This document shows positions 1 through 39,174 of a DNA stretch of 39,174 nt, one piece after another. Each line of letters starts with the position of its first letter. The stretch's first letter is position 1. This DNA comes from a virus. The notes below the pieces were generated by a model. That model was not told the origin of the DNA. It worked only from the letters and a program-made list of their open reading frames with translations, and made no database searches. The position numbers were made by a program, and so were the translations under genes. The stretch lies in IMG/VR virus record IMGVR_UViG_3300012971_000014, positions 1 to 39,174 of that record; one strand, 5' to 3'.

Positions 1-121
1 ATCGACGACGGCGCGCTCGCCGCTGGTACTGAGTCGGCCGCTATTTCCATCGACGACGGCGCGCTCGCCGCTGGTACTGAGTCGGCCGCTATTTCCATCG
101 ACGACGGCGCGCTCGCCGCTG
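1..121. repeat. 48-bp tandem repeat (2 full copies 1-48 and 49-96, partial 97-121)
   Basis: Unit atcgacgacggcgcgctcgccgctggtactgagtcggccgctatttcc read directly. It is in frame on the minus strand and encodes the 16-aa unit MEIAADSVPAASAPSS. The same array is present at the window end. Confidence 0.95.
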
Positions 122-410
122 ACACGGGCGGCGGCAGCTCAAAATCCGGGATCGTGATCTTGACCGTCTGGATCTTCTCGACGCGAATGAGGTGCCGATA
201 CGCCGGCAGGCCGCGGAGATTGCGCTCGATCTTCTCCAGCTCCTTGCCGATCGGGATCGCCTCATTCGCCTCGAAACGGCGGACCTGCCTCGCGTTCAGG
301 TGCGAGCGGTGCGCGAGTTCGTTGATCGAAAGTCCGCGCTGGTTTCGAAGTGCGGCGAGAGCCTCGCCGTAGGTTGCGTAAGGTGTGATCCACTTGTCCC
401 CCGGCATCAT
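3..410 (-). CDS. XRE-family HTH protein; 3' end runs off the window start with no stop codon (continues in frame across the junction)
   Basis: ATG at 410 overlaps the stop of the upstream gene (ATGA at 407-410). My translation MMPGDKWITPYATYGEALAALRNQRGLSINELAHRSHLNARQVRRFEANEAIP has the classic HTH_3 pattern. It then reads PPPVSAASAPSS followed by MEIAADSVPAASAPSS repeats. Absent from the ORF track, presumably because no stop lies inside the window. Confidence 0.75.
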   Translation of the reverse strand, partial: MMPGDKWITPYATYGEALAALRNQRGLSINELAHRSHLNARQVRRFEANEAIPIGKELEKIERNLRGLPAYRHLIRVEKIQTVKITIPDFELPPPVSAASAPSSMEIAADSVPAASAPSSMEIAADSVPAASAPSS

Positions 411-763
411 CGGAACGCCCCCAGGATTTTAGCGGCTATTTTTTCGACGAGTTCCGCTCGCACTCTTGCAAGTGCCTCCTCGACGATGGCCGGGGTTTCA
501 GTCGCGGCCCATTTGCCGATGCGGCCACCCTCGTTAATTTTCGACATGACCGTGTTTGTGGTGATGTCGCGGAACTCGCGGCAAAATTGCTCGTCGGTCT
601 TTATGGTCCGGAGCGTCTGCTCGATGCGGGGCTCCAGCCGTTTCAGGGTTCGCACCGACGCCTCGTTCCAGAGCTGGGTGACGAGTTTCAGCGTAAGATC
701 TTTGACCGCGCGCTCCACTGCGGTCGCGACGACAATCTCGCTAGGGACATTGAATTCAGGCAT
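407..763 (-). CDS. hypothetical protein (118 aa)
   Basis: ORF-track protein with balanced composition. GGAGG-type RBS (revcomp of 771-776) 7 nt upstream of ATG 763. Coupled to the next gene by an ATGA overlap. Confidence 0.75.
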   Translation of the reverse strand: MPEFNVPSEIVVATAVERAVKDLTLKLVTQLWNEASVRTLKRLEPRIEQTLRTIKTDEQFCREFRDITTNTVMSKINEGGRIGKWAATETPAIVEEALARVRAELVEKIAAKILGAFR

Positions 764-783
764 CTGGACACCTCCCTATAAAA

Positions 784-825
784 TCGGATTTTACGCGCCG
801 ATGATCCGCTGGCAACAAAATCCGA
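784..825. promoter_or_regulatory. 9-bp inverted repeat in a divergent intergenic region (candidate operator)
   Basis: tcggatttt (784-792) and aaaatccga (817-825) are reverse complements. They lie between divergent genes 407..763(-) and 928..1137(+). Confidence 0.25.
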
Positions 826-927
826 CGGATGCGCCGCTCGGCGTGCGTTCGCGTTCGACGAATACAACGCACTGTGTATGCGGGCCGTGTTACAAAACGC
901 CAATATCCTCGACGGGAGGATCCCCGA

Positions 928-1137
928 ATGATGACTCCAGAAGAAAACGCAGACCCGACCCTGGCAAGGATGCGCGCCACAAATCAGCGGCTCGCCCAAC
1001 TCCTCGCGGACCCGCACGTCGGCGACTCGGCGTGGCACCGGGATGTATTCCGCATGATCGCCCGCATGGCGGTGATGGTCGGATTTGATCGCGAGCTGAT
1101 GAAGGGTGCGACTGACGGTGCGACGGAAAAGGACTAG
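928..1137 (+). CDS. hypothetical protein (69 aa)
   Basis: Internal ATG of ORF 829..1137, preceded by GGGAGGA at 914-920. Sequence MMTPEENADPTLARMRATNQRLAQLL... The N-terminal extension in the track is Arg-rich and looks spurious. Confidence 0.6.
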   Translation: MMTPEENADPTLARMRATNQRLAQLLADPHVGDSAWHRDVFRMIARMAVMVGFDRELMKGATDGATEKD

Positions 1138-1298
1138 GGCTGGCCGGCCATGTTCTCGGCGATGATCCGGGCAAGGAATGCCTCGACGAGATCCGGCCGA
1201 TCGTAGGCGCGCCGGCCGCATCGACCGCACTCGATGATATGGCCCAAGTCCTTCCCTGCCGTTCCCGCGATGAACATCTCTTGACCGCAGCACATCAT
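1134..1298 (-). CDS. small Cys-containing protein (54 aa; CC...CxxC)
   Basis: C-terminal part of ORF 1134..1958: MMCCGQEMFIAGTAGKDLGHIIECGRCGRRAYDRPDLVEAFLARIIAENMAGQP. Its ATG overlaps the stop of the upstream gene (ATGA at 1295-1298). It shares the palindromic CTAG stop at 1134-1137 with the convergent plus-strand gene. Confidence 0.55.
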   Translation of the reverse strand: MMCCGQEMFIAGTAGKDLGHIIECGRCGRRAYDRPDLVEAFLARIIAENMAGQP

Positions 1299-1522
1299 GG
1301 GCGCTCCTCGGGTGGCGGCTGGCTCGCGCCGTCGCATTTGTGTCTCTGCGCGGCGAGGACGAGCGCGCTTAGCACGGTGCCCGGCGGCCAGCCGACGCGA
1401 TGGCGGCCGCCCATGGCCGCGCCGCAACTCACGCAGGATAGTGCGATGGCATTCTCGCCGCCTGGCGTCTCGATGATCTCGAGACGCACCTCGCCGAGCT
1501 GCTGAAATTCGTTGACGTCCAT
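1295..1522 (-). CDS. hypothetical protein (75 aa)
   Basis: Internal ATG at 1522 of ORF 1295..1588 with a GGGAGG RBS about 7 nt upstream. Sequence MDVNEFQQLGEVRLEIIETPGGENAIALSCVSCGAAMGG... Confidence 0.6.
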   Translation of the reverse strand: MDVNEFQQLGEVRLEIIETPGGENAIALSCVSCGAAMGGRHRVGWPPGTVLSALVLAAQRHKCDGASQPPPEERP

Positions 1523-1600
1523 AGAACCTCCCTTTCCGCTTGCGACCCCGTCCCTCTGGGTGTATGCCGAATGTGTCCTTTCCGTCAAACACCCGGTACG

Positions 1601-1645
1601 AAAAAGGGCCCCGAGGTTGCGACGCCTCGGGGCCCTTGATTTTTC
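1601..1645 (-). terminator. Intrinsic (rho-independent) terminator, bidirectional in form
   Basis: 13-bp perfect stem aagggccccgagg (1604-1616) / cctcggggccctt (1625-1637) with an 8-nt loop. Flanked by an A5 run (1601-1605) and a T5 run (1640-1644). On the minus strand the U-run directly follows the stem, 10 nt downstream of the lipoprotein stop. Confidence 0.8.
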
Positions 1646-1654
1646 GACGGTGGG

Positions 1655-1996
1655 TTACTGTGGCGTGCAGGCCGGCGGCAGGATCCCTTGCCAGAGGATC
1701 TGGCAATTGGCGCTGTCGAGCGCGGCCACGCAGCTGTCGACGAGCTGCTGAGCGAGTTCCGGCGTCACGGAATGCTGGGCGCACTCGGTGCCGGTGCAGC
1801 ACGCGGAGACGCGCTGCGCGGTGCAGATAGGCACCTGCGAGCCGAGGATAAAACCGCACTCGACCTCGCGGTTGCAGAGGGCCTCGCCGAGCGCGGTGCA
1901 GGCATCGCCGCGCGTCGCGTCGAGAGAGATCACGTGGCCGCCGTCGGAGCTGCCGCATGCGGCGAGTGCGACTAGCAAAATCAGAGAGAGTTTCAT
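1655..1996 (-). CDS. Cys-rich secreted lipoprotein (113 aa), moron-like
   Basis: Internal ATG at 1996 of ORF 1655..2110. MKLSLILLVALAAC has a signal peptide with an L-A-A-C lipobox. About ten further Cys occur in the mature part. The gene is followed by its own terminator. Confidence 0.8.
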   Translation of the reverse strand: MKLSLILLVALAACGSSDGGHVISLDATRGDACTALGEALCNREVECGFILGSQVPICTAQRVSACCTGTECAQHSVTPELAQQLVDSCVAALDSANCQILWQGILPPACTPQ

Positions 1997-2085
1997 GGCC
2001 GTCCTAATCGGTCGGGGGCTGCGGGACTTGAGTGACCTTGCGCGGCCGGCCGCCGAGCTTGCCGTTTTGACGGCTGGCCGCTCGC

Positions 2086-2346
2086 TTGGCGTCGCTCGTC
2101 GAGCGGCCACCCTTCCGGCCGCCAGCGGCGCCGAGGAGCGTCGAGCACGAGGGCGCTAGCGGGCGGCCCCCCTGTGCGGCGGAAAATACAGCACGTCCAA
2201 CCGTCGCGACCATGGAAGGCTTTGACGCGACGAAGGTCGGCGACAAGCAGATGGTCGCGAGCGTGCTCGCGATGACGAACCGGCTGAACGATGGCAACGT
2301 GCACTTCATGCCGGTGCACTGGGCCTGCGCGACCGGCGAGGAATAG
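2086..2346 (+). CDS. small protein ending ...MPVHWACATGEE; paralogue of 38127..38345 (start uncertain, TTG 2086 or ATG 2212)
   Basis: The C-terminal motif VHWACATG is shared with the 72-aa protein at 38127..38345. 26 nt (2311-2336) match the reverse complement of 38140-38165 with 2 mismatches. Confidence 0.45.
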   Translation: MASLVERPPFRPPAAPRSVEHEGASGRPPCAAENTARPTVATMEGFDATKVGDKQMVASVLAMTNRLNDGNVHFMPVHWACATGEE

Positions 2347-2467
2347 CCTTGCTGGCGCTCCGGCGCGTGCTATAGCCCTGCGTCCGCCGATCGTCCCGGG
2401 CCCTACACGCACATTCGGTCTTATCCACCGAGCCATTCGCGGCCCTGGCACTCCGGCGGAGCCCTGC

Positions 2468-2764
2468 CTAGTTCCGCTTCTCAAGATCGAACATGCGCTC
2501 GACGATTTTTGCGGCGTCGGGGTCGACGCCACGGATCTCGGCCAGCACTTCGCTCGACGGCGCGACCGGCTGAATCGGCTCGCCGAGCGCGGCGACGCAG
2601 GGAACGCAGATCGGGCGCGCGCCGACCGTCTCGGCATGGCGTCGGCTCGCCGGGCTCACCCAGACGAGAGCGCCGCATGCCTGGCATTTCGCCGTCGACG
2701 ATGCCACGTGCGGCTGGCCGTCGAGGACGCGCGAGCACACGAGGACCGGCGGCCGCTCTTTCAT
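2468..2764 (-). CDS. small zinc-binding-like protein (98 aa; CQAC...CVPC)
   Basis: ORF-track protein MKERPPVLVCSRVLDGQPHVASSTAKCQACGALVWVSP...ICVPCVAALGEP with two CxxC pairs and a plausible composition. Confidence 0.65.
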   Translation of the reverse strand: MKERPPVLVCSRVLDGQPHVASSTAKCQACGALVWVSPASRRHAETVGARPICVPCVAALGEPIQPVAPSSEVLAEIRGVDPDAAKIVERMFDLEKRN

Positions 2765-2862
2765 TCGCGCTCTTATATCATGAGCACCGATCGCCGCACA
2801 GTCGGCGCCCGCGCAGCACGCGGGTCTTGTCCTTTCGTCGTCGTCACACTCAGTGTAACACC

Positions 2863-4398
2863 CTAGCGACGCGACTTGCGCCGGGGGGCATCGGTGGGGG
2901 TCTGTAGCGCCGCCGCCAGCTCGAGAGCGCGCGCCGTGTCCCCGGATCGGATCGCCGCCTGGAGCTCGTCTAGGGGCGACGTACCCACGATGGGTACGTG
3001 ATCCGTCAATCTGGCGCGATCTAGGGGTATGACATTCGCATCGTCCTCGACGGCAACCGGTGAATTCGGCCGATCTTGCGTACCCTGAAAATCGGCTTCA
3101 AGAACCGGTCCCTGCGATTGTTTCTGCCAACGATTCAAGGTGTTTGGGAACCGCGTACCCACCGGCGTACCCAGCCCCGGATTGTCCGCGTCGCTGAGCT
3201 CGAAACGAAGTTTGGCCACCTCGCGGCAGTATCCTGCCCACTGAGTGCGTAGATACCCGGATGCGACGTCGCGCGGCTCAGGGTGGATGATGCGCTCGAT
3301 CACCGGCTCGATCGCACCCGACTCGACGATGAGCTCGGTTTTCCACCAGCTGCGAAAGTCGTGCCCGCCTCGGTTGCGATACATGCCGGCGCGGATGCGG
3401 AGGCCGAGCTTCGCAAGATCCTGGAGAAAGAACTCCTGCGCATGGCGCACGTTGCATGGCGTCCCGTTCCTCGTCGGAACGATGAGATCGTCGGGCCTCG
3501 GCGCGCGCCCGTATGTCTGCGCCCAGCCGCTCGACCACCAGGAGTCGAGGATGATCGCCAGCGTCGCATGCACTGGAAAGGAGTACGTGCGCTTGGTTTT
3601 TGTCTCCCACTCTCGCGCCAGCGTCGAGGAAAAACCCGTCGTCGCGCGCAGGCGCCCCAGCGGCTGCCAGGGCTTGCCGGCGCGCTCGTAGTCGCGCCAG
3701 CGTCTCGGCGCGGCGTCGGCGTGGCGCGCGCCCGAGAGTGCCTTGATGGCATACATCACCCGTCGGTCGGGCTGGATCCGCGGATCACAGATGAGCCGGC
3801 GCACCTCGTCGGTCGTGTACGTCGCGAGGTCGCGCCAGTCCTTATCCTTGTCGCCCTTTGGCGGCAGCGTGTTGCGCGGCAGGTCGGCCCATGGGCGCTC
3901 GCCGTCGGCGAGGACGCCGCGTTTCAGCGCCATGGCTTTGAGAAAAATGCGGAAGGTCCCATAGATGTTCCAAATGTAGTTTGGTGCGCGGCCGGCGAGC
4001 TTGAGCGCGGTGATGAGCTCGACGACGGTGTTCGACGTGAGATCGGCCATGAGCATGTCGCCGATCAGCATGCCGCCGCCGGTCCTCGTTGCGTAGATGA
4101 GGTTCATGCGCGTGCGCTCGTTGTTCACGTCGCCGAGGTGCCCGGCGCGCTGGAGCTCGAAACGCCCGTCCAGCCAGCGATCGCCGCATTTCCTGACGGT
4201 GAGCGGGCCGTCGACGTTGGCGGTGCGCCGCTTGGCGGCAAGTTTTTCCCACTGGACCGCGTAGCGCTTTGCAAGTGTCTCCTGGCCGTCACCCTCGTAA
4301 AAGTCGGTCTTGAGGTTCTGGCGCTTGCCGTTCTCGTCGCGGATTTTCATCCAGAACCGTCGAGGCGGACGCGATCCGCGCAGGAATACCGAGGCCAT
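2863..4398 (-). CDS. int: Tyrosine recombinase / phage integrase (511 aa) with a long C-terminal extension
   Basis: Catalytic-domain pattern recognised by eye: LSGARHADA (box I Arg), GGHDFRSWW (H-x-x-R) and HPEPRDVASGYLR (His and Tyr nucleophile region). About 125 further residues follow the Tyr. Sits downstream of excisionase-like and RHH genes. Confidence 0.93.
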   Translation of the reverse strand: MASVFLRGSRPPRRFWMKIRDENGKRQNLKTDFYEGDGQETLAKRYAVQWEKLAAKRRTANVDGPLTVRKCGDRWLDGRFELQRAGHLGDVNNERTRMNLIYATRTGGGMLIGDMLMADLTSNTVVELITALKLAGRAPNYIWNIYGTFRIFLKAMALKRGVLADGERPWADLPRNTLPPKGDKDKDWRDLATYTTDEVRRLICDPRIQPDRRVMYAIKALSGARHADAAPRRWRDYERAGKPWQPLGRLRATTGFSSTLAREWETKTKRTYSFPVHATLAIILDSWWSSGWAQTYGRAPRPDDLIVPTRNGTPCNVRHAQEFFLQDLAKLGLRIRAGMYRNRGGHDFRSWWKTELIVESGAIEPVIERIIHPEPRDVASGYLRTQWAGYCREVAKLRFELSDADNPGLGTPVGTRFPNTLNRWQKQSQGPVLEADFQGTQDRPNSPVAVEDDANVIPLDRARLTDHVPIVGTSPLDELQAAIRSGDTARALELAAALQTPTDAPRRKSRR

Positions 4399-4400
4399 CT

Positions 4401-4598
4401 CTAGACCCTCCTTCCGTGCCGGCGTACGTATGCCTCGAGAACGAGGCGCGCGAACGTCGAGACGCCAACGTCGGTCTCCTCGGCGAGCCGGAGGATCGCG
4501 GCGGCATCATCGGCGCCGAGGCGCAGGCCGATGAATCGGGATTCTTTGGGAGGGCGCGGCGCCGGACGGGTGGCGCGCGGCGGTGATTTTAGTTTCAT
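4401..4598 (-). CDS. Ribbon-helix-helix (CopG-like) small DNA-binding protein (65 aa)
   Basis: Internal ATG of ORF 4401..4703. FIGLRLGADDAAAILRLAEETDVGVSTFARLVLEAYVRR fits a beta strand followed by two helices (RHH pattern). No clear SD; the start lies 11 nt after the upstream stop. Confidence 0.55.
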   Translation of the reverse strand: MKLKSPPRATRPAPRPPKESRFIGLRLGADDAAAILRLAEETDVGVSTFARLVLEAYVRRHGRRV

Positions 4599-4608
4599 GT
4601 TTAACAGC

Positions 4609-4977
4609 TTAGCGTTTTTTGGCGAGCTTCGCGGCAAAATCCTCGTCGGCCAGCTCCTCTGGTGACTTTCTCGATCCGCGCCGAGGGGCATCGCGCCGGC
4701 CATGCTCGAGAAGATCGGCCAGATCGCTTTTCTTGAGGCGCACGATGCGATCGTCGCCGTAGCGTGCTAGGCGGCCCGCTTTGATCCACTTTCTCACCGT
4801 GGCTCGAGACACACCGGCGAACGCGGCCGCCTGGGCGACCGTCATGAACTCGTCGGGCCCGGCGCCGGCAGCGGCCTCGCTATCGGCGAGGCAATCGAGG
4901 AGCGCGGCGCCGAGCTCACCCAAGGCATCGCGGAGACGTTCGCGCGGCGTGCCTCTATTCCTCGTCGACGAATTCAT
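4609..4977 (-). CDS. Excisionase-like / MerR-type HTH DNA-binding protein (122 aa)
   Basis: MTVAQAAAFAGVSRATVRKWIKAGRLARYGDDRIVRLKKSDLADLL is the typical excisionase/HTH_17 pattern. Lies immediately upstream of RHH and int. An alternative start is ATG 4845. Confidence 0.75.
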   Translation of the reverse strand: MNSSTRNRGTPRERLRDALGELGAALLDCLADSEAAAGAGPDEFMTVAQAAAFAGVSRATVRKWIKAGRLARYGDDRIVRLKKSDLADLLEHGRRDAPRRGSRKSPEELADEDFAAKLAKKR

Positions 4978-5131
4978 CGGGGTTGATCACCGTGAGATCC
5001 CAGACGTCATGTTCCTGGTAGACGTTGCCCCAGCTCATCATCCACACGACGCCGATCCATTCGCCGCGCACCTCGACGACGACGCCGACATCATCGCTTT
5101 GCCCGAGCGACACGTACGTGCCCCGCTCCAT
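4955..5131 (-). CDS. hypothetical small protein (58 aa; below the ORF-track cutoff)
   Basis: My translation: MERGTYVSLGQSDDVGVVVEVRGEWIGVVWMMSWGNVYQEHDVWDLTVINPDEFVDEE. GAGGGG RBS 5 nt upstream of ATG 5131. Confidence 0.55.
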   Translation of the reverse strand: MERGTYVSLGQSDDVGVVVEVRGEWIGVVWMMSWGNVYQEHDVWDLTVINPDEFVDEE

Positions 5132-5312
5132 TTTTGCCCCTCGTGCTCACCCGTCGACGGTCGCGATAGCCGCACCATCGGCAGACGCGCCCGTCGCCGT
5201 CGAGCGCTTCGATCATCGCCGTCAAGCGCCCGCAATCTATGCAGCGCATCTCGGCGGCGCGCCGCCGAACGCCGTCGCCGATGCGGCGCTTCCATTCGGG
5301 ATTCAACATCAT
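5091..5312 (-). CDS. small zinc-ribbon protein (73 aa; CIDCG...CRWCG)
   Basis: Internal ATG 5312 of ORF 5091..5342 overlaps the upstream stop (ATGA). Two CxxCG pairs. Confidence 0.55.
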   Translation of the reverse strand: MMLNPEWKRRIGDGVRRRAAEMRCIDCGRLTAMIEALDGDGRVCRWCGYRDRRRVSTRGKNGAGHVRVARAKR

Positions 5313-5518
5313 CTCCGACGCGCCGGTTGCCCGCGCAGCCAATCAAGGAATGCGGTCTCACAGGAGCGACAGAGATCAATCTCCGGATCCGCTGGTGACG
5401 CCATTGACATTTCATGATCACCGTCGCCGTCGAGATGAAGGACCCTAAGAAGCGTTCGGCGGATGCAGGCGATGTCCGCGCCGCAATGGTCGCAAGAACG
5501 CAGAATCTTGGTTGTCAT
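5309..5518 (-). CDS. small zinc-finger protein (69 aa; CDHCG...CRSC)
   Basis: ORF-track protein MTTKILRSCDHCGADIAC...LCRSCETAFLDWL. AAGGGAGAA RBS upstream of ATG 5518. Confidence 0.7.
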   Translation of the reverse strand: MTTKILRSCDHCGADIACIRRTLLRVLHLDGDGDHEMSMASPADPEIDLCRSCETAFLDWLRGQPARRR

Positions 5519-5531
5519 TTGCAGTTCTCCC

Positions 5532-5762
5532 TTAATATGAGATGTCGTCGTCGGGCGGCGACGGCGCGCGCTCGTCGAGGATGCGATCGATGGCCGCGCA
5601 GGTCTCGAATGCTAGGCGCGCAGCGGTCTCGGCGATGTCGGCGATCACCGTCGCGCTCGGCGGATGATCGCCGTCGACGGCGCGCGCCATTGTGGCGCGC
5701 ACATACTGGCCGGCGAGATACACCATCGGCGTTACGAAATCGGCATCGACGGTGCGGCTCAC
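5532..5762 (-). CDS. hypothetical protein (76 aa, GTG start)
   Basis: GTG at 5762 overlaps the upstream stop (GTGA). The downstream part of ORF 5532..5894 (SRTVDADFVTPMVYLAGQYVRATMARAVDG...) looks coding, whereas the track N-terminus is Arg-rich. Confidence 0.5.
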   Translation of the reverse strand: MSRTVDADFVTPMVYLAGQYVRATMARAVDGDHPPSATVIADIAETAARLAFETCAAIDRILDERAPSPPDDDISY

Positions 5763-6043
5763 GACGGCACCCTCTGGTAGAAAGCCCGATGAATCCCGAG
5801 GTGAATCAGGGCATCGACGTCGGCGAGCGCCAGTTTCGGCCGCTCGGAGCTTTGCACCGACGCGAGGGGCATCGAGCCCTCTCGGCCAATCCACATCGTG
5901 ACATCGCCAAACGCATTGTCCGAGAAAAAGCCATAGCCGTCGGCCTCGAGGCGCGCCGCCATGTCCTCGACGTCGAGCGGGCGATACACCTCGACGATCC
6001 GCGTAATGCCCGTGTCATGTTCCCTATGCATGAATCTGACCAT
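5759..6043 (-). CDS. hypothetical protein (94 aa)
   Basis: ORF-track protein MVRFMHREHDTGITRIVEVYRPLDVEDMAARLEADGYGFF... with balanced composition. Confidence 0.7.
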   Translation of the reverse strand: MVRFMHREHDTGITRIVEVYRPLDVEDMAARLEADGYGFFSDNAFGDVTMWIGREGSMPLASVQSSERPKLALADVDALIHLGIHRAFYQRVPS

Positions 6044-7265
6044 GCTCCTCCTCCTTCCCAGTTTCCTCGCCGTCGCCGAGCGCGCCGCGGTCGTGCACGT
6101 CGAGCCGCCAGCGACCCTTGTCCTCGAGACCTCCAGCGGCGCCGATGGCGCGCTTTAGCTCGTCCTCGAGCTTCTTTAGCCCGCGGGGTGGCGCCACTGG
6201 CCGGATGGCGTCGCGGATGGCGGTCTGCGAGGTTCGAAACTCGCAGGCGGCGTCGGCGAGCTTTTTCGCTTCCTCGACACCGCGGCCGGCGAAATACGCC
6301 GAGATCACCCGGTGGGCGATCTTGCCGTCGACGATCGTGTAGCCGACGCGCCGGAGCCCATACTCCTTGCCGCCGCCGAGGTCGATGGCGCGCTCCCTGG
6401 CGCGCTCGTCGACGGCTGCGCGGATGCTCTTCAAAACGTCCTCGGCGCGGAATAGGCGCTCGGCGACGATGGCCAGATCCTCGTCGCGGATGCCGCCGAG
6501 GAGGCCGACCGAGTCCGGCGCGATCGCCAGCTGGCGGACCATCGTCACTTTCGCCGGGCAGCCCCACCTGGCCGGGCAATGCCCGCACCAGGGGCCCTCG
6601 TGGAGCTCCGGCAATTGCCCGGCGGCCACTGCGGCGCGCGCCTCGCGCGCTCTGGTATCGGCGCGCCTGAGTCTGGCGAGGATGCCGTCAAAGTCAAACT
6701 CTCGGAGCCATGCCGTGTCGACGTAACCGCTACCGTCGGCGCGTCGGATAAGGAGGCGCACCCTGGCGCGGCGCCGGCCGTAGCAGCGGGCGGCGGCGAC
6801 CGCGAGGCCGCCGAGCTGGAGATGATCCTTGGCGCGGACGTGGCGGCTGTAGCCGGTTTTCAGATCGTCGACGGCGACGGCGTCGAGGCCGAGGATCGCG
6901 GCGAAGTCCGCGGCGCCGACGATGTCATCCGCGCCGGCGCCATGGGCATCGTATTCGCGGTGAATGTCATTTCCGAGCCATTTGCACTCTTCAGTCTCGA
7001 GATTCAGCGCGAACGCGACCTCGGCGGCATAGGAGGCCGGGTCCGACGGCAGGCCGGCGAGGTCGAACTCGGCGAGATCCTCACGCATGTCCTCGGGCGC
7101 CAGCGCCAGCGCATAATCCGCACCCTTTTCCAGCGCCAAGCGCACGTAAGCGTGAAACGCGGTACCGCGTTCGCTGGCGTCGGTGGTCTTCTCGATCCCG
7201 GGCAGCGCCGCCGACCCCGGGCATTTCTCGACGCGAGCCGCCGAGGAGAACGTGAAGGACCTCAT
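6024..7265 (-). CDS. PD-(D/E)XK (Cas4/RecB-like) exonuclease with Cys cluster (413 aa)
   Basis: Start MRSFTFSS (ATG 7265, ATGA overlap with the upstream stop). N-terminal Cys (VEKCPG), GTAFHAY, VAVDDLKTG (D..D-x-K core), HLQLGG..ARCY, and CGHCPARWGC (C-x2-C-x5-C), as in Cas4-type FeS nucleases. Confidence 0.8.
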   Translation of the reverse strand: MRSFTFSSAARVEKCPGSAALPGIEKTTDASERGTAFHAYVRLALEKGADYALALAPEDMREDLAEFDLAGLPSDPASYAAEVAFALNLETEECKWLGNDIHREYDAHGAGADDIVGAADFAAILGLDAVAVDDLKTGYSRHVRAKDHLQLGGLAVAAARCYGRRRARVRLLIRRADGSGYVDTAWLREFDFDGILARLRRADTRAREARAAVAAGQLPELHEGPWCGHCPARWGCPAKVTMVRQLAIAPDSVGLLGGIRDEDLAIVAERLFRAEDVLKSIRAAVDERARERAIDLGGGKEYGLRRVGYTIVDGKIAHRVISAYFAGRGVEEAKKLADAACEFRTSQTAIRDAIRPVAPPRGLKKLEDELKRAIGAAGGLEDKGRWRLDVHDRGALGDGEETGKEEEHGQIHA

Positions 7266-7651
7266 GACGCATCCTCGGCCAGCACGGCGGCCACGCGATC
7301 CGGCGTCCAATCATTCCAATAACGCACGACCTCGAGCCAGTCGCCGTCGCACTGGGCGCGCACCTGATTCATGCCGAGCGCGGTCATGACCTCGATGAGC
7401 GCCACAGCCCACGGTTCACCCTCGGCGAGCTGCGCCACGCGGACGTGTCCATCCTCGAAAAGCGAGACCACGAGGCCGAGCGTTCCCGGCATCGGGCAGA
7501 GAAGCGGCCGGGTGGCGCGCACGACGCAGTATGGCGGGAACCGCCGAACCAGGTGTTTGATCTTGGGCGGCCGGGAGCGGAGCCAATCCTCGATGCTAAG
7601 CTCGTTATCGCTCTCGTCGATGGTGCCGCGCTTGTGATTGATAACGCTCAT
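7262..7651 (-). CDS. hypothetical protein (129 aa)
   Basis: Internal ATG 7651 of ORF 7262..8374 (MSVINHKRGTIDESDNELSIEDWL...) overlaps the upstream stop (ATGA). The track N-terminal extension is Arg/Gly-rich and overlaps better genes. Confidence 0.7.
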   Translation of the reverse strand: MSVINHKRGTIDESDNELSIEDWLRSRPPKIKHLVRRFPPYCVVRATRPLLCPMPGTLGLVVSLFEDGHVRVAQLAEGEPWAVALIEVMTALGMNQVRAQCDGDWLEVVRYWNDWTPDRVAAVLAEDAS

Positions 7652-8061
7652 GGCTTCCTCCTCGCGATGCGCAGAAACGCGAGCGCCGTCGCCAGGTTGA
7701 TCTCGCCTTTCGAATAGGCGGCGAGGATGGCGGCCTCGTCGTCTATGGGCGGCACCGGCGGCTCCGTCTTCGGTGCTGGCGCGGCCGTCGGCGTCGGCGT
7801 CGGCGGGTGATGGCCATTCACGCCATTCTTTGGATGAAGGGTGCGCCCCCAGCGATTCGACTCGCGATTGAGCATCCCCGCATCGCCAGGAAGGAGGCCA
7901 TCCGTGATGTAATTGCGAATGGCGAACCAGACCGCCGGCGGCGATCGGTCGATGCCGTGGCGCCTTAGTTCGGCGGCGAACGCGGCCAGCGTCCAGTCGG
8001 GTTTTGTCTGCCAGAGCGCGATCACCTGCTTCCGCTCGTCCTTGGTCCACGCATGGCGCAT
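7648..8061 (-). CDS. hypothetical protein with Myb/SANT- or GcrA-like N-terminus and Pro-rich linker (137 aa)
   Basis: WTKDERKQVIALWQTKPDWTLAAFAAELRRHGIDRSPPAVWFAIRNY resembles W-x2-E-x5-LW...IA..L HTH modules (weak, by eye). GGAGGTG RBS upstream. Confidence 0.65.
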   Translation of the reverse strand: MRHAWTKDERKQVIALWQTKPDWTLAAFAAELRRHGIDRSPPAVWFAIRNYITDGLLPGDAGMLNRESNRWGRTLHPKNGVNGHHPPTPTPTAAPAPKTEPPVPPIDDEAAILAAYSKGEINLATALAFLRIARRKP

Positions 8062-8064
8062 GGC

Positions 8065-9252
8065 TCACCTCCGCTTGCTTTTCTCCTTGGCGACCTCGTA
8101 TTGCTCGCACGCGTAGTCGTAATCGGACATCTCCTCGCCAGGCGCGACCTCGCGCGGGAGCATCTCGATGGCGGCGCGCTCCTTCGCGTAATTCGCCGGA
8201 TCTTGCGTCAGGCGCATGACGATGCGATCGACCTCGCGCTCGTCGAAAGTAACGGCGCCCCCCTCGGGTGACATGCGATGAGGGTCCGAGGGGGGCGCCT
8301 GGGTGGGCTTGTCCGTCGGCGCGAGGGTGCACGCCGGGTGATGCTTGGGCGGCGCCATGCCGCAATTCGGGCAAAGCTCGACGGTCTTGATCGGCGGCCG
8401 CTGGCCCTGCGGCGCCTGGGGCGCGAGCTTGGCCTCAAGGGCGGCGGCCCACGTCGTGCCGCCGTCGCGGATGGCGGTCCAGATGCCGCGGAGCTCCTGC
8501 AGCTCGTCGGCGGTAATCTGCCCGAGCGGCCGGCCGCCGATGTACTGGCGCAGATCGGCGACCGAGACGCCGACCTTGGCGAATCCGTCGGCGATGCGCT
8601 TCCTCGCCTCGTCGGGATCCCTGGCGTCGCGATTCTTCAGCACCTCGGCGACGAGATCCATGCATTCGTCGATGATGTCGGCGGGGATAATGCGGAGGCC
8701 GAGCTGGCGATTCACCTTGGAGAGGATCGCCGCCTCCTTGTTCGCCAGTTCGTCTTCGGTGGCGGCGACGAGATAGACGGTGCGCCCCTGGGAATTCTGG
8801 CGCTCGCCGAGGACGCGCCGGCCGCTGGCGTTCGCGCGCTCGACGGTCTTCTCGACGACGATCACGCGATTCCAGGTGACATTCGATTCAAGATCCATGA
8901 CCGAGACGTGGATCTTGCGGATGCGTTCGTCCTCGAAGACGATCGACGCATCGGGGTAGATATTCCCCATTTCGCGGATGGCGGCCTCGACGAAGCGGAT
9001 GCTCGGTCCCTCGACGGCGCTCCCGCCCATGGGTTTCGAGTAGCGCGCCGCCTCGGCGAACCCCGGCCGCGAGCACACGCGAATGATGCGCGCGCGTACC
9101 GAGTCCCAGTCTCGCGGCCTTTTCAGGGCCAGGAAATAGCGCCCCTCGACTTGCGCGCGCGCCGATACCGCCGCCGCCAATGCCTCCGGCGATGCGGTCT
9201 CCGCCAATGCGGCCGCGCCGCGCACCACCATCGCGGTTTCATCCCGATCCAT
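8065..9252 (-). CDS. putative single-strand annealing / recombination protein (395 aa); function inferred from context
   Basis: ATG 9252, 8 nt after GGGAGG (the track start at 9261 is GTG). A large conserved-looking protein (RYSKPMGGSAVEGPSIRFVEAAIREMGNIY...ATEDELANKEAAILSKVNRQLGLRIIP). It lies in the same leftward gene string as the Cas4-like exonuclease (two small genes intervene), the usual position for a phage annealase. Confidence 0.55.
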   Translation of the reverse strand: MDRDETAMVVRGAAALAETASPEALAAAVSARAQVEGRYFLALKRPRDWDSVRARIIRVCSRPGFAEAARYSKPMGGSAVEGPSIRFVEAAIREMGNIYPDASIVFEDERIRKIHVSVMDLESNVTWNRVIVVEKTVERANASGRRVLGERQNSQGRTVYLVAATEDELANKEAAILSKVNRQLGLRIIPADIIDECMDLVAEVLKNRDARDPDEARKRIADGFAKVGVSVADLRQYIGGRPLGQITADELQELRGIWTAIRDGGTTWAAALEAKLAPQAPQGQRPPIKTVELCPNCGMAPPKHHPACTLAPTDKPTQAPPSDPHRMSPEGGAVTFDEREVDRIVMRLTQDPANYAKERAAIEMLPREVAPGEEMSDYDYACEQYEVAKEKSKRR

Positions 9253-9267
9253 CACCCACACCTCCCG

Positions 9268-9414
9268 CTAGAGCAGCAGCCACACGATGCGCATGAGGAC
9301 CGCGCCGACGGCGACGCCGATCGCGAAGCTCGGCCACGGGCCCGGGCCTCGCCGTCGCCTACGAACAGGCAACGCGATGATCGGTGGCAGGCGGCGCGGT
9401 CGCATTCGCGACAT
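9268..9414 (-). CDS. possible small membrane protein (48 aa; below the ORF-track cutoff)
   Basis: My translation: MSRMRPRRLPPIIALPVRRRRRGPGPWPSFAIGVAVGAVLMRIVWLLL, a basic N-terminus with one hydrophobic helix. Weak RBS. Confidence 0.35.
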   Translation of the reverse strand: MSRMRPRRLPPIIALPVRRRRRGPGPWPSFAIGVAVGAVLMRIVWLLL

Positions 9415-9488
9415 GCCGCCAAGGATTGCTGTCAAATTTTGTGGGCGTCAAGCGTTAAAATGAAATTTGATCCGGATCCCGACGGCAA

Positions 9489-9668
9489 TTAACGGCGCAT
9501 TCGCTGCACGCGCTCGGCGAGCTGCACGATCCATTCACAGTACCTATCGAAGTTTTCCGGATCCTCAGCCTCGATCAGTGCGAGGTGCCTGACCGCCTTA
9601 TGAAACGCGCTGGTCTTGTCACCGCGACGGTCTTTGGCGCCTCCGACCCTTTCTCTCCGGCTCAGCAT
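9489..9668 (-). CDS. possible small protein (59 aa; below the ORF-track cutoff)
   Basis: My translation: MLSRRERVGGAKDRRGDKTSAFHKAVRHLALIEAEDPENFDRYCEWIVQLAERVQRMRR. The C-terminal two-thirds looks coding. It overlaps the 3' end of 9619..10224 by 50 nt. Confidence 0.35.
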   Translation of the reverse strand: MLSRRERVGGAKDRRGDKTSAFHKAVRHLALIEAEDPENFDRYCEWIVQLAERVQRMRR

Positions 9669-10224
9669 GCTCCCTATCGTTGCGCGTCCCTAGCTCGATG
9701 TCACGTGAGATCTCGATGCCCTGCTGTCGCGCATTCATCAGGTTGGTGGCAGCGCGCTCGAGCATGTCAGCCATGCGATCAAATAGCGGCGGCGACAGCT
9801 CGCCGACGATCTCCAGATGCTGAACAACGCGCGCCAGCCTCGGGGTCGCATCAGCCTTGGGCATCGGGATGCCGGTCATGCGAGCCAGGCCGACGGCCAC
9901 CGACGAGTTACGGATCGGCTCGAGCCCGCGCCGCCGCCGGGCCTCGGCGATCATGAGAAACGCACTTATTGCGCCCCCGGTTACGTTTAATTCTCTCGCC
10001 GCCGATCGCATTGATTTTTTATTCGCTAGGAACCAATCGCGAAGTGCAGACTTCCAGGCTTCAAACAGGATTTCTTCATTGCCGCCGTCGGGCATCGCGT
10101 CGCCAATATCGCAAGCGCTTAAGGACCGAGCAACTAATTTTGTCCTAGTTTCCGCCGATTTGCTGATGAACGGAACGGCCGGAGACTTGACACGGTTGTC
10201 AAATTTCAGTTGATACGACAGCAT
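9619..10224 (-). CDS. repressor-like protein, divergent from the Cro-like gene (201 aa from ATG 10224, or 158 aa from ATG 10095)
   Basis: The position is classical for a CI-type repressor. Weak HTH candidate SMRSAARELNVTGGAISAFL. The 5' third is markedly AT-richer than the rest of the genome. Confidence 0.55.
   Translation of the reverse strand: MLSYQLKFDNRVKSPAVPFISKSAETRTKLVARSLSACDIGDAMPDGGNEEILFEAWKSALRDWFLANKKSMRSAARELNVTGGAISAFLMIAEARRRRGLEPIRNSSVAVGLARMTGIPMPKADATPRLARVVQHLEIVGELSPPLFDRMADMLERAATNLMNARQQGIEISRDIELGTRNDREHAEPERKGRRRQRPSR
10187..10222 (+). promoter_or_regulatory. candidate rightward early promoter/operator (TTGACA within palindrome TTGACAcggtTGTCAA)
   Basis: Perfect -35 hexamer at 10187-10192. 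6-bp inverted repeat 10187-10192/10197-10202. The 30 nt from the -35 end to ATG 10223 fits a leaderless transcript, but the -10 (ttgata, 10210-10215) is poor. Confidence 0.35.
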
Positions 10225-10453
10225 GACCCGATCTCAGCTGGCGCTCGCCATCCGTAGCCACGCAGCGGCCGCCGGCTACACGACGCGCACCCTTGCCGTC
10301 GCGCTCGGCGTCACCCCGCAATGCGTGTGGTCATGGTTTACCGGTCACTCGTTTCCGACGATCGATAAGCTCATCGAGCTCTGCGCCGTGTGCGGGGTGA
10401 CCCTCGCCGATTTTTTCGAACCGCAGGACTATAGCCGGATGGTGCTGCGATGA
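10223..10453 (+). CDS. Cro-like XRE-family HTH regulator (76 aa)
   Basis: TRTLAVALGVTPQCVWSWFTGHSFPTIDKLIELCAVCGVTLADFF is the canonical HTH_3 pattern. First gene of the rightward arm. Confidence 0.85.
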   Translation: MTRSQLALAIRSHAAAAGYTTRTLAVALGVTPQCVWSWFTGHSFPTIDKLIELCAVCGVTLADFFEPQDYSRMVLR

Positions 10454-10635
10454 AGGTCCCGTCGCCGACGCCATGCGAGCTTTGCGGGGCGCGTCGCTTC
10501 TATCGTCGGCCGCCGCCGCGCTGCCGGCGCTGCTACCACGCGATTCGCCGCGCGCTCCTCGCCGAGCGGCGGCGCGCTGAGCTCGTCGGCGCGCTCATCG
10601 GCCAGGCGGCGCTCGAACTGGAGACCAGGCCATGA
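10450..10635 (+). CDS. small zinc-ribbon protein (61 aa; CELCG...CRRC)
   Basis: ATGA overlaps at both ends (10450 and 10632). Two CxxC pairs. Confidence 0.65.
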   Translation: MKVPSPTPCELCGARRFYRRPPPRCRRCYHAIRRALLAERRRAELVGALIGQAALELETRP

Positions 10636-11381
10636 CTTGGGAGCTGCGCGCGTCCGATTGCCTCGACGCCGTGTCCGGGCTTGCGTCGCTCGCCGATGCG
10701 TCGGTGGATTCGATCCTGACGGATCCACCCTATTCGGCGGATCTCTATACGCGCACCGCGACGAACAAGGGCCGAGAGGGATTCACGCAGGGGGAAAAGG
10801 CGCGGATGATCATAGCGTTCACACTGGCGAGCGGGCGCATCGGGGCGGTCGACGACATCATCGAGCCATGCGCCGCCGAGTTCATGCGCATCTGCCGGCG
10901 GTGGATGCTCGTCTTCTCGGACATCGAGATCGCGCCGCGATGGCGCGCCGCACTTGGCGATTGGTATCTGCGCACTGGCGTTTGGGTTAAGACCGATCCC
11001 ATGCCGCAAATCACCGGCGACCGGCCGGCGCAGGGATTCGAGGCCTGCACCATCGCGCATCGCCCGGGAAAGAAGCGATGGAACGGCGGCGGCCGCGCGG
11101 CTGTCTGGACGCATGGAACCGGCAAGGGTGCCGCGCGGCCGAATCACCCTTGCCCTAAGCCGCTCTCGCTCATGACCGCACTCGTCGAGGATTTCACCGA
11201 TCGCGGCGAGCTCATCTGCGACCCGTTCGCCGGCTCAGGCACGACCGGCGTTGCCGCCATCCGCGGCGGCCGGCGCTTCATTGGCTGGGAGAGAGATGCG
11301 CAATATGCCGAGACCGCGCGCCGCCGCCTGGCCGACGCCCGCGAGCAACTGTCTCTCTTTGCCGCCGCATCCGATTCGTAG
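10632..11381 (+). CDS. DNA methyltransferase, beta-class N6-adenine/N4-cytosine family (DPPY type; 249 aa)
   Basis: Motif IV SILTDPPYS precedes NHPCPKPLSLM and motif I CDPFAGSGTTGVAA. This order and the DPPY motif are typical of beta-class N6A enzymes. Confidence 0.92.
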   Translation: MTWELRASDCLDAVSGLASLADASVDSILTDPPYSADLYTRTATNKGREGFTQGEKARMIIAFTLASGRIGAVDDIIEPCAAEFMRICRRWMLVFSDIEIAPRWRAALGDWYLRTGVWVKTDPMPQITGDRPAQGFEACTIAHRPGKKRWNGGGRAAVWTHGTGKGAARPNHPCPKPLSLMTALVEDFTDRGELICDPFAGSGTTGVAAIRGGRRFIGWERDAQYAETARRRLADAREQLSLFAAASDS

Positions 11382-11389
11382 GAGTCGCT

Positions 11390-11602
11390 ATGTCGCCAGC
11401 GATCAAAGCCATTGCCCGTCATTCTTGGCAGCGCGCCTCCGACCCGTGGCACGCGGTCTGCGCCTCCTGCGGGCTCGAGCGGCGCGGGCGCGGACGGGCG
11501 GCGCGCCATGGGACGCGGCGCATCTGGATCGAGGAGTACAGCCGCGACGGGGCGACATGGACCGAGGCCAGGGTGCCGGCGCCATGCACGGGGGCGAGAT
11601 GA
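11390..11602 (+). CDS. hypothetical small protein (70 aa)
   Basis: GGAG at 11381-11384 lies 5 nt before ATG 11390. Sequence MSPAIKAIARHSWQRASDPWHAVCASCGLE... Confidence 0.6.
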   Translation: MSPAIKAIARHSWQRASDPWHAVCASCGLERRGRGRAARHGTRRIWIEEYSRDGATWTEARVPAPCTGAR

Positions 11603-11603
11603 C

Positions 11604-12563
11604 ATGGCTCTGCGTGCCCTGTCTCTCTTCTCCGGCGTCGGCGGGCTCGACCTCGCCATGCGACGAGTGGGCATGCGCACCGTGTGTTACGTCGAACGGG
11701 AAGCTTACGCCGCGTCCGTCCTCGTGGCCCGGATGGCGGATGCGTCCCTGGATCCGGCTCCTGTCTGGGATGACGCTTGCACCTTCGACGGCGAGCCATG
11801 GCGTGGCCGAGTGGATTGCGTCTTTGGCGGATTCCCCTGTCAGGACATCTCCCTCGCAGGGCGAGGCGGTGGGCTCGACGGCGAGCGGTCGGGTCTATGG
11901 CGCGAGTATGCCCGCATCGTCGAAGCCGTTCGCCCTGAGATTATATTCATCGAGAATGTGCCCGCACTGGTTAAGCGCGGGCTCGATCGAGTTCTGTACG
12001 ATCTGCATGTCCTCGGGTTCGATGCGGAGTGGGATCTGTTCTCTGCCGCCGACGTCGGCGCCACGCACCGCCGGAAACGACTCTTCGTTCTGGCCTACTC
12101 CGATCGCGGCCTCCGCTGGCTACAATCAAGGTGGATCGGCGGGGAGGGTGGGGCCGAAGCGATACAGCCTGCACGCGATCGAGAAGCTGTGGCCCACGCC
12201 CATAGCACGCGAGGGCAACCGCCCGCGAGAGGGCGGTCCTTCGCTCGGTTATCTGGTGACGAGGATGTGGCCGACGCCGACGGCAGACGACGCCAAGCAG
12301 AGCGGAGCGGCTGGCTACTCGACGGCGAGCGGCAGGCACGCGGGTACCACCCTGACGGATGCTACGTGCCGTTCCCCCCTGCACGAGACGATGGCAACGG
12401 GTGGCGAGCCTACCTCGACCGGTGGCCGGGTCTTGAACCCTCGCTTCGTCGAGGCGCTCATGGGCTTGCCCATCGGATGGACCGACTGCGCGTCCTCGGA
12501 AACGCCGTCGTACCTGCGCAGGCCGAGCATGCATTCCGCAAGCTCGCCAAGCGGTGCGGGTGA
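11604..12563 (+). CDS. DNA (cytosine-5) methyltransferase; the central third is only recognisable in the +1 frame (frame-disrupted or mis-assembled)
   Basis: The frame of ATG 11604 carries FSGVGG (I), GGFPCQDIS (IV), IFIENVP, HRRKRLFVLAY and the terminal LGNAVVP (X, 12495-12515). Interval 12091-12483 shows three WPTP boxes and LNPRFVEALMGLPIGWT only in the frame of ORF 11251..12567. Confidence 0.8.
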   Translation: MALRALSLFSGVGGLDLAMRRVGMRTVCYVEREAYAASVLVARMADASLDPAPVWDDACTFDGEPWRGRVDCVFGGFPCQDISLAGRGGGLDGERSGLWREYARIVEAVRPEIIFIENVPALVKRGLDRVLYDLHVLGFDAEWDLFSAADVGATHRRKRLFVLAYSDRGLRWLQSRWIGGEGGAEAIQPARDREAVAHAHSTRGQPPARGRSFARLSGDEDVADADGRRRQAERSGWLLDGERQARGYHPDGCYVPFPPARDDGNGWRAYLDRWPGLEPSLRRGAHGLAHRMDRLRVLGNAVVPAQAEHAFRKLAKRCG

Positions 12564-14153
12564 GTGATGGCGCGCCGCCACCAAGAGCCGCCGCATGCGC
12601 TCGTCGACGCCGAGCACTCGGTCATCGGCTGCGTGCTCCTTCGAAACGAGGTCGTGGCGCGCGTGCACCTCGACCCGTCGGACTTCGTGCACCCGATCCT
12701 CGGGCGCATTTGGGCGGCCATCCTCGAGCTTGACCGCGCCAAGCAGGGCATCGACCCCATCACCATCTGCAACCGGCTAAATGGCCTCGCGGATAAGGCG
12801 ACGATGGTGCTCCTCGACTGCCAGAGCGCCGTACCGACGTCGGATAACGTGGAGTTCTACGCGGAGATCGTGGCGACTGCGGCGCTCGAGCGAAAGCTCC
12901 GAGAGAACCTCGCCGACGTGTCCTCGGACCCGACGCTCGGGGCACCGGAGATTCTCGAGCGCGCGCAGCGCGTGATCGATGCACTCACGCCGCCAGCCAT
13001 CGGGCCGGCAATCGCGCACGCGCGAACGGCCGAGGATCATGTCGACGCGATCCTGGCGCGCGCCTCGGAGCCTTGGGTGTGCCTCGGCATCGGCGGCCAG
13101 GAGATCGCGCGCCTGCGCCTCGGATCATTCGCCGTCGTCCTCGGCGGCACCGGCGCCGGCAAGTCGAGCCTCGTCGGCTCGCTCCTCGCCGAGCATGCGC
13201 AGCTCCACGGGCCGGCGATGTATCTCAGTCTCGAGCTTGGCGCCGACGAGATGATCGCGCGGCTTATCGGTATGACCGTCGGCGCATCTTGGGAGGATGT
13301 GCTCTGCGGCCGAGTGCCGCGCGATCGGATGGTGGCGTCGGTCCCCTTGCGCCTCGACGTCCGCGATCGCGACGTCGATGATGTGGCGATTTGCCAGCTC
13401 GCGCCGCTCGTCGAGAAAGCCCGCGCCGAGTTCCCCGGCGAGCCGATCCTCGCCGCCGTGGATTATATCCAGCTCGCCGCCGTGGCTGGCCCTGATCTGC
13501 GAACGCAGATCGCCGCCGTCGTCGAGACCATGCGCGCCGTCGCGCGGCAACTGCGCATCGTTCTCATCGGCGTCTCGCAGACGAGTCGCGCGGCGGCGAC
13601 CGGGCTCCGCCACGGTGATCTCGTCGGCGCCGACACCATGGCGCTCGGCGCGGAGTCGTCGGCCATCGAGCGCTGCGCCTATCTGACGCTCGCCATCGGT
13701 GCGCATGGCGACGCCCGCGAGGATGGTTCGGCGCCGGTCGAACTCCACATCGGCAAGGCGCGCATGGGCGGCGGCGACCGTCTCTTGCCGATGGAGTATC
13801 ACGGCAAGTCGGGCCTCTGGCGCGTCGCTGGCCCCAGCCGCTCAGCATCCGATGTGCGCGCCGAGCACTCGGCGCATCGATCCGAGCAACGCGCGCAAGC
13901 GGATAGAGATGCGCTCGTCGCTGCCGCCGCCCGCGCAACGGCGCCCCTGTCTCGCGAGCAACTCCGAGCGTCGACGGGGATCAGCCGTCCGCATGCAACT
14001 GTCGCCTTTGCCGCGCTCCTCGCCGATGGCGCGCTCGTGGAGTGCGAACGTGCGCACCGATCGGGTGCGCGTCTCCTGTGGACACCTGAGCGCGCCAGGG
14101 AGCGCGCGATGCGGTTTACGCCGGATCGCATTGGCAACAAGGAGGATGACTGA
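12564..14153 (+). CDS. DnaB-family replicative helicase with an extra C-terminal winged-helix-like domain (529 aa; ATG at 12567)
   Basis: DnaB N-terminal pattern PPHALVDAEHSVIGCVLL...ILGRIWAAI. Walker A VLGGTGAGKSSL, DYIQL, IGVSQTSR and GKARMGG. About 100 additional residues follow the RecA-like core. Confidence 0.9.
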   Translation: MMARRHQEPPHALVDAEHSVIGCVLLRNEVVARVHLDPSDFVHPILGRIWAAILELDRAKQGIDPITICNRLNGLADKATMVLLDCQSAVPTSDNVEFYAEIVATAALERKLRENLADVSSDPTLGAPEILERAQRVIDALTPPAIGPAIAHARTAEDHVDAILARASEPWVCLGIGGQEIARLRLGSFAVVLGGTGAGKSSLVGSLLAEHAQLHGPAMYLSLELGADEMIARLIGMTVGASWEDVLCGRVPRDRMVASVPLRLDVRDRDVDDVAICQLAPLVEKARAEFPGEPILAAVDYIQLAAVAGPDLRTQIAAVVETMRAVARQLRIVLIGVSQTSRAAATGLRHGDLVGADTMALGAESSAIERCAYLTLAIGAHGDAREDGSAPVELHIGKARMGGGDRLLPMEYHGKSGLWRVAGPSRSASDVRAEHSAHRSEQRAQADRDALVAAAARATAPLSREQLRASTGISRPHATVAFAALLADGALVECERAHRSGARLLWTPERARERAMRFTPDRIGNKEDD

Positions 14154-14164
14154 TGCGTTGCGTT

Positions 14165-14313
14165 GAAGTGCCGCCCAGTGACGCCCAGTGCCGCCCCGGG
14201 CGTCACTACCCAGTCTCCACGACTGCCGCCCGCTGCTCTTTAAGAGCGGGCGGGAGTCAGTGGGTAGTGCTTCGGGCGGCTGTTTCAAACGACAGCCGCC
14301 CGGGCGGCACTTC
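14165..14313. other. 149-nt nested four-arm inverted-repeat/iteron element (candidate replication origin, structured RNA or MITE)
   Basis: Perfect complementary pairs read directly: 14165-14176/14302-14313 (12 bp), 14177-14186/14198-14207 (10 bp), 14204-14212/14261-14269 (9 bp), 14221-14234/14245-14258 (14 bp, 1 mismatch) and 14273-14283/14292-14302 (11 bp). Three tandem 10-mers AGTG(C/A)CGCCC at 14167-14196. Confidence 0.6.
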
Positions 14314-14324
14314 GATGCGGGTGG

Positions 14325-14780
14325 ATGCGGTTCATGGGAACTGAAGACTTTGGGGGCCCGCGTTCGCTCATGCGTGCGGCCGCATTGTACGGGTGGCAAC
14401 TGCGGCCCACTGCGGCCGGGTTCGCCATGGATCCGGCCGAGCGCGCCGATGCAGCCGCGTCCCCGGCCATCCAGATGCCCGAGGAGCTGACGGCGGCGAT
14501 GGATGCGCACGCGACGCGCATCAGGGAGCTCCTCGTCGACGATGTGCGTTTTGAGATCGCCAGCATGATCGCCGGCGTCATCCGCGGGCGCACCGACTTG
14601 CCACCCATCGAGCCGACGGACCGCGTGCGTGCACTCAGGGGCAATCTGGATACTGAGGCTGCAGCGTACGATGCGGGCGCCAAGACGCTCTCGGAGCTGC
14701 GCGCCGCCATCCGCGCGCTTGAGCAAGCCCTGAATCTTGAGACCGCCGTGGCGCGGCGCCAGCGACGGACGGGCAAGTAA
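14325..14780 (+). CDS. hypothetical protein (151 aa; alternative start ATG 14427 gives 117 aa)
   Basis: The ORF-track protein has a helical C-terminal half (RVRALRGNLDTEAAAYDAGAKTLSELRAAIRALEQALNLE). Start is ambiguous. Confidence 0.55.
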   Translation: MRFMGTEDFGGPRSLMRAAALYGWQLRPTAAGFAMDPAERADAAASPAIQMPEELTAAMDAHATRIRELLVDDVRFEIASMIAGVIRGRTDLPPIEPTDRVRALRGNLDTEAAAYDAGAKTLSELRAAIRALEQALNLETAVARRQRRTGK

Positions 14781-14799
14781 CACGGGAGGAGGGTTGGTG

Positions 14800-15174
14800 A
14801 TGGGCAACGAACCATTTCGCGAATGTCCGCGATTCGACGCCTGCAGTTGCAACGTGTGCCCGCTGGATCCGCTGGCGCATCTGCGCGACGCGCTCGGCGG
14901 CGAGGAGGAATGTCGCGCGACGCGCTCGACGAGAGAGACGATCGCGGCGAGACATCTCGGCGTGCTGCCATCTGGCGGCCGCCTACCGCATGAGATCGCA
15001 CGGGACAAACGCCGCGCCTCATGGGCAGCGCTGCCAGAAGACCATCCCACCAAGGTTGCGCTGCAGATCGGGCGCCGCTCGTTCCGCAAACGCGATTTGC
15101 CCACGCCCAAAAAGGACGGGACCCAATCAGCCGAGCCCGATGGCCAGATCGTCGGTCGGGATAAAAATGCGTGA
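14800..15174 (+). CDS. hypothetical Cys-rich protein (124 aa)
   Basis: Internal ATG 14800 of ORF 14737..15174, preceded by GGGAGGAGGG (14784-14793). Sequence MGNEPFRECPRFDACSCNVCPLDP... Confidence 0.7.
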   Translation: MGNEPFRECPRFDACSCNVCPLDPLAHLRDALGGEEECRATRSTRETIAARHLGVLPSGGRLPHEIARDKRRASWAALPEDHPTKVALQIGRRSFRKRDLPTPKKDGTQSAEPDGQIVGRDKNA

Positions 15175-15685
15175 GAACCCTGTTACTGTAACGACGCTTA
15201 CAACCGAGCCGCTCCTGCGGTTTTTCGTGCCGGGCACGCCGCGCGCGCAGGGATCGAATCATGTCGCGGGCGCGACCAAACAGGGCCGCTTGTTTGTGCG
15301 CGTCACCGACGGTGCCGAGCTCACGAGCTGGCGCAAGTCGGTCGCCACTGTCGCGCGCGCCGCCATGCTCGACGCCCGCGTGCGCCTCGTCGAGGGCGCG
15401 CCGATCTTCGGGGTGCTCACGTTCACGCGCCTGCGCCCGCGCGCGCACCTGAACGCGGCCGGCGATATCAAACCCAAGCACGCCGCCAGTCTGCCAATCA
15501 CCAAACCCGATTACGATAAGCTGGCGCGCGCCGTGTCCGATGCATTGACCGGCGTTTTCTATCGCGACGACGCCCAATGCACGACGATGCTCATTCGCAA
15601 GCGATTTGCTCAATGCCAGGGCGCGCTCGTCGAGCTTTGGTTCGATCACTCGGATCCCGATTTTGCCGTCGAGGATAACCGATGA
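15167..15685 (+). CDS. rusA: RusA-family Holliday junction resolvase (172 aa)
   Basis: Internal ATG 15167 of ORF 14990..15685. KPDYDKLARAVSDALTGVFYRDDAQC matches the RusA catalytic signature (PDxDNL.K..lDaL....y.DD.q). Confidence 0.88.
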   Translation: MRENPVTVTTLTTEPLLRFFVPGTPRAQGSNHVAGATKQGRLFVRVTDGAELTSWRKSVATVARAAMLDARVRLVEGAPIFGVLTFTRLRPRAHLNAAGDIKPKHAASLPITKPDYDKLARAVSDALTGVFYRDDAQCTTMLIRKRFAQCQGALVELWFDHSDPDFAVEDNR

Positions 15686-16746
15686 TTCGCGCACCGTTCC
15701 CCTATTTCGGCGGCAAGTCGTCGATCATCGATATCGTCTGGCAACGTCTTGGCCGTCCAAAGCAATACATTGAACCTTTCTGCGGATCGGCGGCCATCCT
15801 TCTCGGCGCGGCGGCGCCAGCATCACTTGAGGTCGTAAACGACATTAATGGATTCATCGCCAATTTTTGGCGCGCCACGAAATATCAGCCGGGGGATGTT
15901 GCCAGATGGGCAGATTATCCGGTGAGCCATATCGATATCGGCGCGCGACACCGCTGGCTCATGGAGCAACGTGCGCGCATCGGCGACGCGCTCCTTGAGC
16001 CGGAATGGCCTGGCGATGCCAAGATCGCAGGATGGTGGTTATGGGGGCAATGTTGCTGGATTGGATCTGGCTGGTGTGAGTGGCTCGGCAAGATTCCACA
16101 CGTGAGCGACGCAGGCAGGGGCATTCAGGCCATCGGCAAGATCCCATACGTGAGCAGCGCAGGCATGGGCATTCATGCCATCGGCCAGATCCCACACGTG
16201 GGCGACGCAGGCATGGGCATTCATGCCATCGGCAAGATTCCACACGTGAGCGACGCAGGCAGGGGCATTCAGGCCATCGGCAAGATTCCACACGTGAGCG
16301 GCCCAAGCATGGGCGCTATGCTGACATCCGCTGGCCGCGTGGCATGGTATCAACTGCATCGCATCGCCGACCGTCTCGAGCGCGTGCGAATTCTCCACGG
16401 CGACTGGCAGCGCTGCCTAAATTCTCATTATGGCGCCACCAATACTGCTGTCTTTTTCGATCCGCCATATGCTGGGAATGAGGAGATATATCGCACGGAT
16501 CCCGTCGCGCCAATCGTCGAATCATGGGCGAAAGAGAACGCATGCATGCGCATCGCCCTATGCGGCCTCGTCGGCGATTACGACTTGCCAGGCTGGGAGA
16601 TCGTACGATGGTCGCGCGACCGACATACTTACGGGAGCAACAAAACGACGCGTATGGAGGCGATATGGTTCTCCCCTGCGTGCGCGCCGCCTATGCAGGG
16701 TGACCTTTTTTCGATCGTGAGGGAATGCAATGCGCAAGATGATTGA
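15682..16746 (+). CDS. D12-class (Dam-like, alpha-order) N6-adenine DNA methyltransferase with internal 16-aa tandem repeats (354 aa)
   Basis: N-terminal PYFGGKSSI...YIEPFCGSAAILLG (motif I region) and C-terminal FFDPPYAG (motif IV). The repeats GKIPHVSDAGRGIQAI lie between them. Confidence 0.9.
   Translation: MIRAPFPYFGGKSSIIDIVWQRLGRPKQYIEPFCGSAAILLGAAAPASLEVVNDINGFIANFWRATKYQPGDVARWADYPVSHIDIGARHRWLMEQRARIGDALLEPEWPGDAKIAGWWLWGQCCWIGSGWCEWLGKIPHVSDAGRGIQAIGKIPYVSSAGMGIHAIGQIPHVGDAGMGIHAIGKIPHVSDAGRGIQAIGKIPHVSGPSMGAMLTSAGRVAWYQLHRIADRLERVRILHGDWQRCLNSHYGATNTAVFFDPPYAGNEEIYRTDPVAPIVESWAKENACMRIALCGLVGDYDLPGWEIVRWSRDRHTYGSNKTTRMEAIWFSPACAPPMQGDLFSIVRECNAQDD
16087..16320 (+). repeat. 48-bp in-frame tandem repeat, 4 full copies plus a diverged fifth
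   Basis: Copies at 16087-16134, 16135-16182, 16183-16230 and 16231-16278, with a partial from 16279. Copies 1 and 4 are identical, and copies 2 and 3 differ from each other at 4 positions. Confidence 0.95.
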
Positions 16747-17224
16747 ACACGGTCAATACGCGGCGCCCTGGCGCGACCGCGAAGGAGGCGAGGAATACAA
16801 TCCTGTCTCGGTGCGCTCCGGCCGCCAAGTCGCCCAATCGCGTGCCGAGCGCGATTACGCCGAGTCCATCGACGCCATTCCCACCGACGAGCATCCGGCC
16901 GGCGGCCTATGGGATCACGCGCAAGAACCGCGCGCGCTCGCCGCTGCGAGTCCGCGCCCGGTCCATCCATCACAAGTGCCGGCGCCGCGCTACGATGAGA
17001 AACCGATGCGCCGATTCGTCGAACGCCATGCTTCGGAGCTCCCGCTCGGCGACCTCGACATCTTCATGTGGTTTTGGCACGAGCGCCGCTCGTATTCGGA
17101 CATCGCCAGACAGACAGGCAGCGATCGCGAGATGATCAGGCAGCGCGTCAAGCGATTGCGCCATCGGCTCAACGAGCGTTGGCCGCCGTCGCATTGCCCC
17201 AAAACCCGTGGGTCAAATCTCTAG
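16730..17224 (+). CDS. putative late-gene regulator with sigma-70 region-4-like HTH (164 aa)
   Basis: LPLGDLDIFMWFWHERRSYSDIARQTGSDREMIRQRVKRLRHRLNE resembles sigma region 4 / LuxR-type HTH. Located between the replication/nin-like genes and the packaging genes. Confidence 0.55.
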   Translation: MRKMIEHGQYAAPWRDREGGEEYNPVSVRSGRQVAQSRAERDYAESIDAIPTDEHPAGGLWDHAQEPRALAAASPRPVHPSQVPAPRYDEKPMRRFVERHASELPLGDLDIFMWFWHERRSYSDIARQTGSDREMIRQRVKRLRHRLNERWPPSHCPKTRGSNL

Positions 17225-17227
17225 GGT

Positions 17228-17545
17228 ATGAGCCTCGACATCGAAACCATGATCGGCTGGCCGAGAATGCAATCCGCGATCGAGGCTGTAAAGGCAGCGC
17301 AGACGCAAGTCGACGCCGACCGCGCCGCCGCCGAGGATGCGCAGGCGACGCTGGCCGCCAAGAATGCCGCGCTTACCTCGAGCACCGACGCGCTCACGCG
17401 AGCGCAGGCGGAACTCGTCGCCGCGATGGATGCGCTCACCCGAGAGATGTGCGCCGCCGCGCAGGCGCAGAGTGCCGTCGAGCTTCCGACACCTGGCCCG
17501 TCGACGGAGAAACCCCAGGCGACCGCCACGACCGGTGTCATCTAG
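17228..17545 (+). CDS. Ala/Gln-rich coiled-coil protein (105 aa)
   Basis: ORF-track protein with a long helical low-complexity stretch (VKAAQTQVDADRAAAEDAQATLAAKNAALTSSTDALTRAQAELVAAMDAL). Confidence 0.6.
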   Translation: MSLDIETMIGWPRMQSAIEAVKAAQTQVDADRAAAEDAQATLAAKNAALTSSTDALTRAQAELVAAMDALTREMCAAAQAQSAVELPTPGPSTEKPQATATTGVI

Positions 17546-17806
17546 GTGCAATATCTTTCGCCCATGTAGGTGCATCTGGGCTGCAAAGATGCATGCACGA
17601 TTTTGTCGTTCGGCCGCCATGTACGCGGAGGTGTGCCCCCGGTTTTGAAAAAGGCGCCGCGACCTACCGGGCTTCTCGCGGAATTTGGCGCCAATCCGAA
17701 CCAAAATCAGCCATTTCGCTCTGTTTTCGCTTGATTTGCCCGGATTTCCGCGAGTCCAGCGACGTTTTCACCTACATTCATGCCTGCATTGCCGCAGCAC
17801 CTACAT
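17543..17806. promoter_or_regulatory. array of four copies of a 9-10-bp motif (ATGTAGGTGC) bracketing a 272-bp non-coding region
   Basis: taggtgca at 17543-17550 and atgtaggtgc at 17564-17573 (plus orientation). cacctacat at 17769-17777 and gcacctacat at 17797-17806 (minus orientation). No convincing ORF between 17546 and 17816. Confidence 0.4.
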
Positions 17807-17816
17807 CGGGACCGCC

Positions 17817-18167
17817 ATGTTGGACCCCACGCAGATCACCGTTGACAAATTCGGTTGCTGGCGCTTCACCGGCCGTCTGAACAGCCGTGGATACGCGCCC
17901 CACAAGCGGATCTATGAATCCCAGCGCGGCGCCTTGCCGCCGGGTGTCCAGCTCGATCATCTGTGCCGCCGCCGCACCTGCGTGAACCCCAGGCACCTAG
18001 AACCCGTCTCCCGCTCGGCGAATCTCGAGCGGCGAAACGCCTGGCACCGCCGCTTCATTGCCGCATGCCCCGAGGGGCATCGATTGACGCCGGAGACGAC
18101 GCTAAGAACCCCGGAGGGTGGCGTGGTTTGCACCATCTGCCCGCTGGATGGCCCCGATGGCCAGTAA
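17817..18167 (+). CDS. HNH endonuclease (116 aa)
   Basis: Internal ATG 17817 of ORF 17685..18167. GYAPHKRIYES...VQLDHLCRRRTCVNPRHLEPVSRSANLERRN is the HNH_3-type signature. Confidence 0.88.
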   Translation: MLDPTQITVDKFGCWRFTGRLNSRGYAPHKRIYESQRGALPPGVQLDHLCRRRTCVNPRHLEPVSRSANLERRNAWHRRFIAACPEGHRLTPETTLRTPEGGVVCTICPLDGPDGQ

Positions 18168-18489
18168 CAACAGCCTCGACGTCAAGGCGCGCCTCGACGA
18201 GGCGATCGCGATCCAGCGTCGGCGCATCTATGAATTCGGCATCCAGAAAAAGCCGGTGCAGCGCGACTACAACGAGGCGATGCGCTGTATGGCCATGCTC
18301 CTTAAAGAAGCGCGCTCCTTTGTGAAGGACAATATCCGTTATTCCAAATCGCTTTCGCTCGAGGAAAAGCGCGAGGTGATCGTGGGTTGGTTTGCCACCC
18401 TTCCCACGCAACAAAAGCGCCAGCTCCTCGACGAACTCAATCGGTCGATGGATCTCGGGATCGTGAGGAAAGATGAGCGAACCGGATAG
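18157..18489 (+). CDS. hypothetical protein (110 aa); small-terminase candidate by position only
   Basis: Internal ATG 18157 of ORF 18118..18489 (MASNNSLDVKARLDEAIAIQRRR...). Lies between HNH and the large terminase. Confidence 0.55.
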   Translation: MASNNSLDVKARLDEAIAIQRRRIYEFGIQKKPVQRDYNEAMRCMAMLLKEARSFVKDNIRYSKSLSLEEKREVIVGWFATLPTQQKRQLLDELNRSMDLGIVRKDERTG

Positions 18490-18703
18490 CTACTTTGTAT
18501 GCCCGTCGTGTAAGTCGGGGTTCGCCGAGAAACCCAAGGGACTCTGCCCGGCGTGCGGCAGCCCTCTCGACGACGATCTCACCGGCCTTGAGGACCCGGC
18601 CGAGGATCCGGCCGTCGAGGAGTCGATCGAGGCCTCCGACGACGCGGCGCCGCCGCCGCTCGAGCCGCACCATCACCGTTCGCACAAGCGGAGCCGCCGA
18701 TGA
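18473..18703 (+). CDS. small zinc-ribbon protein with acidic tail (76 aa; CPSC...CPAC)
   Basis: ORF-track protein MSEPDSYFVCPSCKSGFAEKPKGLCPACGSPL... Confidence 0.65.
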   Translation: MSEPDSYFVCPSCKSGFAEKPKGLCPACGSPLDDDLTGLEDPAEDPAVEESIEASDDAAPPPLEPHHHRSHKRSRR

Positions 18704-18840
18704 TCCTCACCGTCGTCCTTGTCCTCGCGGTTCTGGCGCTGATCGCCGCCGTGATTGCCGCCATGGGGCGCGCGCCGATCTGGGTGTCCGTGATCCTCCT
18801 CTGCGTGCTGGAGCTCCTGCGCGCCCTGCCTCTGAAATAA
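18700..18840 (+). CDS. small hydrophobic protein, two predicted TM helices (46 aa; below the ORF-track cutoff)
   Basis: My translation: MILTVVLVLAVLALIAAVIAAMGRAPIWVSVILLCVLELLRALPLK. ATGA overlap with the upstream stop. Confidence 0.55.
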   Translation: MILTVVLVLAVLALIAAVIAAMGRAPIWVSVILLCVLELLRALPLK

Positions 18841-18849
18841 GGATTCGCC

Positions 18850-19083
18850 ATGCCGCATTTGAAGCAGGTGACGATGGTTGAAGAACCATCCTGGCAACAC
18901 TCCCGCATCCTCCAGGCGGAGAGCGACCTCGAGATCGTCCTCGAAGGTTCCATGATCCACGTCCGCATCGTCGGCGCCACCCCGCGAGCGGTCCGCCTCC
19001 GCCACGCCCTCGGCGGTGCGTCGGAATTCTATCTCGGCCGCTGGGATCAAGCGGTCCCCGTCGAGGACAAGCCCAAGAAGTAA
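18850..19083 (+). CDS. hypothetical protein (77 aa)
   Basis: AAGGA RBS 6 nt upstream of ATG 18850. Lies immediately upstream of the large terminase. Confidence 0.6.
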   Translation: MPHLKQVTMVEEPSWQHSRILQAESDLEIVLEGSMIHVRIVGATPRAVRLRHALGGASEFYLGRWDQAVPVEDKPKK

Positions 19084-19085
19084 AA

Positions 19086-20660
19086 ATGGAGTCTCGGCTC
19101 GAAGCAGTCTTTCAGGAGCTGGCGCGCGAACGCGCCGGCCGAACGCGGAACACGAGCGCCATGCGCGCCACCAAGCTCCTTGACCGGCTCCTCCCGATGC
19201 AGCGCGCATTCGTCGACGATCCGTCGACGAGGAAAGCCATCCTATGCCCATCGCGCGCCGGCAAGAGTTACACCCTCGCGCTCTATCTCCTTCACACCCT
19301 CTGCACCGTTCCGCGCGCCAGCGTCCTTTACGTTGCGTTCATCCGGTCGGAAGCCAAGGAGATCATGTGGCAACTGATCAAGGGCCTCGATGAGGAGTTT
19401 GAGCTTGGCCTCACGTTCGGCGAGGCGGATCTCACGATCAACACCCGGCGCGGCGGCGTGGCCAGGCTCGCCGGCTGCGGCTCCTGGGGCGATATTGACA
19501 AATTTCGCGGCGTGCCGCGCCACCTTGTCATCCTCGACGAGTCCGCCACGTGGAACGCCCAACTTCTCAGCGATCTGGTTTACAAGGTGATCGAGCCGCG
19601 TCTCGGCGATTACAAGGGGACGCTGGTTATGGCCGGGACACCCGGCGAGGTTTTGGCTGGCCCGTTTTACGACGTGACCGGCCCGAATGCGTTCAACGTC
19701 ACTGCCGCCGACGACGGAACGATGCGCGCCATGTCGCGCCCCTATGCCGAGCGCGCCGACGGCAAATGGCGAGATATCCAGTGGGCATGGTCCGTTCATG
19801 GCTGGCCTAAGTCCGCGAACACCAGCGAGCCCGGTCAGAACGCATGGGCCGAGGCCCTGAAGTTGAAGGAGCGTAACGGCTGGAGTAACGAAAGCCCGAT
19901 CTGGGTGAGGGAGCATCTCGGCCGCTGGATCGCCGACGATTCGAAGCTCGTCTCTCGCTACGACGCCGGCCGCGACGACTGGACGCCAGGGGCGCGCACT
20001 GCGGAGAATCCGTTTGGTCTGCCCGAGGGGCATGCCTGGCGATTCGTCGTCGCCTGCGATATGGGCTTTCACGACCCGTTTGCGTTGCAAGTCGGCGCCT
20101 ATTCGGACACGCACCCCGATCTCCACCAGGTATACGAATACGAGGCGACCGGACTCACCGTCACCGGCGTCGCCGATGCCATCCGCAAAGTCCATGCGCT
20201 CATCGACCCCGAGGACATCGAGATCGAGGTTGGCGATATGCAGGGCTTGGGCGGCATGGTGATCGAGACGCTCGCCACGGAACACGGGATTTACCTCGAG
20301 CCCTTGGCGCAGAAAGACAAGCGGGACCATATCGAAATGGCCAACGCCGGATTCGTCGACGGGCGGATCAAGATCCTCCGCGGCTCGCGCCTTGCGCAGG
20401 AGATGCTCTATCTCGCCTGGGATGTGTCGCTCATGAAACCACGCGGCAATCAGGCCAATCACAATTTCGACGCCTGGCTCGGGGTGGTCCGCCATTCCCG
20501 GCACCTCGATGCCCGGCCGGCGCTCATTCTCCCTAAGCCAGGGACCCCGGAGTTTCGCGCCGAGCGCGAGAACGCCGAGGAAGATCGCATCGCCAGCCGC
20601 GAGAAGAAACGCGCGCATCATGGCGGCGGTCTCAACGACGAAGCCGAATGGCGGGAATGA
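19086..20660 (+). CDS. terL: Terminase large subunit (524 aa)
   Basis: Walker A-like CPSRAGKSYT, Walker B LVILDESATW and nuclease-domain Asp region VVACDMGFHDPFAL. Lies upstream of the portal. Confidence 0.92.
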   Translation: MESRLEAVFQELARERAGRTRNTSAMRATKLLDRLLPMQRAFVDDPSTRKAILCPSRAGKSYTLALYLLHTLCTVPRASVLYVAFIRSEAKEIMWQLIKGLDEEFELGLTFGEADLTINTRRGGVARLAGCGSWGDIDKFRGVPRHLVILDESATWNAQLLSDLVYKVIEPRLGDYKGTLVMAGTPGEVLAGPFYDVTGPNAFNVTAADDGTMRAMSRPYAERADGKWRDIQWAWSVHGWPKSANTSEPGQNAWAEALKLKERNGWSNESPIWVREHLGRWIADDSKLVSRYDAGRDDWTPGARTAENPFGLPEGHAWRFVVACDMGFHDPFALQVGAYSDTHPDLHQVYEYEATGLTVTGVADAIRKVHALIDPEDIEIEVGDMQGLGGMVIETLATEHGIYLEPLAQKDKRDHIEMANAGFVDGRIKILRGSRLAQEMLYLAWDVSLMKPRGNQANHNFDAWLGVVRHSRHLDARPALILPKPGTPEFRAERENAEEDRIASREKKRAHHGGGLNDEAEWRE

Positions 20661-20783
20661 ATCGGGCATAGCTCCGCCGGAGTCCGGACCGCGATTGGCT
20701 TGCTTGGCGAGAGCAAATGATGCGTGCAGGGGCCGGACCGCCCGGTAGAGCGCAGAGCTTAGCACGCGCCCTAGGAACCGCAA

Positions 20784-21017
20784 ATGATCGACGTCCACGA
20801 CGCAAATCGCTTGCTCGAATGGATGCGCCTGAACCGCGTCCGCCATGCGCGTCTAGGCCACGTCGAGATCTGGCTCGACGAGGATGCGCCGCAGCCGGCC
20901 GCACTCGAGGAGCTCCCCAAGTCTGAGCCGCGGAGTTACGCCGACCCGCTCGACGATCCGGATCTCTGGGGTGGCCAACCGCCGCCCAATTTCCTCGTTG
21001 AGGACGAAAAGAAATGA
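20784..21017 (+). CDS. hypothetical protein (77 aa)
   Basis: ORF-track protein. ATGA overlap with the portal start. Confidence 0.6.
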   Translation: MIDVHDANRLLEWMRLNRVRHARLGHVEIWLDEDAPQPAALEELPKSEPRSYADPLDDPDLWGGQPPPNFLVEDEKK

Positions 21018-22849
21018 ACAACGACGCCAGCCGTTGGCACGCCGAGGACGTCGAGGATCCCGGCAAAGCCTTGATCGATTACGTGCGCGCGCTCGAGCGC
21101 TCGCAGCAGCAGATGATCGATCGGCGCCTGAAGTATGCGCGCCTCTATGACCGGAACGCGCGCATGGTCGGCGTTCACGGCCGGCCGCAGGCCATCGACT
21201 ACGGGGACCCACCGACAGAAAACATCGTCAGGAATAACATCGAGACCGCGACCGCGCTCCTCGGAAACGATCAGACCCGGGTCGCCGCGCTGACCGACGG
21301 CGCGGAATGGAGCGTCCAGCGCCGCGCCAAGCGCCTACAGAAATTCCTAGAGGCGCAATTCGAGGCCATCGGCTGGGACGCGCTGCAGGTTCGCATGGTG
21401 CGCTCTGCCGGCGTTTCCGGCGAAGGACACGTCAAGCTCGAGATCGAGAAGGGTAAGATCGTCGCGACGTATGTCCCATTCGACGAGATCATCGTCGACG
21501 ACGAGGCCTGCCGGTGCGGCCCTCCTGTCCAGCTCGCGCAGCGGCGTTTCGTGGACAAGGACGTCCTCAAGGCGCGTTATCCCGAGTACACCGACGAGAT
21601 CGATAAAGCGCACGTTTCCGATCCGACGTGGACCGCGATCCGCCGCGTCGAGCCGAACCACATTGCCGTCGTCGAGGCCTGGCACATCGTCTCAAATCGC
21701 CGCGTCCTCGCAATCGACGGCGCGACGCTCGCGGATAGCCGATGGTTGTATGACTTTTTCCCGTTTGTGACCTTCCGCTGGGTGCAGAGGCTTACGGGCT
21801 ATTACGGCTGCGGGCTCGCCGAGGAGCTGGTTTCGTACCAGCTCGGCGTCAACAAGACCAATGCCAACATTCACCTTTCGCACGCGCTTTTTGCCAATCA
21901 AAGGTTATTCGTACACAAGTCGGACCTGACTCTGACAAACAAGCTCGACGACGATCCCAGCAAAGCCATTCCGTATAGCTTAAAGCCCCCGATCCTTCCG
22001 ACGTGGCAAGCCGTCAAGCCCGAGATTTACAGCTACAAGGAGCAACTCAAATCCGACGCGCAGCGCTATTCGGGGATCCCCGACACCGCGGCGCGCGCAT
22101 TGAAACCCGTCGGCCTCGATTCAGGCGCGGCGCTTAGAGAATGGACCGACATCCAGGCCAGCCGCCTGACGACCCAGAAAGCGGAGATCGAGCGGCTAAA
22201 GATCAACGCTGCGCGCATCATCGTCGCTCTCGCGAAAGAGCTTTACGGGCGCGGCCAGAATGTCAGCGCGTATTGGAATTCGCGGAACCTCGCGAAAAAG
22301 ATCCAATGGTCGGAGGTCGATCTCGAGGAGGATATGTATGTCCTTCGCATCGAGCCGGCGTCGGCGATGTCCCGGACCCCGGCCGGTATGCGCCAGCTTG
22401 CAACCGAGCTTGCGCAGACGGGCGCCCTGCAACCGGAGGAGATTCTCCGATTGTGGGGAATCCCCGACGTCGAGCGCGCCCTCGACGTGGCGACCGCCTC
22501 GATTGAGGACATCGAGGCCGAGATCGAAGATCTCTATGACGGGGAATGGCGGCCGCCCGAGCCATTCATGGACCTGAAGATGGGCCTTAGCCGCGTTCAG
22601 AGCGCGTATCTCATGGCGCGCCGCGCCGGAGCTCCTCAGAAGATTTTGGATCTCCTGCAGATGTGGATGGTGCGCGCAAACCAGATGCTGACCGCCGGCC
22701 AGGCGCAGGCTCCGCAAGCCGCGCAGATGGCGGCCCTGCCATTCCAAGCGGGCATCGCCGCGCCTGGTGGCGTCGTCGGCGCACCGCCCGGAGTTCCGCC
22801 CATCGGCGCGCCCGGGGCACCGCCAGCCGCCGCGCCAGCCGCCGCCTAA
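21014..22849 (+). CDS. Portal protein (611 aa; by size and synteny)
   Basis: A large gene directly after TerL and before the scaffold and capsid genes, with a low-complexity A/P/G C-terminal tail. No motif-level proof. Confidence 0.75.
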   Translation: MNNDASRWHAEDVEDPGKALIDYVRALERSQQQMIDRRLKYARLYDRNARMVGVHGRPQAIDYGDPPTENIVRNNIETATALLGNDQTRVAALTDGAEWSVQRRAKRLQKFLEAQFEAIGWDALQVRMVRSAGVSGEGHVKLEIEKGKIVATYVPFDEIIVDDEACRCGPPVQLAQRRFVDKDVLKARYPEYTDEIDKAHVSDPTWTAIRRVEPNHIAVVEAWHIVSNRRVLAIDGATLADSRWLYDFFPFVTFRWVQRLTGYYGCGLAEELVSYQLGVNKTNANIHLSHALFANQRLFVHKSDLTLTNKLDDDPSKAIPYSLKPPILPTWQAVKPEIYSYKEQLKSDAQRYSGIPDTAARALKPVGLDSGAALREWTDIQASRLTTQKAEIERLKINAARIIVALAKELYGRGQNVSAYWNSRNLAKKIQWSEVDLEEDMYVLRIEPASAMSRTPAGMRQLATELAQTGALQPEEILRLWGIPDVERALDVATASIEDIEAEIEDLYDGEWRPPEPFMDLKMGLSRVQSAYLMARRAGAPQKILDLLQMWMVRANQMLTAGQAQAPQAAQMAALPFQAGIAAPGGVVGAPPGVPPIGAPGAPPAAAPAAA

Positions 22850-22864
22850 CCAAGGAAGCGAAAC

Positions 22865-23866
22865 ATGAGCGAAGCAGTCATCGCGCCGACCCCGGCGCCA
22901 GCGCCGACCCCTACCCCAGAGACCGCAGTGGCGCGCATGGAACGCGCCGCGCAGGCATTCTCCCAGCCGGCAACCGACGCAGCGCCGGCCGCGCCCGATG
23001 CGACCGACGCGCGGCCGGCGTTGCCGTCGACGCCCGAGGCGCCGGCGACGGAAGCAGTGCTCGCCAAGGAAGAGAGCGCGTCGACGATCATCCGCCAGCG
23101 GAACGAACTCGCCGACGCGCGCAAAGCCCTCGACGCCGAGCGCGCCCATTGGCGCAAGGAGCAGGCGGAACACAAGACGCGCATGGAAGCGATGGAGCGC
23201 GCGTTCTCGGACTTCGAGGCCGACCCCGCGGCGTTCGCCAAGGCCAAAGGCGGGAAACGGACGCTCATCGAGCTGGCGCGCGATCTGTACATCGAGGACG
23301 CCGAGATAGACAAGCTGCCGCCGGAGCAAGCGGCGCCGCTCAAAGCCGAGCGCGAGATGATGCGCATGCGGCGCGAGCAACAGAAAATGCAGGCCGAACT
23401 CGAGGCCACGCGCCAGGAGCACCGGCTCGCCATGTATCGCGGCCAGCTCTCCGCAGGCCTCGCCGGACTCGGCGACGAGACGCCGCTCGTCAAAGCCTTG
23501 GCGGCGACCGATCCGCAGATGGTGGTGGCGCAAATGGAGCGCGTGGCCGGCGAGCTGGCGCAATGCCGCCCGGACCTCGGGATCCAGTCGGCCGGGCAGC
23601 TGGCGACTCTTCTCGAGCCGCAGCTCCTCCGACAGCTCGAGGACACCGCGACGCGCTTTAAGGGTTTCTTTGAGAAGAAGTTCACCGGCGCGTCGGCGCC
23701 AGCTGCGAAAGCCGCGCCCAAGTCCGAGAGCAAGGCGCCGGAGGGCAAGGCGCCGGAGAAGACGCTATCACGCGACCTCCAGGCGGCGACGCCGGCGAGG
23801 ACGGGCAAGCTCACCGCGTCGGAGCGCATGGCGCTCGCCGTCAAGGCTCTCGAGGGACAAGCCTAA
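22865..23866 (+). CDS. Scaffolding protein (333 aa; by composition and synteny)
   Basis: Highly charged Ala/Glu/Arg-rich helical protein between the portal and capsid genes. Confidence 0.7.
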   Translation: MSEAVIAPTPAPAPTPTPETAVARMERAAQAFSQPATDAAPAAPDATDARPALPSTPEAPATEAVLAKEESASTIIRQRNELADARKALDAERAHWRKEQAEHKTRMEAMERAFSDFEADPAAFAKAKGGKRTLIELARDLYIEDAEIDKLPPEQAAPLKAEREMMRMRREQQKMQAELEATRQEHRLAMYRGQLSAGLAGLGDETPLVKALAATDPQMVVAQMERVAGELAQCRPDLGIQSAGQLATLLEPQLLRQLEDTATRFKGFFEKKFTGASAPAAKAAPKSESKAPEGKAPEKTLSRDLQAATPARTGKLTASERMALAVKALEGQA

Positions 23867-23954
23867 CCCGATTCAACGAATCCATGCGGGCGACGCGCGG
23901 GGCAATCCGGCCCCAGGCGCGTAGCCGGCCGTTTGCAATGAAGGAGCATGCCAG

Positions 23955-25190
23955 ATGCCCCCCCTTGGTCTCACCGACTATGACAAGATGCTAAAAATTC
24001 TCTACCCCGACGGTGAGGTAGAGAGCGCGGCGCTTCACGATTGCGTTTGGGCGCGGCGCGTGAAAAAGGTCGCGGACTTCTATGGCAAGGAGCTTGACTG
24101 GCCGCTGCCCTATGCGAATGGCGCCGGCCGATCCTCGACGTTTGCGACGGCCGTCGCGAACTCCAGCGCGCCGCTCTATGCCGGCTGGGTGCTGAAGCGC
24201 AAGCGCGATTATGTCGTCTGGGATGTCGACAATGAGACGCTCCACGCCAGCGAGAAGGACCGCGGCGCTTTCGTGGCTGCGCAGAAAAACCTCGCCGATA
24301 TGCATCTCGCCGAGATCGGGAGGTCGTTCTCCGTCGGCCTTTACGGCATCGGCGGCGGCTCGCTCGGGCAGATTGCCGCCGGCGGCATCACCGGCTCGGT
24401 CGCGACGCTGACCTACCAGCACGACAGCCGCAACTTCTATCCCGGCCAGAAGATCGACGTGTCAGCCGCCAACGATTCGACGGCGGCGGCGCGCGCCGGA
24501 TCACCGCTGACGGTGCAATCCGTCAATTACTCGCTGGGTCAGGTCACGTTCACCGCCGGCATCGTCGCCACCGTCGGCCTCGCCGTCCCCGGCGACTATC
24601 TGATTCAGCAGGGTGACGAGGCCGCGAAAATCAGCGGATTGGCGGGGTGGATACCAATTGCGGCACCGTCAGCCACACCGTTCAATGGTGTTGACAGGTC
24701 GAAGGACATCGAGCGGCTCGCCGGCTGGCGCGTGAACAACGCCGCCGGCGACATCGGCGATAACCTCATTACCCTCGGCCAGCTCGTCGCCGTCGGCCGG
24801 CCAGGAAAGAATCTCATCATCCTCATTAACCCGATCAATTTCGGGTCGCTGGTGAAGAGCATCTCCTCGAAAAACATGTATCCCAAGTACGGGACATCGG
24901 AGAAGGACGCCCAGTATTTGATCGGCGGCACCGGCGTCATGGTTGCGCTCTCGGCCGGCATGGCCGAGGTCGTCGTTGACGCCGATTGCCCGGGCGGCCT
25001 CGGCTGGCTCCTCGACGAGGACACTTGGGTGTTTCACTCGCTGAAGGAGGTTCCGCACCTCGCCACGGAGGATGGTCGGGACTCGGCTCGCGGCGTCAAC
25101 ACCGACTCGATCCAGGTCCGCGCGCGGTACTGGGGCGATTTGCTCTGCCTCAATCCGCACAAGAACGGCGTCTTCGCTTGCCAGGCATAG
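23955..25190 (+). CDS. Major capsid protein (411 aa; by synteny)
   Basis: GAAGGAG RBS upstream. Order TerL-portal-scaffold-this gene, with size typical of P22-like/HK97-fold coat proteins. Confidence 0.75.
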   Translation: MPPLGLTDYDKMLKILYPDGEVESAALHDCVWARRVKKVADFYGKELDWPLPYANGAGRSSTFATAVANSSAPLYAGWVLKRKRDYVVWDVDNETLHASEKDRGAFVAAQKNLADMHLAEIGRSFSVGLYGIGGGSLGQIAAGGITGSVATLTYQHDSRNFYPGQKIDVSAANDSTAAARAGSPLTVQSVNYSLGQVTFTAGIVATVGLAVPGDYLIQQGDEAAKISGLAGWIPIAAPSATPFNGVDRSKDIERLAGWRVNNAAGDIGDNLITLGQLVAVGRPGKNLIILINPINFGSLVKSISSKNMYPKYGTSEKDAQYLIGGTGVMVALSAGMAEVVVDADCPGGLGWLLDEDTWVFHSLKEVPHLATEDGRDSARGVNTDSIQVRARYWGDLLCLNPHKNGVFACQA

Positions 25191-25199
25191 AGGGCTGTC

Positions 25200-25604
25200 A
25201 TGACCCAGATGCTGAATCCCCTGGCGACGGCCGGCACCGATCTGGTGCTCGTCGTCGGGTCTTTCTTGCCGAACGGCTCGACGGCAGGCGCAATCGCGGC
25301 GGCGAATATCACCAACGGGCGCGAGTTTGTCTCGATCAGTCGCACCGGTGTCGGGACCTTTCTCATCACATTCACGGAGTATTATCCCCAACTCGTCTCG
25401 AAATGGGCCGAGATCCAGGCGAATGCTCCCATCGATTTGAAGCCACAATTCGGGGCATACACCGCGGGCAGCGGGCCGCCGATGGTGAACGCCAAGATCG
25501 TGCTTTCGCTCCTGACGGCCGGCGCGGCGGCCGACATGGCGGCGAACGCGAATAACCGCGTCTCCTTCGGGTTTGTCTTCCGCAAAACGTCGGTGCAGAC
25601 GTGA
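25200..25604 (+). CDS. small virion-module protein, paralogue A (134 aa)
   Basis: Aligns by eye with the next gene: LATAG.D..LVVGSF.PNG, RT.VG.F, KW, GAYTA, S.GFVFR.TS. Confidence 0.75.
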   Translation: MTQMLNPLATAGTDLVLVVGSFLPNGSTAGAIAAANITNGREFVSISRTGVGTFLITFTEYYPQLVSKWAEIQANAPIDLKPQFGAYTAGSGPPMVNAKIVLSLLTAGAAADMAANANNRVSFGFVFRKTSVQT

Positions 25605-25993
25605 GCTTGATCCTCGGCCAGAGGCTCGCCACGGCCGGCCGGGATCAAATCCTCGTCGTAGGGAGCTTTCGCCCGAACGGTCTTAATCCGCCGCTCGACC
25701 TCTATCAGGGGTCCGAGCTTTTCAGCTTGACGCGCACCGCTGTCGGCGTCTTTACCCTCGTCTTCCTCGAGAGCTATACGACGCTGATCGCCAAATGGGT
25801 GGATCTCGCCTTGCCGGCGCCGGCGAATACCTATGCGCAATGCGGCGCCTACACGGCACCCGATCCGACGAGCGGCGTTCGCGGCCAGATCGTGATCTCG
25901 ACGCTGGCCGGCGCGACGCCCACCGATGTCGCCGCCTCCCCGAACGCGCGGCTTTCCTATGGCTTTGTGTTCCGAGACACGTCACTCGTGTGA
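25601..25993 (+). CDS. small virion-module protein, paralogue B (130 aa, GTG start)
   Basis: GTGA overlap with the paralogue A stop. Roughly 40 percent identity to paralogue A by eye. Confidence 0.75.
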   Translation: MSLILGQRLATAGRDQILVVGSFRPNGLNPPLDLYQGSELFSLTRTAVGVFTLVFLESYTTLIAKWVDLALPAPANTYAQCGAYTAPDPTSGVRGQIVISTLAGATPTDVAASPNARLSYGFVFRDTSLV

Positions 25994-26002
25994 GGTCCAA
26001 TC

Positions 26003-26257
26003 ATGGCCGACGATCCCAAAAAGGCGCTGGTGATGGTGCTCGGCAAGCCCAAGGGAGATCTTGGCGCTGCTGATGCCGGCGGCGAGGACAAGCCCAGCGG
26101 CGATTACGACGATGATTTGAAGACCGCGCTCGGCGATCTGGCCTCGGCGCTCGGCGTCACCGTCGAGGACGAGGACAAGGGCATCGAGGCCCTGAAGACC
26201 ATCCACGATTGCTGTGCGCGCATGATGGGTGAGCCGGAGGGTGACGAGGAGATATAA
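26003..26257 (+). CDS. small acidic protein (84 aa)
   Basis: GAGG RBS upstream. Asp/Glu-rich. TAATG overlap with the next gene. Confidence 0.65.
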   Translation: MADDPKKALVMVLGKPKGDLGAADAGGEDKPSGDYDDDLKTALGDLASALGVTVEDEDKGIEALKTIHDCCARMMGEPEGDEEI

Positions 26258-26964
26258 TGGCGCGCTCGTTCACCCTGGCGCAGATCCGCGATCGCGTGCG
26301 TGAGCTCGTCGACGCCGAGCAAATGCGCGCGGTCTCCGACGCCGAGATCAATCGCCGCATCTCCTCGAGCTATGCGCGGTATTACGCGAAGCTCGTGCGC
26401 ACGGGTCTTGGATTCCCAAACGAGATCACCGCGACCATCACCACCACGTCGGGTGTCGATACCTACGCGCTGCCGCCCGATCATTTCTCAACGATGCGCA
26501 TCGATCTCATCTCGAGCGGCATCTACATCCCGATCGAGGAGATCGACATCCGCGAGATTCACCAGGCGCAGGCGGCCGGCAGTCCGGCATCGTTCTATCG
26601 CCTCGCCGGGCCGAACCTCATTCTCTATCCACCGCCGTCGGCCGGCGATAGCTATCGCCATATCTACGCGCCCGCGCCCGACGATCTGACCACTGACACC
26701 CAGACCCTCGACGGCGTGTGCGGCTGGGAGGAGGCGGTCATCCTCGACGCCGCCATCCGCACCGCCATGAAATGGGAGGGGGACACCAACGACCTCCGGG
26801 CCGAGCGCAACGCACTCGACGAGCGCATCGACGAGGAGGTGCAGCTCCGGTCGATCAACACCGCGAAGCGCATCGTGCTCACGCACTGGCGGCGGCGATG
26901 GGATGATACCTGGGATCGCGGCGACCCCGACGACCCGTCGAATTACTGGCCCTGGTACCGATGA
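26257..26964 (+). CDS. virion structural protein, possible head-tail adaptor (235 aa)
   Basis: Positioned between the head genes and the tail fibre. No diagnostic motif. Confidence 0.55.
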   Translation: MARSFTLAQIRDRVRELVDAEQMRAVSDAEINRRISSSYARYYAKLVRTGLGFPNEITATITTTSGVDTYALPPDHFSTMRIDLISSGIYIPIEEIDIREIHQAQAAGSPASFYRLAGPNLILYPPPSAGDSYRHIYAPAPDDLTTDTQTLDGVCGWEEAVILDAAIRTAMKWEGDTNDLRAERNALDERIDEEVQLRSINTAKRIVLTHWRRRWDDTWDRGDPDDPSNYWPWYR

Positions 26965-28592
26965 CTGGGAAGATCGGCCAGACGATGCGGTCGGCGCAGC
27001 CGGAGGTTATCGCCGGCGCGCCGACGCCGCGCTATTGGGATGTCCGGCGCGCATGGGATCGCGAGGTCAAGGAGGCCATCGAGGGCGGCGCCAGCACTGG
27101 AGATCTCCCCGATACCGGCGTCACGCCTGGAGCCTATACGCTCGCCAACCTGACCGTCGACGCCAAGGGGCGCCTCACTGCCGCGTCAAATGGTACCGTT
27201 CCGCCGCTCTCGTCGACTGGCGTGACGCCTGGATCGTACACGCTCACCGCTCTGACGGTCGGCGCCGACGGGCGCATCAGCGCGGCGGCGAATGGCGTGA
27301 TCGGTGCGGGCGACCTCCCGACGAGCGGGGTCACTGCGGGATCCTATACGCTCACCGCGCTCACCGTCGATAGCAAAGGCAGGATCACCGCGGCGGCGAA
27401 CGGCTCGATCCCGAACACGAGCGTTACCCCTGGAACCTACACCCATACGACACTGACCGTCGGTGCGGATGGCCGTTTGACCGCCGCATCCAGCGGAACG
27501 ATTGCTGTATCGGATCTGCCATCGAGCGGGGTTGGCGCCGGCTCATATACGCTCAGCAACATCACCGTCGACGCCAAGGGTCGCGTCACTGCCGCAGCCA
27601 ACGGCACGATCCCAAATACGACCGTCACGCCAGGGACATACACGCACACGACGCTGACGGTCGGCGCCGATGGCAGGCTCACCGCGGCATCCAGCGGAAC
27701 GATCACCACGACTGATCTCCCGAATACCGCGGTTACTCCGGGCTCGTATACCCTGACCAACCTGACCGTCGACGCCAAGGGGCGCCTCACTGCCGCGTCA
27801 AATGGCACGATCCCGAATACTGCCGTGACCGCGGGATCCTACACACTGGCCAATATCACCGTCGGCGCCGACGGGCGGCTGACCGCAGCGGCGAACGGCA
27901 CGATCCCGAATACCGCGGTCACGCCGGGGACGTACACCCATACGACGCTGACCGTCGGCGCGGATGGTCGTTTGACCGCGGCCTCTAACGGTACGATTGC
28001 CGTGGCTGACCTGCCGGCGAGCGGCGTGACGGCGGCCTCCTATACGCTGACGAATCTGACCGTCGACGCGAAAGGAAGAATCACCGCAGCGTCGAACGGC
28101 ACTATACCGGCATCCGGCGTCACCGCTGGCACGTATGCGCCGCCGACGTCGATCACCGTCGGCGCCGATGGCCGGATTACTGCGGCCGCGTCAGCGGCGG
28201 TGATCCTGGTTATTGATGCGGCTGCGTTTCAGCTGTATGCGGGAAGCAGCGCCAAGCTAGACGGAAACAAGGGCTGGATCTCGGGCACGTCGGATTCATG
28301 GGTGATGGCGGCGATCACCCTGCCCGTGGGTCAGACCATTTCCAAAATAGAGTGCGCGATGCACGGTGACACAACCGGCGCCCTCGAGTGCGACCTTTAT
28401 TCGCGAAGCACGGCCGGCGCCGCGATCAGCATCGCCCTTGCGACGACGGCCAGCGCCAATACCGATCAGACGATCACGATCACCCCAACGTCGCTAACGA
28501 CGGCCAGTAACCTGAGTTATTCGATCGTCGCTTATCTCAAAGGCGCCGCCACGCCGACGGGAGCAATTCGTTTCGCAATGGTCTATCGCTGA
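26961..28592 (+). CDS. Tail fibre protein with 11 tandem ~31-36-aa repeats (543 aa)
   Basis: Repeating G-x-Y-T-x-x-x-(L/I)-T-V-(D/G)-A-x-G-R-(L/I/V)-T-A-A motif, as in phage tail-fibre repeat families, plus a non-repetitive C-terminal ~130 aa (likely receptor-binding end). Confidence 0.85.
   Translation: MTGKIGQTMRSAQPEVIAGAPTPRYWDVRRAWDREVKEAIEGGASTGDLPDTGVTPGAYTLANLTVDAKGRLTAASNGTVPPLSSTGVTPGSYTLTALTVGADGRISAAANGVIGAGDLPTSGVTAGSYTLTALTVDSKGRITAAANGSIPNTSVTPGTYTHTTLTVGADGRLTAASSGTIAVSDLPSSGVGAGSYTLSNITVDAKGRVTAAANGTIPNTTVTPGTYTHTTLTVGADGRLTAASSGTITTTDLPNTAVTPGSYTLTNLTVDAKGRLTAASNGTIPNTAVTAGSYTLANITVGADGRLTAAANGTIPNTAVTPGTYTHTTLTVGADGRLTAASNGTIAVADLPASGVTAASYTLTNLTVDAKGRITAASNGTIPASGVTAGTYAPPTSITVGADGRITAAASAAVILVIDAAAFQLYAGSSAKLDGNKGWISGTSDSWVMAAITLPVGQTISKIECAMHGDTTGALECDLYSRSTAGAAISIALATTASANTDQTITITPTSLTTASNLSYSIVAYLKGAATPTGAIRFAMVYR
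27117..28196 (+). repeat. coding tandem repeat region of the tail fibre (11 units)
   Basis: Units alternate TVDAKGR and TVGADGR types. A 49-nt perfect duplicate occurs at 27145-27193 and 27757-27805. Confidence 0.85.
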
Positions 28593-28601
28593 GGATGGCA
28601 A

Positions 28602-29192
28602 ATGGCTGGATTTGGAACCGCACCGACATCACCGCTGCCGATCGTCGGCGTCACCATCGGGCCGCAGTGGGCCTCGATGGAGGTCGCTGCGATATCGGAG
28701 CTCCAGTCGATCGTTACGAACAAACTCAGCGGCGCGCAGATCGACATCGGCACTGACGGTGAACTCAAGCATGGGCTGCGCACAGTGCGCCTTGGGATCT
28801 CCCAAGCGGCGGCGGTCGTCGGAGCGACGCTCGGCGGCGCGACGATCGGGGCCGAATATCGCCAGGCGGCATCCGGCACTGATGAGGTCGCCTGGGATCT
28901 GGAACTGGCCGACAATGATCGTCTTCGCGAGGTGTCGATTTACGGCGAGGTCGCGACGGCCATCCCATGGGTCGTCTGGCTCTACATCATGGATCCGCTG
29001 GCGGGTACTGCTACGCCATTCGGATCGTCGGTCTCGAGTTCGAACGTGGCCGGTCGTAGCAAGGTGACGATCACGGGATTTACGACGACGCTGGCGAGTC
29101 CGAAGATCTATCGCATTCGCTGGGTGTCTGGCGCGGCTAACAACAAGGTCCGCGCCGCTGAGTACAAGTTCGACAAGGTCGCGACGCCATGA
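28602..29192 (+). CDS. tail-associated hypothetical protein (196 aa)
   Basis: GAGGA RBS 6 nt upstream. Lies between the tail fibre and the 1078-aa tail protein. Confidence 0.7.
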   Translation: MAGFGTAPTSPLPIVGVTIGPQWASMEVAAISELQSIVTNKLSGAQIDIGTDGELKHGLRTVRLGISQAAAVVGATLGGATIGAEYRQAASGTDEVAWDLELADNDRLREVSIYGEVATAIPWVVWLYIMDPLAGTATPFGSSVSSSNVAGRSKVTITGFTTTLASPKIYRIRWVSGAANNKVRAAEYKFDKVATP

Positions 29193-32100
29193 CCGCGCCC
29201 AAGCGAGAATTAGTGCCGTTTCAGTGGACGAAAGTGCCGGTGCCGTTCGTCGGCGGCGTCGATACGCGCACCGATCGCAAGCTCATTCAGCCGCCCAAGC
29301 TCGGCCTCCTCGAGAACGCGGTTTTCACGACGCCAGGCGTTCTGCGCAAACGGTATGGTTACGCCAAGCTCGCGGATCTGGCGATCGACGTCGCGACGTT
29401 CGGGCCGATGCCCACCGATTCAACCGCCATCGGCCCGAACCCGGCGTTTTACGATCAGCCGGTCACCGACGGCCGGTCGCTCTTCACTCGCGCCGGATCG
29501 CTTTGGCTGCGAGGTCAGGAGAATTTTTACTCGCTGTCACCGGACCGCCAGCGCTGGCAACGCGAGGCCGACATTCCTAATACGCACTTTGTCTACGGGC
29601 CGCGCCGCTACACCGATCTCGGAGCGCCGGGTGTCGAGACCCGCGTGAATTTTACCAAGCGCGCCACGACGGGCGGCGTCACCTTGATCATGCATGACAT
29701 TGGCGGTGAGGAGCAAAAGCTCCTTTGCATTTTCCTTGATGCCAATGGCACCGAACTGAATCGCATCATGTTCGATGGTTACGTTGCTGCACGCGTCGTC
29801 GTCGTCGATCAAATGTTCTGCATTTTCGTCTATGCCGATGGGTATATCGGCATGGTGTCCTTTGATGCGCCTCCGATACTGACCGGGAATCCGCTGATTT
29901 ATCGCGAATCCTGGTTTGTCGCCGATTCAGCCGGCGCCAGTATCGGCACGACCGCATTCGATGCCAAGCTCGCGCCGAATGGCCAGATTCTTTTTGTCTA
30001 CGAACCGTCGACGGCGAACACGCTAAAGTATGGCTATGTCGATCGCAATGGATCTGCGTCCTCAATGTCGGTCCTCGCGGTGCCAGCAAATCCGACGAGC
30101 GTTGCCTGCGCGGTCGAACCCACGACCGGCAATTTCCTTATTTCGTGGGCCGATGGCACGTCAACATACGCGCAGATGTTCAACGCGGCCAAGGTGCAGA
30201 TCGTTGCGCGTACGCTCGTTGGCACGAGTGCCCGCAATGTCGTTTGCGCTTTCCGTAACCCGACGCTGACCGACATCTTTTCCGATCGCGATCTGGTGAC
30301 GCCGCATCAATATGGTGCCATTGACAAAGCGACGCTCACCACCGGCGGCGCGGCCACACTTACCCCGAATTGGCTGCGCCACGCTTTTCTCATCAGCGAA
30401 CCCTGGATCATCGCCGGCAAGTCATACGTCTTGACCGGCCGGCCGATCCCCTACACGAGTTTCAACCCAGCGGCGCCTAAGCCAATCCCTGCGCAGCGCA
30501 CAGCATTCCTTGTCGTCTCCGGCGGCGTCCGCGACCCCATGGTGCTCGGCGCTGCGTACCCTGGCGAAACAGATAGCGGAATGGCGCCCGAGGTTCTGGT
30601 TATTAGCACGCCTATCCCCGCCGATACCGTCGGATCCGTTGTTTGGCTTACGCCCAGACTATTGAAGGACGAGGATCCGGTTAACCCGTCGCCGTCGTCG
30701 GGCCAAACCTACGCCGGCCAGCTCGGCGTCGACTACAGCCGGACGCCGGACTTCGTCGAGGCCGGCGGCGGCTCATACCTATCGGGGTCGGCGCTCTGGC
30801 TTTGCGATGGCGAGAACATCGTGGAGTCGGGATTCTGGGAATTCCCCGAGTTCGATAACTCCGCGGATTATGTCACCAAGGGCACGGCGGGCAGCCTCGT
30901 AACGGGGTCGTATTCGTACCGCGCCTACTACGAATGGACGTCGGCGACCGGCGAGGTGTATCAATCGGCGACCGGTGCCGATGTCGTCGTGACGTTCGCC
31001 TCGGGCACGACGAATTCGGCCACGATCAAGGTCCCGACGCTCACGCATACGCTGAAAGACCATGTCCAGGTGACGCTCTATCGGACGCTCCTAAACGGGA
31101 CGGTCTTCCATCTCGTCGCGCGCGTCGATAACGATCCAACCGTCGACTATGTCTCGATCACCGACGGCATGGCTGATCAATCGGCGCAGTATCAGCCGTT
31201 CGACTATCGCTCGAGCGCGCCGCCGGAGCTCCTGAACGTCGCGCCGCCAGGGTGCACGACGATCGCGGTCGGGAACACGCGGGTCTTCGCATCGGGATTC
31301 GAGGATCCTAACCTGGTTCTCGCTTCGAAGCTCCGCGGCTTTCTCGAGGCCTTGAATTGGAATCCCGTCCTCGCGATCCAACTCCCAGAGGCGAACGGCG
31401 AGCCGGTGGCCGCGCTGGCGTCGCTCGGCGATGCGCTGATCGCGTTCCGGCCGACGCATACATACGTGATCGGCGGCGACGGCCCGGATAACGTCGGCCT
31501 TAGCGGGTCTTTCATGCCGCCGCGCATCGTCTCGGATGACATCGGCTGCAGCGGCGCCGGCGCGGTCGTGCGCGTGCCCATCGGGCTCCTTTTCGATTCG
31601 CAGAAAGGGATCTATGCCCTCGGCGGAGACATGGGGATCTCGTACATCGGCGCCGACGTCGAGGGGTATAACAGCGCAACGGTGCTGGCGGCGGTCTCGC
31701 TCCCGGATCGCCACGAGGCGCGCTTTACGCTCTCGACGGGCCGCACCCTGCTATTTGACTATCTGGCGCGCCAGTGGTCGGTGTTCACGGTCGGCGGCAT
31801 CCATGCGGTCATCTGGCAGGGACGCCACGTCTATCTCCCGGCCGCCGATCAGGGCGCGCGCGCCGAGACCATTGGCGCATTCCTCGACGATGGCCAGCCT
31901 TACGGTTGGGCATGGGAGATCGCCTGGATTCACGTCGGCGAGAACCAGAATCATCAGCGGGTGCGCACGATCCAACTCCTCGGCGAATGGATCGGCGATC
32001 ACTCTGCGGAGGTTTGGATCGCCTACAACTACGAACAGGCCTGGAGCGACCGCATCACCATCGACATGGCGGCGGTGATAAACGGCGAACATTTTGGCGA

Positions 32101-32425
32101 CGATATGCTCTATGGCTATTATTGGGAGACCGACCCCGCATCGATCGGTGCCGGAATATTCGGCGGCAACATCGGCGGCGTCCCTGGTCAGGCTTCTGGC
32201 CCCGTCGCGACCGGCGTCTATCAGCTGAAGATCCAGCCGCGCCGCATGCGTTGCCAGGCGATCAAGCTCCGTTGGGAGGAGCGCCGCCGCATGGATCCGC
32301 CGGGTGTCATCTCGTATCCCTGGCGTGAAGGAGCACGGATCAACGAGATCGCATTCGAGATCGGGATCCGCGGCGGTCTCTGGCGGCCTGGCGTCGATCG
32401 CACGTTCGGCGGCTACGGAGGTTAG
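29189..32425 (+). CDS. large tail structural protein (1078 aa; nozzle/tubular-type by size and position)
   Basis: Longest ORF of the late operon. ATGA-coupled to the upstream gene. Beta-rich composition. No motif-level assignment. Confidence 0.7.
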   Translation: MTAPKRELVPFQWTKVPVPFVGGVDTRTDRKLIQPPKLGLLENAVFTTPGVLRKRYGYAKLADLAIDVATFGPMPTDSTAIGPNPAFYDQPVTDGRSLFTRAGSLWLRGQENFYSLSPDRQRWQREADIPNTHFVYGPRRYTDLGAPGVETRVNFTKRATTGGVTLIMHDIGGEEQKLLCIFLDANGTELNRIMFDGYVAARVVVVDQMFCIFVYADGYIGMVSFDAPPILTGNPLIYRESWFVADSAGASIGTTAFDAKLAPNGQILFVYEPSTANTLKYGYVDRNGSASSMSVLAVPANPTSVACAVEPTTGNFLISWADGTSTYAQMFNAAKVQIVARTLVGTSARNVVCAFRNPTLTDIFSDRDLVTPHQYGAIDKATLTTGGAATLTPNWLRHAFLISEPWIIAGKSYVLTGRPIPYTSFNPAAPKPIPAQRTAFLVVSGGVRDPMVLGAAYPGETDSGMAPEVLVISTPIPADTVGSVVWLTPRLLKDEDPVNPSPSSGQTYAGQLGVDYSRTPDFVEAGGGSYLSGSALWLCDGENIVESGFWEFPEFDNSADYVTKGTAGSLVTGSYSYRAYYEWTSATGEVYQSATGADVVVTFASGTTNSATIKVPTLTHTLKDHVQVTLYRTLLNGTVFHLVARVDNDPTVDYVSITDGMADQSAQYQPFDYRSSAPPELLNVAPPGCTTIAVGNTRVFASGFEDPNLVLASKLRGFLEALNWNPVLAIQLPEANGEPVAALASLGDALIAFRPTHTYVIGGDGPDNVGLSGSFMPPRIVSDDIGCSGAGAVVRVPIGLLFDSQKGIYALGGDMGISYIGADVEGYNSATVLAAVSLPDRHEARFTLSTGRTLLFDYLARQWSVFTVGGIHAVIWQGRHVYLPAADQGARAETIGAFLDDGQPYGWAWEIAWIHVGENQNHQRVRTIQLLGEWIGDHSAEVWIAYNYEQAWSDRITIDMAAVINGEHFGDDMLYGYYWETDPASIGAGIFGGNIGGVPGQASGPVATGVYQLKIQPRRMRCQAIKLRWEERRRMDPPGVISYPWREGARINEIAFEIGIRGGLWRPGVDRTFGGYGG

Positions 32426-32426
32426 A

Positions 32427-33254
32427 ATGGCGACCGCAAAGTTTAACCCACTGACCGGCCAATACGACTACTCCGACGATCCGGCGAATCAGGCCGCGCA
32501 GAATCAGGCGCAACCTGCAACGCCCCAGCCATCGCTGGCGAGCGCCGCGCCGATCAGCCGGGCGGATTACGACCTCCCCGGCGCCGCCGACCTGACGCAG
32601 TCTCTGCAGAATCGGCAGGCGGCGGTGCTCGCCCGCACGCCTGACTCCGACGTGCGCCAGCAGCAAATGGCGCTCGCCGGCCAGCTCCAGCGCTACGCCA
32701 CCGGTCAAGACTCGGCGTCGGCGCTCCAGCTCCAGCAAGCGCGCGATCAGAATGTCGCCGCTAACCTCGCCATGGCGGCCGGCGCTCGCCCCGGTCAACA
32801 GCAGATGGCGGCGCTGACCGCCGCTCAGCAGATGGGCGCCGCGAATACCGCGCTCGCCGGGCAGCAAGCTCTTGCTGGCGTAAACGAGCGACAGGCGGCC
32901 GCCAACGCGCTCGGCAACGTCCTCGCCGGCACTCGAGGCCAGGATATCCAATACGGCGGCCAATCCGATAGCGCCTATCAGAATGCGCTCGCTCAGCAGT
33001 TGGCGCTCGCGCAACTCCAGCAAGGCGGCTCGATGGGCTATTCCCGTGACATGCTGACCGACCTGCAGCAGCGCCGCCAGCTCGCGCAAGCGCTCGCGAT
33101 GTCCGGTATGAGCACCAGCGATCGCATACTCCGCGCGCTAAGCGACGTCGGCGGCTTTGCCGCTACGCGCGTCGGTCAGCCGGGTCAGCCCGACGCCGCG
33201 CCAGCGCCGAGCGAGTCCGATATCAATGCGGCTACCTGGGACAACATCACCTGA
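32427..33254 (+). CDS. Gln/Ala-rich virion protein (275 aa), putative internal/ejection protein
   Basis: Internal ATG 32427 of ORF 32304..33254, preceded by GGAGG (32418-32422). Sequence MATAKFNPLTGQYDYSDDPANQAAQNQ... Confidence 0.65.
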   Translation: MATAKFNPLTGQYDYSDDPANQAAQNQAQPATPQPSLASAAPISRADYDLPGAADLTQSLQNRQAAVLARTPDSDVRQQQMALAGQLQRYATGQDSASALQLQQARDQNVAANLAMAAGARPGQQQMAALTAAQQMGAANTALAGQQALAGVNERQAAANALGNVLAGTRGQDIQYGGQSDSAYQNALAQQLALAQLQQGGSMGYSRDMLTDLQQRRQLAQALAMSGMSTSDRILRALSDVGGFAATRVGQPGQPDAAPAPSESDINAATWDNIT

Positions 33255-33267
33255 CTAGAGGGCTCTC

Positions 33268-33648
33268 ATGGCATACCTCGATCCGTACATGCGCCAGCGG
33301 TTCGCGCCGCTCGGCGCGCCGTCGAGCGCATTCGATCTCCGCGCCGGACTCGGATTCCCGTCGCCGACGCCGACCCTGGCCGCGCAGTATCAGGCGGCTG
33401 CCGCGCCGCCGCCGCCGCCGCCCGTCGCGCAAACGGGCGTCCCCCTCGACGAGAACCGGCGCGAGGGGGAGGAAACGGCGGATGTGCCCGGCATGCCCGT
33501 CAAGAAACCGCAGGGTGAAAACGCGACGGCGAGCCTCGCGAAAAAGGGCCTCGGCATCGCCGGCGCAGCCGCCGGCAGTGCGATTCTGCCGGGCATCGGC
33601 ACCGCCATCGGCGGAGGCCTCGGCTCATTCCTTGGGAGCCTTTTCTGA
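33268..33648 (+). CDS. protein with Pro-rich centre and C-terminal glycine-zipper membrane segment (126 aa)
   Basis: The C-terminus GLGIAGAAAGSAILPGIGTAIGGGLGSFLGSLF has GxxxG-type zipper periodicity. Confidence 0.7.
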   Translation: MAYLDPYMRQRFAPLGAPSSAFDLRAGLGFPSPTPTLAAQYQAAAAPPPPPPVAQTGVPLDENRREGEETADVPGMPVKKPQGENATASLAKKGLGIAGAAAGSAILPGIGTAIGGGLGSFLGSLF

Positions 33649-35387
33649 TGTCGGCCAGGTTCGGGCTCGATACCCTCGGCCTCGGGAATGCGCTCGGATT
33701 CAAGGCGCCGGGCCTCGATGTCGGCGACCTCAGCGAAACACCACCGCCGCCGCCGACATCAGCGCCGACCATGACGGATCTCTATCGCGACGCCACGCCG
33801 CCGCCCACGCCGGCTCCGGCCGCGCCGCCGCCGCGAGCGCCTGGGGTTTCGATGGGGCCCGTCGGCGCGCCGCGCACCATCGGCCAGCAAGAGAAAGCCG
33901 CCGATGTTCAATCGGCTGCCGCCGTCGATGCCATGACCGCCGCCAAGCAAAAAGAGCTCGAAACCGAGGCGGCCGGCACCGAGGCGGCGACGGGCGAGTA
34001 TCGCAAGCAACTCCAGGCCGACGAGGATGCGCGCCGCCAGGCGGCCGCCAACGTCGCCGACCGTCGAAACCAGCTCTACGCCGACGCCGACGCGATCGCC
34101 AATACCAAGATCGATCCCAACCGTCTATACGCCGACTCGTCGACGCCCCAGAAGATCGCCGGAGCCATCTCGATCGCGCTCGGCGGATTCCTGGCCGGAG
34201 CGCATGGTCAAAACCCCGGGCTGCAGATGATCGAGCGCCAGATCGATCAGGATGTCAAAACTCAGATGGCGAACCTCGAAAACCGGCGCGCCAGTGTGCA
34301 GCAAAAACAGTCGCTCCTCGGGCAGGAGATCGCCCAGGGGCGCGACGAGGCCGACGCGCGGCATCTCCTGACCGTCACCATGTTCCAGAACGCCATGAAA
34401 GACGTTGACGTCGAGGTGAAGCGCGCCGGCACAGCGACGGCGGCGGCGCAGGGCGCCAAATTCAAAGCCGATCTGGCGCAGGCGGCGGCGGGGAAAGCCT
34501 ACGAACATTGGAAAGACGCCGAGGCACAGCAGATTCAGCGCGGCCAGCTCGGCGTTGCCCAGGGGCATCTCGGGCTCGCTCAGCAACAGGCGGCGCTTGC
34601 GCAGCAGCAGTACGCCGAGGGCGCGCCGCTTCGCGCGGCGCAAACGCGGTCGGCGCTGGCGCAAGCGGATTTGCACGAGGCGCAGGCAGAGCTCGCGCGC
34701 CACAAGGGCGGCGAGGTCATTGATCCCAAGCGCACCATCGGCAATTTTGGCAAGCCCGAGATCGGCAAGGATGGTCAGCCTACCGGCCGCCTAATCTACG
34801 GGACCATTCAGGCGCCAACCGGCCAGGAAGAACAGGTCAAGGAGGCGAACAAAAAGATCGGCGAGCTCACGCCGGTCCTCAACACCCTGGACGATCAGAT
34901 CCGCGACGCGCAAAAGCTCGGCATCGCGGAGAAACTCGGCGCCGCCGTCGCGGGCGAGGGCGCTTCCGATATCATCCAGCGGATGAATGCGCGCAAGGTC
35001 CGCATGATGGGCGTTGCGCATGCATTGGCTGGTCGTGTGACTCCGACGGAAATTGAGGGAGTCGAAAAGGCAGCTGGCGATCCGACGGCATTTAGGAGCC
35101 AGCTCGCGAAGATGAAGGAGTTTCGCGAACTGATGCGCGCTGACGGCCAGGCGGCACTCGGTACCGTCGGGATTGATCAATACTGGGAACCTCCCTCCGG
35201 GGCAGCGCCGATCAAGACCGCCGAGGGATTCAACGCGCCGCCGCTTTACACAAAGCGCGAACTGCAAGAGAGAATCATGCGCGCTCGCGGGGTGCCGCCG
35301 GAGGTATTTGGCACCGGGATGTCGACGCCGCAGACCAACTGGCTCCGCGATCAACTCTTTCCTTTGATGAAACCCAATGGCCAATGA
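33648..35387 (+). CDS. large coiled-coil virion protein (579 aa), putative internal/ejection protein
   Basis: TGATG overlap with the upstream gene. Long Ala/Gln/Glu helical stretches. No tape-measure-like length and no lysozyme motif seen. Confidence 0.7.
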   Translation: MSARFGLDTLGLGNALGFKAPGLDVGDLSETPPPPPTSAPTMTDLYRDATPPPTPAPAAPPPRAPGVSMGPVGAPRTIGQQEKAADVQSAAAVDAMTAAKQKELETEAAGTEAATGEYRKQLQADEDARRQAAANVADRRNQLYADADAIANTKIDPNRLYADSSTPQKIAGAISIALGGFLAGAHGQNPGLQMIERQIDQDVKTQMANLENRRASVQQKQSLLGQEIAQGRDEADARHLLTVTMFQNAMKDVDVEVKRAGTATAAAQGAKFKADLAQAAAGKAYEHWKDAEAQQIQRGQLGVAQGHLGLAQQQAALAQQQYAEGAPLRAAQTRSALAQADLHEAQAELARHKGGEVIDPKRTIGNFGKPEIGKDGQPTGRLIYGTIQAPTGQEEQVKEANKKIGELTPVLNTLDDQIRDAQKLGIAEKLGAAVAGEGASDIIQRMNARKVRMMGVAHALAGRVTPTEIEGVEKAAGDPTAFRSQLAKMKEFRELMRADGQAALGTVGIDQYWEPPSGAAPIKTAEGFNAPPLYTKRELQERIMRARGVPPEVFGTGMSTPQTNWLRDQLFPLMKPNGQ

Positions 35388-37440
35388 TCCTCCCAATGAG
35401 GCGATCGTCAACGTCGTAGACCGCTACGGCGCGCGCGTTGCCATTCCCCTGAGCGAACTCGGCCGCGCCCAGGAACGCGGCTACCGGCTCGAGTCCGGTG
35501 CCGGCGTCGTCGAGGGGCAGCGAGAGCAGAAGTACGATCAACCCCTCCAGGCCGGGATCGAGGGATTGGCGCGCGGTCTCACGTTCGGGATCTCCGATCT
35601 CGGCGGCGACGAGGGTGTCGCCGAGCGCAAGCGCTACAATCCGTGGGCGGCCGGCCTCGGCGAGGTCGGCGGCTCCGTCGCAGGCCTCGGCATGACGGGT
35701 CTCGGCGGCCTCGCCGAGCGCGCTGGCGCCGCCGCGTTCGGAGCTCCGGGCATCCTCAGCCGAGCTGGCGCCGCCGCCGTGCGCGGCGGTCTCGAGGGCA
35801 CGGCGCTCGGCACGGGCCAGGCGGTCTCGCAGCTGGCCCTTTCCGACGACCCGCTGACCGCCGAGTCCGTGGCATCGGCGCTCGGGCATCACATCGGCAT
35901 CGGCGCGGCGACCGGCGGCATCCTCGGCGGCGGTCTCTCGCTCGCCGGCTCCGGCATGGGTGCCGTCGCGTCCAAGGCAGGGGACTCCGTCAAAAAGCTC
36001 GCTGGGAAATTCTCCGACGAATTGGCGGCCAGCGCGCCACCTGTGCGCGCGGGATTCGAGGACGTGGCCGCCATGACACCCGAGGTCGCCGAGGCTGGCG
36101 CCGGCGTCGAGCGCGCCGCGCTCCAGGCCACCAAGGCAACCGAGGGGCACGCGCTGGCCCAGGATGTGAGCCAGTTTTACCAGGATTCGAGCGCCGACAT
36201 CCTCCGGCTTAAAAACACCCTACCCAAGGGTACGGAGCTATGGGAGGACGTCAACGCCGCCCAATCGCGCCTGAAGAACGCGGTCCGCGACGTCAAGACC
36301 CTCGGCGAGGATCCGACGCGCGCGCTTGGCCCCTTGCGCGAGTTGCAGCAGCAAATCGAGTACGTAAAGAATCGGCTGCCCGAGGGAATGACGGAGAGCG
36401 TCGAGGGGCAAGCGCAGCGCGCCTCCAGCATCACCGATGCGATCGACGGGTTTGAGTCGCGGATCAAGGCGCACGCCGCCGAGCCGACCTCGCCGCGCCT
36501 CGAAGCACTCGAGGAGCGCGCCGCGTGGAAGCCTGGGGCGACGCCGATCCTCGACGCCGCCGCCAAAGGCATCGGCGGTGCCGTCGGTGGTGCGATCGGG
36601 CATGCGATCCCAGTGCCCGGCGCCGGCATCGCTGGCGCATGGTTAGGCAAGGAGATCGGCGAGGCCACGAAACCCTTGCTCCGGTCGATCCTCGGGAACT
36701 TCGCCGGCGCGACCGGTGCCGTCGAGGAGGGCGCGCAAAAACTTTTGACCAAACTCACGCCGCCGCCGTCGGCGCTGAATGCGCTCAGCGACTTGGCGAC
36801 GGCCGGCGGCGTCAATGGCGCCGACACCTACTCGTCAGCGACGCAGGCGATACAGCAAGCGGTCTCCGACCCGTCGGCGCTGCGCACGACGCTCATGAGC
36901 CAGCTCGCCGGCGTGAATGCGCTCTCGCCCAAACTCGCCGAGCAAGTCGCCGACAACTATCAGCTGAAATTGAATTTCCTGGCGTCGAAGATCCCGCAGC
37001 CGCTGTCGATGGGGATCAACGGCAAGGAAGTGCCGCCGTCGGATGCGGAGAAATCCAAGTTCGCGCGCTACGTGGCCGCCGCCAACGATCCCATGCGGCT
37101 CTTAAGGGAGCTCCGCGCCGGGACGCTGACGCCCGAGACCGTCGAGGCGACGCAAGCGGTGTCGCCGGCCTGGACGCAGAAAATCAAAGATGCCGTCACC
37201 GAGCAACTCTCCGATCCCGCGGTCGCCTCGAAACTCTCTTATCCCATGCGGCTCCAGCTCGGGACGTTCCTCGGAAAGCCTGTCGACGCCACGATGGATC
37301 CGGCCTTCATCGCGAACATGCAATCGACCTTCTCAACGCCGCCGCAGCCGATGCCGCCGCCCAAGCTCAAAACGCCGACCAACGCGCAGAGTGCGGTGAG
37401 CGAGCCGCCGACCGGCGCGCAGCGGCTCGCCGCCAAGTGA
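35377..37440 (+). CDS. large Gly/Ala-rich virion protein (687 aa), putative internal/ejection protein
   Basis: Overlaps the upstream gene by 11 nt. The N-terminal third has GLGxxGG-type glycine-rich segments. Confidence 0.7.
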   Translation: MANDPPNEAIVNVVDRYGARVAIPLSELGRAQERGYRLESGAGVVEGQREQKYDQPLQAGIEGLARGLTFGISDLGGDEGVAERKRYNPWAAGLGEVGGSVAGLGMTGLGGLAERAGAAAFGAPGILSRAGAAAVRGGLEGTALGTGQAVSQLALSDDPLTAESVASALGHHIGIGAATGGILGGGLSLAGSGMGAVASKAGDSVKKLAGKFSDELAASAPPVRAGFEDVAAMTPEVAEAGAGVERAALQATKATEGHALAQDVSQFYQDSSADILRLKNTLPKGTELWEDVNAAQSRLKNAVRDVKTLGEDPTRALGPLRELQQQIEYVKNRLPEGMTESVEGQAQRASSITDAIDGFESRIKAHAAEPTSPRLEALEERAAWKPGATPILDAAAKGIGGAVGGAIGHAIPVPGAGIAGAWLGKEIGEATKPLLRSILGNFAGATGAVEEGAQKLLTKLTPPPSALNALSDLATAGGVNGADTYSSATQAIQQAVSDPSALRTTLMSQLAGVNALSPKLAEQVADNYQLKLNFLASKIPQPLSMGINGKEVPPSDAEKSKFARYVAAANDPMRLLRELRAGTLTPETVEATQAVSPAWTQKIKDAVTEQLSDPAVASKLSYPMRLQLGTFLGKPVDATMDPAFIANMQSTFSTPPQPMPPPKLKTPTNAQSAVSEPPTGAQRLAAK

Positions 37441-37448
37441 GGATTCTC

Positions 37449-37982
37449 ATGGCACGGTCGTTCTTCTTTACCGCGCAGTGTCATTTTGCGACGCCGCCGT
37501 CAGGGAATGCGGTTCTTTTGACGCTGTACAATCCCGGCGGCTCGCGTCGCTCCCTCTATCTCCGTCGCTTGCGCTTCGCGGCCACGTTCGATGCGGCGGC
37601 GGCGGCCTCGTCGACTTGCCTGTATGTGGTACAGCGATTTCACTCGGCGCAGCCGCCGGGCGGCGGTCGCACGGGTCTCCTTGTCCCGGCGAACCCGAAT
37701 GACAAAGGCACGACGGGCCAAACGCCGGTCGCGTCCGCGCTCGTGAACTACGGGACCACGATCACACTCGCCGGCGCCACCTATGACGCGCCGTTTGCGA
37801 CGGCTGGCGTGCCGCGCGTTCCTGGGGGGATGTCCGATGCGGTCGGCGAGCTTGGCTACCCTGACGATCCGTTTGTGATCGCCAGCGGCGACGGCATCGC
37901 GGTGTCGAACTCCGGCGATCTCGTTGCCGGCGATGGGTTTCTGGTGAACGGGTTTGTTACCGAGGTCGGGCCGCCGAGCTAG
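37449..37982 (+). CDS. hypothetical beta-rich protein, last gene of the late operon (177 aa)
   Basis: Internal ATG 37449 of ORF 36525..37982 (MARSFFFTAQCHFATPPSGNAVLLTLYNPGG...). The track N-terminal extension is Arg-rich and overlaps the 687-aa gene. Confidence 0.7.
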   Translation: MARSFFFTAQCHFATPPSGNAVLLTLYNPGGSRRSLYLRRLRFAATFDAAAAASSTCLYVVQRFHSAQPPGGGRTGLLVPANPNDKGTTGQTPVASALVNYGTTITLAGATYDAPFATAGVPRVPGGMSDAVGELGYPDDPFVIASGDGIAVSNSGDLVAGDGFLVNGFVTEVGPPS

Positions 37983-38130
37983 CGCGCTCGAGCGCCGCCC
38001 TTAGCGCGTCGGCCAATTCTCGCGCCTCGCTCATGTCCATTTCGATGGTTAGCGTCGCATCGGCGAGGCGGCTGACGACGGTGATCTTGACCCATCGCGG
38101 ATCCGCGTCGGCGATCTCGATCGTGATCAT
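37957..38130 (-). CDS. hypothetical small protein (57 aa; below the ORF-track cutoff)
   Basis: My translation: MITIEIADADPRWVKITVVSRLADATLTIEMDMSEARELADALRAALERASSAARPR. ATGA overlap with the upstream stop at 38127-38130. Its 3' end overlaps the convergent late gene by 26 nt. Confidence 0.5.
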   Translation of the reverse strand: MITIEIADADPRWVKITVVSRLADATLTIEMDMSEARELADALRAALERASSAARPR

Positions 38131-38345
38131 GTCTTATCTCCAGTCGCGCAAGCCCAGTGCACCGGGACGCAGACGGCATTATACGGGCGCCCCTCGCGCG
38201 CCCGTTCCTGCGCCTCTTCGTCGTCGCCTGGCCCCACCACAATGAGCGTAACCTCGTCGCCGACCGCGAATGCGCGGCGGCACGCCGGGCAGATCTCGCC
38301 GATGGTCGGGTGCCCATAGGGCAACGGGTCGTAGCGGCGCATCAT
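38127..38345 (-). CDS. small CxxC protein ending VPVHWACATGDKT (72 aa); paralogue of 2086..2346
   Basis: ORF-track protein MMRRYDPLPYGHPTIGEICPACRRAFAVGDEVTLIVVG... ATGA overlap with the upstream stop. Confidence 0.7.
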   Translation of the reverse strand: MMRRYDPLPYGHPTIGEICPACRRAFAVGDEVTLIVVGPGDDEEAQERAREGRPYNAVCVPVHWACATGDKT

Positions 38346-38986
38346 TGGCCGGCGACCTCGGCGAGCATGCGGCGGAGATTCTCGGCGAGGAGCTTCTCGG
38401 CGCTGACGCTCTCCTCGACCTCGCGCTCGGCGGCGGTCAAGGCCTCGCGGATCTTGGCGACGCGCGCCTGCGCGTCCCTCGTACCGATGCGCGCCTTATC
38501 GAGCGCGGCGGCCACGCCGGCAAAGTCCGGTGCCTTGGCTGGCGCTGGCGCGGCGACCTTGGCGAGTTCCGGTCGCCGGATGGTTTTGGCGGCCGCCGGC
38601 CGGGATTTGGCGGCGCGCTTTTTCGCGCCGACCTCGGCGGCGCATTGGATGCAATAGGGGTTTAGCCCGTCGGCGCGATAGCTGGCGCGATAGAATTCCG
38701 ATTTGGGTTTGGTCTTCCCGCAATGCGGGCAGCGTTTCTCGCCATCGGTCTTTGGCAGCGTCAAATGCAGCGCCGCGCCGACGAGAGTGGATGGCAATCC
38801 GATGCCGGGGAAAACCGTCTCGAGCTTATGCACAGCGGGATCCATGATCACATTTCGCGGATGGATCTCCCATCGGTTGATCGTGCCGGCGCTCACACCG
38901 ATCAGCTCGGCGAGTTGCTCCTGAGACAGTCCCTTTGCCTTACGCGCGGCACGCAGGCGCGCATTCCACCCCGCAGTTTTTCCCAT
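38342..38986 (-). CDS. XRE-type HTH plus C4 zinc-ribbon protein (214 aa from ATG 38986); the frame stays open upstream to the window end
   Basis: MGKTAGWNARLRAARKAKGLSQEQLAELIGVSAGTINRWE (HTH_3), CPHCGKTKPKSEF...CIQC (zinc ribbon) and a Lys/Ala-rich and coiled-coil tail. AAGGGA RBS 5 nt before ATG 38986. ORF track 38342..39172 shows no stop upstream. Confidence 0.75.
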   Translation of the reverse strand: MGKTAGWNARLRAARKAKGLSQEQLAELIGVSAGTINRWEIHPRNVIMDPAVHKLETVFPGIGLPSTLVGAALHLTLPKTDGEKRCPHCGKTKPKSEFYRASYRADGLNPYCIQCAAEVGAKKRAAKSRPAAAKTIRRPELAKVAAPAPAKAPDFAGVAAALDKARIGTRDAQARVAKIREALTAAEREVEESVSAEKLLAENLRRMLAEVAGQ

Positions 38987-39092
38987 GATGTCCCTTTCCG
39001 TCTCGCGTTCGCTACCCCCCTCAACATCCCCCTCGACATCATCGACGAGCGCCAGGGGCGCAGGCGGCGGCGATGGTGCCGGCAGCCATGGC

Positions 39093-39174
39093 GCCGCTGG
39101 TACTGAGTCGGCCGCTATTTCCATCGACGACGGCGCGCTCGCCGCTGGTACTGAGTCGGCCGCTATTTCCATCG
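39093..39174. repeat. 48-bp tandem repeat (partial 39093-39122, full 39123-39170, 4 nt of the next copy); same array as nt 1-121
   Basis: Direct comparison of the window end and start: 39123-39174 equals 1-52. Confidence 0.95.

Follow-up and report, generated by a model that had tools for sequence, protein, structure and literature searches.

The question raised by this locus is what a dense array of repeated words is doing immediately behind a replicative helicase gene. In this study we analysed a 39,174-nt stretch of DNA in full (IMG/VR record IMGVR_UViG_3300012971_000014), which we call the window. It is a 39-kb metagenomic contig that encodes an integrase and represents a temperate phage. 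Nine copies of a 10-mer with the consensus A(G/C)(T/A)G(C/A/G)CGCCC are packed, in both orientations, into the element listed in Table 1. We think it probable that this element is the replication origin of the phage, a nine-iteron array that would be read by the adjacent DnaB-type protein acting as a self-loading initiator-helicase. The initial annotation had already suggested an iteron-type phage origin, and this reading is now backed by synteny, by an architecture conserved among relatives, by co-variation of the word with the C-terminal domain of the helicase and by a winged-helix model of that domain.

Table 1. Positions of the helicase gene, the iterons and the associated features in the window.
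Feature	Positions	Strand	Remarks
DnaB-type (SF4) helicase gene, 528 aa	12567-14153	+	Pfam, PHROG and PDB matches
Helicase C-terminal extension, aa 425-528	13839-14150	+	Long linker helix, then predicted winged-helix domain
63-codon ORF over the whole array	14153-14344	+	ATG overlaps helicase stop (TGATG)
Whole proposed origin, nine iterons flanking the central palindrome	14165-14313	.	Architecture common to relatives
Iterons 1-3, tandem direct, AGTGCCGCCC / AGTGACGCCC / AGTGCCGCCC	14167-14196	+	10-bp period
Iteron 4, inverted, AGTGACGCCC on minus strand	14198-14207	-	Directly follows the tandem triple
Iteron 5, ACTGCCGCCC, left of central palindrome	14222-14231	+	
Central palindrome GCTCTT-T-AAGAGC	14235-14247	.	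Read directly in the sequence, by eye
Iteron 6, inverted, ACTCCCGCCC on minus strand, right of central palindrome	14248-14257	-	
Iteron 7, inverted, ACAGCCGCCC on minus strand	14274-14283	-	
Iteron 8, ACAGCCGCCC	14292-14301	+	
Iteron 9, inverted, AGTGCCGCCC on minus strand	14302-14311	-	
Two tandem near-iterons, ACTGCGGCC(C/G)	14399-14418	+	10-bp period, one mismatch to the main word

The nine iterons span +14 to +158 nt past the helicase stop, where an origin of this type has at least six words. The three tandem copies of AGTG(C/A)CGCCC that had been reported from the first reading are present, and their period equals one helical turn. From left to right the orientations are + + + -, then + palindrome - in the centre, then - + -, so that words face in opposed directions. 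The word is confined to this place: AGTGMCGCCC has five matches in the 39-kb window, all of them within the element, against 0.15 expected. Two further tandem 10-mers had been noted downstream, and we find ACTGCGGCC twice at 14399-14417. Across the window this near-iteron word is found four times where 0.57 would be expected, and the tandem pair accounts for two of these. The pair may represent auxiliary sites, and its membership in the array is uncertain.

The initial annotation described the element as a perfectly nested cloverleaf of four arms. All of its stems are found where it placed them: an outer stem of 14165-14176 with 14302-14313 (12/12 paired, extending to 17 nt at 88%), a hairpin of 14177-14186 with 14198-14207 (10/10), a closing stem of 14204-14212 with 14261-14269 (9/9), a long arm of 14221-14234 with 14245-14258 (13/14, the mismatch being G-G) and a hairpin of 14273-14283 with 14292-14302 (11/11). 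The nesting is less perfect than the stems, because 14204-14207 is claimed by two of them and 14302 by another two, and therefore they cannot all form at once. The predicted fold leaves the third tandem repeat (14187-14196) in a loop, without a partner. Folded as RNA the element reaches -115.9 kcal/mol (z = -7.7), and the z-score is -7.4 both for single-stranded DNA and for the minus strand, the plus strand being about 10 kcal/mol more stable than the minus strand; in each case none of 200 shuffles was as stable. Nine words in both orientations explain why the element folds so much better than its shuffles on either strand. The copies differ in number and order among relatives, so the four-arm fold is not conserved. 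The repeats and stems of the cloverleaf are real, but its shape follows the arrangement of the words and is a side effect of the same word being present in both orientations.

The protein encoded next to the array is a DnaB-family helicase with an additional domain. Its start is the ATG at 12567, and it matches P0001 at 100% identity. A DnaB N-terminal domain occupies aa 10-104 and a RecA-like ATPase core aa ~185-403, and an extra region follows at the C-terminus. The Pfam matches to DnaB (PF00772, 4.4e-17) and DnaB_C (PF03796, 5.7e-11), together with a sequence search of the PDB that aligns aa 7-412 to full-length bacterial DnaB and matches DnaB chains at E 2e-15 over aa 7-402, identify a RecA-fold SF4 motor; the PHROG assignment is to the DnaB-like replicative helicases (PHROG 19, 9e-37). 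The AAA+ motor of the SF3 and SF6 helicases is not what we find. About 115 residues extend beyond the part that aligns with DnaB, in agreement with the extra C-terminus, winged-helix-like, that had been remarked on at the outset. An AlphaFold2 model of this domain, built from an 18-sequence alignment, has a pLDDT of 89.5 and the topology H-(S)-H-H-S-wing-S. Among its best 50 Foldseek matches in the PDB most are winged-helix DNA-binding proteins, for example MarR, SlyA and ScpB (best match E 5.5e-3, probability 1.0), and there is a weak Pfam match to an AlkZ-like family (E 1.9e-4). The C-terminal domain is thus confidently modelled as a winged helix. Throughout the family the winged helix stands at the extreme C-terminus, whether the N-terminus is DnaB_N, Prim-Pol or Toprim. 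We suggest that it is probably the reader of the iterons, and we propose that the helicase is a self-loading initiator-helicase.

Exact look-ups of the protein, from a GTG start and as P0001, returned no record, and a scan of viral contigs for close relatives found none. A tblastn search with the helicase core and C-terminal domain against 50,697 phage and 72,556 plasmid records likewise gave nothing at 1e-8, which means that the helicase has no annotated or cultured reference among the deposited phages and plasmids. For comparison we used 37 non-redundant loci that encode relatives of the helicase at 23-57% identity, from a search that returned only DnaB_C/AAA_25-type proteins; those sourced from NCBI are metagenome assemblies. 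The family as a whole has roughly 213 representatives.

Most of the 37 loci show the same layout as the window, beginning 0-35 nt past the helicase stop. First come three direct repeats with a spacing of 10-11 bp and an inverted copy behind them. A G+C palindrome with an A/T centre is next, preceded by a repeat and followed by an inverted one, and more copies, mainly inverted, complete the layout. In most loci the 350 nt past the stop contain 6-9 copies of the top 9-mer, against typically 3-4 in the intragenic control. A strict tandem triple within -12 to +170 of the helicase stop is present in 18/37 relatives, with 0.005 expected per window, and the order + + + then - recurs in L001, L123, L128, L142, L153 and L160. 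In L001, whose helicase is 55% identical, the word ACTGCCGCCC(G) begins at the helicase stop codon and is found in four tandem copies, mostly at 11-bp spacing, and in inverted copies; L122 and L123 are alike. The numbers of plus and minus copies are unequal in the relatives.

The words themselves vary from locus to locus, and include ACTGCCGCC, ACTGCGGCC, ACTCGGTTC, AGGTCGTTC and TACTTTCCC among others, as well as ACTCGGTTCC in L133. The 5' end is ACT or something close to it (AGT, ACC, AGG) in most of them, and the 3' end is CC in many. Minor words of the window can be the main iteron elsewhere, as with the iteron 6 variant ACTCCCGCC in L122 and the near-iteron ACTGCGGCC in L123. Distances between words follow distances between winged-helix domains (r=0.50, Mantel p<=2e-4; partial r 0.50), compared with r=0.10 for the ATPase core, in a test that used iteron registers set by hand and in which the correlation is confounded by physical linkage, since the coding sequence of the winged-helix domain lies about 300 nt or less from the array. 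The helicase is the sole conserved neighbour of the array. Upstream genes differ among the relatives, and the two ORFs directly downstream in the window are without counterpart in any of them; RusA, encoded further downstream in the window, recurs in three (L131, L136 and L157). Blastn searches with the 201-nt region and with the 3.1-kb helicase region found no match among phages and plasmids, which is uninformative about conservation because the relatives are too diverged at the DNA level.

The centre of the array is marked by the palindrome, whose core TTTAA (14239-14243) is the sole A/T-rich spot in the array. An extended A/T-rich unwinding element is absent from the array, and the substantial A/T-rich centre of a SaPI-type origin is replaced here by a core of 5 nt inside a G+C palindrome. 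As single-stranded DNA, the hairpin of 14215-14265 reaches -21.7 kcal/mol (z = -7.1). Perfect palindromes of at least 6 bp with an A/T-rich centre, located at +20 to +200, were found in 24/37 relatives against 0.055 expected. The window's own palindrome does not pass this strict filter, its centre being 1 nt long and its registers shifted, and was verified by eye instead. A plain search for the best hairpin had picked hairpins between iterons, and it was replaced by the search limited to A/T-rich centres. The centres in the relatives include TAGT, TTTA, TTAA and GTA, with an A/T length of 3-7 nt, and the central palindrome is kept as a palindrome while its sequence changes. We propose that it is the point of melting or of hairpin extrusion.

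The element had been described as lying just downstream of the helicase gene. It does follow the stop directly, but it is not simply intergenic, as a short ORF with translational coupling to the helicase runs across all of it. This ORF is preceded by AGGAGGA (14140-14146) and ends in a stop that overlaps the region where the next ORF starts (14325/14334). A start codon overlapping the helicase stop is found in 31/37 relatives, and in 26/31 of these the coupled frame runs without a stop for at least 140 nt, which the other frame does in 9/31. We rejected the ORF as a real protein, since it has no Pfam match, no coding-type GC3 pattern and, by eye, no conserved peptide; likeness between the peptides is limited to the stretches dictated by shared iteron DNA. 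It seems that translation through the array is conserved rather than the peptide, which is probably non-functional in itself. Translation of the array in most relatives is not something that a simple origin model requires. The GC skew has no inflection at 14.2 kb, and it is uninformative at the element because the latter lies in a one-strand operon and phage skew is dominated by transcription.

Several other explanations deserve consideration. The array could be a cis-acting protein-binding site other than an origin, bound by the winged helix of the helicase or by another phage protein and serving copy control or handcuffing, a roadblock of downstream expression, partition or the recognition of DNA for packaging. 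The data point to a helicase-linked array of protein-binding words and not to what the binding achieves; the window encodes other helix-turn-helix proteins (4609-4977 and 16730-17224), and binding to an array that is translated within an operon could modulate downstream expression. We nevertheless find this improbable, given that nothing but a replicative helicase is conserved beside the array, that its DNA-binding domain and the word co-vary, and that opposed repeats around a palindrome 3' of the helicase match experimentally defined SaPI origins (PMC9371898). For packaging, the array lies far from the terminase region at ~19-21 kb, and for partition no ParA/ParB-type gene was seen among the scanned neighbours. 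Still less probable is that the hairpins are single-stranded DNA signals, recognised as stem-loops at a priming or primosome-assembly site or at a rolling-circle double- or single-strand origin. The very stable single-stranded fold, the stability of the central hairpin and the persistence of the palindrome through sequence change would all suit such signals, and the pRN1 origin is indeed a ~100-nt stem-loop downstream of a primase-helicase gene (PMC4234260). However, three tandem copies at one-turn spacing cannot all pair, the third being left in a loop, the copy numbers on the two strands are unequal in relatives, and no rolling-circle Rep (HUH) gene was found among the scanned ORFs. Extrusion at the centre may make this explanation compatible with the mechanism that we favour.

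A very stable structured RNA was one alternative offered by the initial annotation. In the mRNA of the helicase operon it might stabilise the 3' UTR, mark a site of processing or regulate translation further downstream. The predicted RNA fold is very stable, the stems remain complementary among relatives while their sequence changes, and with operon transcription and a coupled ORF across the region the mRNA structure must matter for expression. But the whole window has no Rfam match at gathering thresholds, the z-scores of the two strands are nearly equal despite the more stable plus strand, and the third tandem repeat retains the word although it is unpaired in the fold. The stem mismatches (3 G:T, 2 A:C and 4 other; as only nine, weak evidence) show no G:U bias, and the one in the window's long arm is a G-G; a phasing of 10-11 bp would have no meaning for an RNA. 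We regard the RNA as very unlikely. An ordinary terminator had been discounted from the beginning, and we agree: scans of the coding strand for terminators and promoters found nothing, no G+C hairpin with a U-tract occurs on the plus strand, and the one weak minus-strand match is within shuffle expectation. The other alternative was a MITE-like insertion. As a mobile element of the MITE or REP type it would have terminal inverted repeats of 12 bp and GATGCG as its target-site duplication, and this explanation is the least credible of all. The terminal repeats are perfect, but both arms are simply copies of the iteron. GATGCG is present on both flanks (14152-14157 and 14314-14319), yet it is no clean duplication, as the left copy overlaps the helicase stop TGA (14151-14153) and a third copy is nearby; GATGCGGKT occurs three times locally (14108, 14314 and 14324), which against 1.4 expected over the window is not significant. 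The 10-mer is found nowhere else in the window, and blastn gave no dispersed copies among the phage and plasmid records. When a genome collection was scanned for the triple-iteron pattern, which is too generic for the purpose, none of the at least 120 loci listed lay beside a helicase relative or had the array architecture; they were nearly throughout generic GCCGCCC tandem repeats, 93 with a 12-bp period. One candidate, L018 in Solirubrobacteraceae with four copies of ACTGCCGCCCC, was rejected as a plain tandem repeat with no inverted copies and no helicase. The relatives hold an equivalent array with its own word at the same position and no empty site, so the array is ancestral and not inserted. 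The lack of dispersed copies in the window, the phage and plasmid records and the genome loci listed, of an Rfam match and of a U-tract leads us to reject the insertion, RNA and terminator readings.

Returning to the array as an origin read by its own helicase, DnaB-type rings need single-stranded DNA. Bacterial-type DnaB rings are the textbook case of a helicase that is unable to find or open an origin alone, and DnaB relies on an initiator, which may be DnaA, lambda O or a plasmid Rep, and in most cases needs a loader as well (DnaC, DnaI, DciA or lambda P). We know of no DnaB-family helicase that self-loads at an origin through its own DNA-binding domain. In the mechanism that we propose, the winged-helix domains of the helicase would bind the iterons, namely three direct copies one turn apart and an inverted copy on the left and mostly inverted copies on the right, and would thereby place assemblies on both sides of the palindrome. 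The palindrome centre would then melt or extrude hairpins, providing single-stranded DNA for the ring helicase to encircle, and a separate initiator or loader would not be needed. The DnaB-type N-terminal domain would next recruit the host primase, a role that a fused or adjacent Prim-Pol or Toprim primase would take in relatives, and the host replisome would then join. We infer the binding, melting, self-loading and origin activity of helicase and array, and indirect backing for the binding comes from the co-variation of the word with the winged-helix domain.

The closest comparison is with the Rep proteins of the SaPIs (Staphylococcus aureus pathogenicity islands), which bind 6-12 iterons immediately downstream of rep via a C-terminal winged helix, the iterons facing opposite ways on each side of the origin centre (PMC9371898). 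A Rep-ori module of the SaPI/PICI type has also been proposed for the Enterococcus phage Abitsa (PMC9371898; PMC13517437). Common to SaPI Rep-ori and the window are a helicase that doubles as initiator, a proposed role in the case of the window, a C-terminal winged helix and iterons just 3' of the helicase, and further likenesses are the element-specific iteron sequence and a primase that is fused or adjacent in some members (PMC9371898; PMC13517437). The motors are different, SaPI Reps being AAA+ proteins (SF3 or SF6, 3'-5') whereas the window helicase is a RecA-fold SF4 protein of DnaB type with a DnaB N-terminal domain. The iterons of SaPIs measure 5-6 nt, against units of 10-11 bp in the window, and the SaPI origin centre is substantial and A/T-rich, in contrast to a G+C palindrome with an A/T core of 3-7 nt in the window family. 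Unlike in SaPIs, the window array lies inside a translationally coupled ORF.

The gp-alpha protein of P4 also uses a C-terminal winged helix for origin binding, and it resembles the proposed window system in that one multidomain initiator unites primase, helicase and winged helix and recognises repeated words (PMC4889955). Where P4 alpha has its primase, relatives of the window helicase have an N-terminal Toprim or Prim-Pol, but P4 alpha is an SF3 (D5-type) helicase without sequence relationship to the window helicase. The ori and crr sites of P4 are not known to lie directly after the alpha gene. ORF904 of the archaeal plasmid pRN1 combines a prim-pol, a helicase belonging to SF3 and a winged helix, against the SF4 motor here; no iterons have been identified in the pRN1 origin, which requires a stem-loop, whereas the repeated word is the conserved unit in the window. 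Phage lambda shares with the window helically phased iterons inside a translated reading frame, in this case gene O of the replication operon. O is a separate initiator that recruits host DnaB via the P loader, while the helicase of the window seems itself to have the function of initiator built in. The lambda iterons are 19-bp inverted-repeat units, all within one gene and beside an A/T-rich region. Complexes of O with its iterons have been described (PMC7466680). SV40 large T antigen and papillomavirus E1 are hexameric helicases with their own origin-binding domain, and they too have opposed words, set on either side of a central palindrome at which a pair of hexamers assembles (PMC9894130; PMC4889955). 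They belong to eukaryotic viruses, are SF3 AAA+ helicases and have an origin-binding domain derived from an HUH endonuclease, so the likeness is one of analogy only.

The fusion of an origin-binding domain to a helicase is well known in viral helicases of the AAA+ type. In a global survey of the replication proteins of viruses, origin-binding fusions are described for SF3 and a C-terminal winged helix for SF6 and DUF3987, and its text gives only stand-alone, DnaG-fused and AEP-fused forms for SF4 (PMC4889955). It is possible, and we would not yet call it probable, that the locus represents an undescribed class of module in which an SF4 ring helicase is its own origin-recognition protein by means of a C-terminal winged helix and self-loads at a tripartite origin within a coupled ORF, the three parts being phased iterons in a 3+1 set, a palindrome with an A/T core between flanking iterons, and opposed iterons. 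Such a layout is known for other helicase classes and apparently has not yet been described for the DnaB type. The module may be a convergent, bacterial-type counterpart of the solutions found in SV40 T antigen, E1, SaPI Rep and P4 alpha, and it may be interchangeable with at least three kinds of primase front-end.

For annotation, our results show where uncultivated soil phages of this group probably have their origin, and they indicate that ORFs called across such arrays need care. If this helicase family does load itself at the adjacent iterons, it would form a compact two-part replicon of one gene and about 150 bp for high-G+C bacteria. It would also provide a natural system for studying how a RecA-fold ring enters DNA without a loader, and about 25 matched pairs of protein and word with which to follow the evolution of winged-helix specificity.

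The repeat region directly downstream of the helicase stop codon (TGA, 14151-14153) reduces as a whole to one word, A(G/C)(T/A)G(C/A/G)CGCCC, with nine copies in both orientations around a palindrome. AGTGMCGCCC occurs 5 times in the 39-kb window against 0.15 expected, and the looser ASWGSCGCCC 6 times against 1.25 expected; all of these occurrences are inside the array. Because the same word sits in both orientations, the region folds very stably, with -115.9 kcal/mol and z = -7.7 as RNA, z = -7.4 as single-stranded DNA and z = -7.4 for the opposite strand. The predicted fold leaves the third tandem copy unpaired. The initial annotation had described the repeats as a perfectly nested set of arms. 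Every repeat it listed is present at the coordinates given, and so are the stems, but the nesting is not quite perfect, as 14204-14207 belong to two stems at once and so does 14302.

Features of the array and of its surroundings in the window
Feature	Position	Strand	Remarks
Integrase	2863-4398	-	
N6/N4-type DNA methyltransferase	10632-11381	+	
C5 cytosine DNA methyltransferase	11412-12563	+	
Helicase	12567-14153	+	Member of plus-strand operon
Coupled ORF	14153-14344	+	63 codons; ends just inside start region of next ORF
Word copies, plus strand	14167, 14177, 14187, 14222, 14292	+	
Word copies, minus strand	14198, 14248, 14274, 14302	-	
Central palindrome, GCTCTT-T-AAGAGC	14235-14247		Between iterons 5 and 6; read by eye, failed strict script filter
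RusA-domain ORF	14990-15685	+	Domain at aa 81-214
D12 adenine DNA methyltransferase	15682-16746	+	

Past the main array by 88 nt, ACTGCGGCC stands twice in tandem at 10-bp spacing (14399-14418); it has one mismatch to the window word and is identical to the main iteron of the relative at locus L123. These copies lie in the 5' part of the ORF called at 14325-14780, where the GC3 coding signal is weak, and the true start of this gene may be near 14428. Directly past the array, GATGCGGGT and GATGCGGTT are in tandem at 10-bp spacing (14314-14332), with a third copy inside the helicase gene (14108-14116); three copies against 1.4 expected are not significant window-wide. GGATGCGGT is the inverted form of the iteron of the relative L142.

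Blastn searches with the array and helicase regions against phages and plasmids gave no match, and relatives were therefore sought through the protein. The homologues are all metagenomic, have 23-57% identity in tblastn alignments and have in common the ATPase core and a conserved ~100-residue region at the C-terminus. The closest full-length relative, L001 (55% identity), has its word ACTGCCGCCC(G) from the stop codon onward, in four tandem copies at mostly 11-bp spacing (9, 11, 11) followed by more direct and inverted copies. The same position is taken by ACTCCCGCCCG in L122 and by ACTGCGGCCCG in L123. By a scripted count over all loci, nearly every relative has its own 9-mer, present in 6-9 copies within the first 350 nt downstream of the stop, against typically 3-4 copies in a control segment of the gene. 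Side-by-side comparison shows that the arrays have a common architecture of 100-170 nt: the stop codon, a 0-35 nt spacer and three direct copies at 10-11 bp, often with one inverted copy next; a middle formed by a G+C palindrome whose short centre is A/T (TAGT, TTTA, TTAA, GTA), with a direct copy before it and an inverted copy after it; and at the end further copies, mostly inverted. By eye, the window matches this architecture. Among 37 non-redundant loci, 18 have a strict tandem triple beside the stop (0.005 expected per window, taken from the rest of the same loci) and 24 a perfect palindrome with an A/T-rich centre (0.055 expected). Such conservation beside the helicase gene is strong comparative evidence for the putative iteron-type origin that the initial annotation had proposed.

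At L124:3832-4060 (helicase-family protein P0007) the C-terminal tail differs from that of the other relatives, and the array is made of another, longer word, CACCTCGGCGC, with a perfect 16-nt inverted pair; it has no tandem triple. This may be a domain-plus-origin swap. An unrelated intergenic element recurs in Gemmatimonadales/Gemmatimonadota contigs (L011, L038, L053, L069, L081) from at least 5 different assemblies; three tandem (A/G)GGCGGCAA units face three tandem TTGCCGCCC units at 10-bp spacing, and among the matches listed no helicase relative is nearby.

The helicase is of the DnaB type, as both the DnaB N-terminal and DnaB_C domains of Pfam match. Residues 7-412 align with full-length bacterial DnaB structures and ~115 residues extend beyond. 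The winged-helix-like fold suspected earlier for this C-terminus agrees with a confident AlphaFold2 model (18-sequence alignment, pLDDT 89.5), which predicts a long helix and then a canonical winged helix. The top Foldseek matches listed from the PDB are mostly winged-helix DNA-binding proteins (MarR, SlyA, ScpB), at modest E-values, and Pfam gives a weak match to the AlkZ-like family of tandem winged helices. Only 213 of 1.84 billion cluster representatives match a profile of the domain, which makes this a rare family, and deposited phage and plasmid records gave no match to it at E<=1e-8. Among the best 150 of the 213 matches the domain is at the extreme C-terminus in almost all, and most of these proteins have 390-790 residues, the shorter ones resembling fragments. 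The alignment shows conservation of the hydrophobic core and of a wing motif (R-S...W-T-P), and variation within the domain is greatest in the N-terminal half of the predicted recognition helix.

The word also varies among relatives, for example ACTGCCGCC, ACTGCGGCC, GACTGCGCA, ACTGCCGTC and ACTCGGTTC, and further AGGTCGTTC, TACTTTCCC, GACCGCTCC and GACTTGTCC. The 5' end is ACT or near to it (AGT, ACC, AGG) in most, and many end in ...CC. We correlated the Hamming distance between words with protein divergence for 25 loci. With word registers set by hand and a domain that adjoins the array, r was 0.50 for the winged-helix segment (Mantel p<=2e-4) against 0.10 for the ATPase core, and the partial r with the core controlled was 0.50. 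Since domain and array are physically adjacent, they would be co-inherited even without interaction.

We are confident that the element is a protein-binding iteron array functionally tied to the helicase, and from the sequence comparisons it is probably an origin read by the helicase's own winged helix. That the array is another cis-acting binding site seems improbable. A single-stranded DNA hairpin signal is less probable still, and such a hairpin may contribute to the mechanism, as the stem-loop of the pRN1 origin does (PMC4234260). The MITE-like insertion raised in the initial annotation can be rejected: there are no dispersed copies in the window, in phage and plasmid records or among the genome-pattern matches listed, the relatives carry their own array at the same site with no empty site, and the supposed target duplication overlaps the stop codon and has a third occurrence nearby.

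The other earlier alternative, a very stable structured RNA, is unlikely. Rfam has no match anywhere in the window, and z is near-equal on both strands, though the plus strand is ~10 kcal/mol more stable. The word is kept even in the copy that is unpaired in the fold, and relatives have unequal numbers of plus and minus copies. The mismatch in the long arm is G-G, the stem mismatches show no G:U bias (a small sample), and a phasing of 10-11 bp would be meaningless for RNA. A terminator is ruled out by the lack of a U-tract on the coding strand, as the initial annotation had also judged.

In the proposed origin, the winged-helix domains of the helicase would bind the phased iterons on one DNA face, with opposed orientations to the left and right of the central palindrome. 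The palindrome centre would melt or extrude, and the DnaB-type ring could assemble on the single strands so exposed, with no initiator or loader besides itself. Primase would be recruited via the DnaB N-terminal domain, or from the fused or adjacent primase in relatives.

A start codon overlaps the helicase stop in 31 of the 37 loci (ATGA 22, GTGA 7, TTGA 1, and TGATG in the window); the relatives examined at this stop were L001, L122, L123 and L131-L168. The window's TGATG (14151-14155) is preceded by AGGAGGA. Of these 31 loci, 26 keep the ORF from the overlapping start open for at least 140 nt through the array; the other available frame is open that far in 9. The window ORF shows no GC3 pattern of the coding type and matches no Pfam family, and no conserved peptide is apparent by eye among the relatives. 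In L133 (3820-4485) and L146 (3640-4341) the coupled ORF continues into a phage Dam-type N6-adenine methyltransferase (PF05869). The L133 match begins near residue 63, immediately past the array, so that the iterons seem to encode a ~60-aa N-terminal extension of this enzyme. In L146 the matched stretch starts at residue 127, and no start codon was seen in the stretch just past the array. The stop/start overlap and the frame open across the array imply that translation runs through it in most of the family. Either the origin may simply lie within coding sequence, by analogy with lambda ori, which sits within gene O, or ribosome passage may be needed to keep a very stable mRNA structure open for downstream genes.

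The window is one entire metagenomic scaffold of 39,174 bp, and its plus-strand operon encodes N6/N4 and C5 methyltransferases, the helicase, two ORFs without assigned function, RusA and a D12 methyltransferase. The module is flanked by three distinct DNA methyltransferase genes, and methyltransferases adjoin it in relatives too (N6_N4 in L167, Dam in L133 and L146). In the RusA ORF, ~80 N-terminal residues precede the domain and may reflect a miscalled start codon or an extra domain.

The SaPI Rep-ori has a C-terminal winged helix and 6-12 iterons directly downstream of rep, in opposite orientation either side of a centre (PMC9371898), a layout that closely matches that of the window. An Enterococcus phage has been proposed to have a similar layout (PMC13517437), and the window module also resembles P4 alpha (PMC4889955). 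As a putative origin, the element is of this known kind with four differences: the helicase is a RecA-fold SF4 enzyme, whereas those of SaPI and P4 are AAA+ of SF3 or SF6, the iterons are longer than in the known SaPI-type module, a short palindrome centre replaces the A/T-rich region, and the array is embedded in an ORF, unlike the known system. In a global survey of viral replication proteins, fusions to an origin-binding domain are reported for SF3 helicases, and a winged helix at the C-terminus for SF6 and for DUF3987 helicases; the SF4 forms named in its text are only stand-alone, DnaG-fused and AEP-fused (PMC4889955). Full-text literature searches, of incomplete coverage, found no description of a DnaB-type helicase with its own origin-binding domain.

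The N-termini of the homologues vary: a DnaB N-terminal domain (window helicase, P0002, P0018), a Prim-Pol (P0004, P0010), a Zn-ribbon/Toprim primase (P0005, P0008, P0023), or a short helicase with a separate primase gene just upstream (P0003, P0007). The pair of ATPase core and winged-helix tail is combined with at least three unrelated ways of providing a primase, N-terminal or upstream, which suggests that helicase, winged helix and origin move as a module.

Follow-up and report, generated by a model that had tools for sequence, protein, structure and literature searches.

A fast-changing tandem repeat at the predicted position of the recognition hairpin in a family of phage Dam-like DNA methyltransferases

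Orphan methyltransferases are a main counter-measure of phages against restriction, and the evolution of their target range is poorly understood. The stretch of DNA analysed here (the window) is an IMG/VR record of a complete virus, 39,174 bp long. One of its methyltransferase genes contains an in-frame array of 48-bp repeats between the AdoMet-binding and the catalytic motifs. The question raised by this locus is how such an array arises and changes, and what it may do in a Dam-like enzyme. The features considered below are as follows.

15682..16746, plus strand: gene of an orphan D12-class (Dam-like, alpha-order) N6-adenine DNA methyltransferase, 354 amino acids (protein P0001), assigned by PF02086, phrog_56 and the AlphaFold2 model
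15700..15717, plus strand: N-terminal PYFGGK, residues 7-12, motif X region, the counterpart of WAGGK in EcoDam; alignable with both DpnM and EcoDam
15772..15789, plus strand: EPFCGS, residues 31-36, AdoMet-binding motif I; aligns to EPFVGxG of DpnM and EcoDam, invariant in the homologue alignment A1
16057..16083, plus strand: conserved WIGSGWCEW directly 5' of the array, nearly invariant in alignments A1 and A3
16087-16326, plus strand: array of 48-bp repeats, 4.8 copies, in frame, inside the methyltransferase gene
16087..16134, plus strand: repeat unit 1, type A, GKIPHVSDAGRGIQAI, identical to unit 4 over 48/48 nt
16135..16182, plus strand: repeat unit 2, type B, GKIPYVSSAGMGIHAI, differing from unit 1 at 6 nt
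16183..16230, plus strand: repeat unit 3, type B', GQIPHVGDAGMGIHAI, differing from each of units 1 and 2 at 5 nt
16231..16278, plus strand: repeat unit 4, type A, GKIPHVSDAGRGIQAI, the same as unit 1
16279..16326, plus strand: last unit, 5, degenerate, GKIPHVSGPSMGAMLT, which leads into the conserved LTSxGR segment
16459..16470, plus strand: DPPY, catalytic motif IV; D260, P261, P262 and Y263 are invariant in A1 and align to the DPPY of DpnM and EcoDam

The enzyme matches the D12-class family of Pfam, PF02086, in two stretches (39.1 bits at a cut-off of 22, E 9e-10), and phrog_56, annotated as DNA methyltransferase (3e-26). Its motifs follow the alpha order, that is, xGGK, EPFxGxx, the recognition region and DPPY, and residues F9, G10, G11 and K12 of the first motif show no variation in alignment A1. 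The same order, starting with (F/W)xGGK, is shared by EcoDam, T4Dam and DpnM, the solved D12-class alpha-order GATC enzymes (PDB 2g1p, 4rtj, 1yf3, 2dpm). The AlphaFold2 model has the same Dam-like fold, with these three proteins as the best PDB matches (Foldseek probability 1.00, top E-values from 2e-7 to 1e-3); EcoDam is matched with E 2e-7 and a TM score of 0.56-0.60 normalised to the target, and the pLDDT of the core is 70-94. At the sequence level, P0001 is only about 12% identical to the solved enzymes. The canonical GATC Dam subfamily (NCBIfam TIGR00571) was rejected for P0001, which reaches 41.4 bits where the cut-off is 114.85 and matches at residues 6-70 only. A preliminary description, made from the letters of the window, had called the protein a D12-class alpha-order enzyme with repeats in its target-recognition region, and this assignment is supported by PF02086, Foldseek and hhalign.

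The methyltransferase gene has a RusA gene on one side and the gene of a small HTH protein on the other. Other methyltransferases of the same phage are a beta-class N6/N4 enzyme and a C5 enzyme. The reading frame at 15682..16746 is the only one across the array that is supported by homology. Open frames on the opposite strand and in the +2 frame also cross the array; they have no homology support, and occur because the repeat is GC-rich and stop-free.

Tandem Repeats Finder reports the array at 16085-16314 (period 48, 4.8 copies, 89% matches, score 362). Read in the frame of the gene, the units start at 16087, 16135, 16183, 16231 and 16279. The preliminary description had given the same coordinates, unit length and unit number, an A-B-B'-A-A' pattern and full identity of the first and fourth copies, and had placed the array between EPFCGS and DPPY; all this is correct. 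It also assigned units 2 and 3 to a second subtype. These units do have three changes in common as compared to unit 1 (ATT to ATC, AGG to ATG, CAG to CAT), so that the subtype is fair, if loose; its two members are 5 nt apart. The first 22 nt of unit 5 are of the A type, and the rest is degenerate, with 13 mismatches in all. A separate MEGAHIT assembly from ENA (L004, a contig of 36,550 bp) encodes a protein exactly identical to P0001. The other 48-bp array that had been reported at the ends of the window is real as well.

The repeat is not a peculiarity of this phage. Of 8000 candidates scored in the search for homologues, at least 6141 proteins had E <= 1e-5, and in all of the best 120 (120/120; 52-69% identical) the same 16-residue unit stands at the same place. 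These 120 proteins are 293 to 429 residues long and have one to five full units plus a truncated terminal one. In IMG/VR, 162 relatives carrying the unit were found; over both sets, the number of copies varies from 1 to 6. In all homologues examined the array ends in a truncated unit followed by (L/M)(L/W)TSxGR, and every array is in frame. The shortest variants are P0173 and P0175, where a single partial unit forms a middle segment of 16 residues.

Across the family the core of the unit is (K/Q)(I/V/L)PH(V/A/L)(S/G)(D/N)AG(R/M/Q/K)G(V/I), iterated 1-8 times. In distant clades (36-44% identity) units of 13, 14 or 18 residues are built around the same core. The 14-residue units include KLPHLGDAGRGINR and KIPHVSNAGRGVQS, and two and a half copies of a unit of this length are found in the cultured Mycobacterium abscessus prophage prophiGD11-3; the 18-residue unit GQRPHLGDTGTGVHKISL is repeated eight times in P0317. 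The motif is also present in the isolate genome of Cutibacterium phage CA1NRNZ. The residues P, H, AG.G and Q-A are kept at 88-100% over hundreds of units and over all variants from 13 to 18 residues, and the same few residue alternatives return in clades that are only 50-60% identical.

Only five loci, all in MAGs, were found in the species-representative genomes, and only four matching records in the phage collection, so that cultured phages with the family are very few. A phmmer search of 1.84 billion representatives with the array only gave 51 hits. Of six hits inspected, three proteins in the methyltransferase size range (411-507 residues) are D12 enzymes; the other three, of 856-993 residues and matching in multiple stretches, were rejected as unrelated glycine-rich repeat proteins. 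Thus the repeat was not found outside the D12 methyltransferase family among these six. A lineage-specific 24-mer had no match in metagenome or viral contigs.

A full-text literature search found no description of the 16-residue repeat. A paper on non-specific Hia5-type enzymes mentions a divergent recognition region and does not mention repeats. Apparently, the array defines a large, undescribed family of mostly phage-borne D12 methyltransferases. On the evidence of these alignments the repeat type is old, a family-wide hallmark that is continually re-homogenised, and not a recent acquisition of the P0001 gene, because units of 13, 14, 16 and 18 residues occur in clades less than 40% identical. 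This corrects one half of the earlier proposal that the copies reflect recent duplication or gene conversion and not an ancient repeat. The units are indeed kept near-identical by recent duplication or conversion, as indicated by the identity of third codon positions (below), but the repeat itself is ancient and shared by the family.

The number of units changes rapidly. We opened ten clusters of proteins with at least 90% identity, and in all ten (10/10) the lengths of the members differed by exact multiples of 16 residues, the difference lying within the array. Examples are the series of 316/332/348, 311/327 and 287/303/319 residues. All length variants in these clusters stay in frame and are full-length. 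Thus the in-frame gain and loss of units that had been suggested for P0001 is seen directly among near-identical genes, and the homologues clearly do not carry a fixed five-unit segment with diverged DNA, the pattern that had been named as evidence against such changes. Nearly all family sequences were assembled from short metagenome reads, a procedure that may give wrong copy numbers or mosaics of tandem repeats; however, identical arrays were recovered from independent samples in the pairs L017/L018, L026/L028 and L062/L063. An ON/OFF phase-variable methyltransferase was considered and rejected, since the unit of 48 bp is a multiple of three and all length variants are in frame.

Within a gene, the units are strongly homogenised. 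At the third positions of the 12 codons that are not hypervariable, identity is 86.7% for units of the same gene and 48.1% for units of different genes (41 genes, 113 units). As judged from these positions, homogenisation within each gene reaches even synonymous sites, and the units thus evolve in concert.

Positions 2, 7, 8 and 11 of the unit stay polymorphic despite this homogenisation and carry almost all amino acid change. The usual residues are K/Q at position 2, S/G at position 7, D/N/S at position 8 and R/M at position 11. In comparisons of same-length members within clusters, 475 of the 501 array differences (95%) fall on these four positions, and the number of amino acid differences per site is 0.102 in the array as compared to 0.027 in the flanks. 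Of the 13 residues at which P0001 differs from its closest relative P0124 (96% identical), 11 lie in the array. The best pair of near-identical genes is L007 and L008. Their flanks differ at 2 of 525 nt (4 of 819 nt for the whole flanks, all synonymous), whereas 11 of 201 nt are different in the arrays; each of these changes falls in a hypervariable codon, and all 11 are non-synonymous. The four hypervariable positions, absent from the preliminary description, are the most striking feature of the array.

The alternative codons at these positions are one mutation apart: AAG/CAG, AGC/GGC, GAC/AAC/AGC and AGG/ATG. At position 11 arginine is encoded by AGG in 47 of 59 cases, whereas AGG makes up 6.6% of the arginine codons in the phage's own genes. 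The excess of AGG and the one-step codons fit a process of repeated interconversion between the alternatives. At three of the four positions the change toggles a charge between near-isosteric residues (K/Q, D/N, R/M). Pure reshuffling of the existing variants was tried as an explanation of the hypervariable sites and found no support: of 103 cases of two differences at one site in same-length pairs, 40 had conserved allele counts, where 50% is expected by chance.

The next question is where the array stands in the enzyme. The recognition loop of EcoDam is the hairpin 118-139 (PMC4417163). The conserved sequence of this hairpin (...GLCRYNLRGEFNVPFGRY...) was not found in P0001 by profile and sequence searches, which align the N-terminus and DPPY only, and NLRGEFNVPFG of the hairpin is unrecognisable in the P0001 family. 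Similarly, the family profile aligned with the PDB Dam sequences at the N-terminus and at DPPY, and the region between was not bridged. A profile-profile comparison by hhalign of the family with an EcoDam alignment (of low diversity, being made of enterobacterial Dam with at least 86% identity) gave a probability of 76.6% and E 2e-5, with low column confidence around the array. Here WIGSGWCEWD of the homologue P0054 pairs with EcoDam Y117-N126 (YGYNGLCRYN), and the segment G-x-LLTS-x-GR following the array pairs with R128-R137, both at low column confidence. The array then forms an insertion between N126/L127 and R128, at the tip of the 118-139 hairpin.

Thus the alignments show the array at the site of the EcoDam recognition hairpin. 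We propose that WIGSGWCEW is the counterpart of the first strand of this hairpin, and we infer that the repeat unit may be homologous to hairpin residues. Proof at the sequence level of the more specific idea that the unit is a duplicated Dam hairpin strand was looked for and not found, with the profile unbridged and the hhalign columns of low confidence, so that we keep to the position of the array. Seen against the solved enzymes, the P0001 family would have replaced the beta-hairpin recognition loop, which stands where P0001 has its array, by 1-8 near-identical units of 13 to 18 residues with hypervariable positions.

The preliminary description had raised the possibility that the units form a solenoid. 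This is not supported, as the array has no confident fold in two AlphaFold2 models, both built on shallow alignments (40 and 51 sequences) and with no DNA present: pLDDT is 32-50 in the five-unit P0001 and 29-39 in a three-unit homologue, with isolated short strands only. The most economical reading of the models is a flexible loop that may become ordered on DNA. From its position, we infer that the array would contact DNA.

In-frame tandem repeats in the DNA-recognition component of a methyltransferase have a known precedent for specificity change. In EcoR124I and EcoR124II, a change by one TAEL unit leaves the protein intact and turns the target GAAN6RTCG into GAAN7RTCG (PMC7383803). However, the TAEL unit has 4 residues and forms a coiled coil that spaces the two recognition domains of a separate S subunit, whereas the unit considered here has 16 residues, contains Gly and Pro, belongs to the one recognition region of a Dam-like enzyme of the monomer type and, unlike TAEL, has hypervariable residues.

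The pattern of variation is reminiscent of another system. TAL effectors bind DNA by arrays of 34-residue units that are near-identical in their DNA, vary in number and carry repeat-variable diresidues. The resemblance is one of pattern, with most variation at a few fixed positions per unit, and we do not propose membership in this group. The unit described here is half as long, it is not predicted to be helical or folded, and its variable residues are mostly charge toggles, not a four-letter code. In phasevarions (Type III mod, Type I hsd), short simple-sequence repeats cause frameshifts that turn the enzyme ON or OFF. As in the P0001 family, methyltransferase variation in them is rapid, heritable and mediated by repeats; however, the 48-bp unit keeps the frame and is not an ON/OFF switch.

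On balance, these observations are probably explained by a fast-evolving repeat cassette in the DNA-recognition loop, generated by slippage or recombination together with gene conversion, kept diverse by selection, and tuning the contact with DNA. Changes in the number of 48-bp units would come from slippage during replication or from unequal recombination between units. Short-tract gene conversion would homogenise them, and diversifying selection would keep the four surface positions variable. The cassette would occupy the tip of the hairpin by which EcoDam and T4Dam read their target bases, as a flexible loop that becomes ordered only on DNA, and its length and charge pattern would tune which DNA is bound or methylated, or how well. 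The likely consequence of a change in the array is an altered contact with DNA, that is, altered target preference, affinity or processivity. Such tuning would let an orphan anti-restriction methylase follow the changing restriction systems of its hosts.

The hypervariable positions allow for a different reading, which we consider rather unlikely and yet the first to be weighed. The array may be an arms-race surface, an exposed loop that is recognised by a sensor or inhibitor of the host defence, or that binds a host or phage partner. Changes in it would escape or retain recognition, and the methylated sequence would not be affected. Almost exclusively non-synonymous change on four positions among near-identical genes is the usual sign of antagonistic co-evolution; the models predict a flexible, exposed array, and three of the four positions toggle a charge. 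However, we know of no sensor or inhibitor of phage Dam-like enzymes aimed at this loop, and a literature search found none. Since the array is at the position of the DNA-reading hairpin, contact with DNA is the simpler reading. Moreover, the recurrence of the same few residues in clades with 50-60% identity looks more like a constrained functional alphabet than like open-ended escape.

Next in probability, and unlikely as well, is a tolerated slippery linker. In this case recombination-prone 48-bp repeats would drift in a permissive loop, and four weakly constrained positions would flicker between near-isosteric residues with no functional effect. AlphaFold2 indeed finds no fold for the array, and the existence of P0173 and P0175 indicates that extra units are dispensable for a complete protein. 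The conservative substitutions (K/Q, D/N, R/M, S/G) could reflect relaxed constraint combined with fast turnover of units. On the other hand, a neutral linker would decay, and P, H, AG.G and Q-A are held at 88-100%. Homogenisation alone should erase polymorphism at the hypervariable positions, but these remain polymorphic inside genes homogenised even at synonymous sites. Finally, the absence of synonymous changes from the array of the L007/L008 pair, with its 11 non-synonymous ones, is not what such a linker would give.

Returning to a cassette that contacts DNA, it can be given a bolder form, which we regard as doubtful. In this combinatorial form the 16-residue units would lie along the DNA beside the flipped adenine, and the target preference, extended or relaxed, would depend on the four residues together with the number of units. 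Through slippage and gene conversion, the range of DNA that the orphan methylase protects would be re-programmed. If true, a Dam-like enzyme would here possess a modular recognition domain that is evolvable in nature.

Assembly from short reads is the main technical caveat of this analysis, but it is very improbable that the number of units and the mosaic of unit variants are assembly artefacts. Short-read assemblers may collapse, expand or chimerise tandem repeats, almost all our sequences come from metagenome assemblies, and an array with units 1 and 4 identical over 48 nt, a match that unit 5 extends by 22 nt, is of the sort that confuses de Bruijn graphs. However, the same five-unit array is present in the separate MEGAHIT assembly, three pairs of contigs from different samples have identical arrays, and the isolate genomes of prophiGD11-3 and CA1NRNZ carry the motif. 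All arrays are in frame and end in the same truncated unit, and even chimerism would require real variant units in the population.

Hypermutation of the array by a dedicated mutator such as a diversity-generating retroelement, suggested by the restriction of variation to a few codons and by the likeness of AAG/CAG, AGC/GGC and AAC/GAC/AGC to the A-to-N changes of the variable regions of such elements, can practically be dismissed, as no reverse transcriptase was found in the complete 39,174-bp record (0 candidates for PF00078, with positive control genomes), the commonest toggle, AGG/ATG, is a G/T change and not one at adenine, copying from a template repeat is unnecessary to explain the data, and the pattern is family-wide in unrelated phages.

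Thus in a family with thousands of metagenomic members the predicted DNA-reading position is occupied by a tandem cassette whose unit number and four residues per unit change far faster than the remaining protein, while the other residues of each unit are actively homogenised. Few enzymes show such a pattern, which points to a device of evolvability built into the protein. It could reveal a new way to change the specificity of methyltransferases and, perhaps, a small recognition module that can be engineered. If the variants are functionally equivalent, the family would still be a clean example, found in nature, of concerted evolution in which polymorphic sites are protected.

A second array with a 48-bp period had been described in the HTH gene at the window ends. 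It is real: TRF reports it at the window start with 100% identity between copies. The 2.5 copies counted there are a partial figure, as the contig breaks inside the array. The array resumes at the window end and hence spans the junction of the direct terminal repeats reported for this record. Since the break lies within the array, these terminal repeats may be nothing but the 48-bp repeat itself. The 16-aa unit, read on the minus strand, is MEIAADSVPAASAPSS. The units form a linker between an N-terminal HTH_3 (Xre-type) domain and a C-terminal part in which a further HTH-like segment is accompanied by a Cys-rich motif. This array and the genes upstream of the repeat-bearing methyltransferase are as follows.

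1-121 and 39078-39174: second 48-bp array, minus-strand HTH gene (410..3, continuing 39172..38342)
within 10632-12563: beta-class N6/N4 methyltransferase (PF01555, 3e-21)
within 10632-12563: C5 cytosine methyltransferase (PF00145, 2e-33)
14990-15685: RusA Holliday-junction resolvase (PF05866, 4e-10)

The phage encodes two more orphan DNA methyltransferases upstream of the repeat-bearing one. The PF00145 match of the C5 enzyme is limited to the first half of the profile, which fits motifs split over two frames. The immediate upstream neighbour is the RusA gene, whose stop overlaps the methyltransferase start. The N-terminal extension of RusA (approximately 80 aa) has no Pfam match.

A sub-clade of the repeat-bearing methyltransferases (homologues P0010, P0062, P0067, P0086, P0095, P0120; loci L021, L029, L033, L044, L046-L048) has an additional Arg/Gly/Asp-rich stretch of approximately 25 aa that follows the conserved WIGSGWCxW segment and precedes the first unit of the array, e.g. 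...ARRQRREGDTGGREG.DATSAG.... Judged by its amino-acid sequence, this stretch resembles repeat units that are degenerate or read out of frame. In one homologue, P0016 (429 aa), precomputed annotation places a Rho_N-like domain (PF07498) at the N-terminus, fused to the methyltransferase.

The gene neighbourhood was also observed in relatives. The methyltransferase gene adjoins a gene encoding a 680-aa B12-binding radical-SAM protein in one contig (L006:2821-4863), and a YqaJ exonuclease / RecT recombinase pair in another (L007:1-1721). A nearby phage single-strand-annealing recombinase could favour exchange between the 48-bp units.
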